Positions 1 to 64,000 are shown, numbered from the stretch's first letter. The stretch: DNA of 64,000 nucleotides from an uncultured Planctomycetaceae bacterium (GCA_963833985.1 CAWIAD010000002.1:2880001-2944000), one strand, 5' to 3'. Translations and numbers: made by a program. The notes: generated by a model from the sequence alone, not told the origin.

Positions 1-1
1 G

Positions 2-82
2 CCGGCCGAGGAGCTTGACGACCCATCGGTCATCCAGCGCTACCTCGATCTTGTAGCACGGCTGGCCCGGGATATGCCTTGA
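2..82 (+). CDS. 3' end of an unidentified upstream gene (partial)
   Basis: Open frame from the window edge, PAEELDDPSVIQRYLDLVARLARDMP-stop, with GC3-rich codons. Confidence 0.5.
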   Translation, partial: PAEELDDPSVIQRYLDLVARLARDMP

Positions 83-255
83 AGCGTTTTTGTGCCCACG
101 CATGGTGGCGCGCGATCACACCCGGCTGGCTCCGCATAAATCTCGACGATCAGAGAAGTTGAGATATAGAATCAGGAGATCGAATGCCGTCGGGCGAGCG
201 GGCGGGCACAAGGCGCGGTCGCGGATCCGGCTTCAACTTCCAGAAGGATTCCGTG

Positions 256-1706
256 ATGACAGCCTCGAAGACCTGGGAACGCCTGGGCCGGCCCGCCATC
301 CGCGCCGGTGTCGTTCTCGTGGCCCTGGGCCCGGTCGTGGCCTGGGGTTTGACCCGCCCGCAGGAGACCCCGGTGCAGCCCAAGGCCAGCGTTGCGGCCG
401 CCGCCAGGCCTGCCGATCCCAGGGCGCTGGCGCTGCTGGCGGAGGTGGCCAAGGCTTACAAGAATCTCGGTACGTACAGCGATGACGGCCATTTCGTCAT
501 GGCCATGACGATCGCCGGCAAGCCGCAAAAGCAGACCTTGCCGCTGAAGCTCCGCTTCGCTCGTCCCAACAAGCTTGACCTCGACGCGGGCCCCGTGCGG
601 CTGGTGAGCGACGGCAAGACCATGATCACCACGGTGCTCCCGCTCAAGCGCTATACCAGCGAGCCCGCCCCCGAGCAGATCGACATCGAGACCTTTCGCC
701 GCGGCCCCTCGGCGCGATCGTCTTTGGCGGGCCTTCGGGAACCGCGATGTTCATCCTGCTGAACTTGCTCACGGCCCCGGATGCGGCCGCCTCCCTGCAT
801 GAGCTCGGCGGCTCGCTCCAGCTTGCCGGCGATGCCCAGGGGGCCGGCAGTACGCCCCCTTCGATCCTCATCGACCAGCAGGAAGGGCCAGACATCCGCA
901 TGGTGGTTGATCCGGCCACCAAGCTGCTCTCCCGCATCGAGTTCCAGATTGATGAACCGACCCTGGCGCAGAGCGCGCCGGCTGGTCAGAAGCTCACCGT
1001 CGAGCAGTTCGGCTGGGCTGCCGGTCCCGTCAGCACTGAGCCCGCGAAAACTGATGCCTTCGCCTACGAGGTCCCCAAGGGGTTCACCAAGGTGGATTCT
1101 CTGCTCGAGCGTCCCGGCGCCGGCGCTGGCGCTGAGCCCAGGTTCGCGGTCAACGAACTGGTCGGCAAACCAGCGCCCGAGTTCACGCTGACCATCCTGG
1201 ATGGTCCCGAAAAGACGCGCACCGTGACCAGGACCGAGCTCGCCGGCAAGGTCGTCCTCATCGATTTCTGGGCCACCTGGTGCGGACCCTGCATGCAGGA
1301 GCTGCCGGAGCTTCAGAAGGTGATCGAGGCACTGGCCAGGGACAAGAAAGAAGTCGTTGTCGTTGCGCTCAGCCAGGACTCGGAGCCGCAAGAACTCTCC
1401 GAGGTTCGCAAGCTCGTCGAGAAGACGCTGGACACCAAGAAGATCCAGCTCACGGCAAGCAAGGTTGGCTGGATCGGTCTGGACCCCAGCCGATCCGTGG
1501 GCAAGGTCTTCGACGTGGAAGGTTTGCCCACGCTGGTGGTGCTCGACGCCAAGGGCGTCGTCCAGGCCGCTCACGTGGGGAACAGCCCGGACATCCGCGA
1601 GCAGCTCACCCGCGAGATCGACACGCTGCTCGCGGGCAAGTCTCTGCTCAAGGAAAAGCCAGTGCCAGCCGTCAACAAGAAGGATGCGAAGACTGACAAG
1701 GAATGA
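256..1706 (+). CDS. Exported redoxin (TlpA/ResA-like) with N-terminal LolA/DUF2092-like domain; one frameshift near 705-708
   Basis: ORFs 184..762 and 747..1706 join if one C is added to the CCCC run (RGPLGAIVFGG). N-terminal hydrophobic anchor; DFWATWCGPC thioredoxin motif; GLPTLVVLD cis-Pro loop. Confidence 0.8.
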
Positions 1707-1752
1707 GCGAAGAGCGCCGGTGCGAACGTGATCACGCGCCGCGACCGCGGGA

Positions 1753-4191
1753 TCACTCGGGTGGGCTGAGCGCGGGCACCTGGAAATCAGACGCGAAGAC
1801 CAGGGTCGTCGCGCCCCCCTTGGCCGGCCTGATGGTCCCCGAGAGCATCCGCATGGCCAGCGGGTCGCCCTGGCGGCTGTTCAGGGTGTAGATCTCGCTG
1901 GCGGACCAGTCGTAATCGATGATCCGGATCGTCACCGGGTCGCCCAGCTTCCAGGTGACGGGCCGGGGGAAGGTGTAGTCCCAGACAGGCCGGTGGCTGT
2001 TCGGGATGACCGACGAGGGGCCGTAGACGGCGCCCGCGACCTCGATCACAACGCCCAGGTCGGGCGCACCGCCGGCGAGGTACTTGCCCACGGTCGGCTC
2101 GACCGTGCCCCGGCGCAGCGTGACGCGATACTCGCCGGGGACCGAGACCTTGTCCCACCATTGCAGGTACCCGCGCGCGTCGCCGGCGAAGCGTCCGTCG
2201 GGGTGATCGCGGAGATAATCGCGGAGCCGGCGGGCCACTTCCGCCACGTCATCGGCGTGGGCCAAACTGTAGTCGTACGCCTCACGGTACGCGTGGCTGT
2301 CCCATTCGCGCAGGATGCGGTCGCGGGCGTCCATCGCCTCCCTGAGGAACCGGCCTCCCGCCTGGTGGGCCTTGAGGTAGTCCTGATAGCGCTCGATGCG
2401 GGCGGCGAAGCTGGTGGGATGGCTCCGCGAGTACTCCCGGGACCGGTCAATGTCGCGCTGGTCGAGCGTGGCCGTGTACTGCTCCAGCCGGGACTCCACC
2501 TCGGAACGGAGCGGGCTATCAGGGTGCTCGTCCAGGAATTGCCTGGCCCGGTCAATCAGGTCGGGCAGGGATGCGTCAGGCAACGCCGCGCTACGAACCA
2601 GATCGTCCAGGATCTTGCGCTCGGCCGCGACCCGGCGCTCCGCCTGCGTGCTCTTGAGCGACCGGGCCAGCGCCGCGACATCCGCGCGGCGCTGGCTGTC
2701 GGGGAACTCGCGCAGAAAGAGGTCGAGCTGGACCAGAGGCGTCTCGGGATCATCCGCCGCCGAGAGCGACAGGGCCAGCGCCCGGACGTCCTTCCAGCGC
2801 TCGTCGTGCCGCGAGCGCTCATGCGCTTCCTCGACGGCCCGGATGGCCGGTGCGAGCTCGGGCGCCTGCTCCTTGATCCCGTCCAGCCGGGCAGCCAGGT
2901 CGGGGGTGGGCAGGCCGCTGGCGATGCGCACGCCCGCGGCCTTCACGGCCCATTCGTTTCGCTTCAACCGCGCTTGCCTGGCCAGCGCGGGCCAGAAGAC
3001 GTCCAGCGAGGGATGGGCGGTGAACAGGCCGGACCAGCGGCGAGCCACCTGCGGTGCGGCGTTCTGATCCTCGCGCTCGAACGCCATTGCCCGCTGGAAG
3101 CCCCAGAAGTCGTATCCGGCCAGCACGGCGGGCAGCACGGCGGCCATGGCCATGATGCCTGCCACACGCCGCCATCGCCGATGCCGGCCCAGGGCCTGGA
3201 GGCGAGAGCGAAACTCGTAAGAGCGGTTCGACCGCGGGTAGCGGCGCTCGTAGGCGTTGACGCACCGCTGGAGCCGGGGCAGGTCCCGCGGGGCGAGCTT
3301 CCAGAGCCATTCCATCTGCAACCGGTCGCGAGACTCTAGCTGAGCGGCCAGCCAGCTCAGGGGCCCTTCCAGTCCCATGGGCTGGAGCTCCGTCGGCGGG
3401 CGATTGCCCGCCGACCCCGGCCCGTACGAGCTCACGCCGAAGATCACGCCGTCGGGGGCATGCTGCCGCAGCGCGTGCCGCGTCATGCCGTACTGCTCGT
3501 CCACCAGGCGCTCGACCAACGTGCCCGACAGGTCGGGCGCGGAGTCAGGGTCAGGCGCGGAGTCAGAATCCTGAGCGGAGTCAGAATCCTGGGCGGCTGG
3601 CGTCAGGGTCTGGCCGGCTTGCGGCTGCCCATCACAGGGCAGCGACCGCGCCAGGACGCGGTCGAACTTCGTCAGGAGCAGGGCGATCGGCCGATCGGTG
3701 CTCAGGTCGTCGGACCGGTCGATGTACCGTTCCAGCAGATTTTCGATTTCCTGCTGGCGTTTCCTCCGCTCGACGGGACTGGCGGAGCCGTCGGGATCGA
3801 GGCAGAGCAGGACTGCATCGCAGCCGGCGAAGAACTGCTGGATGGGCTCCTCGGAGCCGAGCGTGACGTGCTCGCCCTGGTAGTCCATGACAATGAGCTC
3901 CAGCCTGGCTGGTCCGTGGTAGAGCCGCAGCCTGAGCTCGGTCTCCGCCAGCGTTCCCGACATCGGCTGCCCCGACTCGACCTGGGCAATCTTGTCGGCC
4001 AGGTACTGGGCGCTGGTCGCGTCGGCAGCGGCCAGCCGGATTCCAGGGATTGCGCCGCTGGCCGCCTGACGGTAGAGCATCGCCAGCAGCGTGGTCTTGC
4101 CCACGTTGCGATGCCCGAACAGCGCGATCCGCTTCGGCCCGGTGAGACGCCGTTCAAGCGCATCGAGAATGTCGGAACTGCGCGACCGCAT
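1753..4191 (-). CDS. Membrane-anchored TRAFAC-class GTPase: GTPase domain, TM helix, helical repeats, C2-like C-terminal domain
   Basis: G1 GHRNVGKT, G3 DYQG, G4 TKFD, G5-like VSSYG; TM segment VAGIMAMAAVLPAVLAG; repeated (F/Y)Lxx(F/H)PD(S/G) motifs; GAGGG RBS before ATG at 4191. Confidence 0.8.
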   Translation of the reverse strand: MRSRSSDILDALERRLTGPKRIALFGHRNVGKTTLLAMLYRQAASGAIPGIRLAAADATSAQYLADKIAQVESGQPMSGTLAETELRLRLYHGPARLELIVMDYQGEHVTLGSEEPIQQFFAGCDAVLLCLDPDGSASPVERRKRQQEIENLLERYIDRSDDLSTDRPIALLLTKFDRVLARSLPCDGQPQAGQTLTPAAQDSDSAQDSDSAPDPDSAPDLSGTLVERLVDEQYGMTRHALRQHAPDGVIFGVSSYGPGSAGNRPPTELQPMGLEGPLSWLAAQLESRDRLQMEWLWKLAPRDLPRLQRCVNAYERRYPRSNRSYEFRSRLQALGRHRRWRRVAGIMAMAAVLPAVLAGYDFWGFQRAMAFEREDQNAAPQVARRWSGLFTAHPSLDVFWPALARQARLKRNEWAVKAAGVRIASGLPTPDLAARLDGIKEQAPELAPAIRAVEEAHERSRHDERWKDVRALALSLSAADDPETPLVQLDLFLREFPDSQRRADVAALARSLKSTQAERRVAAERKILDDLVRSAALPDASLPDLIDRARQFLDEHPDSPLRSEVESRLEQYTATLDQRDIDRSREYSRSHPTSFAARIERYQDYLKAHQAGGRFLREAMDARDRILREWDSHAYREAYDYSLAHADDVAEVARRLRDYLRDHPDGRFAGDARGYLQWWDKVSVPGEYRVTLRRGTVEPTVGKYLAGGAPDLGVVIEVAGAVYGPSSVIPNSHRPVWDYTFPRPVTWKLGDPVTIRIIDYDWSASEIYTLNSRQGDPLAMRMLSGTIRPAKGGATTLVFASDFQVPALSPPE
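3532..3594. repeat. Imperfect 18-bp tandem repeat (about 3.5 copies) within the GTPase gene
   Basis: Units gtcgggcgcggagtcagg / gtcaggcgcggagtcaga / atcctgagcggagtcaga / atcctgggc; encodes AQDSDSAQDSDSAPDPDSAPD. Confidence 0.85.
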
Positions 4192-4335
4192 GCTCAAGAT
4201 CCCTCTGGTGGAGAGCCAGAAAACGTCCCCTCGCCAATGACCCAGACCCGGCAAGCCACTCCTTGGTACCTCGCCGTGGTCCTCGATTCCGGGTGCCTTC
4301 CAGGGCAGAACTCGCCCCGCTTACTGCGGCGCTCC

Positions 4336-5364
4336 TCAACGCGGCGAATCAGCGGGCCAGCCGTGGCTCGCGCCCGCTGCCGGCCCCTGCGTTCTTTTTC
4401 GGAGCAGCAGGGCGAACGGCCAGGTGATCGGCCGCAGCAGGAGGCGCACCGGCAGGCCCACGATCACCAGCAATGCTCCGATGGCGACCAGGCTCGCCAG
4501 TGCCATGCCGCAGTAGCGGAACAGCGGCCGGTCCAGGCCGTGCGCGGCGAGAGCCTGGCCGACGGAGGATTCCAGGCCATCCGCGGCACCCTGGCCCACG
4601 GCCGCGGCCAGGGTGATTCCAGCCCTGGCGAACTCCCGCACGGCGTACTGCGTCGCCTGCCCGGCGTAATCGACAAACCGGTCGGGATCGATCAGGAACG
4701 CGGCCAGGACCCCGGCGGCCGCCAGCTTCTTCTTGTGAGGAAGTACCTGATGCACGAAAAACGCCCAGCCGCCCTTGCCCGTCTTGCGCAGCACGTTGAC
4801 GCTTTCGGGACCTTCCTTGACAATTGTCTCGGCCACGTCGTCCCCAAAGGCGCGGACGGCCGAGAGCCCTTCCGGACCAAGCCGGCGCACCATGGTCTCG
4901 GCCTGCTCGGGGTAGCGTTCGGCCAGGCGGCGGGCGGCCTCTCCCATCTCGACCACCAGCCGCTTCTCCGCCGGCTCCAGTGCGCCGAAGGCCCGCAAGG
5001 CCTGGGGATCGTGCTCCAGGAGCCGCGACATCCGGCCCTCGAGCAGAGCCTCGGTGGAATGGTCGATGCGCCGGCCGGCGTGCGCCAGCTCATCAGACCG
5101 CTTGACAAGCTGCTCCAGGCCCTCCTCGGCGTCATGCGAGGCGAACAAGCGCTCCGCCGCGCGCAGTTCGGTACGGCCGCCCTCGCCGCGCCGCAGCAGC
5201 GATCGGCCACCCGCGCGGGCTTCGGCGATCACCTCGCGGACGACGTCATCCAACCACGAGAGCTTTCCCGCCCGCGCCGGTGCGGCTGGCCCGAGCAGGA
5301 CCGTCAACGTGAGCAGCATCCCCACTGTTCCGCGCGTCGCGACATGAGCCGTCATGGGTCTCAT
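4336..5364 (-). CDS. Hypothetical protein with signal peptide, helical repeats and C-terminal TM helix
   Basis: 342-aa ORF; signal LLTLTVLLGPAAPARA; hydrophobic LAAAGVLAAFLIDP; C-terminal TM MALASLVAIGALLVIVGLPV; ATGA overlap with the upstream gene. Confidence 0.8.
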   Translation of the reverse strand: MRPMTAHVATRGTVGMLLTLTVLLGPAAPARAGKLSWLDDVVREVIAEARAGGRSLLRRGEGGRTELRAAERLFASHDAEEGLEQLVKRSDELAHAGRRIDHSTEALLEGRMSRLLEHDPQALRAFGALEPAEKRLVVEMGEAARRLAERYPEQAETMVRRLGPEGLSAVRAFGDDVAETIVKEGPESVNVLRKTGKGGWAFFVHQVLPHKKKLAAAGVLAAFLIDPDRFVDYAGQATQYAVREFARAGITLAAAVGQGAADGLESSVGQALAAHGLDRPLFRYCGMALASLVAIGALLVIVGLPVRLLLRPITWPFALLLRKRTQGPAAGASHGWPADSPR

Positions 5365-7475
5365 TCCTTCAAGGCGTCTCGCCCGAGCTCGATACTTGCA
5401 GCCTTGCTACGTCTGGTCCCCGCCCATCGTTCATTTCCCGGCCTCGCCGCTGGAGAGATGTGCGGCCGGGGTTCCGTCCCGTCAGGAGCGCTTCGGCCTC
5501 GCGCGGCCAGGTGCTCTTCCATCTTCTGAAAGCCAACGACGCCCACGGACGCTTGCACCAGCTGGGCGGCGACATATTTCAACCCGCGATCGGCAGGAAT
5601 CTGGAACGGGACCGCCATCCCGGCACGCAGGAGCTGGACTGGCCGCCACGAGCTGAGCCGGATGCCGGCCCTGGTGCAAAGCGGCCGGGCCAGCGCGACC
5701 ACCTGGTCAAGGCTCATGCGCGGCAACGCCTCGGGCAGCCGCTCGAACAGGGAAAAGAGGCCGCCGGCCGACCGGACAGCCGACCACCGCGCCTTGCGCT
5801 GGGCAGCCAGGTCCGCCGCGGCGACGGTCCCCGCGCCGGCAACAGCACGGGCGGCCCGGCCGCCTCCGACGTCCTTGCCCAGCGCTTCTCCAGCGGCCCC
5901 GGCCAGCTCGCGGCCGGCCGACCGGGCGCCTGCACGCGCCGCGGCCTTCACCTCGGACCGGACCACCTCGGCCACCGCGGCGCCCTCCGGCTGCACGGCG
6001 GCAAGGCTGAGCACGTCGGCAATCACGAAGCAGCCGTCCACCACGGCCCAGGTCATCTCGCCCGAGGTCGGCGCATGGCCGCGAGTCAGGACCTTGCCCA
6101 GATGCGCCACGTCGTAGAGCGGCAGGAACTGGTAGAAGCGGAGCTCGCTCTGGTTCAGGTCGGCCGCCCGCTCCAGTCCGTCCCGCCGGATGGTCCGGAT
6201 CACGGCCTGTCCGTTCTCGCCGGCAGCCAGCAGCGCCAGCTTGGCCAGCGATTCGCCCACCGACCGCTGGCTCCTGGCCTGGAGCGCGACCAGCGCTTCC
6301 GGGCTGCTGTCGGCCTGGGCGATTGCGGGGATGATGGCGCCGCCGTGCTTTCGCAAGATCTCGCGGAAATCCGCGTCAGCCGCGTACTTGTCCAGGATGT
6401 AGAGTGCCATCGAGCCATGCTCGCCCAGCGCGGCTGCGGCCTGGTGCCGCAGTGTCGGGTCCGCGAAGTCTCCGAAAACCACGTCGGCCGCGTCCGGGCC
6501 GGCCAGGGCCAGGGCGCGTTCGCCCGGCTCCCCGAACTCGATGGCCAGCCTGAGGGCCTGCGAACCGCCGCCCACCGCCTGCACCAGGCCGCGGGAAGCC
6601 AGGTGGGCCAGGTGTCCGGCCAGCGTTTCGGGCTGGTGCGTCTGGAGGTACTCGTCCACGTAGTCGGCATTGACACGCAGCACGATCAGGCATTGATCCA
6701 GCGGCAGGGCAGGGCCGACTGCCTCCAGCACCGGTCCGTACAGGCAGACCAGCGCGAACCCTTCCAGACCCTGCCCGCGGAACGCCTCGAACGCCAGGGC
6801 GCGATGGTTCTCGAACGCCCGCAGCCCGACGCGCAGGTCGGAGGCACCCTTGTCCAGGCTGATCATGCTCAGGATCAAAAGCGCGTCGGCCGTCTCCTTC
6901 GGGTCGTCCTTCAGCCCTTCCAGCAGGCCGGTCACGCCGGAGGGATCCGCCAGCAAGAGCGGCAGGGCGCCGGGATAGCGGGACGCCAGCTTGCGCTGGA
7001 GCGGGCTCAGCCGCGCCAGCTCATCCACCAGGATGTCGCGGTCGGTGTCGTCGCTCCGCTTCAGCCCGAAATACTCGCGCCAGTGCAGCAGCAAGTCCGC
7101 GGCCGCGTCGTCGGAGAGGACCTGCCGCAGGCGATGGAACTGCCTGGGGTACTTCTCGTACATGAAGACGGCTTCCAGATCAAGCTGGTCGAGCAGCTTG
7201 AGGCCGGCGAGGCCGTCGGTCCTGTCGATCGCCACGGCCGTCTGGCGAAAACGCTCGGCCACCCGGGCCACCAGCTCCCGTTCCGGACCGGGACGGTTCG
7301 CGTACCGCTGCTCGAGCTCCCGCCGCAGCTCCGCCGCCGGGACAGCGCCCGGCTCATCGCTCAGCGACGGCCGGCCCGGGGGCGGCTGGGTCCCGGACCC
7401 GTGCGGCTTGAGTGCAAGCTTGCAGAGCACTCCGAGTGCCGCGAGCAGCAGAACGACGGCAAAGGTTCTCTTCAT
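5361..7475 (-). CDS. Large N-terminally anchored helical hypothetical protein (704 aa)
   Basis: Start MKRTFAVVLLLAALGVLC (signal/anchor); strong coding codon bias; stop overlaps the next start (ATGA). Confidence 0.8.
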   Translation of the reverse strand: MKRTFAVVLLLAALGVLCKLALKPHGSGTQPPPGRPSLSDEPGAVPAAELRRELEQRYANRPGPERELVARVAERFRQTAVAIDRTDGLAGLKLLDQLDLEAVFMYEKYPRQFHRLRQVLSDDAAADLLLHWREYFGLKRSDDTDRDILVDELARLSPLQRKLASRYPGALPLLLADPSGVTGLLEGLKDDPKETADALLILSMISLDKGASDLRVGLRAFENHRALAFEAFRGQGLEGFALVCLYGPVLEAVGPALPLDQCLIVLRVNADYVDEYLQTHQPETLAGHLAHLASRGLVQAVGGGSQALRLAIEFGEPGERALALAGPDAADVVFGDFADPTLRHQAAAALGEHGSMALYILDKYAADADFREILRKHGGAIIPAIAQADSSPEALVALQARSQRSVGESLAKLALLAAGENGQAVIRTIRRDGLERAADLNQSELRFYQFLPLYDVAHLGKVLTRGHAPTSGEMTWAVVDGCFVIADVLSLAAVQPEGAAVAEVVRSEVKAAARAGARSAGRELAGAAGEALGKDVGGGRAARAVAGAGTVAAADLAAQRKARWSAVRSAGGLFSLFERLPEALPRMSLDQVVALARPLCTRAGIRLSSWRPVQLLRAGMAVPFQIPADRGLKYVAAQLVQASVGVVGFQKMEEHLAARGRSAPDGTEPRPHISPAARPGNERWAGTRRSKAASIELGRDALKE

Positions 7476-7815
7476 CAGGATCGCACCGCGGGAGACCTGG
7501 GAAACGGCAGAGTGAGCATCGGTTAACGACTTCCCCCGCGGAATTGTCCATGACACTTGCCGGAAGGTCAATTCGGACCGGGCACATCCTGCGGAAAAGA
7601 CTCCGGGTGGCGCCTGCCGTCGCGGTTCGGCCCGTCTTCTCGACATCCGTATAAGCCGGTTCGCTGCGACCTTCCGGATATTCCGGATTCCCGGGCCCGC
7701 CCCGGGGCTCCGGCATGGGCTCCGGCTACCCGGCGACCCGCCCGGACGATTAGAATATCGCCGCCCGTGAGGACGGCAGAGCAGGGGGAGCCTGGCGCTG
7801 ACGACAGGAGCTGGA

Positions 7816-9340
7816 ATGGCATCCATGACGAGTTCCAATGTTGAACCGCTCGGCAAGGTCCGCACCAAGATCGTGGCGACGCTGGGGCCGGCGTCGCGCA
7901 CGCCGGAAGTGATCCGCAAGATGGTCGAGGCCGGAGTGGACGTGTTCCGGCTGAATTTTTCGCATGGAACGCACGAGGAGCATTCGGCCACGGTTGCGAC
8001 CATCCGTCAACTCACCCACGAAACCGGGCGCCATCTCTCCATCCTCCAGGACCTCTGCGGTCCCAAGATCCGCCTCGGAGACATCCCCGGGGATGTCGTC
8101 GAGTGCGATTACGGGGCCGAGTTCCGGCTCGTCACCGAACCGAAATCCCATGATGACCCCCACGAGCTGAGTTGCAGCTACAAATCGCTCACCGAGGACC
8201 TCGAGGTCGGCCAGAGCGTGCTCTTCGCCGATGGCACCGTCGCCATGGAAGTGACCGACCGCGGCCCCGGCTGTGCCTGGCTCAAGGTGACTCTGCCGGG
8301 CCGCATCCGCTCGCACCAGGGCATCAACGTGCCGAGTGCGGCCCTGAGCGTCTCTGCCCTCACGGAGAAGGACCTGGAAGATCTGAACTGGACGGCGAAA
8401 CACGCGGTGGCCTACGTCGGGCTCTCGTTCGTCCGCAGGGTCGAGGACGTGATGCGGCTGCGCGAGGAGCTGCGGAAGCGGGGCAGCCGGGCGCGGATCG
8501 TCGCCAAGATCGAGAAGCCGCAGGCCGTGGCCAACCTGGAAAGCATTGTCGCCGAGGCCGACGCCGTCATGGTGGCACGCGGCGACCTGGGGGTGGAGAT
8601 CGACGTCTCCAAGGTTCCCGGCGTCCAGAAGCAGATCATTGCCGTTTGCCACAATGCGCAGGATTCCGGTGATCACGGCCACCCAGATGCTCAATAGCAT
8701 GGAGTCGTCAAGCCGGCCCACCAGGGCGGAAGCCAGCGACGTCTTCAACGCCGTGCTCGACGGCAGCGACGCCGTGATGCTCTCGGGAGAGACGGCCATT
8801 GGCCAGTATCCCATCGAGGCGGTCTCCATGATGAGCGAGATCGCGCTGGCGGCGGAAAACCTCATGTTCTCGGAGTTCCGCCACCACGCTCCCTGGACCT
8901 GGTCGGTCGAGAACTGGCCGGGCGTGAACGGGCACGGAACCCAGCACCCCGCGCCGGTGGCCCGGGCCGGCCAGGTTCTGCCCGTGACCGACGCGATTGT
9001 CGAGGCGGCCAGCGCGGTCTGCCGGCGGCTCAACGCCGCGCTCCTGGTAGTGGCGACGCACTCCGGCCGTACGGCCCTGGCCGCCTCCAAGCAGCGCCAC
9101 GCCACGCCCACCCTGGCATTGACCGACGACGTCGAGATCGCACGAGCCATGGGGCTGTACTGGGGGGTGACCGCCCTGCACATTCCGGAGCTGTTCGAGA
9201 CCGGGCAGGTGCTCTCCTGGGCCGACGAATGGTGCCGGGCCAACGACCTGATCGACTCGGGCGACCGGGTGGTCATCGTGCGCGGCGTCATCCCCAACAA
9301 TCCCAACCACAACGCCCTGCTGGTGCACGAAGTGGAATGA
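7816..9340 (+). CDS. pyk: Pyruvate kinase (frameshift near 8659)
   Basis: RTKIVATLGP, FRLNFSHG, IVAKIEK, MVARGDLGVE in one frame; PVITATQML, RPTRAEASDV, DAVMLSGETA in the next. Removing 1 nt gives CHNARIPVITATQML. Confidence 0.95.
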
Positions 9341-9371
9341 CAGCCTTCAACCGAGGGAGCGGAAGAATTCG

Positions 9372-11099
9372 GTGAGCCATTGCCCGGATCCCTGCCGAGG
9401 ACTCTTGCCGCTGGCCGCAATCGCCGTTGCCTGGATCGGCACCGGTGCCGTCGCCGCGCCGCTGGGTCCAGGCCCGGTCGAGGCCAACCGCGTTCTCGAG
9501 ATCTCCTTCACGTCCGGGCGCCCGTCCCTGGACCCGGACGCGGCCGATGCGATCGAGCTCGATGTCCGCTTCACGCCGCCCTCCGGCAAGGCGGTCCGGC
9601 TGCCAGCCTTCTGGGCCGGCGGCAAGACCTGGCGCGTCCGCTACGCGTCGCCCGAGCCGGGCGTTCATTCCTACGTGACAAGCTGCTCGAAACACGATGA
9701 GCCCGGCCTCGACGGCGTCCGCGGCAGCGTCGAGGTGGTGCCCTACCGTGGGGAGAACCCGCTCTACCGGCACGGCCCGGTTCGCGTCGCGACGGATAGA
9801 CGCCATTTCGCCCATGCCGACGGCACGCCCTTCTTCTGGCTGGGCGACACCTGGTGGATGGGACTTTGCCAGCGGCTCCAGTGGCCCGACGAGTTCCGCA
9901 CCCTGGCCCGCGACCGGCAGGCCAAGGGGTTCACGGTCATCCAGATCGTCGCCGGGCTCTACCCGGACATGCCGGCCTTCGATCCGCGGGGTCGCAACGA
10001 GGCCGGCTTTCCCTGGACTGTAAATTACGGGCACATTCGCCCCGAGTACTTCGACCAGGCCGACCAGCGGCTCTTCGACCTGGCCGATCGCGGGCTGGTC
10101 CCGTGCATCGTGATGGCCTGGGGATATCACCTTCCCTGGATGGGCGCGGAAAAGGTCAAGAAACATGTGCGGTACGTGCTGGCTCGCTATGGTGCGCTGC
10201 CGGTGGTATGGTGCCTGGCCGGCGAGGTCAACCTGCCGTACTACATGGCGCAGGGCTTCCCACGCGGGGGAGAACCGCAGACCAAGGACTGGGAGGCCGT
10301 ACTGCGCTACGCGCGCGGTGTGAACGGGCTCGATCGGCCCTGGACCGTGCACCCCACCGGCATCGAGCCGCTGAGCGGCCGCCTGCTCTTGCAGGATCCC
10401 GCCCTCCTCGACTTTGACATGCTCCAGACCGGCCACGGCCTGCGCGAGGTTTTGCCGCCCACGATCCGCGCCCTGCACGCCTCTTACGCCGCGAAGCCCA
10501 CCATGCCCGTCGTCAATGCCGAGGTGTGCTACGAGGCGCTCTCGGGCCGGATCCCCGCCGAGATTCCTCGGCTCATGTTCTGGACGTGCATGCTCTCCGG
10601 CGCCGGCGGTCATACCTACGGTGCCAACGGCATCTGGCAGTTGAACCGCCGCGATCAGCCTTATGGCAAGTCGCCCCACGGCGGTACCTACGGACCGATC
10701 CCCTGGGACGACGCCATGCGCCTGCCGGGTTCGCGGCAGCTTGGCCAGGCGAAGGCCCTGCTCGAGCAATATCCCTGGTACCGCCTCGAGCCTCATCCGG
10801 AGTGGGCCGCGTGGACGCTGACGGGGACCCATGACGCCACCGGAACCGGTTTCGAGGTCCCCTACGCCGCCGGCATTCCCGGATCGTTGCGGATCATCTA
10901 CGCCCCGCTTCCCCGCCCTGTGCAGATCAGGCACCTGGAGGCAGGGCGTACTTTTCATGCCTTCTGCCATGATCCGGTGACCGCCCGCCGGACCGACCTG
11001 GGGATGGTTCGTCCCGCGGCGGATGCTTCCTGGACGGCCAGTCCCCCGCAGGGTACGGCCACCGACTGGGTGCTCATTCTGGAGCCAGAGCAGCACTGA
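9372..11099 (+). CDS. DUF5060/DUF4038 apiosidase-like (GH140-related) glycoside hydrolase
   Basis: AFWAGGKTWRVRY, DGTPFFWLGDTWW, VWCLAGE, NAEVCYE, GHTYGANGIWQ motifs; signal peptide. Confidence 0.8.
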   Translation: MSHCPDPCRGLLPLAAIAVAWIGTGAVAAPLGPGPVEANRVLEISFTSGRPSLDPDAADAIELDVRFTPPSGKAVRLPAFWAGGKTWRVRYASPEPGVHSYVTSCSKHDEPGLDGVRGSVEVVPYRGENPLYRHGPVRVATDRRHFAHADGTPFFWLGDTWWMGLCQRLQWPDEFRTLARDRQAKGFTVIQIVAGLYPDMPAFDPRGRNEAGFPWTVNYGHIRPEYFDQADQRLFDLADRGLVPCIVMAWGYHLPWMGAEKVKKHVRYVLARYGALPVVWCLAGEVNLPYYMAQGFPRGGEPQTKDWEAVLRYARGVNGLDRPWTVHPTGIEPLSGRLLLQDPALLDFDMLQTGHGLREVLPPTIRALHASYAAKPTMPVVNAEVCYEALSGRIPAEIPRLMFWTCMLSGAGGHTYGANGIWQLNRRDQPYGKSPHGGTYGPIPWDDAMRLPGSRQLGQAKALLEQYPWYRLEPHPEWAAWTLTGTHDATGTGFEVPYAAGIPGSLRIIYAPLPRPVQIRHLEAGRTFHAFCHDPVTARRTDLGMVRPAADASWTASPPQGTATDWVLILEPEQH

Positions 11100-11526
11100 G
11101 AATCGCCCAGGGAAGGTCAAGACCGCCGGCAGTCGCCGGTCCATGGGACCATTCTCAGGAACGCGTGGCCGAGAGCTGGAAAACCGCGAACCGGACACGC
11201 CCCCGCGCAGCCGGCTGACCCCCGCGCAGTCGCCCACCCGAGGCGACACGCCGTGGGCGCTCGGGGGCCAGTTCCGCGCGGGCGGGCCAGTCAGGCATGC
11301 GACGGCATGCCGGGTTCGCCAGGGCGCGCGGGGAATGCGTGTTCTCCGGATCAACGCTACAGTGCACCGCGATCTTTACGGGTCCCGGGATGACGGGGCT
11401 CTTTCTTTCTCATTGCCGTCGCGTTCTATTACAACAAGCATGTTGGGCACGCACGCTGGCTCGGGCTGGATCTTGGCGGGAGAGTCGCGTCTGAGCCGAT
11501 CGGGCGGAGGCTTTGGGGGAGCAGCG

Positions 11527-13931
11527 ATGAGACGGCTTCTGGTGCAGGGCAAGACGCGGGACAGCCGGCTGGGCGTGGCATGGTACGGGCTTCTGGTCGC
11601 TGGGTCTCTGTGGGGTTCCTCATGGGCTGGGGCCGCCGCCCCGGTCGCCGACAAGGTGAGGCCGGTCGTCCCGATCCAGGCGATCCCCTTCAACCTGGAA
11701 GACGTCCGGCTGCTGCCGGGTCCGTTCCGGCATGCCATGGAGCTCGATCAGAAATACATCCTCGCGCTCGACGTCGACCGGCTGCTTCATAGCTTCCGGC
11801 TCAACGCGGGGCTGCCCTCGACCGCGCGGCCGCTGGGCGGGTGGGAAGCGCCCAAGGGCGAACTGCGCGGGCATTTCACTGGGCATTACCTCTCGGCCTG
11901 CGCTCATGTATGCCAGCACCGGGGACGACCGCTTCAAGGCCAGGGGAGACCAGCTTGTCGCCGGACTGGCGGAATGCCAGCGGAAGATCGGCTCGGGATA
12001 CCTGAGTGCTTTTCCCGAGACGTTCATCGATCGTGTCGAGAATCGCAAGCCGGTCTGGGCGCCCTGGTACACCTTGCACAAGATCCTGGCTGGCCTGCTC
12101 GATATGAACGAGCACTGTGGCAACGCCCAGGCGCTGGAGGCGGCCTGCAAGTTCGCCGACTGGGTCAAGGTCCGCACCGACCGGCTCAGTGATGACCGCA
12201 TGCAGGCGATGCTGGGCACCGAGCACGGCGGCATGAACGAGGCCCTGGCGAACCTCTACGCGCGGACCGGCGAGGAGCGGTACCTGAAGCTGGCCGAGCG
12301 CTTCAACCACCTGGCAGTGCTGCGCCCGGCGGCGCAGGGCCGCGACACGCTCACCGGGCTGCACGCCAATACTCAGATCCCCAAGTTCATCGGCACGGCC
12401 CGCGAGTACGAGCTGACGGGCGAGGACTGGCTCAGATCCGCCTCGCGGTTCTTCTGGGACACCGTGGTTCACGAGCGCTCCTACGTGATCGGCGGTCACA
12501 GCGACGGCGAGATGTTCTCGCCCAAGGAGCGGCTCTCCAAGGCGCTCGGCCCGAACACGACGGAGACCTGCAATACCTACAACATGCTCAAGCTGACGCG
12601 GCACCTGTTCACCTGGGACCCGCGCGCCGAGTATGCCGATTACGAGGAACGCGCGCTGGTCAACCACATCCTGGCGTCGCAGAATCCCGAGACCGGCATG
12701 ATGTGCTACTACCTGCCCCTGCGCTCGGGCTCCCGGAAGGTCTTCAACGGCTTCGATGACGCCTTCTGGTGCTGCACCGGGACCGGCGTGGAGAACCACG
12801 GCCGGTATGGGGAAAGCGTCTATTTTCACGACGCCGGCAGGACACTCTATGTGAACCTGTTCCTGGCCTCCGAGGCTCGACTGGAAAGCCCGAGGGGTGA
12901 AGCTCCGCCAGGAGACGCAGTTTCCCCGCGAACAGGCGACGCGGCTGGTCGTCACGTGCCAGCAGCCGACGGAGTTCACGCTCAAGCTGCGCCATCCGGC
13001 GTGGGCCGCGTCGAGGTCCGGCTCGGGCTCGGGGTCCGGCCCGGGGTTCACGATCACACTCAACGGCGAGTCCCTGAGCGAGGAGAGCAAGCCGGGGAGT
13101 TACGCGGAAATCAAGAGGCTCTGGAAGACCGGCGACGTGGTCGAGGTTGCGTTCCCGTTTCGCCTCCACACCGAAGGGTTCCACGACAACCCGAACCGCC
13201 TGGCGTTCCTGCACGGCCCGGTGGTCCTCTGCGGCGCGGTGGATCCGGCTTCGCCCGTGCCGGTCATCGTCGCCGATCCCGGGAAACTGCTCGGGGCGGT
13301 CGAGGCTGTGGCGGGCCAGGACTCCACATTCACCGCGTTGCCCGAGCTCTTCCAGACGCCAGGGACCGCACATGCCAGCCGCGCGGTGACGCTCGAGCCT
13401 CTCTATGCAATGCACGGCCAGCGGCATTACGCGGTCTACTGGGACCTGCTCACGCCGGCGGAGTGGCAAGCCTGGCAGGCCGAGGCGGCCGCCGAGCAGG
13501 CACGCCATGAAGACCTGGTGCGCCAGACTGTCGATTTTGTGGATCCCGCCCAGAGCGAGAGCGAGCGGGACCACCGCCTGGAGTCGGAAAAGTCCGCCCG
13601 CGGGACCTTCAACGACCGGGGCTGGAGGCACGCGGTCGACGGCGGCTGGTTTCGCTATGAGGTGAAGGTATCGCCGGGCCAGAAGGAACTGCTCGTGGTG
13701 ACCTACTGGAGCGGCGAATCCGGCGGGCGCGCCTTCGACGTGGTGGTGGACGGGCGGAAACTGGCCAGCGAAACGTCCGAGAGCAACCGGCCCGGCATGT
13801 TCTACGATCAGTCCTACCCTCTTCCACCGGAGCTCACGAAGGGGAAGAATCATGTGATGGTGACGTTCCAGGCGCGGTTTCGCCGGATGGCTGGCCGCGT
13901 CTTCGGCGTGCGTGTGGTGCGCGTGCCGTGA
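11527..13931 (+). CDS. GH127/GH146 beta-L-arabinofuranosidase-like protein (frameshifts near 11901 and 12880)
   Basis: GGWE..ELRGHFTGHYLSA, WAPWYTLHKI, EHGGMNE, HANTQIPK, ETCNTYNMLKL, FWCCTGTG spread over three consecutive ORFs. Confidence 0.9.
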
Positions 13932-13980
13932 CCGCGGGCGCAGCGGTCCGGATCCGATTCGACCTTGCGAGGACTCATCC

Positions 13981-14841
13981 ATGAACGCCAGGGTGCTCAG
14001 CGGACTCTTGCTCTTGCTTCTGTTCGCCCCCGCGCGGGACGCGCGCTGCGACGAGTGGAAGCTCGTCTGGAGCGACGAGTTCAACGGCTCCGGGTTGCCC
14101 GATGCGACGAAGTGGACTTATGAAACCGGGTTGATCCGGAACCACGAGCGGCAGTACTACACCCGCACCCGCACCGAGAACGCCCGGATCGAGGACGGCA
14201 AGCTTGTGATCGAAGCCCGTCACGAGAAATGGGGCGAGCCCAGCGCCTCGGCCGCGAAGGCCAAGGGTGCCGCGCGCAATCGCCGTGCCGGCGGCTCCGC
14301 GGAATTCACCTCGGCCAGCCTGACGACCCAGGGGAAGGCCTCCTGGACTTACGGCCGCATCGAGGTGCGCGCCCAGGTTCCCTCGGCGCGCGGCACCTGG
14401 CCGGCGATCTGGACCCTGGGCAGCAACATCCACGAGGTCGGCTGGCCCGCCTGCGGCGAGATCGACATCATGGAGTTCGTGGGCTACGAACCGGGCGTCA
14501 TTCATGCCAATGTCCACACGAAGAAATACAACCATGTCGCCCACACCGGCAAGGGCGATCAGCTCTCGGTCCCCGACGCCTCGCGGGCGTTCCACGTTTA
14601 TGCCGTGGAGTGGGATTCCAAGCAGATGGACTTCTTCGTGGATGATCACAAGTACTTCACGTTCCGCAATGAAGGATCAGGCCCGGACGCCTGGCCATAC
14701 GACAAGCCGCAGTACCTGATCCTCAACCTGGCCATCGGCGGCGACTGGGGCGGGCAGAAGGGCGTCGATGAGAGCAGCTTCCCGCAGGAGTTCCTCATCG
14801 ATTACGTGCGCGTGTATCAGAAGCAGGCCGCCACCAGGTAG
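13981..14841 (+). CDS. GH16 glycoside hydrolase (laminarinase-like)
   Basis: LVWSDEF, GTWPAIW, catalytic [24 protein letters not shown]; signal peptide. Confidence 0.93.
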
Positions 14842-14851
14842 GAGCGCGCGC

Positions 14852-16432
14852 ATGCCAGAACGCCTCTCCCGCGCGCGTGGCTTGCGGTGCCTGAGCATTC
14901 CGTGCGCCCTCGCCGTGCTGCTGCTCATCGGGGCCTGCGGCGCGCCGGCCTGCCGGGCCGGGGCACGGGCGGACAAGCGCCCGAACATCGTGCTCATCTT
15001 CTGCGATGACCACGCTTACCAGGCCATCAGCGCCTATGGCGACGCGCGCCGGCTGGTGCGTACCCCGAACATTGACCGGATCGCGCGTGAGGGGATGCGG
15101 TTCGACCGCTGCCTGGTGCCCAACTCGATCTGCGGACCGAGCCGGGCCACCGTGCTCACCGGCAAGTACAGCCACTCCAATGGCTTCTACAACAACACGA
15201 ACAGCCGGTTCGACGGTTCGCAGACGACCTTCCCCAAGCTGCTCCGCGCCGCAGGCTACCAGACCGCCATCTTCGGCAAGTGGCACCTGGTCACGGACCC
15301 CACCGGCTTTGACCGGTGGCAGGTCCTCCCCGGCCAGGGCGTCTATTACAACCCTCCCATGCTCACGCCCGGCGGCCGGGTGCGGCACCAGGGCTACGTG
15401 ACCGATCTCATCACCGACCTGTCGCTCGAGTGGCTCAGGAACCGCGACCCCGCGCGTCCCTTCCTGCTCATGTGCCAGCACAAGGCGCCCCACCGCGAGT
15501 GGCAGCCCGCGCTGCGGCACCTGGACCACGACCACGGCCGGGTCTATCCCGAGCCTGCCACCCTGTTCGACGACTACGCCGGCCGGGGCAAGGCCGAGCA
15601 CGGCCAGGACATGACCATCGCCGCGACGCTCACCGCCAGCGACCTGAAGCTCACCCCACCTGCCGAGCTCACCGCCGACCAGAAGACCATCTGGAGCGCC
15701 TATTACGAGCCGCGCAACCAGGCGTTCCGCAGCGCAAGGCTCACGGGCAAGGACCTGGTGCGCTGGAAGTACAACCGTTACATGCACGACTACCTGGGCT
15801 GCATCCAGGCTGTGGACGAGAGCGTGGGCCGGCTGCTGTCGTTTCTCGACGAGCAGAAGCTGACCGGCGACACGATCGTCGTGTACACCTCGGACCAGGG
15901 TTTTTACCTGGGGGAGCACGGCTGGTTTGACAAGCGCTGGATCTTCGAAGAGTCGCTGCGGACGCCGCTACTCGTCCGCTGGCCGGGCGTGGTCCACGCG
16001 GGCAGCCAGTGCGAACGCCTGGTCTCCAATCTCGACCTCGCCGAGACCTTCCTCGATGCGGCCGGCCTGCCGGTCCCCGGGGAGATGCAGGGGCAGAGCC
16101 TGGTGCCCTTGCTCAAGGGGAGCACCCCGGCGGGCTGGAGAGCCAGCTTCTATTATCATTACTACGAGTTCCCCGGGCCGCACAGTGTGCACCGGCACTA
16201 CGGTGTGGTGACCGATCGCTACAAGCTCGTCCACTTCTATGAGCCGGGAATTGATGAATGGGAGCTCTTCGATCGACAGGCCGACCCGCGTGAACTGCAC
16301 AGCGTTTTCGGTGCCGCCGAATATGCCGCGGCCCAGCGCGCGCTCGCGGAAGAGCTGAAGCGGCTGCGGGGACAACTGGGCGTGCCCGCGCAGGACCCGC
16401 CCGCCTCCCTGATTCCGGCCCCGAGCCGCTGA
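14852..16432 (+). CDS. Formylglycine-dependent (S1) sulfatase
   Basis: [23 protein letters not shown] signature, [23 protein letters not shown]. Confidence 0.93.
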
Positions 16433-16474
16433 TCCGGCCTGGCCCACTGCGCCCTTCGCATGAGGGATGGTCAA

Positions 16475-18133
16475 ATGAAAATCTTCGGCATTTTTTTGCT
16501 GCTGCTCGCGGGAGCCGTCCAGGTTCGGGCCGATGAGCCCTTCCGCGACCGCTGGGTCTGGGTCTTCGGCTGGAACCTGGAGCGGTCGGGTGACGTGGAT
16601 CAGGTCTCCCGGGTGCTCGCCACGGCCGGTGCTCACGGTCTGAACGGGGCCGTGGTTTCCTTCGGACTGGACACGCTCTGCCAGAAGTCCTCGGAGTTCT
16701 TTGACCGGTTCGAGCAGGTCAGGCAGGCGAGCGAGCGGCACGGACTGGAGCTGATCCCGTCCGTCTTCTCCATCGGTTACGCGGGCGCCGTGCTCGGACA
16801 TGACCGCAACCTGGCCGAAGGCCTGCCCGTCGCGGACGCACCTTTTCTGGTTCGTGGCGGACAAGCCCGGTTCCTTGCGCCCGAGACGCAAGCTCTGGCA
16901 AACGGCGGCTTCGAGGACGTCTCCGGCAACTCTTTTGCTCGCTACGAGTTTCATGACCAGCCGGGGGAGATCAGCTTCGCCGACACCCGTGTGGCCCACG
17001 GCGGCAAGGCGGCGATCCGCATGGAGAACTTCACGGCCAACCGCTACGGCCACGGCCGGGTGATGCAGGTTCTCCGGGTGCAGCCGCACAGGTGCTACCG
17101 GGTGAGCCTCTGGGTGAAGACCGAAGGTCTCGAGCCCGCCGGGTCGTTCCAGGTGATGGTGCGGGCCAGAGACCGCGACATCGCCCCGCGCACGTTTCAT
17201 GTCCCCGCGACCACGGACTGGCGAAAGCTCTCGTTCCTCTTCAACAGCCTGGAAGAAGAACGCGTCCAGATCTACGCCGGCGTCTGGGGAGGCAAGGCGG
17301 GCAAATTCTGGATCGACGACTGGAGCGTACAGCAGGTTGGCCCGCTCAACGTGCTGCACCGCGGGGGCACTCCGGTCACCGTGCGCGATTCCAAGGGCGC
17401 CGTGACGTACGCCCCTGGGAAGGACTACGCACCGCTCGTCGATGCGCATTTCAACGTCGGCCGTGTGGATCGCGAGGCGGCCGCCCTGACGATCACACCT
17501 GGCAGCCGGATCAAGGATGGCGATCGCCTCCTGGTTAGCTGGTATCACGCGATGGTCATCCATGAATGGCAGCAGGCGGCCTGCATGGCCGAGCCGGCCG
17601 TCTATGACATCTTCGACCACGAAGCGAAGCTGCTGGCCGAGCACCTCAAGCCCAGGCGCGTGCTGCTGAACATGGACGAGATCCGCATGGGGGGAACTTG
17701 CGCGGCTTGCCGCGGCCGCAACATGGGAGAGCTGCTTGGCGAATGCATCACGCGCCAGGTGCAGATTCTCCGGAATCACTTACCGGGCGTGGAGGTGCTC
17801 ATCTGGTCGGACATGCTCGACCCCCATCACAACGCCCACGGCAATTACTACCTCGTTTCCGGAGACTTTACGGGCTCGTGGCGGCACGTGCCGAAGGACC
17901 TGATCATGGCCGTCTGGGGAGACAAGCCCCAGGAGAAGAACCTTCGCTTCTTCTCCGAACAGGGGTTCCGCACCCTGGGCGCCTGCTATTACGACGCGGA
18001 TGACCTGAACGATGTGCGCGGCTGGATCGAGCTGGCCCGGAAAACGCGCGGCACGCAAGGGCTCTTGTACACGCCCTGGCAACGAAAGTACGCCCTGCTG
18101 GCCGAGTTCGGCGACCTCCTGCGGCCGCGCTGA
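16475..18133 (+). CDS. Secreted putative glycoside hydrolase: TIM barrel with GH20-like DE motif and inserted CBM-like domain
   Basis: Signal peptide; LANGGFE...YRVSLWVKTE...FWIDDW (CBM4/9-like jelly roll); LNMDEIRMGG and IWSDML resemble GH20 motifs. Confidence 0.6.
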   Translation: MKIFGIFLLLLAGAVQVRADEPFRDRWVWVFGWNLERSGDVDQVSRVLATAGAHGLNGAVVSFGLDTLCQKSSEFFDRFEQVRQASERHGLELIPSVFSIGYAGAVLGHDRNLAEGLPVADAPFLVRGGQARFLAPETQALANGGFEDVSGNSFARYEFHDQPGEISFADTRVAHGGKAAIRMENFTANRYGHGRVMQVLRVQPHRCYRVSLWVKTEGLEPAGSFQVMVRARDRDIAPRTFHVPATTDWRKLSFLFNSLEEERVQIYAGVWGGKAGKFWIDDWSVQQVGPLNVLHRGGTPVTVRDSKGAVTYAPGKDYAPLVDAHFNVGRVDREAAALTITPGSRIKDGDRLLVSWYHAMVIHEWQQAACMAEPAVYDIFDHEAKLLAEHLKPRRVLLNMDEIRMGGTCAACRGRNMGELLGECITRQVQILRNHLPGVEVLIWSDMLDPHHNAHGNYYLVSGDFTGSWRHVPKDLIMAVWGDKPQEKNLRFFSEQGFRTLGACYYDADDLNDVRGWIELARKTRGTQGLLYTPWQRKYALLAEFGDLLRPR

Positions 18134-18175
18134 CCGTGCCGAATGACCGCTCACGCAATGGATCGGCTGCCCCAT

Positions 18176-19327
18176 TCAGTCTGGATCCCAGATGGTGGCG
18201 GCGATGTACCGCTCGGGGCCTGTCCGGCGATCCCAGAAGTAGTAGACAGTCACGACCTTGCCGTCGGGGCGCTGGACGCTGCGCGGGTATCCCAGGTCGC
18301 GTCCTCCGCCGTCGTCGCGGAGGGTGATCTCAGGCTCCCAGGTACGCCCGCCGTCTCGGCTCAATCGGCCGCGGATGGAGAATGGCGCGGCACGATGGCC
18401 GTAGGTCAGGCAGAGCCGGCCATCAGCCAGGCGGATCAAGCTGGCCGGGTTGCCTTCGCCCAGGTCCGCGGCCGGCACCGAATCGAGCGTCCAGGTGCGG
18501 CCATCGTCGCGCGAGCGGTAGGTCTCGATCCAGTGCCTTATCCCTTCGTGGCGTCGAATGGCCGAGAGCAGCTCCGTACCGTTCAGGCGGACGGTCGCGG
18601 GCATGATCGCGAACCCCGCCGGCTCGGGGCTGATCCAGCCGACCGTTCGCCAGGTCTTGCCGCCATCGGTCGTACGCACGCAGAGGGGGCGCCCCTCCTG
18701 GCCGTTCGCCTTCGACGCCGTCAGGAAGAGCATGCAGTCGGAGGGACCGTTGATAATATAGTCCGTGCGGGCGGCAATGCCGGGCTGGCCGAAGAGAGGC
18801 AAGGAGAATGGGCCTTCCCAGTGATGGCCTCGGTCCATCGAATAGGAGAATCGCGACGGTCCGGCAGCGACGTCGGTCATCCGGACCGTGAGCGCAAAGC
18901 CGGGCTGAGTGAAGTTCACGCCGCCCGGACAGGCGCGCCAGGGCTTTTCCGCCAGCCCCGGCGGCGTGACGCCGTGCAGTGCCTTTCCCACGGGAATGAG
19001 GGCACCGGCTGCGCCTGGGTTCTCGATGGTCCAGGATTCCCCGCCGTCGCGGCTCCGCGCCAGCAGGTGCTCCTCCGGCTTGCCGTGATCGATGGCATGC
19101 CGCTCCGGGCCGTGGTCCTGGTAGTACCCCGCGCTGAAGCCGACGAGGATCTCATTCCCCCAGCACCAGATCCCGTGGTTGGCCGGCCAGCCGCCGAACC
19201 GCCCGGGCCGGTGGTAGACCATCACGTGGACCAGGCGCCGGCTGGCGGGCGCGCTCTTGGTGGACGGTGGCTCGGGTGAGCTCCACGGCAGTGAGAGGCT
19301 CATGAGAGCCGCGACCGACATCCACAT
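18176..19327 (-). CDS. Sialidase-family / BNR (Asp-box) repeat protein
   Basis: Five Asp boxes: SRDGGESW, SMDRGHHW, TTDGGKTW, SRDDGRTW, SRDGGRTW; DLGYP near the C-terminus. Confidence 0.88.
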   Translation of the reverse strand: MWMSVAALMSLSLPWSSPEPPSTKSAPASRRLVHVMVYHRPGRFGGWPANHGIWCWGNEILVGFSAGYYQDHGPERHAIDHGKPEEHLLARSRDGGESWTIENPGAAGALIPVGKALHGVTPPGLAEKPWRACPGGVNFTQPGFALTVRMTDVAAGPSRFSYSMDRGHHWEGPFSLPLFGQPGIAARTDYIINGPSDCMLFLTASKANGQEGRPLCVRTTDGGKTWRTVGWISPEPAGFAIMPATVRLNGTELLSAIRRHEGIRHWIETYRSRDDGRTWTLDSVPAADLGEGNPASLIRLADGRLCLTYGHRAAPFSIRGRLSRDGGRTWEPEITLRDDGGGRDLGYPRSVQRPDGKVVTVYYFWDRRTGPERYIAATIWDPD

Positions 19328-19478
19328 GGTACGCCATTTCCCCAGGCCGTTGATGCGGGCGAGCGAGGTGTGACGCCACGCGCGGATTGATGGACGACGG
19401 CCGATGCGGTTGCCGGGTTCGATCCGCGCCGCGGGCACACGAAAGTGCGTGCGAGCCCGCGACGCCCAGGCAGGATCA

Positions 19479-22400
19479 TTACCTTGTGAACCCGAGCCGG
19501 GACAGCTCGCGATCGATCAGCTCCAGGTTCCAGATCTCGATGATTGGCTCGGTGCCGTCGCACCTGCATGCCAGCCGTCGGCCGGCAGGGTCGAAGGCGA
19601 GGTTCCTCACCACGCCGCGCTGGCCCGGGAGCCGGAGGTCGACGTGCGGGTGGGCCGGATCGACCATCGACCAGAGCAGGACCTGGCCCTGCGGCGAGCC
19701 GACGGCAAGCTGCTTGCCGTCCGGCGAAAAGGCCAGCGTGAAGATGGCGCCCACGGCCTCCTCGCAGGGCGGATCGATGCGTCCCACCACATTCATGCGC
19801 GCCGTGTCCACCAGTGTCACCGTTCCGGTCCGATCACCCACCGCCAGCAGCGTCCCGTCCGGCCGCAACGCCAGGCTGAACAGCCACTCCGGCAAGGGAT
19901 CAACGAGCTCCACCTTGCGCGCCCTGATCCGGCCGCCGCCGGCTTCAGGTTCGAGTGCCCAGGTGACAAGCTTGTTCATCTCGGCAAGCATGTAAAGGCG
20001 GTCGCCACCGGGCGCAAGCTGAACGGCCATCGGGTCGCGCGGCGGGGCCGTGCCGCGGTTCGAGTTCCCCCCACGCTGGCCGCGCGATTCCCGTCTTGTG
20101 CCAGGACCCTGGGGGCCGCCCGTGGTCAATGAGGCCCGGGGCGATGGAGCGGCGTTCGGCGTCCGCTCGTCCTCCTCCGTCCGCGGCGGTGCGATGACAG
20201 GGCGGAGGCGATCCGGGTGGGATGAGTCCCAGATCAGGACGTCGGTGGACCTCACCAGTGCCAGCGTCCGACCGTCCGTCGAACGGGTGAGCAGGTTCTG
20301 GGTCCAGGGCCCAGCCGGCTTCTGGGGGATGCGAAGGAGCGCGGGACTCTGGGAGAGCAGCGAGCCGTCATTCCAGATCCGCAGCCCCTGCGCGTCATGA
20401 GCGATGAGCCGTCCGGCAGCGTCGTAGGCGACATGAGTGCGGCGGTTCCGTTCGGCCTCACGGTCGTGATTGCGCGTCGCGCTGTCGCCCGAGGTGATCG
20501 GGGCGGCGCTCGTGCAGTGGTTACCGCCGTCGCGATAGAACCAGACGTCTCCGTTGTTCAGGCCGATACTCAGGCAGCCTTCGGTGTTGAACGCCATTGA
20601 TGAGGGCCGCGCCTGAGCCTCGAAGCCGCCGAGCTGGACGCGCGCCGCCGAATCAGACACGCGCCAGACCGTGGTCGCCGTGGAGCGGCCTCCACTGCCC
20701 ACGGCGAGCGTGCGGCCGTCCGGTGTGAAGCTCACATCGGTGATCCAGTCCGCGGCTGGTAGCACGGCCAGCAGCTTGTGCGAGACAGTGTCCCAGAGCT
20801 CCGCGTGGTTGCCGATGATCGCGGCCAGGAGGTTTCCCTGAGGGTTGAACCGCATCAGCCGCGGGGTGCCTCGTGAGGAAGAGAGGCTGCTCAGGATCGT
20901 CCCGGCTTCACGGTCCCAGAGCTGGATCGTGTTCCCGGAGGCGGTGGCCATCATGTTGCTTGCGCCCAGGGCCAGCGACGACAGGAACTCAACCTGAGCG
21001 TCGATCTGACCGGTCGGCTGGCCGTCCCAGGCGGAACGGAGCGCGACGGTGACGGTTGTGGGAAGCGCCGTGACCGCACTGCTCCGGTTCATGGCGATGG
21101 CCACCGTCTTGCCGTCGGGGCTGAACGCCGCAATCAAGGCGAACACCCGGCGCAGCGAATCGGGCTTGATCCGGTCCAGAGTCGCGATCGGCTGCTCCAT
21201 CCGGTTCAAATCCCAGAGCAGCACCTCGAGTTCCCCTTCGACCTGGCCGGGGCCCTGGCGTGATCGAAACTCGCCACGTCCCCGTCGCCCGGTCTCAAGG
21301 ATGGTCTCGACGGTTAGCAATCGCTCGCTGGTCGGGTTGGCCATCATGCTCAAAACTCGGCGCCCGGGCGCACCAGTTCGTGCAGGGCGGAGCCCGTGCG
21401 GATGTCGAAAAGCCGCAGCGCCGCGTCGTCCGGGCGGATCACCACCAGGATGTGACCGGCCAGGGCCAGGCGATCTCCCCATGGATTACGGGGTGGTGGC
21501 GGCGGGGTCGTGGTGCCTGTGCTGGAACTGTTTCCGCCCGGGGTCGGTGTCGAGCTGGAGCCCGAGGTCGAGGGCGCGTTCGAGCCCGAGGTCGAAGGCG
21601 GCGAGGGCGAGGTCGAGTTCGAGGCGGCCGCGGCGCGGGGCGAGCCTGCCTGGCTGCGGCTTGCCGGCCTGGCGGCGCCGGCCTCCGCCGCGGAGGCTTC
21701 GCGCCGGGGGACTGAGTGTAGGATGGACCGGAACCGTCATCCAGGGCGATGGTCTCGAACCGCTGTCGCTGCTCCACGTTCCACAGGCTCACTTCCAGCC
21801 CGTCATCGGAAAGCGATGCGAGCACCGTGCCGCCCGGTCCGAACTCGATGCCGCGTGTGGGACCTGTGGGAAATTCCGGGCCCGGACGCACGTCCCGCAG
21901 CACCAGGAATTCGACGGCCCTGTCGCGGAGCTGTTCCGGAGTCAACTGGGCGTTCTGGTCCAGCTCGACGGCTTTCTCCGGGTCCGCGGCCCGCTGAAGC
22001 AGATCCAGGCCCCGGGCGCGGCGGTCGGGCAGGTCCGAGAGCAGCAGGTTGGAGGCACTGGCGAACAGAGCCCGCCGGGCCGCGGCACGGGCCTTGTCGG
22101 CCTCTTGCTCCTTGTCGTGCAGCGCGACGTTTTTCTCGTTGCTGGCCTGGATCGCCAGCTCGCTGGCCAGAATTGCGTCGTTCTTCTCGTGCAGGATCCG
22201 GACGTATGCATACGTCGCGATGCTCAGGACCGCCATGCTGGCAACCGCCGTGACGGCGGAGATGCCCGGATGGCGGCGGGTCACCCGCAGGAAGCGGCCC
22301 ACCGGGCTGATCCGGCGCGCTTTCACCGGCTCGTGGTTCAAGAACCGAGCCAGGTCGTCCGCCAGGGCCGTGGCCGTCGCGTAGCGATCGCCGGGCCGCT

Positions 22401-23952
22401 TGGCGAGGGTCTTGAGCACGATCGTTTCCAGATCGCGGGGAACCCTGCGGTTGAACAGCCGCGGGGCCAGCGGATCCTTGCCGCCAATCTGGTCCAGCAA
22501 CTCCGCGGCGCTGGAGCCGTCAAACGGCGGCCGGAGCGTGAGCAGCTCGTAGAGCGTGGCGCCCAGGCTGTACACGTCCGTGCGGCCGTCAATGGCACCG
22601 GTTCGAGCCTGCTCCGGGCTCATGTAGCGGGGCGTGCCCAGCAGGCTGTCATGATGCGTCAGCCCCGGGTCGGCCAGCCGGCGCGCCAGCCCGAAATCAG
22701 TCATCCAGATAGTTCCCTCTTCATCGATGAGCAGGTTGGATGGCTTGACGTCGCGGTGGATGACTCCATGGTGATGCGCGTGGGCCAGGGCTTCCGCGGA
22801 TTGCAGGCCGACCTCGGCCACCCAGCGGAAGAAGGCAAAGCCGCGCGGGGGCTCGAGCGGCGGTCCGCTCTCATCATCGTCCTGAAATTGCGGCGGTAGA
22901 AAGGCGGGCGACCGCTTGCCGCCGTCAAGGTCGGCGGCCAGCGGCTCGTCCTGCCCCTCCTGCACGGCGCTGCGTTTTCCCATCCATGAGCCGGTCGGGT
23001 CATTCCCGCCGAAGAATCCCGGTCCCAGCGGCGGCGCCGCGGGCGCGGAGACATTCGAGAATTGCGCCAGGCCGCTGACGGCCGGCTCCAGTCCGGCACC
23101 CGCCGGCGTGCAGGCGCTGCCGGTCCACTCCAGGACGTCCACGGCACCGTTGCGCGCCGCAGGCTGGCCCTCATGTGCGCTGTCGTCCTGGAAATGGCGG
23201 GGGCGTTTCCATGGCAAGCTGGACGAAACGCGCTCCCAGAGGCGGCTGAAGTTCGAGCCAAGCTGGGAGGCCGAGCCGGTGTCACGCCCGCTCCCCGGGC
23301 GCGCTCCCCCGCCTCCGCCTCCGGAGCTTGAACCTGACGCTGTGGACCGTGTCTTGCGGAGGTGGCGGATGACCTTGTCCAGTCCGCTCCCGTCGATCTT
23401 CTGCATGGCGTAGTAGCAGAGACCGCCGGCCTGGCCGACATCGAAGACCGGCACGATGTGGGTGTGATGCAGACCGGCGGCGGTCCGCGCCTCGTTCAGG
23501 AACCGTCTCCGCGCCGAGGAATCCGGGGCCGCGTGGACTCCCAGAACCTTCAGCGCCACCGGCCGGTCCAGCCCTACATGGACCGCCTCGTACACGGTCC
23601 CCATACCGCCGCGTCCCAGTTCGCGAACGACCCGGTAACCCGCGATCCGCCGTCCCGACTCGATGCACCGGCCCGGCCCCGCGGCCGCCGACCCGTACCC
23701 TGACCCGTGGCCGGACGCCTGGCCGACCAGCCCGTTCACCAGCTCCAGGCCCTCGAGTGCCGAACGGATGTCTTCACGCAGATCGGGGTAGCCGGCGGCG
23801 AAGTTTTCCGGATCCGGCGCGGTGCCTTGCTCGAGCAAAGCCAGATAGGTCTCGATCGCCTCGCCCAGGCGATCGTCGCTGTCGCCGTCGCCCCCGCCGC
23901 TGTCGGGGCTGGCGGAAAGACCAGTGCTGTCGTCATCACGCCGGTGAGCCAT
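19479..23952 (-). CDS. Ser/Thr protein kinase with TM helix and WD40 repeats (frameshifts near 21705 and 21365)
   Basis: LGRGGMGTVY, VALKVL, HRDVKPSN, DFGLA, GTPRYMSPE, DVYSLG; WD40 motifs FSPDGK, FNPQGN, FTPDGR. A third frame (..PRNPWGDRLALAGHILVVIRPDDAALRLFDIRTG..) bridges the two ORFs. Confidence 0.9.
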
Positions 23953-24601
23953 CTTCGTACCTCAGAGACCCCCCAGGTGGGCCCTCGAGCGATCGTCTCA
24001 GTCGTTTCAGACCCCGCGCCCAGATCCCCCGGACCGACTTTCGGCTCAGCGCCATTCGCTCGCCGATCGCCTCGAAGGACAGGTTCTCGGCATGGTAAAG
24101 CCAGAGCACATCGGCTTCGGGCTCGGGCAGCACGTCCAGAGCGTCGGCCAGCAGGACGATGAGCTCACGCCGGCTGACCACCTCGCTGGGACTGGTCTGG
24201 CTCAGGGCCAGCATGTCCAGGAGCCGCCCGCCTCCCTCGCTGGCCCGGACCGAGCCCCCCGGCTCGTAGGGCGCGTCCAGCGGCAGGATGCTGCCGGCGC
24301 CGGTGCGCTTGGACCGGCTGTGATAGCGCCCCAGGTCCGCCAGCTTCTGTCCGACCAGCCGCCTCAGCCATCCCACCAGGGCGGCCTCATTCTGGCCGGT
24401 GAACTGGGGAAACTGCCGGACGACCTCGACGAGGGCCTCCTGAACCACGTCGGAGAGCTCCAGCCGCTCGCGCAGCCGGGGACCCAGACCGGTCCGTACG
24501 ATCATCCTCAGGTAATTGCGATAGAGGGCGCAGAGTTCGCCCAGCGCTTCGGTTTCACCCGCGCGTGCCCGGGTCAGCAGTTCGATCGGACCATCGGCCA
24601 T
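23936..24601 (-). CDS. ECF sigma factor, kinase-associated planctomycete type
   Basis: LLTRARAGE..ALGEL, YRNYLR, SDVVQE, region 4 LSFEAIGERMALSRKSVR; overlaps the kinase start by 17 bp. Confidence 0.92.
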   Translation of the reverse strand: MADGPIELLTRARAGETEALGELCALYRNYLRMIVRTGLGPRLRERLELSDVVQEALVEVVRQFPQFTGQNEAALVGWLRRLVGQKLADLGRYHSRSKRTGAGSILPLDAPYEPGGSVRASEGGGRLLDMLALSQTSPSEVVSRRELIVLLADALDVLPEPEADVLWLYHAENLSFEAIGERMALSRKSVRGIWARGLKRLRRSLEGPPGGSLRYEDGSPA

Positions 24602-25117
24602 CTGCATCGGCTCTATTGCTGGAATACCGCATGACCGGAGCCTGTGGGATGGAGCAGGTCTGAACGCGAACCCTCGTGGTCCGGCGGGATTGAGCCGGAA
24701 GGTCGGCCGCGACTTGCCCGCTCGCGGGGCCCTCCCGAACCAGCCGACGGCTGAACGATTCTCTACTCACTTAGGCGTCAGCCTGCCATCCTCTGGACCC
24801 GGTTCCCCGAAAATCGGCTCTCCTGGCTGCGGTCTGCGTACCACCATCTCCACTCTCTTCATGATCGAGAGAATCCGCGCCCGCGGCAAGCCAAATACCG
24901 GGTCCGGCCAGCCGGCGAACCCGGGTGCGCGGAGGCCCTGGCGGTTCCGCGCGCTGCGGGCTTCCGCGCCCACCGGGTTTTGGGGGTCGCCGCGCGTGGC
25001 TGCCAGCGATCAGTCCCGCGCAAGAAAAGGGCCCGGCGACGCATGACTGCATCGCCGGGCCTGGTATCTGTCCAGTAGTTGCCTGGGCTCCGGACCCGCG
25101 GTTCGGAAGGAGACTGC

Positions 25118-25780
25118 TCAGGCCGTGGCCTTGCGGCGCCGAAACTGAACGTAGCGCCTCAGGCCGAGTCCGCCCACGGTGGTCAGGAAGAGGGCGATGG
25201 TGCTCGGTTCGGGAACCGGAGATTCCACCAGCGTGACCAGCCCCTGCGCGGAGGTGGTGCCATTGTTCGAGGTCGAGGGCGAAAGCAGCAGCGAGGTGGT
25301 GGGCAGGCTGAATTCCGCCGTGCCATTGCCGCCCAGGCTGATCAGCCCGTTGGGGACCGGGTTGAAGGTGGCCGTCACCGTTGAACTCGAGGGCCCGCTA
25401 TTCGCACCATTGAGCACGCCGCTCAGCACCACGGGAGAGTCCGTGGAAATGGTCGCGTTCGAGCCGTAGGCCGCGGGCAGCAGGCTGATCTGGAAGGGCG
25501 TGTTCTTGTAGGTCGTCGTGACTCCGGCCGCCAGCGGCGAGATCACGAAATTTCCCAGGCTCAGGTTGGTCTGGCCGGTGCTCAGGTCGACATTGTTGCC
25601 GGTATTGAGCGGGACGAAGCTGATGACGTTCGTGCCGGTGACTCCCGTCTTGGTGTCGACCTGGCCGGACGTGGTGTAGGAAAGGGGAGCGGCCGTGGCA
25701 CCAGTCGCAGTCCAGGCGACGAGTCCCAGGGCGATGACCGTGGCCCGCAGCCCAGTCCACCCTTGAATCTTGACCATCAT
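25118..25780 (-). CDS. PEP-CTERM sorting domain protein
   Basis: GGAGGA RBS; signal peptide; Ser/Thr-rich body; C-terminal VPEPSTIALFLTTVGGLGLRRYVQFRRRK. Confidence 0.93.
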   Translation of the reverse strand: MMVKIQGWTGLRATVIALGLVAWTATGATAAPLSYTTSGQVDTKTGVTGTNVISFVPLNTGNNVDLSTGQTNLSLGNFVISPLAAGVTTTYKNTPFQISLLPAAYGSNATISTDSPVVLSGVLNGANSGPSSSTVTATFNPVPNGLISLGGNGTAEFSLPTTSLLLSPSTSNNGTTSAQGLVTLVESPVPEPSTIALFLTTVGGLGLRRYVQFRRRKATA

Positions 25781-26121
25781 TTCCTCCTGAAAAGGATGGG
25801 ATTGTGACGTCACAATCCATTCGCTTGGCAATGTCTTCGTCTGGACTCGAGCTGTGGCGTCCTCACCTGGACTGACACGCCCCGGGCCAACGCACGGCAC
25901 GGGCCAGGCCTGGTCGCAAGGTGGACGAACGACACCAGATCAAAGCATCACATCCCCGACCGGATCCCTTCACCGGTCTGCACAGCGGACTCGCTGCCGT
26001 AGCGTTGCACGACCTGGAACGAGAGGAGGCAAAGAATTGAAGTCATCGAGCATCCCTGCCAGCCTCGAAACCCGACCATGAGTTCCGTCGTCGCGAGCCA
26101 AGGGTGTGAAAGAACGGCGGA

Positions 26122-26150
26122 ACGATAACCCGGGACGCACGGGCTGTAAA
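26122..26150 (-). promoter_or_regulatory. Putative sigma70 promoter for the PEP-CTERM gene
   Basis: Minus strand TTTACA-N17-TATCGT preceded by an A-rich tract (UP-like) just after the priA stop. Confidence 0.5.
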
Positions 26151-26216
26151 CGCGACTTTGCGGTTTCTTGAGTTTTTTTTCCCTTTTGTCGATCGTCCCA
26201 CGATCCCCGGCATTCA

Positions 26217-28620
26217 TCACAACATGCTGATCGGGTCGACATCCACGGCCAGCTCGATACCCTGCGGAGGAGGGAAACGCCCGGGCAGGTCGCGCACCAG
26301 CGCTTGCAGCGGGCGGGCGCTGGCGCACCGCGCCTGGAGATGAAAGCGGTACAGGTTGCGAATCTTCAGGATGGGCGCGGGGGCTGGCCCGAGCATCCGC
26401 ACTGACGCGGGCGCGGCCTGGCGCAGCGTGTCGGCCAGGCGGCAGAGGTACGCGTCCACGTCGGCCTCTTTCGTTCCGCGTGCGATGATGCGCACCAGCC
26501 TGCCGAATGGCGGCGCGCCGAACCGCTCGCGTTCCGGCAGCTCGCTCTGGACGAACCCTTCGTAGTCGTGCCCGGCGGCATGGCGGATCGCCGGATGATC
26601 GGGAGAGTAGGTCTGCACCAGCACGCGCCCCGGCCGGTCGCCGCGGCCGGTGCGGCCGGCCACCTGGGCCACGAGCTGGAAGGTGCGCTCCGCGGCACGA
26701 AAGTCGGGCAGGTGCAGTGCCGTATCGGCGCTCACCACGCCCACCAGCGTCACGTTGGGAAAGTCCAGCCCCTTGGCGATCATCTGCGTTCCCAGCAGGA
26801 TGTGCACCTTGCCGGCCTTGAAATCCGCGAGCACTTCCTCGTGGCTGCCTGGCCGGCGCATCGAATCGGAATCCATGCGCCGCACGACGCGCTCGGGGAA
26901 CGTCTCCCTGACCTCGCGCTCCAGCCGCTCGGTGCCGATTCCCCCGTAATGCAGTGCGGGTGCCGCACACGCCGGGCAGGCGGGCGGGCAGGGCCGTTCG
27001 GCATCGCACGTATGGCAAATGAGCAGGTGCCTGCCGCGATGGTACGTCACCGAGACATCGCAGGCATGGCACTTCACCACGTACCCGCACCTGGGACAGA
27101 CGACGAACGTGTGATATCCCCGGCGGTTCAGCAGCAGAATGACCTGTCCGCCTTCGTCCAGGGCCCGCATCATGGCCTGCCGCAGGGTCTCGCTGAGCCC
27201 GCCGGCGAGGTGTTTCTCGTGCCGCAGGTCAATGAGATCCACGGCCGGCATCGGCCGGCCCTCCACCCGGCTGGGCAGCACCAGCCGTGTGTACCGCTGG
27301 CGCTCGGCGTTGTGCCAGCTTTCCAGCGACGGCGTCGCCGAGCCCAGCAGCACGGGCACCTGCTCGAGCTGGGCACGCTTCACGGCCACGTCGCGGGCAT
27401 GATAGCGCGGCGCCGTCTCTTGCTTGAACGTGCCTTCGTGCTCCTCATCAATGACGATCAGCCCCAGCCTTCGCGCCGGTGCGAAGATCGCCGAGCGCAC
27501 GCCAACGACCACCTCCACGTCGCCCGCGGCGATGCTCTGCCAGTGGCGGTGCCGCTCGGCATCGCTCAGGTGGCTGTGCAGCACCGCGACCCGCGCAAAG
27601 CGCCGGCGGAAGCGCCTTATGGTCTGCGGCGTGAGGCTGATCTCGGGCACCAGCACGATGGCCTCGCGGCCACGCGCCACCACCTGCTCGATCGCCGTCA
27701 GGTAGATCTCGGTCTTGCCGCTGCCGGTCACTCCGTGGATCAGCACCGGAGTGAACCCGCCCTCCTGCAAGGCCGGCCGCAGCGCGGTCATCGCGGCGTC
27801 CTGCTCCGCGGTCAGCACCAGGCGGGGCCGCGCAGCCGGGGCGTCACGGGCGCCATCGTCCGAGAGTCCGGCACCCGAACCCTCTGCGGACTTCTCCGCG
27901 GGCGCGAGCGTCACCATCGACCCGGGCTTGACGGCGGCCGGCTCTGATCGGGAAGCGAGCCGGCGACGGACCGAATGCACCAATCCCCGGCGCCGCAGGG
28001 CCAGCACCGGGCCGGTGGCGCAGCGCCAGGCGGCACACGTCGGCCAGCGAGAGCGGCTCCTCCGCGCGACAGAGGACCTCCAGCGCGGCCGCCTGCTTGG
28101 GGGAAAGCCGCGGCCGTGCAGCCTCGTCCAGAAGCGACTGGCGAACGTCCTCGGGAACCAGCAGGAACGTGCCGACCCGGGTTCCCGCCTGGTTGCGCAC
28201 CCCCGCAGGTACGGCGGCGTCGAGCGCCTGGCCCCACGAGCAGACGTAGTACTCGGCAATCCACCGCGTCAGCTCGAGCATCCGGGCATCGATCAGCGGT
28301 ACGGCGTCGAGGATCTCCGCCACGTCCTTGAGCTTGACCGGGCCGAGGTCCGGCGGCGGCGACTCGTCCACGCGCACGCAATAGCCCGTCGCCATCCGGT
28401 CGCCGCGTCCCAGGGGCACCCGGACGCGCTGGCCGGGAAGGATGGCCCCGGCAAGCCGCTCGGGGACCCGGTAAGTCAGGACCTGCTCGATCGGCCGGTT
28501 CACAACCACTCCCACGAACGGCCCGCGGGGTGGCGGAGGTACCTCGTTCCGCAGCACGAACCCGGAGTCCTCCCGACCATCGGGACCGGCGTTTTCGCGC
28601 TGGGAGTCCGCGTCCATCAT
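26217..28620 (-). CDS. priA: Primosomal protein N' (frameshift near 28025)
   Basis: LTYRVP..GQRVRVPLG N-terminus; HGVTGSGKTEIY, LVPEISLTPQ, DEEH, LNRRGY, four CxxC motifs, GTQMIAKGLDFP. Confidence 0.95.
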
Positions 28621-28837
28621 GATTGACAAGGCTCTGCTCTCGGGCCTATCGTCGAGGGTCGACGCCGGGTGGATGAAGTTCGCACAGCCATGCCTCGCGG
28701 AGCGTCGCCCTCTTGCCAGTTCACTCGATTTCTGCACGTCTGTCCACAAGAAAGTGGGGCAAGACCAGGCAGGACAAGGCCAGGCCGGGCGGGGCGGATG
28801 GTTTCAGGCCGGAGAGGACTGGGAGATTCTCGAAGCC

Positions 28838-29437
28838 ATGCGACTGGGCCTTTACGGGGGGACCTTCGATCCCATCCACCTCGGGCACCTGATTCTGGCG
28901 GAGCAGTGCCGTGAAGCCTGCCGCCTGGACCGTGTCTGGTTCGTGGTCGCCGGCGCACCCCCGCACAAGCCGGGCGACCGCACTCCGGTTGCGCACCGCC
29001 TGGAGATGGCCAGCATTGCCATTGCCGGCCATCCCGCCTTCGAGGTCTCCGACATCGAGGCCAGACGTCCCGGCCCGCACTACAGCGTCGAGACGCTCCA
29101 GGCCGTCCATGCCCAGCGGTCGGCGGACGACCTCTTTTTCCTGATCGGCGGCGACAGCCTGATCGATCTGCCCACCTGGCGTGAGCCGGCGGCCATCGCC
29201 CGGCTGGCGACGATCGTCGTGGCCAACCGCCCTGGCATCCAGGAAGTGGACGCGGCCTCGCTGCCGGGGTTCGGCCCCGGCACGAAGCCCCTCCAGCTCG
29301 TCACCATTCCGCCCATCGGCATCGCCTCGCACGAGCTCCGCCGGCGGCTCGCTGAACGCCGCTCCGTCCGCTATCTGGTACCCCGCGGAGTCGAGGCCTA
29401 CATTGAAGCCCATGGACTGTACCGCGAGGCCTGCTGA
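28838..29437 (+). CDS. nadD: Nicotinate-nucleotide adenylyltransferase
   Basis: GLYGGTFDPIHLGH, PPHK, FLIGGDSL, IASHELR. Confidence 0.95.
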   Translation: MRLGLYGGTFDPIHLGHLILAEQCREACRLDRVWFVVAGAPPHKPGDRTPVAHRLEMASIAIAGHPAFEVSDIEARRPGPHYSVETLQAVHAQRSADDLFFLIGGDSLIDLPTWREPAAIARLATIVVANRPGIQEVDAASLPGFGPGTKPLQLVTIPPIGIASHELRRRLAERRSVRYLVPRGVEAYIEAHGLYREAC

Positions 29438-29603
29438 TCGCTGCACGCCGGTCGATCGGTCCAGTGCATCGCGCCCTACTTAAAAAGCGAAAAAAACGCC
29501 GAACAGTCACCCGGACTTCGTCCAGACCGGTCGCGGCGGCGTCTTGGCTTGAGGACGCGGTGAGAAAAGGACGATTCGATGCCGTCCTGGCCCGGGTCCT
29601 TGC

Positions 29604-30245
29604 GTGATGCCGCTTCCTGGCGCGGGAGGGTTCGTCGACCCGCGACGGATTTCGTTGTTGGCACCTGATACCGACTTGCTCGAAAGCGATGCCCGGTTGG
29701 TCACGCGGTTCCAGGCCGGGGATCAGGAAGCTTTCACGATCCTGGTCCGGCGATGGGAAGGTCCGCTCCTGCGAGTGGCCTACCGCATCACGGGGCGAAT
29801 GGCCGAGGCGGAGGATGTACGCCAGCGCGTACTTCTGAAGCTTCTCGAAAACCCAGGTGCGGTGCGCCGGCCCGAGCTTTTCGCCTCCTGGATGCACCGT
29901 ACCGCCGTGAACGACGCACTCAGCGCCCTTCGTCAGAAGAAGCGGCGTGAGCGGCGGATCGAACGGCTGGCGCGGCGTGTTGTGCCGTCCAACGTATCGT
30001 CCCCCGGCGATTCCCTGATCGCCGAGGAACAGGCGCACCGCCTCAACGATGCGCTGAGCCGGCTGGAACCGCAGATACGGGCGATGCTCTCGCTGCGGTT
30101 CGATGAAAACCTGACCTTCGCGGAGATCGCCGCCGTGCTTGGCCGTCCGGCAAGCACGATCAAGTCGCGGTTTGGCCGGGCGGTTGACCGGCTTCGCGAG
30201 TTGATGACCATCACGACGCATGAGCAAGACGAGGCGTCTCCATGA
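29604..30245 (+). CDS. ECF sigma factor
   Basis: DARLV..GDQEAF, EAEDVRQ, region 4 LTFAEIAAVLGRPASTIKSR; start codon uncertain. Confidence 0.9.
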   Translation: MMPLPGAGGFVDPRRISLLAPDTDLLESDARLVTRFQAGDQEAFTILVRRWEGPLLRVAYRITGRMAEAEDVRQRVLLKLLENPGAVRRPELFASWMHRTAVNDALSALRQKKRRERRIERLARRVVPSNVSSPGDSLIAEEQAHRLNDALSRLEPQIRAMLSLRFDENLTFAEIAAVLGRPASTIKSRFGRAVDRLRELMTITTHEQDEASP

Positions 30246-31570
30246 CCGAGGACCAGCAGCCTGACCGTCCTCCGGATCAACCCGACGGCGAGGACTCACG
30301 CGTGCTCGGGACTGGCTCGAGCCCGATCAGCGCCGGCGATCGCGGAGACGATGACGACCTGCGAGAGCTGTTTCGCGTCTCGGCTCCGCCGGCCAGCCCC
30401 GTCGACATCGACCGGCTCTGGCTCGCGGCACGGGCAGGCCGTTCTTCCCGTGCCCGGCTTGCCTGGCCGCACGGGATGCACCGATCGGGCAGCGTTCCCG
30501 ACCGCGCCGCCACCGTGTTCTTACCCACGAGGAGAATCATGATCACGACGCTGAAAATCGCGACCGCGACTCTGATGGCCGTATGTGGCTGGATTTACTT
30601 CGCGGTTTTTCCACCGGCGGAAGCCTCGGCCTTCGCCGAGATGGCGCAGAAGCTGCGCAACGCTCACACGCTCTCTTACAGAACCAGCACGGAGATCCCC
30701 ACTCTCAAGGCCCCGATGAGTATGAAGTTTTTCTTCAAGGAGCCGAACCTGATGCGTTTGGAGGGATCCGGAGGAGTGGTCACCGTGGTCGATGGCGTTC
30801 AAGGGAAGCAGCTCGTCCTCGACCCGACGTCCAGGACCGCAATGCTCCTGGAGGGCAAGGGCAGCGAACCGCCTCGTGGCGCCGGGGGATTGCTGGAACG
30901 ACTGCGCCAGCTCACGCAGGGCGATGCGAAGGCCGTGGGCGAGAAGGTCATAGGCGGGGTCCGGGCTCTCGGCTATCTGGTCAAGAAACACGGAAGCGAG
31001 ATGACGATCTGGGTCGATCCCGCCACGCGGCTCCCCGTGCAGATGGATGTTTCTGATCGCTTCATGGGCCAGCAAGTCCGGTCCACCGCGTCCGACTTCC
31101 AGATCGACCCCGAGCTGGATGACGCGCTCTTTCGTCTCGATCCGCCCGCGGGCTACACGGTGCGCAAGTCGGCATCTGACATCCTGGGGATGGACGAGAA
31201 GACGTTCCTCGATCCGGAGAAGGCGACAGCGGACTACCTTCGCAATTTCGCGGAGAAGACCGGCGGACGATTCCCGAAGCGGCTCGACGTTCTCTCCGAA
31301 TTCGACCAGGTGTTTCCGAAGAAGCAGGTCGGCTCACTGCTGGACGGCGAAACGCTGCGCGTCGTTCAGTCGCTCACTCGCTTCATGATGGCGACGCGCC
31401 CGCTCAACGGGAAGTTCGGCTACCGCTCCGAGGGGGTGAAGCTCGGTGATGCGGACAAGATCATCTTCTGGTATCGCCCCGAAGGTGCCACCACGTACCG
31501 AGCGCTGTACGGCGACCTGCATGCGGCGGATGTTCCAGAAGACAAACTGCCCGTGGCACCGAAGCCCTGA
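30242..31570 (+). CDS. Putative anti-sigma factor: cytoplasmic N-terminus, TM helix, LolA-like extracytoplasmic domain
   Basis: ATGA overlap with the ECF gene; TM IATATLMAVCGWIYFAVF; IWVDPATRLPV and LDDALF..PPAGY motifs typical of LolA-like folds. Confidence 0.7.
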   Translation: MTEDQQPDRPPDQPDGEDSRVLGTGSSPISAGDRGDDDDLRELFRVSAPPASPVDIDRLWLAARAGRSSRARLAWPHGMHRSGSVPDRAATVFLPTRRIMITTLKIATATLMAVCGWIYFAVFPPAEASAFAEMAQKLRNAHTLSYRTSTEIPTLKAPMSMKFFFKEPNLMRLEGSGGVVTVVDGVQGKQLVLDPTSRTAMLLEGKGSEPPRGAGGLLERLRQLTQGDAKAVGEKVIGGVRALGYLVKKHGSEMTIWVDPATRLPVQMDVSDRFMGQQVRSTASDFQIDPELDDALFRLDPPAGYTVRKSASDILGMDEKTFLDPEKATADYLRNFAEKTGGRFPKRLDVLSEFDQVFPKKQVGSLLDGETLRVVQSLTRFMMATRPLNGKFGYRSEGVKLGDADKIIFWYRPEGATTYRALYGDLHAADVPEDKLPVAPKP

Positions 31571-31754
31571 GCGGGCCTGGAACACCTTACTGCACCAGAA
31601 GATAACGCGCAGCGAGGCCGCTTCCCGGAGGCCCTGTCACCAGGCCGGGAAGCGGTCTGGCTCTTATTCATTTCGGATATAGCCTCGCTTCGAGATCTCT
31701 AACGAATTAAGAGTATCGAGTCATCAGAAAATACGGAACATGGCGTTTTTTTCC

Positions 31755-31785
31755 TTGACTGTGGCCCCGCAATTTTCGATAAAGT
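31755..31785 (+). promoter_or_regulatory. Possible sigma70 promoter upstream of the DUF1559 gene
   Basis: TTGACT then GATAAA (17-nt spacer) or TAAAGT (19-nt spacer) in an AT-rich patch. Confidence 0.35.
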
Positions 31786-32280
31786 TTTGATCCTTGTGAA
31801 GCCTGTCGTTCAGCGTTTCAGTCGCGCCGCTTTGGTCGTCAGTGTCCTCGCTGCCTGGGGAATCGTGCGCCTGTCCATTTGACCGTTCCGATCTGACCGC
31901 ACACTGGAATGGGTCATCACGAAGTGCTGCCTTGGGGGCGTCTGAATTCCCGGTGCGCGCCGGGGATTCCGGCGTCCAGGTAAGGTTGTCTCCGCGAACA
32001 CTCTCTGCCGGGGTTGCTCCGTGACAGTAGGCCCTGGCCTCGAACGTGCGCGGCTGTTCAGTTTGTCTTGACTCTCATGGCTCGGTCACTGCACGTCGTT
32101 CCGTCCGGCTTGTGGCAGAACGTGATGCAACCCGCGTTGAGAACGAAACCGTTCATTTAGTAGCTTATGCAAACGTGCATCGCTGGGGTCTCTGGTCATT
32201 CTCCGATTCTTTTTCGGAGAGTTCTTTCGGGGCGTGCGGCTTCTAGGTCTGCCTTCAGGCGTTCTTGCGGAGGGTTCAAG

Positions 32281-33432
32281 ATGAATCGAAGAGTTCGCGG
32301 TTTCACTCTGATCGAGCTGCTCGTGGTGATTGCCATCATCGCTGTTCTGATCTCCCTTCTTCTGCCGGCCGTTCAGTCCGCGCGGGAGGCGGCACGGCGG
32401 GCGCAGTGTACGAACAATATGAAGCAGATAGGCCTGGCGATGCACAACTACGTCAGCGCCAACGATGCTCTGCCGCCGGTCTGCATTGACCAGCAGTGGA
32501 ACAGCAGTAACAGTGCTTTGCCGCAGCCGCATCAGAACTGGTCCCAGCATGCGCGGCTCCTGCCTTACATGGAGCAGGCGCCGCTGTACAACTCGATCAA
32601 CTGGAACTTCGGCGCTCGCTGGAGCGACGGCGATACCGTCTACAGCGACGTCAATCCGCCGGACATCAACGCCGCGGGCGGCAGCGACAGCATTCCCCAG
32701 TGCACGGTGCTGGTCCAGACGATCAGCTCGTTGCTCTGTCCGTCGGACAGCAATCGCGGTGGCGTCGGTCAGTTTGCTATCGGCGGCATGGCACGGACGG
32801 TGGGGAGCTTCAGCTATCCGGCGAATATCGGGCTGAACCGGCGGATCACCGGCAACTCGCTGGGCATGACGCCCGTCGATTCAAGCTGGAAGCTGAACGG
32901 TCCCAACTACGTGGCCAGCAGCTGGGACAACGCGGTCAACGCCACCACCAACCTGTCGACGTTTTCCGACGGCACCAGCAACACGGCGATCTTCAGCGAG
33001 TGGCTCAACGCCACGGGGACCGGGAACCCCCCTCCTCAGCAGGGGCTCTCGATCGTGTACAACTTCGTCCCGTCGACGGCTTCCAACGGATACCCGACGG
33101 ACCTCCAGTTCAAGCAAGTGTGCGACAACACGCCCATTCTCAGTGCCAACTTCAACTGGGGCTGGAAGGGTGAATGGTGGTGCTTCGGCGGCACCTCGAT
33201 TTACTCGCACACGCAGACGCCCAACCGGACGTCGTGCGCCTACTCCGACATCGGCCAGGACGGTCGCGGGACGATCACAGCGGTTACCGCCAGCTCGAAG
33301 CACCCCGGTGGTGTGAACGTGCTGTTCATGGACGGCTCCGTGCGTTTCATCAAGAGCTCGGTGAGTTACCAGGCATGGTACGCCATCGCCACTCCGAGCT
33401 ACGGTGAAGTCGTCAGCGCGGATTCGTACTGA
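32281..33432 (+). CDS. DUF1559 prepilin-type N-terminal cleavage/methylation protein with H-X9-DG motif
   Basis: [38 protein letters not shown]-terminal [14 protein letters not shown]. Confidence 0.95.
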
Positions 33433-33557
33433 GCCTGATCTGTTCCAGCAAATGTAGTTGCCCGTCGTCGAGCCGCAGATTCTTCTGGCTCGGCGGCGGG
33501 CATCGTGCATTGATCGGGACACGGGCTATTCTTGGCGGAGCGGAAAAGGCTCTTTGA

Positions 33558-34893
33558 TCAGGGGACTTGCTCGCGCAGTGCTTCCCGTGAGCCCAGCAGG
33601 GCAATCAGGCCGTCGGCGATCGACCCGCGCCAGCAGCAGTAGTCGTGGCCCCCGACGTATTCCGAGTAGGCCACGGCATGGCCTCTGGCTTCGAGAACAT
33701 CGCGCAGCCGCCGGTTCTCCAGAACCATGTTTTGCACGGCGCCTTGTTTGAACTGGCCGACCTCGAGATAGAACCGCAGGGGTTTCATAGAGGACCTGGC
33801 GAACTGCCGTGTCAGCCAGCCCGTCTCCATATCGAAAGTCGCGGCGTGCCGGTCGCCGGCCGCAGGGGAGTACCAGAACGAGCCAGATTGGGACAGGACG
33901 CCACCGAAGACCTCGGGGTGGCGCAGGGCCGCGTGGGCCGCGGCCAGACCTCCCAGGCTCTGGCCGGCGATGATCGTATGCGCGGGGTCAAGGCCGGCAT
34001 GGTGTTCGGCGCGCACCCACGGGACGAGCTCCCGGGAAAGGAAGTCGGAGAAGTGCTCCGAACAGCGCAGGTTTCGCGTCCGGTTCGCCGCACTCACTGA
34101 ACCGACAAGAACCACGACCGTGCGTGGGATTTTGCCAGCACTCTGGAGGTTCGCAACGATCCGCGGAATCGGAATCATGGTGTCGTCTGCCTTACCTCCG
34201 TTGCTCTCGCCATCGAGAGCCACGAGCAGGCTGGATGGAGCATCGGCGCCGCCTCCGACGGCGGTGCGTGCAATCCAGATCCTGGAAGGATGCTCGAGGA
34301 TCGCGCTGCGGATCTCGACTTCGAGCACCGCGGGCTCCGGCACGCCGGCCCTTGCATTCAGCCAGGGCTGCGGGGGTGCCTGCGGCAACTCCACGAGCGA
34401 ACTGATGCCGAGCCTCCTGGGGTTGAGCGGATCGGATCTTGGGAAAGGGTTACGTGACGATTCGCCGGGGACCATCTTCGGGTAGTTGACCAGAAACATG
34501 TAGCCGAAGCGCGCGAGCGGGGACCTTTTGCGTCAGGAACCAGACGTCGGTTCCCGCAAGGCAATCGAGCGTCTCGTCACCTCCGGGAACACCTCCGATC
34601 AAGAAGACCCGCCTGGTCTTCTCGTCTCCGTGCCAGACGAACGTGATCTGCACCCGATCCGCTGAACCGTGGATCGGCTCGATGATCGGCGTGTTCCCCT
34701 CGATCTCTTGCCAGAATCGCCTCAGCGCCGTCGGATCGCCGTGTCGAATCGCCTCGTCCAGGGCTGCAATGCGCGGGCTTTCCGGTCGTTCGTCGGGAAC
34801 AGGTGGACCCGCGCCGCCGACTCGACGGCCAGCAACCGTGACGATCAAAAGCAGCGCGGTCACGATCCGAGAGCGGGCAACTAACGCCAGCAT
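33558..34893 (-). CDS. Enterochelin esterase (Fes)-like alpha/beta hydrolase with signal peptide (frameshift near 34512)
   Basis: FWQE..TPIIE, ITFVW, DPLNP N-domain; GQSLGG nucleophile, SQSGSFW, GGHDYCCW. Confidence 0.85.
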
Positions 34894-34993
34894 GGTGTTT
34901 CCCCGGGAACTTCCAGTCTCATTAATGATAATTACACTATTTCATAAAATGGGGTGCCGTTGATGCCGGCGCTGCCCTCCGCTAGGCTCCCGT

Positions 34994-36373
34994 TCATTGC
35001 GACGGATTCCGATTCTGCTCGACGATGCGCACGATGATATCATCGTGAAAGTCAGGGCATTCCAGTTGGGGCCTGGTTCCTTCACGCGTGCCGAGGTCTG
35101 AAGTCTTCAGCGTCTTCCCTGAGGAGGGGTCAATCCACTCCAGGCGATAGGATCGCGCCGGCAGGTTCAATGTGATCGCCGGCATACGTCCGCTGGAGAC
35201 GTACAGCAAGTAAATGCCGTGTTTCCGGTCTGACATACCCATGATCTGGGTTGTGTTCCCTTCGAGCCTGTCATGGAAGCTGCTGTCCGCGACGGTGTGG
35301 GCCAGGTCAAGGCCATCGAAGATCTTCTTCAGCACCGAGAGCTGCCGGCGCAGGCTCGGGCCGCCGCCGCCGGGGGTGGGGTCGCTCACGCGGGCCGCGC
35401 CGGTGGGACGCTCGGCCGTGAAGGAGTAGTCCAGGTTGCTGAAGACCGCGCCGCCGGCCATCAGGAACTGCCATGCCTGGCGGCTGTAGACCGCGTCGCT
35501 GGTCCCCTTGAAGCCGGTCTCATCGAAGGCGATCGGCTTGCGCAGGGCCGCGTTCTCGCGCACGGCGTCCGGGGGCGACGCGTAGTGAAAATTGAAAATC
35601 GATACCCACGGGTCCGGATTCGTGATCCTGGCACTGCCGTTGGCGATGTTCTGGGCGATCAGGTGCTTGTTCGGCAGGTCTTCTTCGGCAGCCGCGATGG
35701 CCTCGGAGATCTTTCGCTGCCAGTCGAGCGTCACGCCGCCGAAGTATGGCTCGTTGCAGATCTCGAAGTACAGGTTGTCGAACGCGTTCAGTTCGGTGAC
35801 GAGGCGAGTCACCAGTGCGACCTGCCGGCGCAGGAGGTCTGGGTGTTTGAGTGTGTAGGCCTCGTCACGCGGGCAATGGCCCACGCCGTTCCGATTGTTG
35901 CGACCGTTCATGGGGTTCACGGACCAGAGGTTTTCCTCGTAGAACGGGCAGAAGAGGACAAACTCGACCACGATCCCCCGTCTGCCGGCCTCGGTCATGA
36001 ACCGCCGGAGACGAGCCAGGTACTCCGGATCGATCTCATCCAGGTCGTACTTGCCGTCGCGCAGCATCCAGGGAGACTGGTAGCGCCCGGGCTCAGGCGC
36101 CAGGGTGTTGCCCTGGATCTTGAAGGAACCGGGAACCTCGCGGTACGTGCCGGAAAAGGTCCGCGTCAGGTTGAACCCGCGCGCCTCAAGCTCGGCCAGG
36201 TAGGGCACGAAATCGAACTGCCGATTGAGCACGGCGCCGTAGTGCTCTCCCGAGGTCAGCAAAACGGTGGGCTTGCCCCGGAACAGGAAGTAATGCGGAT
36301 TCTCAGGGAGCAGCGTCAGCGGACTGCTCGCCGTGATCATGCAGGCGGCCAGGAGGACGGCAGAAAGATCCAT
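34994..36373 (-). CDS. Secreted clan GH-A (GH5-like) glycoside hydrolase
   Basis: NPHYFLFRGKP, FEICNEP (acid/base), NFHY, FDETGF (nucleophile); C-terminal WIDP beta domain. Confidence 0.75.
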   Translation of the reverse strand: MDLSAVLLAACMITASSPLTLLPENPHYFLFRGKPTVLLTSGEHYGAVLNRQFDFVPYLAELEARGFNLTRTFSGTYREVPGSFKIQGNTLAPEPGRYQSPWMLRDGKYDLDEIDPEYLARLRRFMTEAGRRGIVVEFVLFCPFYEENLWSVNPMNGRNNRNGVGHCPRDEAYTLKHPDLLRRQVALVTRLVTELNAFDNLYFEICNEPYFGGVTLDWQRKISEAIAAAEEDLPNKHLIAQNIANGSARITNPDPWVSIFNFHYASPPDAVRENAALRKPIAFDETGFKGTSDAVYSRQAWQFLMAGGAVFSNLDYSFTAERPTGAARVSDPTPGGGGPSLRRQLSVLKKIFDGLDLAHTVADSSFHDRLEGNTTQIMGMSDRKHGIYLLYVSSGRMPAITLNLPARSYRLEWIDPSSGKTLKTSDLGTREGTRPQLECPDFHDDIIVRIVEQNRNPSQ

Positions 36374-36593
36374 GGTGATCTCGATCTCCGCGCCGGGAAG
36401 AGGTCGGGTCATGCGCCGGAAACGACGACATCATCGTACGGAGGCCCCTGGACCGAAACCATGGTCTCGGGCTGCTCTGTGGCATGTGACGTCCGCGCCT
36501 CGTAAAATGCTGCCGTCCGGTCCCACCACGACACCGCTCGGATCCTGCCTGCTGGAGCAACGACAGGCGAGCCAGACCCATGAGGACTTCCCC

Positions 36594-37967
36594 ATGAACC
36601 ACGCCGTCCATCGCCGCTCATTCCTCCACGGAGCCTCGGTTGCGGGATTCGGTATCTTCGCCAGCGGGCGGCACGGAGAGGCGGGAGCCGTGAGCCCGAA
36701 CGAAACCCTGAACATCGCGTGCATTGGCGTGGGGGGGAAGGGGGAGAGCGACACGCGGCACGCGTCGAAATTCGGCAAGATCGTCGCGGTCTGCGATATC
36801 GACGAGCAGCGCGGGGGTGCGAACTTTGAACGGTTCAAGGACGCGAAGCGCTACCACGACTATCGCAAGCTGCTCGAGGAGATGGGCTCGAAGATCGATG
36901 CGGTGACCGTCTCGGCGCCCGATCATCATCACGCGCCGGCCGCCGTGATGGCCATGCGGCTGGGAAAGCACGTCTATTGCCAGAAGCCGCTGACGCATTC
37001 GGTCTGGGAAGCGCGATTGATGCGCGAAACAGCCAGGGAAAAGGGCGTCTGCACACAGATGGGCAACCAGGGGACGGCGAATCCCGGTTTTCGGCGCGGC
37101 GTGGAGATCATCCGCTCCGGCGCCATTGGAGAGATTCGCGAGGTTCACGTCTGGACGAACCGGCCGTTCAAGTACTGGAAGCAGGCGCCCGACCTGGTGG
37201 CGCGCCCGCAGGACACTCCGGGGATTCCCAACCACGTACACTGGTACGAATTTCTCGGCCCCGCGCCCGACCGGCCGTATCATCCGGTGTATCACCCGCA
37301 CAACTGGCGGGGATGGTGGGATTTCGGTACCGGCTCGCTGGGCGACATGGCCTGTCACACCACCAACCTGGCGTTCATGGCGCTCAAGCTGGGGCTGCCC
37401 ACGCGCGTCTCCGCCCACAGCGGCGAGATCAACCCGGAGACCTATCCGGCCTGGGCGACGATCACCTACGAGTTCCCGGCCCGCGAGGGCCTGCCGCCGG
37501 TAAAGCTGACGTGGAACGAGGGAGCCAGGGACGGCCGGCGCAACCTGCCTTTCGCCGAACTGTTCCCGCCCGGGTTCAGGTACAGCGACAGCGGATCCCT
37601 CTTTGTCGGGTCGAAAGGCAAGCTCTATTCCCCCAGCGACAACGGCGCCGACCAGATCCTCTTGCCGGAGGCCGAGTTCAAGGGCTTTCATGCTCCCCCG
37701 CCATCGCTTCCCAGGATCGAGGGGAAGGATGACGAGGACCAGGATCACAAGCAGGAGTGGATCGAGGCCATCCGCGCGAACAAGCCGGCGCACGCCCTTT
37801 CCAACTTCGCGTACGCGTCCACCGTCACCGAGGCGATGTTGCTGGGCAACGTGGCGGTGCGCTCCGGCGAGACGATCGAATACGACCCGGCCAGCGGACG
37901 GATCACGAACAGCTCGAGTGCAAGCCAGTACCTCAAACCCTATTTCCGCAAGGGATGGGAGATCTGA
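36594..37967 (+). CDS. Tat-exported Gfo/Idh/MocA oxidoreductase
   Basis: RRSFL twin-arginine signal; IGVGGKG; PDHHH; GKHVYCQKP; WRGWWDFGTGSLGDMACH. Confidence 0.93.
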   Translation: MNHAVHRRSFLHGASVAGFGIFASGRHGEAGAVSPNETLNIACIGVGGKGESDTRHASKFGKIVAVCDIDEQRGGANFERFKDAKRYHDYRKLLEEMGSKIDAVTVSAPDHHHAPAAVMAMRLGKHVYCQKPLTHSVWEARLMRETAREKGVCTQMGNQGTANPGFRRGVEIIRSGAIGEIREVHVWTNRPFKYWKQAPDLVARPQDTPGIPNHVHWYEFLGPAPDRPYHPVYHPHNWRGWWDFGTGSLGDMACHTTNLAFMALKLGLPTRVSAHSGEINPETYPAWATITYEFPAREGLPPVKLTWNEGARDGRRNLPFAELFPPGFRYSDSGSLFVGSKGKLYSPSDNGADQILLPEAEFKGFHAPPPSLPRIEGKDDEDQDHKQEWIEAIRANKPAHALSNFAYASTVTEAMLLGNVAVRSGETIEYDPASGRITNSSSASQYLKPYFRKGWEI

Positions 37968-37994
37968 GAATCACCGCCAGCCTTGCCGCAGCTC

Positions 37995-38777
37995 TCAGAA
38001 AATCTTCGCCAGGCAGCCGCCGTCCACGGTGATGCAGGCGCCGGTGATGTAGCTGCCGGCATCGCTGGCCAGCAGGAGCGCGGGGCCGGCAAGCTCCTCG
38101 GGCTGGCCCCAGCGGTTCAGGGACGTGGTCCGGGCGAACTCGTCCTGCTTCTCCTTGGAAAGCAGCCCCAGCGGCAGATCGGTCAGAAACGGACCAGGCG
38201 CCAGGCAGTTCACCGTGATGCCGTATGGCCCCAGGTCGCTGGCGCTGGCGCGTGCCAGGCCCAGGAGCGCGCTCTTGGTGGCCGAGTAGGCATTGCGCCC
38301 GCCTGCCGAGCTGAACCCCATGATCGACGAGATGTGAATGATCCGCCCCCAGCGCCGCTCTTTCATATAAGGCACGAGCGCGCGGGCAAGCGCCATGCAC
38401 GACGTCAGGTTGAGCTCCACGAGGTTGTCCCAGTCTTCATCGCGGATCTCATCAATGGGCTGTGGGATGTTGTTCCCCGCGTTGTTGACCAGGATGTCGA
38501 CCCGACCCAGGGCCTCGATGGCCGCACGGGCCAGACTGTCGGCCTGACCGCGCTGGCTCATGTCGGCCACGGCATACTCCGCTCGACTGCTGGAGGCGGA
38601 CCGGATCTCGGTGGCCGCGGCTTGCAGCTCATTCTCGTGGCGGCTGGAGATGAAGACGTCCGCACCGGCCTGGGCGAACCCGAGCGCCATGGCCTTGCCC
38701 AGCCCCTTGCTGCCGCCCGTGACAAGTGCCGCTCTGCCTGACAGATCGAATTTCTTTGAGATCATCATCATCTCCAT
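37995..38777 (-). CDS. SDR family oxidoreductase
   Basis: TGGSKGLG, DILVNNAG, YSATK, NCLAPG, VDGG. Confidence 0.93.
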   Translation of the reverse strand: MEMMMISKKFDLSGRAALVTGGSKGLGKAMALGFAQAGADVFISSRHENELQAAATEIRSASSSRAEYAVADMSQRGQADSLARAAIEALGRVDILVNNAGNNIPQPIDEIRDEDWDNLVELNLTSCMALARALVPYMKERRWGRIIHISSIMGFSSAGGRNAYSATKSALLGLARASASDLGPYGITVNCLAPGPFLTDLPLGLLSKEKQDEFARTTSLNRWGQPEELAGPALLLASDAGSYITGACITVDGGCLAKIF

Positions 38778-38849
38778 GGAAACCGCCGTGATGTGCGTTG
38801 GCTTGTGCCTGCCCGCTCCGACTCTGGGGTCCAGGAACCATGAAGCGAA

Positions 38850-39230
38850 TTATTCCTGGAGCTCGTTCCGGAAGGTCTGTAGTTCCGGGCAGAGGGCGGC
38901 AAGCTGGACCAGCTCCTTGAGCCTCGCCTCGTCGCTCACGGTGTCGAGCCGGGCGGCAAAGTCTTCGGCCTGAGGACCGAACCGTGCTGAGAGGAGTTCC
39001 ACAATGGTCCGGCGCCTGGTCTGAAGCGCCGCCTCGCGTGCTGCTTCACGGGTCCATTCTTCTTTCAGTTCTTGAAGCACGGGTGATTCGATCATGGCGT
39101 TTCGTCCTCCCAGGAGCTGCAAAAGACCTCGCTCATTATACCGCAAACTTGCAAGCACCTGCGTGACGGCCAGCAGGTTCTCTCGTTGCTCCTCTGTCGT
39201 ACTCTTGCATCGAGTGATCCTTATTGAGCG
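38850..39230 (-). pseudogene. C-terminal remnant of an Rpn/DUF4351-like gene, containing an intact 81-aa internal ORF (39095-38850)
   Basis: ENLLAVTQVLASLRY...MIESPVLQE...IVELLSARFG...LKELVQLAALCPELQTF resembles Rpn-type C-termini. No nuclease N-terminus: trpS ends about 35 bp upstream. GGAGGA RBS precedes the internal ATG. Confidence 0.6.
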
Positions 39231-39264
39231 CAACCCATCCGGAAGGGTTCCCGAGGGGCGCAGC

Positions 39265-40236
39265 TCAATCGACCCCGCAGGCGGCGCGGGCGCGGTCGAG
39301 AACCTTGTGGGCCGTGGCGCAGGCGCGCTCGGCGCCTGCGGCGCGGATCTGGGCCACGCGCTCGGGGTGGGCGGCCCACTCCGCGCGCGCCTCGCGGGCC
39401 GGGCCGAAGTGGCCAATGATCGCCTCGGCCAGGCGAGTCTTCATCTCGCCGTAACCGATGCCCCCTTCACGGTAGCGTCGGTCCACCTCGGCAAGGTCGT
39501 CGGACGGGGCGAAGAGCTTGTAGAGCGCGAAGAGCGAGCTGTCATCCGGGTTCTTGGGCGCCTCGACCGGGGCGCTGTCGGTGACGATCCGCTTCACCTT
39601 CTTGCGAATGGTGGCGGGGTCGTCGAAGATCTCGATCGTGTTGCTGTAGCTCTTGGACATCTTCTGACCGTCGAGGCCCGGCACCACCGCCACGTTGTCC
39701 AGGATGTAGGGCTTGGGCAGCCGGAACACATCCTCGTTGCCGCCATACACGCGGTTGAACCGCTCGGCGATATCGCGGGTGATCTCCAGGTGTTGCTTCT
39801 GGTCCTGCCCCACGGGCACGAGGTCGGCGTCGTAGAGCAAGATGTCGGCCGCCTGAAGCACCGGGTAGGCGAACAGTCCGTGCTCGGCAGGCAGCCCTTG
39901 CTGAACCTTGTCCTTGAAGCTCACGCATTTCTCCAGCCAGCCCATGGGGGTGACCGACGTCAACAGCCAGGCCAGTTCGGTGGTTTCCGGAACGTCGGAC
40001 TGGACGAAGACCGTGGCCTTTTGCGGGTCGAGCCCCAGCGCGAGCAGGTCAGCCAGCACGTCAAAGACGTGCTGGCGCATCCGCGGCGCGTCGCGCACGC
40101 TGGTGAGCGCATGGTAGTTGGCCACGAAGTAGTAGGCTTCATTGCCCTCTTGCAGCGCGATGTACTGGCGGATGGCACCAAAGTAATTACCGATGTGCAA
40201 GGCGCCCGAGGGCTGGATTCCGGAAAGGATGCGCAT
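39265..40236 (-). CDS. trpS: Tryptophan--tRNA ligase
   Basis: LSGIQPSGALHIGNY, YPVLQAADILLY, VPVGQDQKQH, KMSKS. Confidence 0.97.
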   Translation of the reverse strand: MRILSGIQPSGALHIGNYFGAIRQYIALQEGNEAYYFVANYHALTSVRDAPRMRQHVFDVLADLLALGLDPQKATVFVQSDVPETTELAWLLTSVTPMGWLEKCVSFKDKVQQGLPAEHGLFAYPVLQAADILLYDADLVPVGQDQKQHLEITRDIAERFNRVYGGNEDVFRLPKPYILDNVAVVPGLDGQKMSKSYSNTIEIFDDPATIRKKVKRIVTDSAPVEAPKNPDDSSLFALYKLFAPSDDLAEVDRRYREGGIGYGEMKTRLAEAIIGHFGPAREARAEWAAHPERVAQIRAAGAERACATAHKVLDRARAACGVD

Positions 40237-40601
40237 GAAAAGAAAAACTCGCTGAGGACGGCTGCGGCGGAAGGTTCCTGGCATGATCCGGGGACAACAG
40301 CCTGATCCCGATGAACGGGCCCCGGCTGACGGTCCGCAGTCTGATCAGTCTACCAGCCAAGGAGATGCCGTCCAAGACGCCGAGCCGAATCAGTAACACG
40401 CTCGATCAATGGATCAACCGGCACGCGGGCACCTCCCATGGTATCGCGTGGTGGTCGCATATCTTCGTTGTATCCTCTTTGGTCAGGCTGTTTGAGGCCG
40501 GAAATGGGTGCAAGTACTCCTTGAATGCTGCTGCTGGCATGCACGCTGTCGGGCCGCGCAAATCGAGCCGGTGGGGTCGGTGCTCTGGGTGAGAGCATCA
40601 T

Positions 40602-40751
40602 CTAGGGCGGTTTTCACTCGGATCGCAGACTGAGACCGTGGGGCAGGCATTCCTGCCTGCCGGAGCAGGCCTGTCCTGGCAGACAGGAATGTCTGCCCCC
40701 ATTTCCAAAGATCTCAGAAACTGCTTGCAACCCGTCAGAAAACCGCCCCAG
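40602..40751. mobile_element. MITE-like element (150 bp) with 14-bp TIRs enclosing an inverted REP-like doublet
   Basis: ctagggcggttttc ... gaaaaccgccccag (1 mismatch); internal gtggggcaggcattcctgcctgcc / ggcagacaggaatgtctgcccc; related copy at 52306. Confidence 0.75.
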
Positions 40752-40849
40752 GAGTATCAGTCTAATGCGGATCGAGCGTGGGCTCGCATCGGCTTGCGCT
40801 GCGACAGGGGCAGAAGTCCGGTATGGCCCGGCAGGTGGCCCGCGGCGAG

Positions 40850-41081
40850 ATCCGATTTTTTCGACGTCTTCATCGTCGCAAACGACTTCGGTGCGGCCCT
40901 GAGGTCCCAACTTGAGACGGCCGATCTGCGGGCTTTCGTGGCCGATGCCGGCGCGAATGTTTCTACCGCGATCGAGACGATTGCGTACGCGAGCCCAGAC
41001 GCCGGGATCGTCCTCGTCGCGATTCCCGATGTGCCATTCCTGCCGGACCTCCCGGGCGCAGTCCCGCGCGGCGGTTGTTAA
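40850..41081 (+). pseudogene. Fragment of an SGNH/GDSL hydrolase-like gene
   Basis: VFIVANDF (block III GxND-like) ... NVSTAIETI ... IVLVAIPDVPFLP; no N-terminal GDS block and no C-terminal DxxH. Confidence 0.4.
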
Positions 41082-41536
41082 CGCTTACGCGCCGAAGCCT
41101 GACGCATCGGATCCGAACTCGAGACAGACCAGCACACGCCGCGCGGCGCCACGCGATGATCCGGCTTTGGTGCTTTCTTTTGTCCGCCAGGTTCTGGTAG
41201 ACTCATTCATCTCCAGGTCCACAGTTCGGTCCGGCAGGAGAATCATGCGCCCTTCATCTTCACCGGTGTCAGAGCATGAGACCTATCTCAGGCTCTTCAT
41301 CACCAACGCCGGCGGCTGGTAGCATCGTCGTCGCGCTGTGCCTGTCGCTTTTCCGCCCGGGGCAGCCCGGTTCCTGGGCAGTTTGATCCAACCGTCACGG
41401 GCCTCTCGATTTTGTGAGTCGAGAACCCGGCACAACTCCCGCTGAGTAAAGCGTGCGTGGATCATTCCAGCGCAGATCGCGCGCCCGCGCTGCGACATGT
41501 CGCCGCTACCCATCACCATTCGCCACGGAGGCCTGC

Positions 41537-43252
41537 ATGCACAAGGTCGCAGGTGATTCAACCGTTCTCCCAAGGCCATTCAGCCGTTCCGCCATTCGGA
41601 TGAGCATGATTGTCACGGTGGTTCTCGCCACCCTGGTGGCAGCGTTCGGGGTCTGGATTGGGTGGTATTTTCAAGCACGCGATGAAGCTCACGGCGACTC
41701 TCTTCCTGCAAGGGCCGACACGGCCGACGATAGCGCCGGACCGGTAGCGGCTTCCTTGACAGATGATGATCTGACGGTCCGACTGACCGAGGATCAGGAA
41801 AGGGCTATCGGTTTGCGCACTGCATTGGTGAAGACCAGTGATGTCCATGATGTCTCGTTCGCACCGGGACAGATCGCACCCAATGAGTTGCAATATGCTT
41901 ACATCACGCCTAGAGCTGCGGGCGTTGTCCGCTCCGTGACGGCACAGGTCGGCCAGGACGTGAAAGCCGGTGATTTGCTGGCGACGATCGACAGTCCCGA
42001 GGTCGGACGAGCACGGCTCGAGCTCTACACCATGCTTCAATCTCTGGAAGTCGCTCGCGCCCAGGCGGACTGGGAAGTCACAATTTACAACAACACCCGC
42101 GATCTGCTGGAACGAATCCATCGCGGTGAAACCCCAGATCACATACACACAGCTTTCAAGGACCGCGCGCTCGGTGAGAACCGGGAACGCATGATGACGG
42201 CCTATGCTCAGTATCGCCTCGCCGTGGCCACGATCGAGCGGAATCGCGAGCTGCACGCGCAGCAACTGATCACCACCAAGCAATTCGAGAAGGTCAACGC
42301 CGATTTTGAGGTGGCCCAGGCGACATACCAGAGTCTGATGGATCAGATGGGATACCAGGCCAGGCTGGCGAACACACGGGCTCACCAGGCACTCAAGCAA
42401 GCCGAAACTTCCGTCCGCGCGGCAAGGGAACGGCTGCGGATCCTGGGAGTTAAACCTGACGGCACCGAACCGGAGGTCGCCGCGGGCAAGGTCCTAGGGG
42501 TCAAGCCCGACGGCACGCTTCCCGCGTCAAGCCAGGAAGACCCGACCGCCGAGAGACCAGAGAAGATACTGCCCGACGGGGCGGAACAGAACGTGGCCGT
42601 CAAGCCGGTCGGCGCCGGGCCCGACCAGCCGGCGAAGCCCAAGGAGGCTCCCGTGAGCACCTACTCGATCTGGGCACCCTTCGACGGCACGATACTCGAA
42701 CGAGAGATGATTGTGCCGGGTGTCGCCGTGGACACGACGCACCGCATCTTCACCATGGCTAACCTGGCTTCGGTCTGGGTGGAGGTCAGCGTTCACGAGA
42801 GCCATTTCAACCTGCTGGCACGCAGCCGGGGTGGCCAGATCCGGTTTCACACAGCGGCTTACCCCGGGCAAGAATTTGACGGTGACGTGATCTATTCCGG
42901 CGACGTGGTTGATGAGAAGAGTCGCACAGTGAAGCTGCTGGCCAGGGCTCAGAATCCCGGCCGGCTGCTCAAGCCGGGGATGTTCGTGGACGTGCAGGTT
43001 TTCAGCCCCCGGACCCAGCCCGCCGCCCTGGTCCCGACCGCGGCAGTCCTGACCCAGGGCAGCCGCTCGTTCGTCTACGTGCGGACCGGGCCCGCCACCT
43101 TCAGGCGGCGCGACATCGAAGTCGAGACGCGTCCGGGCGATACGGCCGTCGTCCGCGCCGGCCTCCAGCCCGGTGAAGAAGTCGTTGTCGAGGGAAGCTC
43201 CAAGCTCAAATCGCTGACCATCCAGCTTGTGAGCGCCGAGCGTCAGGATTGA
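41537..43252 (+). CDS. Heavy-metal RND efflux periplasmic adaptor (CzcB-like)
   Basis: GGAGG RBS; N-terminal TM; GQDVKAGDLLATIDSPE, IWAPFDGTI, VDEKSRTVK, NPGRLLKPGMFV. Confidence 0.9.
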   Translation: MHKVAGDSTVLPRPFSRSAIRMSMIVTVVLATLVAAFGVWIGWYFQARDEAHGDSLPARADTADDSAGPVAASLTDDDLTVRLTEDQERAIGLRTALVKTSDVHDVSFAPGQIAPNELQYAYITPRAAGVVRSVTAQVGQDVKAGDLLATIDSPEVGRARLELYTMLQSLEVARAQADWEVTIYNNTRDLLERIHRGETPDHIHTAFKDRALGENRERMMTAYAQYRLAVATIERNRELHAQQLITTKQFEKVNADFEVAQATYQSLMDQMGYQARLANTRAHQALKQAETSVRAARERLRILGVKPDGTEPEVAAGKVLGVKPDGTLPASSQEDPTAERPEKILPDGAEQNVAVKPVGAGPDQPAKPKEAPVSTYSIWAPFDGTILEREMIVPGVAVDTTHRIFTMANLASVWVEVSVHESHFNLLARSRGGQIRFHTAAYPGQEFDGDVIYSGDVVDEKSRTVKLLARAQNPGRLLKPGMFVDVQVFSPRTQPAALVPTAAVLTQGSRSFVYVRTGPATFRRRDIEVETRPGDTAVVRAGLQPGEEVVVEGSSKLKSLTIQLVSAERQD

Positions 43253-43286
43253 CAGCCATCGTCCCAGGGATGCCGGGAGCCCGCTC

Positions 43287-46200
43287 ATGTTTCAGACCGT
43301 CATCAGCGAGTCGCTGGAGCAGCGTGGACTTGTTGCCCTGGTCTTGCTGGGGCTTGTTGCCTCAGGATTCTATTCACTCGTGAACTTGCCCATCGACGCC
43401 GTGCCGGACATCACCAATGTCCAGGTCATGGCGCTGACCAGCGCTCCGGCGCTGGGGCCGGAGGAAGTGGAGCAATTCATCACGATCCCGGTGGAAAACG
43501 CGATGAACGGCATCCCGCGGATCAAGGAGGTTCGATCGTTCTCGCAATTCGGGATGTCCGGCGTCACGATCATCTTCGAGAACGGCACCGACATCTACTG
43601 GGCGCGCCAGCAGGTGGGGGAGCGGCTCGACCAGGTACGAGCCGGTATCCCCCCCGAATTCGGCCAGCCCGAGATGGGGCCGATTGCCACCGGACTGGGG
43701 GAGGTGTATCAGTTCGAGGTTCGCAACGCCGAGGACAGCCCCGCCCCACGCTCGCTCATGGAACTGCGGACGATCCTCGACTGGGAGGTGACCCGGCGCC
43801 TCAAGAGTGTGCCCGGAGTGGTGGAGGTCAACCCGCTGGGTGGCGAATTGAAGACGTACGAGGTCGAGCTTGATCCCCACCGGCTCCAAGCCCGTGGTAT
43901 TGCACTGAATCAGGTATATGAGGCGATCCGCCGCAATAATGCGAATGCCGGAGGCGGCTACATTCAGCGCAATGGCGAGTTGCGCGTGATCCGGGGGGTG
44001 GGGTTGATCGACAGCCTCGAGAAGCTTGAGAAGGTGGTCCTGTCGACGACCGCGAACGGGACACCCATCTACGTACGGGACGTGGCCACGGTTCGTTATG
44101 CGCCGATGATACGCCAGGGAGCCGCCACGCGCGACGGCCGCGGTGAGGCCGTCACCGCGATCGCTTACTTGCTTGCCGGCGAGAATGGCCGGATCGTTGT
44201 CGACCGCGTGAAGGCCAAGGTCCAGGAGATCCAGAAGTCGCTTCCAGAGGGCGTGGTCATCGATGCCTATTACGACCGCACCAGGCTGATCGACAAGACG
44301 ATCCGCACGGTCGCGCACAACTTGATCGAAGGAGGCTTCCTGGTCCTGGCTGTGCTGCTGATCCTGCTGGGCAACCTGCGGGCCGGATTGATCGTGGCGT
44401 CGGCGATCCCATTGTCGATGCTTTTCGCGGGCAACCTGATGCTCGCGTTCGGTATCGCCGGCAGCCTGATGAGCCTGGGAGCCATCGATTTCGGCCTGGT
44501 CGTGGATAGTGCCGTGATCGTGATCGAGAACTGCGTCAGCCACCTGGCGCACGCTTCGCCAGAGTCGAACGCCCCTCAGGTCATTCGCCGTGCCACGCTC
44601 GAGGTTCGTCGCCCCGTCATCTTCGGCGTGGCCATCATCACCATGGTGCACTTGCCAATCCTGGCCCTGGAGGGCGTTGAGGGGAAGATGTTCCGGCCGA
44701 TGGCCGCGACGGTGATCTTCGCGTTGAGCGGTTCACTCGTACTGTCGCTGACGGCCATCCCGGTGCTGGCCTCGTTCTTTCTCAAGCCGGGTCTTTCGGA
44801 ACGCGACACCCTTCCTGTTCGATGGGCCAAGCGCGCTTACAAACCCGTTCTGGAGTGGGCGATCCTGCATCCGCAGGTTGTGGCGGTGGCGTCGCTCGCG
44901 GGTTTTGCCGCTTGCGTTCCGCTGGCGCTCGGCCTGGGAGGCGAGTTCATTCCTCAGCTCGACGAGGGCGATCTGGTCATCGTCCAGGTGCGGCCGCCGA
45001 GCAGCTCGCTCCAGGAGGCCATCGCCGATTCCACGCGCCTCGAAGCCGCGCTGCGCCAGGAGCTGCCGGACGAGATCCGTACGATCGTCAGCAGGATCGG
45101 CCGCCCCGAGATCGGCCTGGAACCGGCGGGAGTGAACCTCACCGACACGTGGGTGCTGCTCAACGAGCGCGAGCAGTGGAAGCGTGCCCACGACAGGGAC
45201 GAACTCATCGACAAGATCAACGCGGTGTGCCAGCGAGTCATCCCGGGCACGTTCTGGAGTTTCAGCCAACCCATTGAATTGCGGTTCAACGAACTCCTCT
45301 CCGGCGTGCGCGCAGACGTGGGGATTGGAGTCTACGGGGACGACCTGGAAGTGCTTCAGCAGAAGGCTGATGCCATTGCGAAAGTCGTCCGGTCGGTTCC
45401 CGGCGCCACGGGGGTCAAGGCGCAGGTTCTCGGCGGCCTGCCGTTCCTTCGCATCGAGGTCGACAGGGACCGGATCGCTCGATACGGAATCAACGCAGGC
45501 GACGTCCTCGACGCTGTCGCGGCTCTGGGAGGCAAGACCGTTGGCCAGGTCGTCGAGGGCCAGCGGCGGTTCGCCATCCAGGTGCGCTTCGGGACTCGCT
45601 ACCGCAACGACATCGAGACGATTCGCACGCTCAAGATCGTCGATCCTCAAGGCCGGATGATCCCGATTGAAGATCTGGCCGACATCCAGCTTGAAGAGGA
45701 CACTTACGAGATCTGGCGGAAGGATCGCCATCGGCGAATCATGGTGCAGGCGAACGTCCGGGGACGCGACCTTGCCGGCTTCGTCGCGGAGTTGCAGCGA
45801 CGCGTGGCTCAGGAAGTGCCCTTGCCGCGAAATTATGAGTTGAAGTGGGGCGGTACATTCGAGAACTTGCAATCCGCCGCGCATCGTCTCCTGCTTGTCG
45901 TCCCTCTGGCACTCATGTTGATCTTCTTGTTACTTTACTCCACGTTCCATTCGATCAGTCTCGCAGTGCTCATCTTCCTCTCGGTCCCCCTGGGCGCGAT
46001 CGGAGGCATCCTCGCTCTCTGGGTTCGTGGTCTGGACTTCAGCATCTCGGCCGGAGTTGGCTTCATCGCGCTCTCGGGAGTTGCGGTGCTTGATGGACTG
46101 GTGCTGGTCTCGGCCATCCGGCAGCTGATGTTAAGAGGGATGCCCGTCGACCGGTCGGTTTCTGAAGCCTCCACGGCGCGTCTCAGGCCAATCCTGATGA

Positions 46201-46409
46201 CCGGGCTGGTTGCCAGCCTGGGGTTCGTCCCCATGGCCTTTTCCTCGGGCGCTGGCGCGGAAGTTCAGCGTCCCCTGGCCACGGTTGTCATTGGCGGCCT
46301 GCTCACGAGCATGATTCTTAAATTGATCGTCCTGCCGGCGGTGTACCGCTGGTTCGACCCGGGACCTCCGTTGCCGACGAGCCGGGCGGTCGATGAGGCG
46401 GCCGCATAG
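43287..46409 (+). CDS. czcA: CusA/CzcA family heavy-metal RND permease
   Basis: LPIDAVPDITNVQV; TM4 SLGAIDFGLVVDSAVIVIEN; GVEGKMFRPMA; RLRPILMT; GAEVQRPLATVVIGG. Confidence 0.93.
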   Translation: MFQTVISESLEQRGLVALVLLGLVASGFYSLVNLPIDAVPDITNVQVMALTSAPALGPEEVEQFITIPVENAMNGIPRIKEVRSFSQFGMSGVTIIFENGTDIYWARQQVGERLDQVRAGIPPEFGQPEMGPIATGLGEVYQFEVRNAEDSPAPRSLMELRTILDWEVTRRLKSVPGVVEVNPLGGELKTYEVELDPHRLQARGIALNQVYEAIRRNNANAGGGYIQRNGELRVIRGVGLIDSLEKLEKVVLSTTANGTPIYVRDVATVRYAPMIRQGAATRDGRGEAVTAIAYLLAGENGRIVVDRVKAKVQEIQKSLPEGVVIDAYYDRTRLIDKTIRTVAHNLIEGGFLVLAVLLILLGNLRAGLIVASAIPLSMLFAGNLMLAFGIAGSLMSLGAIDFGLVVDSAVIVIENCVSHLAHASPESNAPQVIRRATLEVRRPVIFGVAIITMVHLPILALEGVEGKMFRPMAATVIFALSGSLVLSLTAIPVLASFFLKPGLSERDTLPVRWAKRAYKPVLEWAILHPQVVAVASLAGFAACVPLALGLGGEFIPQLDEGDLVIVQVRPPSSSLQEAIADSTRLEAALRQELPDEIRTIVSRIGRPEIGLEPAGVNLTDTWVLLNEREQWKRAHDRDELIDKINAVCQRVIPGTFWSFSQPIELRFNELLSGVRADVGIGVYGDDLEVLQQKADAIAKVVRSVPGATGVKAQVLGGLPFLRIEVDRDRIARYGINAGDVLDAVAALGGKTVGQVVEGQRRFAIQVRFGTRYRNDIETIRTLKIVDPQGRMIPIEDLADIQLEEDTYEIWRKDRHRRIMVQANVRGRDLAGFVAELQRRVAQEVPLPRNYELKWGGTFENLQSAAHRLLLVVPLALMLIFLLLYSTFHSISLAVLIFLSVPLGAIGGILALWVRGLDFSISAGVGFIALSGVAVLDGLVLVSAIRQLMLRGMPVDRSVSEASTARLRPILMTGLVASLGFVPMAFSSGAGAEVQRPLATVVIGGLLTSMILKLIVLPAVYRWFDPGPPLPTSRAVDEAAA

Positions 46410-46432
46410 AGGTTCACCGGCCAGAGTGTTGT

Positions 46433-48020
46433 TCAAGGCAGCAGCCGCTGGCCAACTGTGGTATTCAGGTGAAGCATGGAGCGGCGGTGCCGGACCAGCA
46501 TGTCGCGGTACTGCCGGGCCGCCTCATTCAACTCTCGCTGGGCGTTCAGGTAGACGATCATTTCCTCCTCACCCTGGACGACCAGGCGATAGGCATCGTC
46601 GCGTACCCGGGTGGCGGGAGGCAGCAGCTTTTCCTCGATCCGCTTGACGGCCGCGCGGGTGAGAGCGTACTCGCGTTCGGCCTTGCGCACCTCGTTGGCC
46701 GCCTGCTGCTCGCGTTCGGCCAGCTCCACGGACGACTGGGCCCGGTTGATGCGGGCGCGCTCGATATTGCCCTGGTTTCGGTTGTACACCGGCAGCGGGA
46801 CGGTGACACCGAGTGCCCACGACGTCGCACTCTGCTTGTCGAATGGGGTGTTGTTCTGGAAGGTGTAGGGCTGGTAGAGCACGTAGACATCGGACATGCG
46901 GTTGGCTCGCGCCAGCTTGACCTCGGCGTCGGCCCTGCGAATTCCCAGCCGGAACGCGACGACGTCGGGCCGGCATTCAAGAGCAAGGCGGATCAGTTCG
47001 TCGACCGGCGGCGGTGGAGGAAACGAATCGTGGATCGTCCCCCGAATTTGCAACGCCTCGGCCTCGGGACCCGGAACGTTGAGCAGCACTCCGAGGTTGC
47101 GCCTGGTCTGAAGCAACGTCTCGCGCATCCATGAGCTCGACCTCGGCGGCCTCGAAGAGAGCCTCGACGCGGCTGACATCGGCCACGGTGCGGCTGCCGC
47201 CCCTGTACAACCGCTGAGTCCGGTCCAGAAGTGACGCAAGGCCTTGCCGCGCAGCCTCGGCAAAGCGGATGGTCTCCCTTGCACCGAGTACATCGCTATA
47301 GACGGTGTAAAGGTTGTCAATCTGGATTCGCACGGCATCCTGATACTGCGCTTGAAGCGTGTTCTTCGCTCGTTGCGCCACGAGCATGCGTGCGCGCCGC
47401 TTGCGCGTGACATCGAGCGGGTAGGTGATGTTGAGATCATACTGAAGCGGGCCGCCCGGCCTCCGCAACGAATAGGAGCCGTAAGGGATGAGCTGACTGT
47501 CGGCGTACAGCAGCGGATTGGCACGGAGACTGGCAGTGAGCATGTCCGCGTCGGCCTGGGGTAGCTCGAACGCTCGTGCTCGGAGGGCGAGGTTGTCATG
47601 GACGACACGCTCGATTGCCTGGTCCAGCGTCAATCCGTCGGCAGGGCCTTCGTCTTCGCGTCCTTCAGGAACCGCCAGCTTGCCGAAAAGCGGGACCTTG
47701 GCCAGCGGTAGACTCGACGGCGTGGTGATCTCTTCACGCAGGGGAACTCCCGACGTACGCTGCCCGGGCGTGGTAGCCGTGGCCGGGACACGAGGCACGG
47801 ATGGGCCCGGCCGGCCGCCGAGAAGCTCCTGTTGCCCGCCGATGCTCAGATCGCCAGTTCCGGTCAGGGCGCCGGGAGACGACAGCGAAAGCGGACGTTC
47901 CGTTCCAGGAGCCCTCGGGATCCCCGCGGGCAAAGTCGGCCCTTGCCCGAATGACTCGGCCGCCAGGCTGATGAGCAGTCCGCATAACGCGGGGCTCAAT
48001 TTCGTCGTCCTTGAAGCCAT
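46433..48020 (-). CDS. TolC/CzcC family outer membrane efflux protein (frameshift near 47124)
   Basis: GLTLDQAIE, TASLRANP, RPDVVAFR, VPLPVYNRNQGNI across two ORFs. Confidence 0.88.
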
Positions 48021-48210
48021 TCCTGACTCACCCCCTGGCTTGACCATCAGCCTTCGGCCCCGATTCCGCTTCCTGCCATGAGCGACTTGCCAATCTTACT
48101 CATCGGAGAGATTGTCGGGACATCGCCGGCTCGGTTTGAATTGTCATCTTCCAACTGCCCATACAATCGGGACAATCCGGACGGTCACAGGTAAGGCGGA
48201 ATTGACCCTT

Positions 48211-49401
48211 TCAACCGCGTTCGACCGCCGGCTCCTGATGTTCTGGCTCTTCCTTGCGAAACCAGCCTGACACCAGCACATCGGTTGATGAGTGGGCCAG
48301 GATTGAACCAACGATCACGAGCGCAATCAGGTGGAAGAGCTGGACTGAGAGCTTCAAGCCCGCCTGGAGCACCAGCAAACCCATCAGGACCGAGGCGAAA
48401 CCCTTGGGGCCGAACCATGCGGCTGCGGCGCGCTCACGCTTGCCCAGTTCACTCCGGCACAGCGCGATCGCCAGCGCGGCCGGCCGCGCCACGAAGAGGG
48501 CCAGCACCGCAAAGACATAGCCGCCCCTCGAGATCTCTCCGAGAAACTGCGGCGAGATGAGTGAGCCGAAGATCATGAGCGTCGACAGCTTCAGCAGTTC
48601 GCCCAGTAGTTCCCCGAAAAAGTGGAACGATTGCTTCAGCCTTGGCTCCACGGAGGCCACGGTCATCCCGCCGGCAAAAGCCGCCAGGTACTCGTTGGCG
48701 CCCAGCACCATGGCGCATGCGAAGACGATCAGCCCGATCGAGAACGCGTACAGAGGTTCATAGGCCGCATGTGTAGAGAACCAGGGCGTGCGCTCCATGA
48801 GGATGGCAATCCAGGGAACCAGGATGCCGATCGCCACGCCCAGGGCAACCTCGCTCAGGACTTTCCAGACGTTGAAATTCTCATGCCCGGCGAATGCCAT
48901 CAGTCCCACGACCAGAGGAAGGGCCAGCCCGTCATTCAGGCCGCTCTCGACGTTGAGCAGCCTCCGCAGGCGCTGGGGGACCTCTTCACGACCCACGATC
49001 GCCGAGGCGAAGACGGGATCGGTGGGGCTGAGCACTGCGCCTGTGAGCAGTGCTTCCGGCCAGGGGATGCCCACGGCAAAGTGGGCCGCGACGGCCGTGA
49101 AAAGAAGCGTCAAGGGCATGCCGAAGAGCAGCGCCCGTCCGGGAAGGTGCCATGCGGCCGTCAGCTCGTGGAGATTGGTGCTCATGCCGTCCGTGAAGAG
49201 CACTGTCACAAGTGCTAGCTCCGCGAAGGCGTGCACCACGGGGTGGTCGGGTTCCAGGTGGATCATACCGGCGATCCCTGGTCCCAGGACGAACCCCGCT
49301 GCCAGGAAGAGGACCGCGGTGGAGAGGATGCTGCGATGCGCGAGCTCGGAAACCAGCACGGCCACGAGCAGCACGATTCCAAAGGCCAGAACGACGACCA
49401 C
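48211..49401 (-). CDS. Cation:proton antiporter (CPA1/NhaP-like)
   Basis: Multiple TM helices; LSPTDPV, LNVESGLNDG, WFGPKG; probable GTG start after GGAG. Confidence 0.88.
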   Translation of the reverse strand: MVVVLAFGIVLLVAVLVSELAHRSILSTAVLFLAAGFVLGPGIAGMIHLEPDHPVVHAFAELALVTVLFTDGMSTNLHELTAAWHLPGRALLFGMPLTLLFTAVAAHFAVGIPWPEALLTGAVLSPTDPVFASAIVGREEVPQRLRRLLNVESGLNDGLALPLVVGLMAFAGHENFNVWKVLSEVALGVAIGILVPWIAILMERTPWFSTHAAYEPLYAFSIGLIVFACAMVLGANEYLAAFAGGMTVASVEPRLKQSFHFFGELLGELLKLSTLMIFGSLISPQFLGEISRGGYVFAVLALFVARPAALAIALCRSELGKRERAAAAWFGPKGFASVLMGLLVLQAGLKLSVQLFHLIALVIVGSILAHSSTDVLVSGWFRKEEPEHQEPAVERG

Positions 49402-49697
49402 CTGGGGCAGCTCCGTTCTCGGTGGCGATGTTCCGTGTTGCTTGCCGCGTCTCGCGTGTCCGGATCGGTGTCGTGATCTAGCCACGGACACGACGCTCGT
49501 GGCAAGCCCTTCGATCCCAGCGCCGCGGGCCGGCTCCATCTGAAAAAATGAAGGCAATCCCGGTGCCGGCCTCGTCGAGAACCTCGAAAACCACCGTCCG
49601 TCAAGTCGCGGCCCAAGATGTGCCCGGGTCATTGGCGGAGGCTCGCCGCGCTGCTAGGATGAGAGAGTCTGTTCATGAACTGCGAAGGAGGCAGCCC

Positions 49698-50132
49698 TTG
49701 ACCCTTGAGAGCTACAACGACCGCGGCCTGCACTTCGAGTACCCGTCGACCTGGGAGCTGGAGGTGACCAATCATGACCAGGTGACGACCGTGGCCGTGC
49801 AGGATCCCGGCGGCCTCGGCTTCGCGCTGATCACCACCGACGAATCCCGTCCCGACCCGGCCGAGGTGGCCGACGCGGCACTGGAGGCCATGCGCGAAGA
49901 ATATCCCGATCTTGACGCTTCCCCGGCCATGGAGACGATCAACGAGCGGGTCGCCACGGGCCACGACGTCGAATTCTTCGCCATGGACATGACCAACGCG
50001 GCGAGCATCCGCTGCTTTCGCACCCCTCATCGCACCGTCCTGGTGTTCGGACAGTGGTCCGATATCGGCGAGGCCGACCTTCCCGACCTGATCCGCGGCG
50101 TCTTCCGGTCGATCGAAGACACACAAGCGTAA
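49698..50132 (+). CDS. Hypothetical protein (PsbP/DcrB-like N-terminal motif)
   Basis: AAGGAGG RBS then TTG; GLHFEYPSTW motif; strong coding bias. Confidence 0.7.
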   Translation: MTLESYNDRGLHFEYPSTWELEVTNHDQVTTVAVQDPGGLGFALITTDESRPDPAEVADAALEAMREEYPDLDASPAMETINERVATGHDVEFFAMDMTNAASIRCFRTPHRTVLVFGQWSDIGEADLPDLIRGVFRSIEDTQA

Positions 50133-50300
50133 GCGCTGGATTTCACCTCAGCTCCGGCTATTTCGCTGCAACGCGATTCCCAGGCGCATCCCGTCGTCCC
50201 CGGCCGAGAGCGGCGCTGATCGTCCGCACTTGCCGGCCCCGCGAGGTCGAAATGAGTTGCAGACTCGACCGGAGCCAATTCCGACCGCAAGGATGGGGTC

Positions 50301-52309
50301 ATGCGACTGACGCTCGTTCCACTGCAAGCCGGCGTCACGATTCTTCTGACTTTGCTCGCCCTCGCGCCTGCGCAAGCCGAACGAACCGCGGCTTCCCGGG
50401 GCGTCGCCTTTCAGCTCTACGATTCCGGCCGCTACGGCGACGCCATCCCCGCGCTGGACGCCGTGCTGGCAAAGCACCCGCGCGATCTGGAAGCTCTGAT
50501 CAAGCGGGGGAACTGTTACCTTCGGATCAACCAGCCGGAGCGCGCGCTGCCGGATTTCGATCGGATGATTCACTACAGCCCCCGGCTCCCAGGCGGCCAT
50601 ACCGGCCGCGGCATCGCCCTCTTGATGCTCGGCCGCAATGAGGACGCGCTGGACAGTTTCCAGCGGGCGACCCAGGTCTGGGCCGGCCCCGCGGATTCCG
50701 GGTTCGATCTCATCCCCGGGCTTTTCTCGGTCCCCAACACGGCGGGCAGCCTGTCGGGTAAGAAATCATTGCTGATCACGCAGGGGCATGCCACCGCCTA
50801 CAGTGGTCTTGGCCAGGCGCATCATCGCTTGGCCCATGACGAGCAGGCGATCGCCGCCTACAACCAGGCGATCGAGATCTACGCATCAGATCCCAATGCC
50901 TTCGTCGGCAGGGCCGATTGCTGGGCCGCGCTGGGAGATCATGACCAGGCACTGGCTGACTATGGCGAGGCGCTGCGACTGAACCCCAATCACTCCCGCG
51001 CCTTCTCCAGACGGGGCAGGCTGTACGAGGCGCTGGGGCAGTACGCCCGGGCCGAGGCCGACTACGACCGCGCCATCCGTTTCGATCCCGGCTTCACCGA
51101 CGCCCTGCGAATGCGCGCGGCCCTGCTGTCGCGGCTGGGGCGCAACGACAGCGCGATCCAGGACGTTGAGGCCGCCAACCGGCTCCGTCCCGAAGACCCG
51201 GGCTTGCTCAAGGATCGGGGCGGCGTGCTCGTCCGTCTCGGCAAGTACCAGGAGGCGGTCACAGCACTCGATCGGGCCATTGCGCTGGACCCCAACCGCG
51301 CGGCCTCCTACCTCAACCGCGGCGCGGCGTACAACAGCCTGGGCCAGTACGAGCGCGCCATAGACGACCTGAACAAGGCGCTGGAGCTCGACCCCAAGAA
51401 CCCAGGAGCCCACACGAACATCGGGCTGGCCTACTTCATGATCGGGCAATACGAGCGCGCGATCGAGGACCTGAGCGAGGCGGTGCGGCTGGCGCCGAAG
51501 AACGCGATCGTGCACCTGAACCGGGGCAATGTCTACGCTCGCCTTGGGTTCCGGGAGCAGGCCTCGAACGATTACGAGGTTGCCGGCACGATCGACCCGA
51601 GACTCATCGCCTATTACGGAGGTGCGGCCAGGCTGCTCGACGGCATGGGCCGGAACACCCTGGCGGTCCGGGACGATAAGAAGATGGCGCTGCGGACCGA
51701 GCCCGCCGACCTGTCCGCACAGCTCGAGCAAGGAAACCTCTTGCGCGAGCGCGGCGACTGGAAAGGGGCGCTCGCCCAGTTCGATCGCGTCATCGGCCGC
51801 GCCCGGACCGCGCCGATGCCTATGTGGCACGCGGCTGGGCCAGGCTCTGCGCCGGACAGCCCGGAGCGCTGGCCGACGCCCGTTCTTATCTCAAGCTCAA
51901 GGGCTGGCGCGATCGGCTCTCGCTGTACATGGCCCTGCTGGGCTACCTGGGTGCGCGCCAGGAGCACCGGGAAGACGACGCGATCGGCTTCCTTGATGAA
52001 GCCCTCCAGGCCACGGCCGAGCCGGCCTGGCCCTTGCCGGTCCTGCGCTTCCTGCGGCACCAGATCACCGCGGACGGCCTGCTCAGGGCGGCCGGCAGCG
52101 ACACGCAAAAGACCGAGGCCCATACGTACCTGGCCCTGGAGCTGATCCATCGCGGCGAGACCCGCAAGGCGCGTGAGCACCTGATCTGGGTGCGTGACCA
52201 CGGCGCTCTGCGCACGATCGCCAGCGACCTGGCAAAGGCCGCGCTCGACCGCCTGGACCATCCGCCGGAAGCCCTCTCGCGCCTGATCGACACGATGCTG
52301 GACCGCTAG
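50301..52309 (+). CDS. Secreted tetratricopeptide repeat protein (frameshift near 51800)
   Basis: Many TPRs (YLNRGAAYNSLGQYERAIDDLNKALELDP); adding one C at gccc joins the two ORFs. Confidence 0.9.
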
Positions 52310-52388
52310 AGCGGATTTCACTCGGATCGCAGACTGCCCCCTTCCAAAACTCAGGAACTGCCTTCAACCGGTCAGAAAACCGCCCTGA
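52306..52388. mobile_element. Shorter copy of the 40602 MITE-like element lacking the internal REP-like doublet
   Basis: Shares tttcactcggatcgcagactg and the 3' arm ending gtcagaaaaccgccc; its CTAG end overlaps the TPR gene stop codon. Confidence 0.75.
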
Positions 52389-52427
52389 GCTAGGGCGGCA
52401 AGCTAAATAGATCCTCGCCTCTTGGAA

Positions 52428-52481
52428 TGTGGGCCAGCCGCCCTCGGCTGGCTCAGGACGGCCGAGGGCGGCCGTTCCACA
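52428..52481. repeat. Inverted REP-like doublet between convergent genes
   Basis: tgtgggccagccgccctcggctggc paired with gacggccgagggcggccgttccaca. Confidence 0.6.
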
Positions 52482-52500
52482 CTTTCCCTCTTACGGGGAG

Positions 52501-53427
52501 CTATTTAGCCGCGACAGACTCCAGGAACGCGATCACTTGCTCGAGCAGTGCCTCTCCGCCCACCGCCACGACGTCTGAGTGCTTCGCACCGGGCACCTCG
52601 ATGAAAGACGTGCGACCTGGAAACGCAGCCGCGAGCTGTCGGGCTGCGCCGACCGTGATCAGCGTGTCGTCGCTGCCGTGCATGACCAGTACCGGACAGC
52701 GCACCTGCCGGGCGGCCTCGACCGGGCGCGGGTTCACCAGGGAGACGCCCGCGATGCGGCCGGCTCTCCGGGTGACCCGCCGGGCCAGGAACTGCGCCGC
52801 GGGGAGCCGGCGGGCACGGAACCAGGCCTCCATGGCCTGATCAAGATCCGCCATGGGCGATTCCAGGACAATCGCCCGGATCCGCCCGTCCTCGGCGGCG
52901 GTGCGCACGGCAATCGCCGCGCCCATCGACCTGCCCCAGACGATCGGCAAGAGCGGACGCGATGGGCTCGCCATTCGCTCCAGCCCATCCAGCCAGGCGC
53001 GCAGGTCGCCGGCCTCCCGGCCGCCGAACGAAGCAAAAAGGCCGCCACTTCGCCCGTAACCGCGGAGGTCGATCGCGGCGACGTTCCAGCCCGCTCGCTG
53101 CAAGCAGGCCACGCGCTGGGCCTGCACGGCGAGCGAAGCCTCGGCAAACCCGTGCACCAGAACAGCCGTCCGGCCCGTGTCTTCGGCTCCGAGCGCGGGA
53201 TGCCAGAGCCCCGCCAGCATCATACCGTCGCCGGCCAGGGCGCTGATCGGTCTCATTTCCGAGGCGGCCGCGTCCCTGCCCGCGTCCGTGCCCATGCTTC
53301 CGCCGTCCGCCTCGCGCCTCGTGCGCGGAGGCACCACCAGGGCCCAGGCGCCATATTCGATGATGGCCAGCACCGCGAACGACAGGGCTCCGAGCAGAAA
53401 ACCGGCCAGGCCGGTGAAGAACGTCAT
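52501..53427 (-). CDS. Membrane-anchored alpha/beta hydrolase
   Basis: VLVHGF, DLRGYGRS, WGRSMG nucleophile, HGSDD, GAKH. Confidence 0.9.
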   Translation of the reverse strand: MTFFTGLAGFLLGALSFAVLAIIEYGAWALVVPPRTRREADGGSMGTDAGRDAAASEMRPISALAGDGMMLAGLWHPALGAEDTGRTAVLVHGFAEASLAVQAQRVACLQRAGWNVAAIDLRGYGRSGGLFASFGGREAGDLRAWLDGLERMASPSRPLLPIVWGRSMGAAIAVRTAAEDGRIRAIVLESPMADLDQAMEAWFRARRLPAAQFLARRVTRRAGRIAGVSLVNPRPVEAARQVRCPVLVMHGSDDTLITVGAARQLAAAFPGRTSFIEVPGAKHSDVVAVGGEALLEQVIAFLESVAAK

Positions 53428-53606
53428 CGAGCCAGGCGGCAACCATCGCATTCGGGTATGATGAATCCTCGGATTGTCCCGCTTCCCGCGCGCTGGGCGG
53501 ACCTGGGTCATTTGCCTCGATGGTACGCGAAGCCGCAGAATGTTGCTCGAGCGTGCAGCGCACGCGACATCTTCCCGAACCTCTTCGGCGATGATCAGGG
53601 CCTGGA

Positions 53607-54314
53607 CTACGGTGACTTCTCAGGGGCCCCTGTCGGCCAGCCGCCTTGCTTCCCCCAGTCGAGAATACGCAGGGCGGTTGCCTCGTCAAGATCGTAGCGG
53701 TCGAGGACTGCCCGGTGCTCGGACCGGAAGACATGATAGCGGACTTGCCGCTGACGATCACCCCTTGGAAGCGCCTTTGCGGCGGTCAGCGATCTTTCCC
53801 GGGCGGCGATGAGCTCGCGGAAGATGACCTTGTCCTGCGCCTGGTGGGCCAGGGCCAGAGGGCGGGCGGACCCCCAGGTCTCATCCGTGTACCGCTCCGG
53901 AGGTTCCACCCGGATCCGCGAGTTCTTGCGGAGGTGTTTCGCTTCGATCCAGCCGGCTCGAACCTCCTGCTGCCCTTGCAGGAGACGGATCTCTTGAACC
54001 GATCGAACAATGGGGCCAACCGACATCCCTCCGCCCCGGATCACCAGGCACCGTGTGCCGCTCTCGACCCAGAAAACATCGCCGCGTTTTTCCAGTTCCT
54101 TGCACCTATGGTGGTCCCTGGCATATTCGGCCTTCTCCAGGCCGACGAAGGCGGCGAACGAGGCCGCGACCGGCAGTTTGCTGATCTGTCCCTGCTGTTC
54201 GGCCTCGGGAGAGTACGTATACACAATCGCCTCTTCTCTCTCCTCGAAGACCGAATCGCTGGTGCAAACCTGTCCCAGGAGTGTGATCGCAACCATGAAA
54301 CCCGCACATCGCAT
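53607..54314 (-). CDS. Hypothetical secreted protein
   Basis: Open frame with a signal-like start MRCAGFMVAITLLGQ; no recognised domain. Confidence 0.55.
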   Translation of the reverse strand: MRCAGFMVAITLLGQVCTSDSVFEEREEAIVYTYSPEAEQQGQISKLPVAASFAAFVGLEKAEYARDHHRCKELEKRGDVFWVESGTRCLVIRGGGMSVGPIVRSVQEIRLLQGQQEVRAGWIEAKHLRKNSRIRVEPPERYTDETWGSARPLALAHQAQDKVIFRELIAARERSLTAAKALPRGDRQRQVRYHVFRSEHRAVLDRYDLDEATALRILDWGKQGGWPTGAPEKSP

Positions 54315-54555
54315 GATGAAAACTCCCTGATCCGTGACCGGGCACAACGGAACCAGACGGGCCGCGCGACCGATCCGGCCGCGCCCTCCACCTGATTCAT
54401 GTGAGCTTCCGGGCCTCCGGATACAGGATTTTTTCGAGATTCTTCCGCTCAGCTCTGGCGACGGCCGGGCTGCTGTCGACCGCTCGTTCCAGGAGCGTGA
54501 CGGCGTTGCCGTGGTGACGCCTGGTGAACGCACAAGTGCGATCCAGAGGCTGGCA

Positions 54556-55890
54556 TCACCTCATGGTGAACTGGCCCTTGTCGGCGTACGAGGGAGGGGC
54601 GGGACCGACGTCGAGTGGCGCGCGCAGCGTCTTGAGGAACGCGATCACGTCGGCGCATTCCTCCGAGCTGAGATGCTCGAACAAGAACAGGACATTCTTC
54701 GCATCTCCGCGGTGACGGCGCACGGCTTCCTCGAGTGTCGCGCAACTTCCGTCGTGCAGGTAGGGCGCCGAGTCTGCCACACCCCAGAGAGGTGGAGTTT
54801 TCCATTCGTCGGGACGGGGATGGTCCTCTGGAAGCGGTACGGGGGAAGCGTCTCCATAGTCACCTGCGCTGGAGTCCAGATCGTCCATCCGGTGGAGCAG
54901 GAAATCGCTGTATACCCCGCGGACTCCGCCCATGTCGGGGATGTGGCAGACCGCACAGCCGATCGAATCAAAGAGGCTTCGCCCGCGATCAGCTTGTGCC
55001 CGCTGCCTGGCGTCGTCGGGGACCACCTCGATCGGGCGTGGGATCGTGTCGACGAAGGCCACCAGGGCCTGGAACCGTTCCGGGTCCAGGTCGTTCGCGG
55101 TCGCGCCTTCGCCGCCACAGGCCATCGGCCTGGCTTGCGTCATCAGCGGATTTCCCAGGCCGATCTCATTGGCGCATGCCGCGGCCACAAACTCCTGCAA
55201 GGTGGCGAACTGTGCCTTCCACCCGAACCTGCCCACCCGACCGTCCGGCAGGATGCGCAGCCTTCCCGTCGTCGTGACCCGGAAGTCGCCGCCGAGCTCT
55301 CGCCAGAGTGCGGCCCTCGAGGTCTTCGCGCTCACCGTCCGGATGGCCTTCTCCGAGATCCGGTCGATCCAGCCCACGCCGAAGAGCGAGGTTGGGTTGA
55401 CGCTCTGAAGGTGAACGGGGTTGTAGTCGCGGACCTCGGCCTGGCAGCCGTTGATCACCAGGGTCACACGGGGGATGAGCGGAAACAGGCGCTCCAGCTC
55501 CTTGCTCCCCTCGAGGAACTGGCTGTCCGTCGCAAAGTGGTGGACGAGCCCTCCTTTGACGACGGGCCGGTCTTTCGTCGGGAATGCCTCGAACACGGTG
55601 ACATTGTGCGAGTTGTCACCCGCTCCGCCAGTTCCTGCCTGAGAATGACACGCGACGCAGGACCGAGCGTTGTAGACCGGGCCCAGGCCGTCGCCCAGAG
55701 CCTGAGGATCGTTCGGTTCCCATTCGTGGCGGAACAATTCCAGGCCCGTTTGCTTTAACTGCGGCGGTGCCGACGGCTCGCGCAAGACCGGCACTCCCGG
55801 CGAGAGCGACCAGATCGCCCCGACCACCACGATGCTGAACATCCCCGCGCCGACGCGACAGCGCACGCGCTTGAGTGGCGACTCGTACAT
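54556..55890 (-). CDS. Di-heme oxidoreductase family (DHOR/DUF1111) c-type cytochrome
   Basis: GDGLGPVYNARSCVACH, GRFGWKA, GCAVCH, YSDFLLH, WKTPPLWG, PYLHDG. Confidence 0.9.
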   Translation of the reverse strand: MYESPLKRVRCRVGAGMFSIVVVGAIWSLSPGVPVLREPSAPPQLKQTGLELFRHEWEPNDPQALGDGLGPVYNARSCVACHSQAGTGGAGDNSHNVTVFEAFPTKDRPVVKGGLVHHFATDSQFLEGSKELERLFPLIPRVTLVINGCQAEVRDYNPVHLQSVNPTSLFGVGWIDRISEKAIRTVSAKTSRAALWRELGGDFRVTTTGRLRILPDGRVGRFGWKAQFATLQEFVAAACANEIGLGNPLMTQARPMACGGEGATANDLDPERFQALVAFVDTIPRPIEVVPDDARQRAQADRGRSLFDSIGCAVCHIPDMGGVRGVYSDFLLHRMDDLDSSAGDYGDASPVPLPEDHPRPDEWKTPPLWGVADSAPYLHDGSCATLEEAVRRHRGDAKNVLFLFEHLSSEECADVIAFLKTLRAPLDVGPAPPSYADKGQFTMR

Positions 55891-55971
55891 GGCACTTCCC
55901 TCCGGAACCGGATCGTTGCCCGAACGGGCGGAACTGATCAGAACGAGCACCTGGACCTCGTATCTCTGACA

Positions 55972-56000
55972 ACTGTAATAACAGCCGCGCAGGAACTCAA
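55972..56000 (-). promoter_or_regulatory. Putative sigma70 promoter for the di-heme protein
   Basis: Minus strand TTGAGT-N17-TACAGT preceded by an A7 tract. Confidence 0.5.
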
Positions 56001-56071
56001 GCGTTTTTTTGCTCGGCTGGTAAAAGCCGGCCCTCCCCGCTACACCTCAGGAAAGGGAAGAAGCGAGAGCA

Positions 56072-56202
56072 GGGAAAAAGGGACGTGACTGCCGTCGGCT
56101 GCGTGGGATCGTGGGTGCCGTACAAATCAACAGCCAGCATGATCGGTGCTGAAGGAGTCAGGAGCCAGACAGGTCCTAGTCAGCGAAGTCGCCCTTTTTC
56201 CC
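56072..56202. repeat. About 130-bp element bounded by inverted repeats
   Basis: gggaaaaaggg at 56072 and ccctttttccc ending at 56202, with partial further pairing (gact/agtc). Confidence 0.5.
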
Positions 56203-56422
56203 GGCCCAGCGGAACATCGCCGTGGCGATGGGTGGGATTCGGGGCGAGGTGCAGGTCGGGCTCACGCCCGAGGTTGGAGGCTGCGCCCGTGAAAACCACG
56301 TGCTGGCGCACGTGGCCATGGGCCATGCGCCGCGGACGCCAGGTCGGGTGGAGCAGCGCCGTGGGGATGAGCGTGATGCGCCGATGTGCAGGTCGGGCTC
56401 ACGCCCGAGGGTGAAGGCTGCG

Positions 56423-58162
56423 GGGTGTAAGACACGGTTCGTTTTTCTGAGGTCCTACGCCGCTTTCCCAGTTTCCCTGGCTTTATAGTTGCGGAAGGGG
56501 CTGCTGGGCCTCTCTTTGAGGTACCGATCCAGGCGTCCGTCCTCCGAGAGGAACGACGCTCGAAGCTGAAGCATCGTCTCGGCACCGGCGTCGCTCCAGA
56601 ATTTCTCCGACCCCTTGACCCGCCGGTTGAAGATCTTCACGGTCGACTCCACGTGACTGCTCGTCCACGGCAATCCCCCGCGTCGATAAGCAGGGTAGTC
56701 CATCCGCTCTCGATTATGCTCCAGGTAGCCGAGTTCTTGGGCGATGATCTTGCGCGGGTCATCGTCGGCCAGCCGTTCGAGCTCGTCTCCGGATAAGGAC
56801 GCCTGGGCATCTCGCAGGGTACGGAGTTCCTCAATCACCTGGCCCACGCGTCCCTTCCAGCAGGCCTCCGCCCATGCCTGGAACAACTCCCAGCGGCCTT
56901 CGGTCTCGATCGCCGCAGCCTTGGCGGCCGCGAACAGGTGACCCAGGGCGTGGAGAAAATCAACGATGGCCAGAAAGGTCGGAAAATGCCGTTGCTGCAA
57001 TTTCCAGATCCAGGCCGAGCCGTCCCCCAGGAACGCCCGATGAGCCGCTTTCATGAGATTGCGTCGCCACGCCTCCGCGGCCACCATCGGCCCGAATTGC
57101 TCGCTGGAGCAGGTGCTCGCCACGTAAGTCCGCACCACCAGTTCGGGCCTTTCCCTCGGCTCGGACCGATCCCCGGGGGACGGCAGAGATGCTTCGTCGA
57201 TGTTCTCCGCCGGGGCCTCCTGTAGGCCCATCGAGCTCGACCCGCTGATCCCGCCGACAAGCTTCTCGACGTATCCCCGGTCGCGGTAGCAGGCGGGCAA
57301 CTCCGGCTCCGGGTCGCAGTCCGAGACGACATTGGCCATGGTGGCCAGAATCGCGATCTTGTCCTCACGCCAGGACGCATCATGGGCACCGGGCCCTTCC
57401 CCCTGGCCGCGAATCTGCAGCCGGCCGCCGTCAACCTCGACCACTGCCAGAGCCGGCCGTGTCTCGACTCGCGGCTCGAGCTTATGGGCTTGAAGTTCGC
57501 TCACATGCTGATCTCTCTCGGCCTGCAATTGTTGGCCGACCTCCTGGGCGATGCGGCCGATCTGCCGACTGCCGATGGTCACCTCGGCCAATTCCGCCAT
57601 CGCCTCGGCCGCCTCCCGGAAGGAGGGCTCCCGGGCACCGCAACGGACGATCTTGCGCAGCACCGAAGGGCTGTAGTCATGTGGCGTGAGGCGCAAGGCC
57701 GGACGCTGAGGGAAAAAAATCCCGGCGACATGCCGGGCAGTGGCACTTCGGTTCGGCGTAGGTGACCTTGCCTCCCCAGAATTCAATGGTTCGATCGTTG
57801 CGTTGCACCGGACAGAGCCGCTTGCAGTTGGGACAAGGCTGCTCGGCCCCCAAGAGGGAGGCTTTCTGCTTCAGGAGTTCCTCGATGGTTCCCTTGGCCA
57901 CGGCACAGGCCGCGGTCATGGCCATTTGTTCCATGTCGTCGGCATCGAGGTCCAGGTCAGGCCCAACTTCTTCGTGGACCCGTCGCGCCACAGTTTTCCC
58001 CCACCCTTTGGCCATCTGCTCGACCCCGGTGCGATCCATCGATGGTGACTTACGGAAAGGCATAGCAGGTCCCTCCTTGGACTTCCGGTGACGGACAATT
58101 TGGGAAACTTGACTTGACATGCTACCACCGGCCTCGGGCGGCGCGAACCGCGTCTTACACCC
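56423..58162 (-). mobile_element. ISKra4-family-like insertion sequence (1740 bp)
   Basis: TIRs gggtgtaagacacggttcg (56423-56441) and cgaaccgcgtcttacaccc (58144-58162), 18/19 match; 9-bp TSD AAGGCTGCG at 56414-56422 and 58163-58171. Confidence 0.93.
56455..58063 (-). CDS. ISKra4-type DDE transposase, split into OrfA (Zn ribbon) and OrfB at a T7-CCC site near 57715
   Basis: AAGGAGG RBS; CPNC...CPACRRDFFP; VDGG, GDGSAWIW, DFLHALGH, RMDY..YR..G.P..SS.VES, RVKG..KFW. Confidence 0.88.
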
Positions 58163-59612
58163 AAGGCTGCGCCCGTCCGGACCACGGCCTTGACGACCGT
58201 GGTCACCGGTGCCAGACGACGCTGCTGTCTGGAACGGATTCACCCCAGCCGGGAGGTGCCGTGACCACGCCCGTGAGATTGACATGACCACGCCCGTGAG
58301 GGCGTGGTTCGGACGGGCGCAGCCCCCAACCTCGCCCGTGAGGGCGACCCGGTTCAAGTGCAGGTCGGGCTCACGCCCGAGGTTGGGGGCTGCGCCCGTG
58401 AAAACCACGTGCTGGCGCACGTGGCCATGGGCCATGCGCCGCGGACGCCAGGTCGGGTGGAGCAGCGCCGTGGGGATGAGCGTGATGCGCCGATGTGCAG
58501 GTCGGGCTCACGCCCGAGGGTGAAGGCTGCGCCCGTCCGGACCACGGCCTTGACGACCGTGGTCACCGGTGCCAGACGACGCTGCTGTCTGGAACGGATT
58601 CACCCCAGCCGGGAGGTGCCGTGACCACGCCCGTGAGATTGACATGACCACGCCCGTGAGGGCGTGGTTCGGACGGGCGCAGCCCCCAACCTCGCCCGTG
58701 AGGGCGACCCGGTTCAAGTGCAGGTCGGGCTCACGCCCGAGGTTGGAGGCTGCGCCCGTGAAAACCACGTGCTGACGCACGTGGCCATGGGCCAAAACCA
58801 CGTACAGACGCACGTGGCCATGGGCGGCGGGCCGCCGTCGGCCAGGTCGAGGAGGATCGGGCCTCCCGGCGGGGCGGGCGAGCGCTCGGCGCGGCTGGAT
58901 ACCTTGGGCATGAGTGTCACGCGGACCCCGATCGCGGTCGGGTCGAGCATTTCGTCCCTTCCGCCGGTTGCCAGCCTGTGCTGGAACCGCGGCGCGGCAC
59001 GCGCCAGCGCCGCGGGCACCTCGTCGAGCGGTGTTTGGCCTTCCGGGTTCATGTTCCCGGTCGTGAGTGCCCGGCAATCCGCCGGCCCCCATGCCGCCAG
59101 CCGTTCCACCTGTTCGCGCGTGCACAGCGCCGCAGCGCCGGAGGGGTCGAGATCGCAGTGGATCGAGCCAGGGAGCCAGCGCATGGGTCGCCGGGGATAA
59201 GGGCCTGAGGTCCGTGCCCCAGGAGGACATCTAATTGGTGGCGGTTCTCGAGACCCGCAGCCTTTGCAACGTAAACTGATCATGACGGTGCAGCGCGGGC
59301 TCCTTGGCAATTCGGTCGTTTGTGATAAAACCCGCCGCACCGTCGAGGCACGGCGGCGCGCAGAGGTTTGACCTGCCTCAACCCTACAAAAAGGGTGATC
59401 CGCGGCGGGGCGAGGCGAAATCAGCATTCCGTGTGCAGCCGATGAGCGGCGGAGAAACTGACTTTAAGTCCTCTCACAGTATGGTTTAACGTCGAAATGG
59501 GTCCGCTCGATCGAACCCAAATCGAAGCCAATCCGGAAGGGGCGGAATCGCGGGGTCGGACATGATGGAGCCGGGTGCTGCGGCTGGCGCGGAGCCCGCC
59601 GCACGCGCTTGC

Positions 59613-61589
59613 TTACCCAGCCAGCGCGTCCGTAGCTGGGGCGTCCGCGGCAGCGGGCGGTTGCCACGTCGGCAGGTCGCACAGGCCGCCCCCGCAGTAG
59701 ATGTGGTGCCAGAGCTGGGTGGAGACCACGCATGTGAGCGCCACGTCGAAGACGAACCGAGCCGGCGTGATCCGGGGCAGGACGGTTTGCAGCGACCGCT
59801 GCTTGAGCACCGAGGCCACGTCGAAGTAGCCGGTGGCGCGCAGCGATTCCGGGCTCAAGAGCTGGTCCACCCAGGGAGGACGCTGGGGGCCCAGGAACGT
59901 CTGTGCCAGGCTGGCGCGGAACATGGTCTTGGGACGGTTGGCGATCTGCCGGGGCAGGATCTGGCCGGCCACCTTGCGGAGGATCCACTTCTCTGTCATG
60001 CCATGCAGCTTGTACTGCGGCGCGATACCCGCACAGAAGCGGATGACGTCGTCGTCGAGATACGGATAGCGCGTCTCCACCGACGCATTCATGGCGATGC
60101 GGTCCCCTTTGGAGATCATAAGCAGGCCGGCCAGCATCACCTTGTAGCCCACATAGAGTGACTGGTTCAGGGGGTGCCAGCGGTGCATCCGGTCGGTGGT
60201 GATGTCGAGATCGGAGTAGGAACTGTGATCGCCGAGCTGTTGCCACATCGACTCGGAGTAGAGGACCGGCTTGGACTGCGAGATCATCTCGTAGAGGTCC
60301 TGCTGCGCGGTGCGGACCCCGCCGATGGCCCGCTCGGCGGGGACGGTCATTCGCCCGCCCGAAACCCAGCTGGCAAGCAGGTTGCGCGCCAGCCGAGGCG
60401 CCTTGTAGCCCACGGTGCGGTAGGCGCCGTCGCGGATCTTCTGGGTCTTGTACCAGACGTAGCCGGCCAGGGCCTCGTCGGCCCCCTCACCGGTGAGCGC
60501 CACCTTGTAGCCCTGCCCGTGCACCGCCTGCGCCAGGCGCAGCAGCGCCGCACAGGAGGTGTCGAGTACGGGTCCCTCGGCGGCGCGGACAAGCTCGGGG
60601 AATGTCGCGCCGATCTTGGAGCGGTCCATGACCACGGTCGTCAAGGGCGAGTTCATCACCGAGGCGGCCTCGGTGGCGTGGATTCGCTCGTCTGGCCCAG
60701 CGCCCTCGAAGCCGATGGTGAATGCCGGGATCGGCTCACCGCGGTACCGTGCGCAGATGCCCAGGACGACGGTGGAATCCAGCCCGCCGCTGATATAGGT
60801 GACCACGGGCACGTCGCTGCGCAGCCTGCGTTCGACGGCCTGCTGCAAGAGGTTCTGAAGCTCGTCAACCAAGATCGCGGGGTCGGCCGCGCGGCGTTCC
60901 TGACCCGCATCCGGGAAGTCTAGGTCCCAGTAGAGGTGCTTCGAGACGCGCCCGTCGCGGACCTTGAGGAAATGGCCCGGCGGAAGGGAGTGGATTCCCT
61001 CGAAGAAGGTGCGCGAGGTTCCCGTGCAGAAGAACGTGAAAAGATGATCGATGCCGCGCACATCGGGCTGCGCCCGGATCATGCCCGAGGCGAGGAGCGC
61101 CTTGATTTCCGAGCCCCAGAGCAGCCAGCCGTCGACTTCCGCGTAATGGAGCGGGCAGATGCCCACGCGGTCCCGGCCCAGGATCAGCGTCCTGGTGCCG
61201 CGGTCCCAGAGCGAGACGGCGAACTGTCCGCGGGCCTTCTCGAACATCGCCTCGCCGGCGTCCTCGTAGAGATGGACCCAGGCTTCCGTATCGCACCTGG
61301 TAGCCAGCCGATGACCCCGGGACAGCAGCTCCTGCCTCAGCTCCGGGTACTCGAACAGCTCGCCGTTGAAGGCCACCCAGATCGAGCCGTCCTCGTTGGC
61401 CAGGGGCTGCCGGCCCCCTGCGAGGTCGATGATGGAGAGCCTCCGCGCCCCGAGGGCGACCCCGGGCTCGATGTGAATCTGCTCATCGTCCGGCCCCCGA
61501 TGGGCGATCGCCGCGGTCATGGCCAGCAGCCGTCGCGCGGGGAACTCTCTGCGACCCGTCAGATCAACGGCTCCTGCAATCCCGCACAT
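59613..61589 (-). CDS. asnB: Asparagine synthase (glutamine-hydrolysing) family amidotransferase
   Basis: MCGIAG (Cys2), HRGPD, RLSIID, FNGE, ISGGLDS, LTGEGADE. Confidence 0.93.
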   Translation of the reverse strand: MCGIAGAVDLTGRREFPARRLLAMTAAIAHRGPDDEQIHIEPGVALGARRLSIIDLAGGRQPLANEDGSIWVAFNGELFEYPELRQELLSRGHRLATRCDTEAWVHLYEDAGEAMFEKARGQFAVSLWDRGTRTLILGRDRVGICPLHYAEVDGWLLWGSEIKALLASGMIRAQPDVRGIDHLFTFFCTGTSRTFFEGIHSLPPGHFLKVRDGRVSKHLYWDLDFPDAGQERRAADPAILVDELQNLLQQAVERRLRSDVPVVTYISGGLDSTVVLGICARYRGEPIPAFTIGFEGAGPDERIHATEAASVMNSPLTTVVMDRSKIGATFPELVRAAEGPVLDTSCAALLRLAQAVHGQGYKVALTGEGADEALAGYVWYKTQKIRDGAYRTVGYKAPRLARNLLASWVSGGRMTVPAERAIGGVRTAQQDLYEMISQSKPVLYSESMWQQLGDHSSYSDLDITTDRMHRWHPLNQSLYVGYKVMLAGLLMISKGDRIAMNASVETRYPYLDDDVIRFCAGIAPQYKLHGMTEKWILRKVAGQILPRQIANRPKTMFRASLAQTFLGPQRPPWVDQLLSPESLRATGYFDVASVLKQRSLQTVLPRITPARFVFDVALTCVVSTQLWHHIYCGGGLCDLPTWQPPAAADAPATDALAG

Positions 61590-61628
61590 GAAGAAACCTC
61601 ATCCTGTTGCGCAGCGGTTTCACCGGGG

Positions 61629-61799
61629 TCATTCGGCCGCCAGCAGCTCCGCGAGGGCGACGGAGAGTGCCGGGTTGGCCCCGACCAGCTCCCTGCGGCG
61701 CGCTGCCTTGCGGTAGACGGCCCCGCCCATGAGCCCGATGACGAATGTGCCAACCCTCAGGAGGAAGCCGCGGACGCCAAGTGGGACGTAAAACTCCAC
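61629..61799 (-). CDS. Possible small membrane protein (56 aa) between the nitrilase and asnB
   Basis: GAGG then GTG; (M)EFYVPLGVRGFLLRVGTFVIGLMGGAVYRKAARRR, a hydrophobic helix followed by a basic cluster; overlaps the nitrilase 3' end. Confidence 0.5.
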   Translation of the reverse strand: MEFYVPLGVRGFLLRVGTFVIGLMGGAVYRKAARRRELVGANPALSVALAELLAAE

Positions 61800-62599
61800 G
61801 ATTTCAGACCTCGCCTGGAATGGATGGTGATGGGAGCGACAAGGACCGAGAGCTCGCGGTCGGCCCGCACGGGGGTGCCGTGGTGGCCGTCGCAAATGCT
61901 GCTCTGTCCCGCGAAGCGATCGAGAATGCACGTGTGCAGCACGGGTATGGTGGTCCTGGTCTCGCCACACTGGTTGGCGAAGAGTACCGGAATACCCAGG
62001 TCGCTGGCAACTTTCTCGGGGATCGCACAGGAGAGTGGACCGACGTGCCCCAGCAGCCAGTGTCTCTTGCCGGTGTCGCGATTGGCGAAATCCGGCCAGG
62101 CAGCCGCGACGACTGCCAGGTCGATCTTTCCCCGGTATTCTTCCCACACCCGCCGATAGATCATGTCCGCGCAGATGCCGAAACCGATCCGCCCGAAGGG
62201 AGTGCCAACGATGAGCGGGGCACTTCCCGGATGGAACCGGAAGCGTTCCCAGAACACCAGGTTGCGTTTGCGGTAGACGCGCATCTCACCATCGGGCGTG
62301 CAGAAGGCGAGCGAGTCGAAGAGATGCCGTCCGTCCCGCTCGACAAAGCCCGCGGCGATGGCCATCTTCCAGCGCATGCTACGCTGCCGCAGGTACGAGA
62401 GCGTGGGCCCTTCGGCCGTCTCACTGCAAGGGCCGAAATCCGGGCAGAGGCTGTACCCCGTGTTGAACAGCTCGGGCAAAACCACGAGCTCCGAGCCTGC
62501 GTCGCGGGCCACCCGCAGCAGCTCGTCGGCGCGTTGGAGGTTGGCAGGCAGGTCCAGTATGGCGCACGGCATCTGAATCGCGGCTGCCTGGATCTTCAT
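61757..62599 (-). CDS. Carbon-nitrogen hydrolase (nitrilase superfamily)
   Basis: E-K-C triad: LPELFNTGY, YRKRNL, GICADM; GGAGGT RBS. Confidence 0.92.
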   Translation of the reverse strand: MKIQAAAIQMPCAILDLPANLQRADELLRVARDAGSELVVLPELFNTGYSLCPDFGPCSETAEGPTLSYLRQRSMRWKMAIAAGFVERDGRHLFDSLAFCTPDGEMRVYRKRNLVFWERFRFHPGSAPLIVGTPFGRIGFGICADMIYRRVWEEYRGKIDLAVVAAAWPDFANRDTGKRHWLLGHVGPLSCAIPEKVASDLGIPVLFANQCGETRTTIPVLHTCILDRFAGQSSICDGHHGTPVRADRELSVLVAPITIHSRRGLKSWSFTSHLASAASS

Positions 62600-62957
62600 G
62601 CCAGTTCACCTCCACGTCCCTGAGGATGGCGAACCGAGGTCACAAGTGGGCCTCGACCGCAATACGAGCCCGGCAACGAGCCGATGGTACCGGCCCGCGC
62701 CACTTCCTACAGCCGTTGCAACCGCAGTGTCCGTGTCGCCGATCGGGGTATCGCTGGTCCACTCATCGGCCGGGCTGACTTCACGACTTCAATTCTTGTC
62801 CACTTCCGCGGACCAGCCGGGTCTCGTGACGCCTGCTGCGATCGAGCCACTACCCGTCCGGTTCGAGCCCAGCGTCTCCGCCTTCCATGATGGTTGATCT
62901 GACCGCGCAGTCCGCGGCGTCCGGCACAGGAAACATCACGTGAGCGGCAAAGCTGGC

Positions 62958-63425
62958 TCAATCCACGAATCCCAGCCAGCCCAGAAACCCGCCCCGGCGT
63001 GGCTTGGGCAAGACATGGGCCTCGCTGCGCAGTTGCTCGGCACGGTCGCGCAGCTCGCCGGTCCGAGGCGTGGCGGCCGGGGCGAGCTGGTACTTGAACT
63101 CGCGTTCGTCCCGGAGGTGGAATGGAACCATGTTCTCGGTGAAGAATTCCGTGAACAGGTTGTCCCACCACGGCGCCTTGATGGGCTCGATGATCGTCCT
63201 GGTCTCGTAGCCATCGAGAATGAAAGTGATCTCCCGGTCCCCGTAGTAATAGAAGGAACGGGAAACCGGGGTCTGGCCCACTTCTTCACCGTTGACGATC
63301 GCCAGCGCACCCGGCGGTTCGGTACGCAGGGTGTAGCGGCGTTCCACGCACCCCGTGCAAACGAGCGCACCGGTCAAGGCCAGGCACGCCGCCAGGCGAC
63401 GATCGATCACGAGCGACTTGACCAT
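62958..63425 (-). CDS. PEGA domain lipoprotein
   Basis: Lipobox-like CTGC; TEPPGALAIVNGEEVGQTPV; DGYET. Confidence 0.88.
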   Translation of the reverse strand: MVKSLVIDRRLAACLALTGALVCTGCVERRYTLRTEPPGALAIVNGEEVGQTPVSRSFYYYGDREITFILDGYETRTIIEPIKAPWWDNLFTEFFTENMVPFHLRDEREFKYQLAPAATPRTGELRDRAEQLRSEAHVLPKPRRGGFLGWLGFVD

Positions 63426-63613
63426 CCTTGGCTCTCCTGGCCCGCTGAGAGGTCGGCCCGGTCAGCGAGTGGGCGAATTGTAACGACGAGTGCCAGAGCC
63501 GGCAAGTCGGCTTGGCGCACGCCGGGACCGGCTGCCATCATGAGTTCCACCTCAAACTACCGAGGTACGTAAGGGCTTGATCCATCCTTTCCGCTTCCTG
63601 CCGATATCCTGCC

Positions 63614-64000
63614 ATGATCATCCACTTGCAGCGCCAGTCCTGGGCAGAAAGCCAGTCGTCCTGGCTTGTCATGTTTCTCATGGAAGATGCCGGCGCGCCA
63701 CCCGCCGAGGTCAGGGGCACACCGCTGGGAGAGCAGCTCGACCGGCTGCTCGCTCAGAAGGACCTGACCGGCTCGACGTGCGAGCTGACGGCCGTCCATG
63801 CCCCGTCTGGCTACCCGGCCGGCTCCGTCATGGTGGTGGGGCTCGGCCATTCTGGCAAGTTCAACGCGGCCGTGGCCTACTCGGCCGGCTTCGCATTGGC
63901 CAAGCGACTGGCCGGCAAGCCCCGCGAGAGCGTGTCGCTGGCCATTCCCGAGATCAGCGTCCGCCCCAATTCCGAGTGGGTCCCTGCACTGGTGGCGGGC
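63614..64000 (+). CDS. pepA: Leucyl aminopeptidase (M17) N-terminal domain, partial
   Basis: Frame open to the window end: LDRLLAQKDLTG..ELT...VMVVGLG...AGFALAKRL; the catalytic domain lies outside the window. Confidence 0.65.
   Translation, partial: MIIHLQRQSWAESQSSWLVMFLMEDAGAPPAEVRGTPLGEQLDRLLAQKDLTGSTCELTAVHAPSGYPAGSVMVVGLGHSGKFNAAVAYSAGFALAKRLAGKPRESVSLAIPEISVRPNSEWVPALVAG

Follow-up and report, generated by a model that had tools for sequence, protein, structure and literature searches.

The window, a stretch of 64,000 nucleotides from an uncultured Planctomycetaceae bacterium, carries on its minus strand three genes that are referred to as A, B and C in the order of transcription (Table 1). 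Their lengths and common orientation agree with the preliminary description, as does their location between a redoxin-like gene and pyk, both of which are presumed to be such from their motifs. Membrane segments had also been ascribed to all three proteins, and hydropathy confirms them: besides those listed in Table 1, hydrophobic stretches are located at residues 476-494 of A and, as the C-terminal anchor, at residues 292-310 of B (KD 2.58). The codon use of the resident genes is native (GC3 0.80-0.87, with 0.83-0.87 for A, B and C).

Table 1. Coordinates of the genes, protein segments and related loci; positions without a locus or contig name refer to the window.
Feature	Position	Strand	Description
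Gene A	5361..7475	minus	704 aa ORF; membrane anchor at the N-terminus, then an all-helical body with a conserved hydrophobic hairpin (predicted)
Gene B	4336..5364	minus	342 aa ORF; likely signal peptide, helical exported domain, C-terminal TM anchor
Gene C	1753..4191	minus	812 aa ORF; DO-GTPase2 - TM - helical rod - C2 (predicted)
A residues 4-22	7410..7466	minus	likely uncleaved signal anchor (hydropathy KD 2.46)
A residues 447-498	5982..6137	minus	conserved helical hairpin, YD..HL...G..PT.GE..A.D...D
C residues 20-290	3322..4134	minus	TRAFAC GTPase domain with Walker-B glutamate (DYQGE)
C residues 343-361	3109..3165	minus	likely single TM helix behind basic run (KD 1.69)
C residues 363-685	2137..3105	minus	helical rod, weakly BamD/YfiO(TPR)-like
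C residues 686-808	1768..2136	minus	predicted C2 domain, conserved D711, D759, D761
Gene D	G000:C2:5223497-5224216 (L033:1411-2130)		GAP1-N2-like gene of the same genome
Canonical pair	G000:C2:4375101-4377916 (L096:8102-10917)		small DO-GTPase2 + GAP1-N2 pair of the same genome
Second cassette	G000:C2:6066623-6075243 (L097:7624-16244)		A'-B'-C'-D'-D'' of the same genome
Rod-C2 loci	L038:2665-4791, L039:2475-4676, L042:9624-10853, L043:8770-9966		

The proposed coupling of A and B via an ATGA overlap is not supported. An alternative frame closes A at window positions 5484-5482 with the family-typical ending ...RPKRS*, and the tail following the KMEE motif comprises 54 aa in the query compared to 13-17 aa in 58 of the 74 homologues carrying this motif. 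The neighbouring genes also look frameshifted. The overlap is probably an artefact of a one-base frameshift, and so are the last ~40 aa of A. At window 184-1706, 7816-9340 and 11023-13510 the redoxin-like gene, pyk and a glycoside-hydrolase-like gene (presumed names) appear to be spread over two overlapping frames each, and genes divided in this way suggest indel errors in the assembly. The likely start of B is position 5355; in the database B begins at its second ATG and has 339 aa.

A has no match among the families of Pfam, NCBIfam and PADLOC. The protein is predicted to be all-helical (structure model, pLDDT 69), and the helical hairpin is its best-kept motif in distant copies, the body having a median identity of 0.62 in a homologue set biased to close matches. 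Foldseek returned no match at E 0.001, and the best Z of the VIA-wide fold alignment (7.3 over 75 residues) corresponds to the background level for helical proteins and does not in itself point to a new fold. The C-terminus is conserved across the family and has no match to a toxin family. Weak look-alikes of A in the Atlas, which serve as a lead only (score 0.76), include pre-toxin TG and polymorphic-toxin clusters.

For B a signal peptide is likely, as judged from the conserved AxA-GKLSWLDD start and not from the hydropathy scan. Its exported domain is helical with GDD-type repeats. The domain scan revealed no family among 78 members save two single chance-level matches, no PDB relative was found, and B matches only unnamed planctomycete clusters; across its homologues, a set biased to close matches, the median identity is 0.70. 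The view of A and B as uncharacterised partners is supported; no known family matches either of them. Profile comparison does not support A and B as paralogues.

The GTPase motifs previously recognised in C (G1 GHRNVGKT, G3 DYQG, G4 TKFD and G5 VSSYG) are near-invariant in 41 aligned homologues. The same applies to G2, represented by T84, and D103, G106 and E107, the last being the Walker-B glutamate after G3 (DYQGE), are invariant. A match to the DO-GTPase profiles had been suggested as a test, and PF19993 (DO-GTPase2) scored above its cut-off on C (45.1 bits versus 27) and was found at the scan threshold in 41/41 homologues. The parallel test of a dynamin relationship gave no Dynamin_N match and weak Foldseek matches to dynamin-like and mitofusin proteins (BDLP/MFN; E 7e-4) with a poor fit (TM 0.2-0.3, rmsd 17-38 Å).

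The TM helix of C follows the basic run RHRRWRR, and according to the positive-inside rule the GTPase likely faces the inside and the rod the outside of the inner membrane. The AlphaFold model (mean pLDDT 83, pTM 0.43) places a helical stalk between the G domain and the helical rod, which leads into a beta domain; the packing of the domains against each other is unsure. The rod is weakly YfiO-like in 35/41 homologues. The top Foldseek matches of C were all C2 domains (E 5e-5 to 1e-3, TM 0.5-0.7 by target), a profile search of the PDB retrieved the same C2 protein (9bkw, E 0.0023), and the Pfam C2 cut-off was passed by distant full-length relatives (L037, L040), with weak matches in 2/41 close homologues. 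As modelled, the C-terminal part of C is a C2 beta-sandwich domain. Its loop aspartates are conserved in 40/41 (D711), 41/41 (D759) and 40/41 (D761) homologues; only three of the usual five acidic residues are evident, and going by C2 motifs they may correspond to canonical Ca2+ ligands. The median identity is 0.61 in the rod and 0.78 in the C2 domain, both in sets biased to close matches. A low-complexity DSAQ/DSAP insert at residues 185-217 (window 3541-3640) is disordered (pLDDT <50) and longer than in the relatives.

The preliminary description had recognised no GAP1 partner, and its absence is not supported. A GAP1-N2-like gene, D, is located 2.3 Mb from A-B-C in the same genome and lies directly behind C in most relatives; the first lead to it was a weak GAP1-N2 match in the gene behind a C homologue of Gemmatales (L008). 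GAP1-N2 was detected in 15/25 D proteins (best E 5e-10) and GAP1-M, weakly, in 2/25 (best E 0.004), with no further family among them. The D protein of this genome has no Pfam match of its own, and its comparison with the canonical GAP1 of the same genome gave 60% (E 9e-5). Many D proteins bear a TM segment and an outer helical domain, while others, this genome's included, are truncated and have lost both. A PDB sequence search with the D profile found nothing. Two genes that follow D in the relatives as well, one with DUF6174 and one methyltransferase-like, have moved along with it. The genome furthermore contains a separate small canonical DO-GTPase2 and GAP1-N2 pair, located behind an FGE-sulfatase gene.

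The earlier proposal of a single system called for A, B and C to occur together in other genomes, and they do: of the 121 genomes of the family, which named homologues place as Isosphaeraceae, 116 have C, 114 have A, 112 have D and 111 have B, and each of the four was detected in 46/47 good genomes, essentially as a single copy. One of the C matches in the family (G333, E 2e-6) is probably no orthologue. Counted from the best matches listed, which give the coordinates of C in 111 of these 116 genomes, A and B are adjacent in 60/109 cases, B and C in 94/108, and D stands directly behind C in 71/105. The members of a pair are on different contigs, which is partly uninformative, in 19 (A-B), 12 (B-C) and 22 (C-D) cases; on the same contig yet apart are A from B in 30/109 and D from C in 12/105, this genome being among the latter. 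Among the matches listed, 46 genomes from 26 genera have A-B-C as a contiguous run, and 29 genomes from 18 genera have A-B-C-D.

Outside the family, a sample of 301 genomes of the phylum yielded just weak or partial C matches in 15 genomes, and B was nearly absent. The sample covers one other planctomycete family of the class, and since the module was found in 0/15 genomes there, its function is not general to planctomycete envelopes. Strong full-length C homologues were detected in 11 of 101 Gemmatales-order genomes, D being near C in 6 of those 11 loci, and neither A nor B was found in the 6 genomes tested that have a resident-type C. In a quick tree, the long branches of which are unsure and from which L083, L084, L103 and several canonical GTPases were excluded by a motif filter, 19 resident GTPases of the family form one group (support 93). 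The native codon use and the conserved outer domains agree with a resident set of genes.

The second cassette of the same genome has the order A-B-C followed by two TM genes. Its GC content is 0.53-0.59 compared to 0.65, with a GC3 of about 0.6; it sits behind genes for an HTH regulator and a DUF2934 protein, and its C' is placed at a distance on a long branch of the quick tree. Homology to the resident proteins was detected for A' (HHalign, 96.6%, E 6e-10), B' (E 1e-14) and C' (96.6%, E 5e-10). Close relatives of this island were found in the metagenome loci L106-L108. The order A-B-C occurs in 8 distinct divergent loci, namely the island, L083, L084, L101, L103, L111, L112 and the near-identical L106-L108, which were counted as one locus. 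Behind C, these copies carry genes without profile match to D, which resemble it by position and topology only. As the order is kept in very divergent copies, A and B are likely true partners of C.

Our leading interpretation, which we put forward tentatively, is that A-B-C-D form a four-gene module, conserved as one copy in almost all Isosphaeraceae, which might serve, switched by GTP, as a sensor or tether reaching across the inner membrane. All four proteins would presumably be single-pass inner-membrane proteins. The GTPase of C and the GAP1-N2-like head of D would face the cytoplasm, where D would control the nucleotide state of C, whereas the rod of C would reach through the periplasm, with its C2 tip binding Ca2+ and a second membrane surface, either the inner leaflet of the outer membrane or a neighbouring invagination. 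A and B may form a periplasmic scaffold beside the rod, the hairpin of A possibly inserting into the membrane. Through a coupling between the GTP cycle and the binding of the C2 tip, the module could report, hold or release the membrane spacing in growth, budding or envelope damage. Two contexts in lineage f47 speak for a sensor or tether, namely the rod-C2 part on Ser/Thr kinases and a MlaF-MlaE fusion within the operon. The module might have originated as a mobile conflict-type cassette and been fixed in the family afterwards, the low-GC island copy being a relative. The universal retention of a single copy favours a housekeeping role over defence for the resident copy. Evidence to the contrary comes from the operon, which is often split, from D, which is without TM segment and outer domain in this genome and in many relatives, from the resident-type C homologues of Gemmatales-order genomes, for which neither A nor B was found in the 6 genomes tested, and from the published view of the class as conflict or immunity systems.

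A role in defence at the membrane is the main alternative, which we consider less likely. Here the rod and C2 domain would sense an envelope breach or Ca2+ entry upon attack by phages or mobile elements, the GTPase and GAP1 would set the threshold, and the A hairpin together with B would act as membrane effector or plug. The divergent copies are patchy and located on low-GC DNA, and in one of these loci type I CRISPR-Cas-like genes and a WYL-like gene, as we presume them to be from their sequences, adjoin the island-type cassette (L107:1-8641). The pre-toxin and polymorphic-toxin look-alikes of A, lead as they are, and the core pair, which is that of the predicted conflict systems in the accessible text of Kaur et al. 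2020 (PMC7159879), agree with this view as well. However, the near-universal retention of a single resident copy argues against an ordinary patchy defence system, its outer domains are conserved and no variable effector was found, and the genes were retained despite being scattered over the chromosome. The PADLOC check suggested in the preliminary description yielded nothing but weak P-loop matches in C; A and B had no match.

It is improbable that A and B constitute a device, gated by the GTPase and located at the surface or in the periplasm, by which cells make contact in order to aggregate, to form filament junctions or to transfer DNA. This possibility is raised by B-like genes in integrative elements (L099, L100, L102, L104), each located behind an orphan secreted helical gene. 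They match B in HHalign (97.5%, E 6e-12), and a VirD4-type coupling protein and ParB are encoded beside the B-like gene in 3/4 of these loci and an integrase in 2/4. However, the elements are without A and C, the resident operon has no outer-membrane component linked to it, and the secreted partner gene, considered as a homologue of A, has no profile match to it.

The rod and C2 domain could also bridge the membranes for an Mla-type ABC transporter and thus be dedicated to lipid transport from the inner to the outer membrane. C2 domains bind phospholipid. In the AT-rich lineage f47 (L034, L035, L036) one or two genes of the C architecture (GTPase-TM-rod) are part of an operon of TM proteins, and a MlaF-MlaE fusion is encoded within this operon in 3/3 full-length loci (Pfam-tested in 2), providing a link to membrane lipids; neither A nor B was detected in the f47 loci. 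Nevertheless, this role has little probability for the resident module since no such gene is present among the conserved neighbours in the Isosphaeraceae or Gemmatales-order loci, the three MlaE genes of this genome are unlinked to it, and the fold searches of C and A turned up no lipid carrier. The rod-C2 part was also observed (Table 1) joined to a Ser/Thr kinase in f47 or, in f20, on its own with a hydrophobic segment at the N-terminus; its occurrence on Ser/Thr kinases is the behaviour expected of a portable sensor.

That A and B are neighbours carried along and no partners of C is very improbable, because their order with C persists in the highly divergent loci despite different flanks and the three genes share the same family-wide presence, even though the resident-type C-D of Gemmatales-order genomes occurs without A or B, A-like genes stand alone in 3/6 loci fetched and one locus has A-C without B. 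A-like genes without B were observed in L109, L110, L113 and L114; in L110 the gene precedes C-like and TM genes, and the other three have no B or C nearby.

The interpretation as a GTP-switched sensor or tether could be taken further, to a mobile conflict cassette that has turned into an essential GTP-gated membrane contact site, which with a DENN-like regulator and two scaffolds of new fold would set the spacing of inner and outer membrane or drive budding in cells without FtsZ, as a counterpart of the eukaryotic C2 tethers. We regard this extended version as doubtful. The module brings a GTPase and a predicted C2 domain together in one protein of bacteria with budding division and an unusual envelope, for which no machinery is known. 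Since one version is fixed across a family that includes cultured species, it offers a direct test case for the predicted DO-GTPase/GAP1 systems, and the presence of resident and mobile copies within one genome makes the domestication testable.

Among the systems with which the module may be compared, bacterial dynamin-like proteins and mitofusins likewise combine a GTPase with helices and a membrane segment behind it, but the chain of C appears to cross the membrane once instead of folding back, and the global fit is poor. The pre-toxin TG region of polymorphic toxins resembles A in its helical repeats and hydrophobic hairpin, whereas A is without Pfam match, variable C-terminal toxin domain or immunity-like gene. 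With eukaryotic C2 tethers and sensors (extended synaptotagmins, ferlins, the C2 domain of cPLA2) C shares a (predicted) terminal C2 domain on a membrane-anchored protein and conserved acidic loop residues; in contrast to them the domain is predicted to be periplasmic, is single and without an SMP domain, and is joined to a GTPase across the membrane. In 2012 the C2 fold was described as unknown outside eukaryotes, according to the accessible part of that work (PMC3495828). Our literature search found no work on Isosphaeraceae GTPases, on bacterial C2 domains or naming these loci by tag (some tags were guessed), and the combination of C2, planctomycetes and GTPase led to unrelated work only.

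A system outside the known kinds, as first proposed, is not supported, since at the core of the module stands the pair of DO-GTPase2 and GAP1-N2 that Kaur et al. 2020 described (PMC7159879). In the accessible text of that study the class is defined by a DO-GTPase with Walker-B glutamate and a downstream GAP1 and is read as conflict or immunity systems by prediction; GAP1-M and GAP1-C domains belong to the GAP1, usual traits are N-terminal zinc ribbons or a second GTPase copy (in 38% of the systems), the neighbourhoods are mobile with highly variable effector components and include an FNIII-repeat component, and SH3, PEGA, beta-sandwich, NTF2 and PDZ are named as outer domains (PMC7159879). The term "C2 domain" occurs 0 times and Isosphaeraceae are unmentioned in this text, the neighbourhood source data of which may list these loci (PMC7159879). 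Other literature, as far as its accessible text goes, mentions DO-GTPases in passing, and no experimental study of DO-GTPase/GAP1 systems was found in the literature searched. Since a DO-GTPase with Walker-B glutamate and a GAP1 are both predicted here, the module is, judged by its sequences, a variant of this known and purely predicted kind.

The likeness to the GAP1-N2-type systems extends from the DO-GTPase2 with its Walker-B glutamate and the GAP1-N2-like gene typically just downstream to TM-bearing parts, extracytoplasmic domains past a C-terminal TM segment and the occurrence in planctomycetes. The module differs from them in having one GTPase (L034 and L035, distant loci of f47, are the only ones in which two GTPase genes were seen) and no zinc ribbons, which are absent from C, nor any tubulin, vWA or variable effector. 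An FNIII component was likewise not found, A and B being without Pfam match, A predicted all-helical and the conserved neighbour clusters judged by eye. Mobility, typical of the class, was seen only for the divergent island copies, whereas the resident copy keeps its conserved partners across the good genomes of the family. The module is further set apart by a rod and predicted C2 domain beyond the TM segment, by two constant orphan partners and by core genes that are fixed in single copy.
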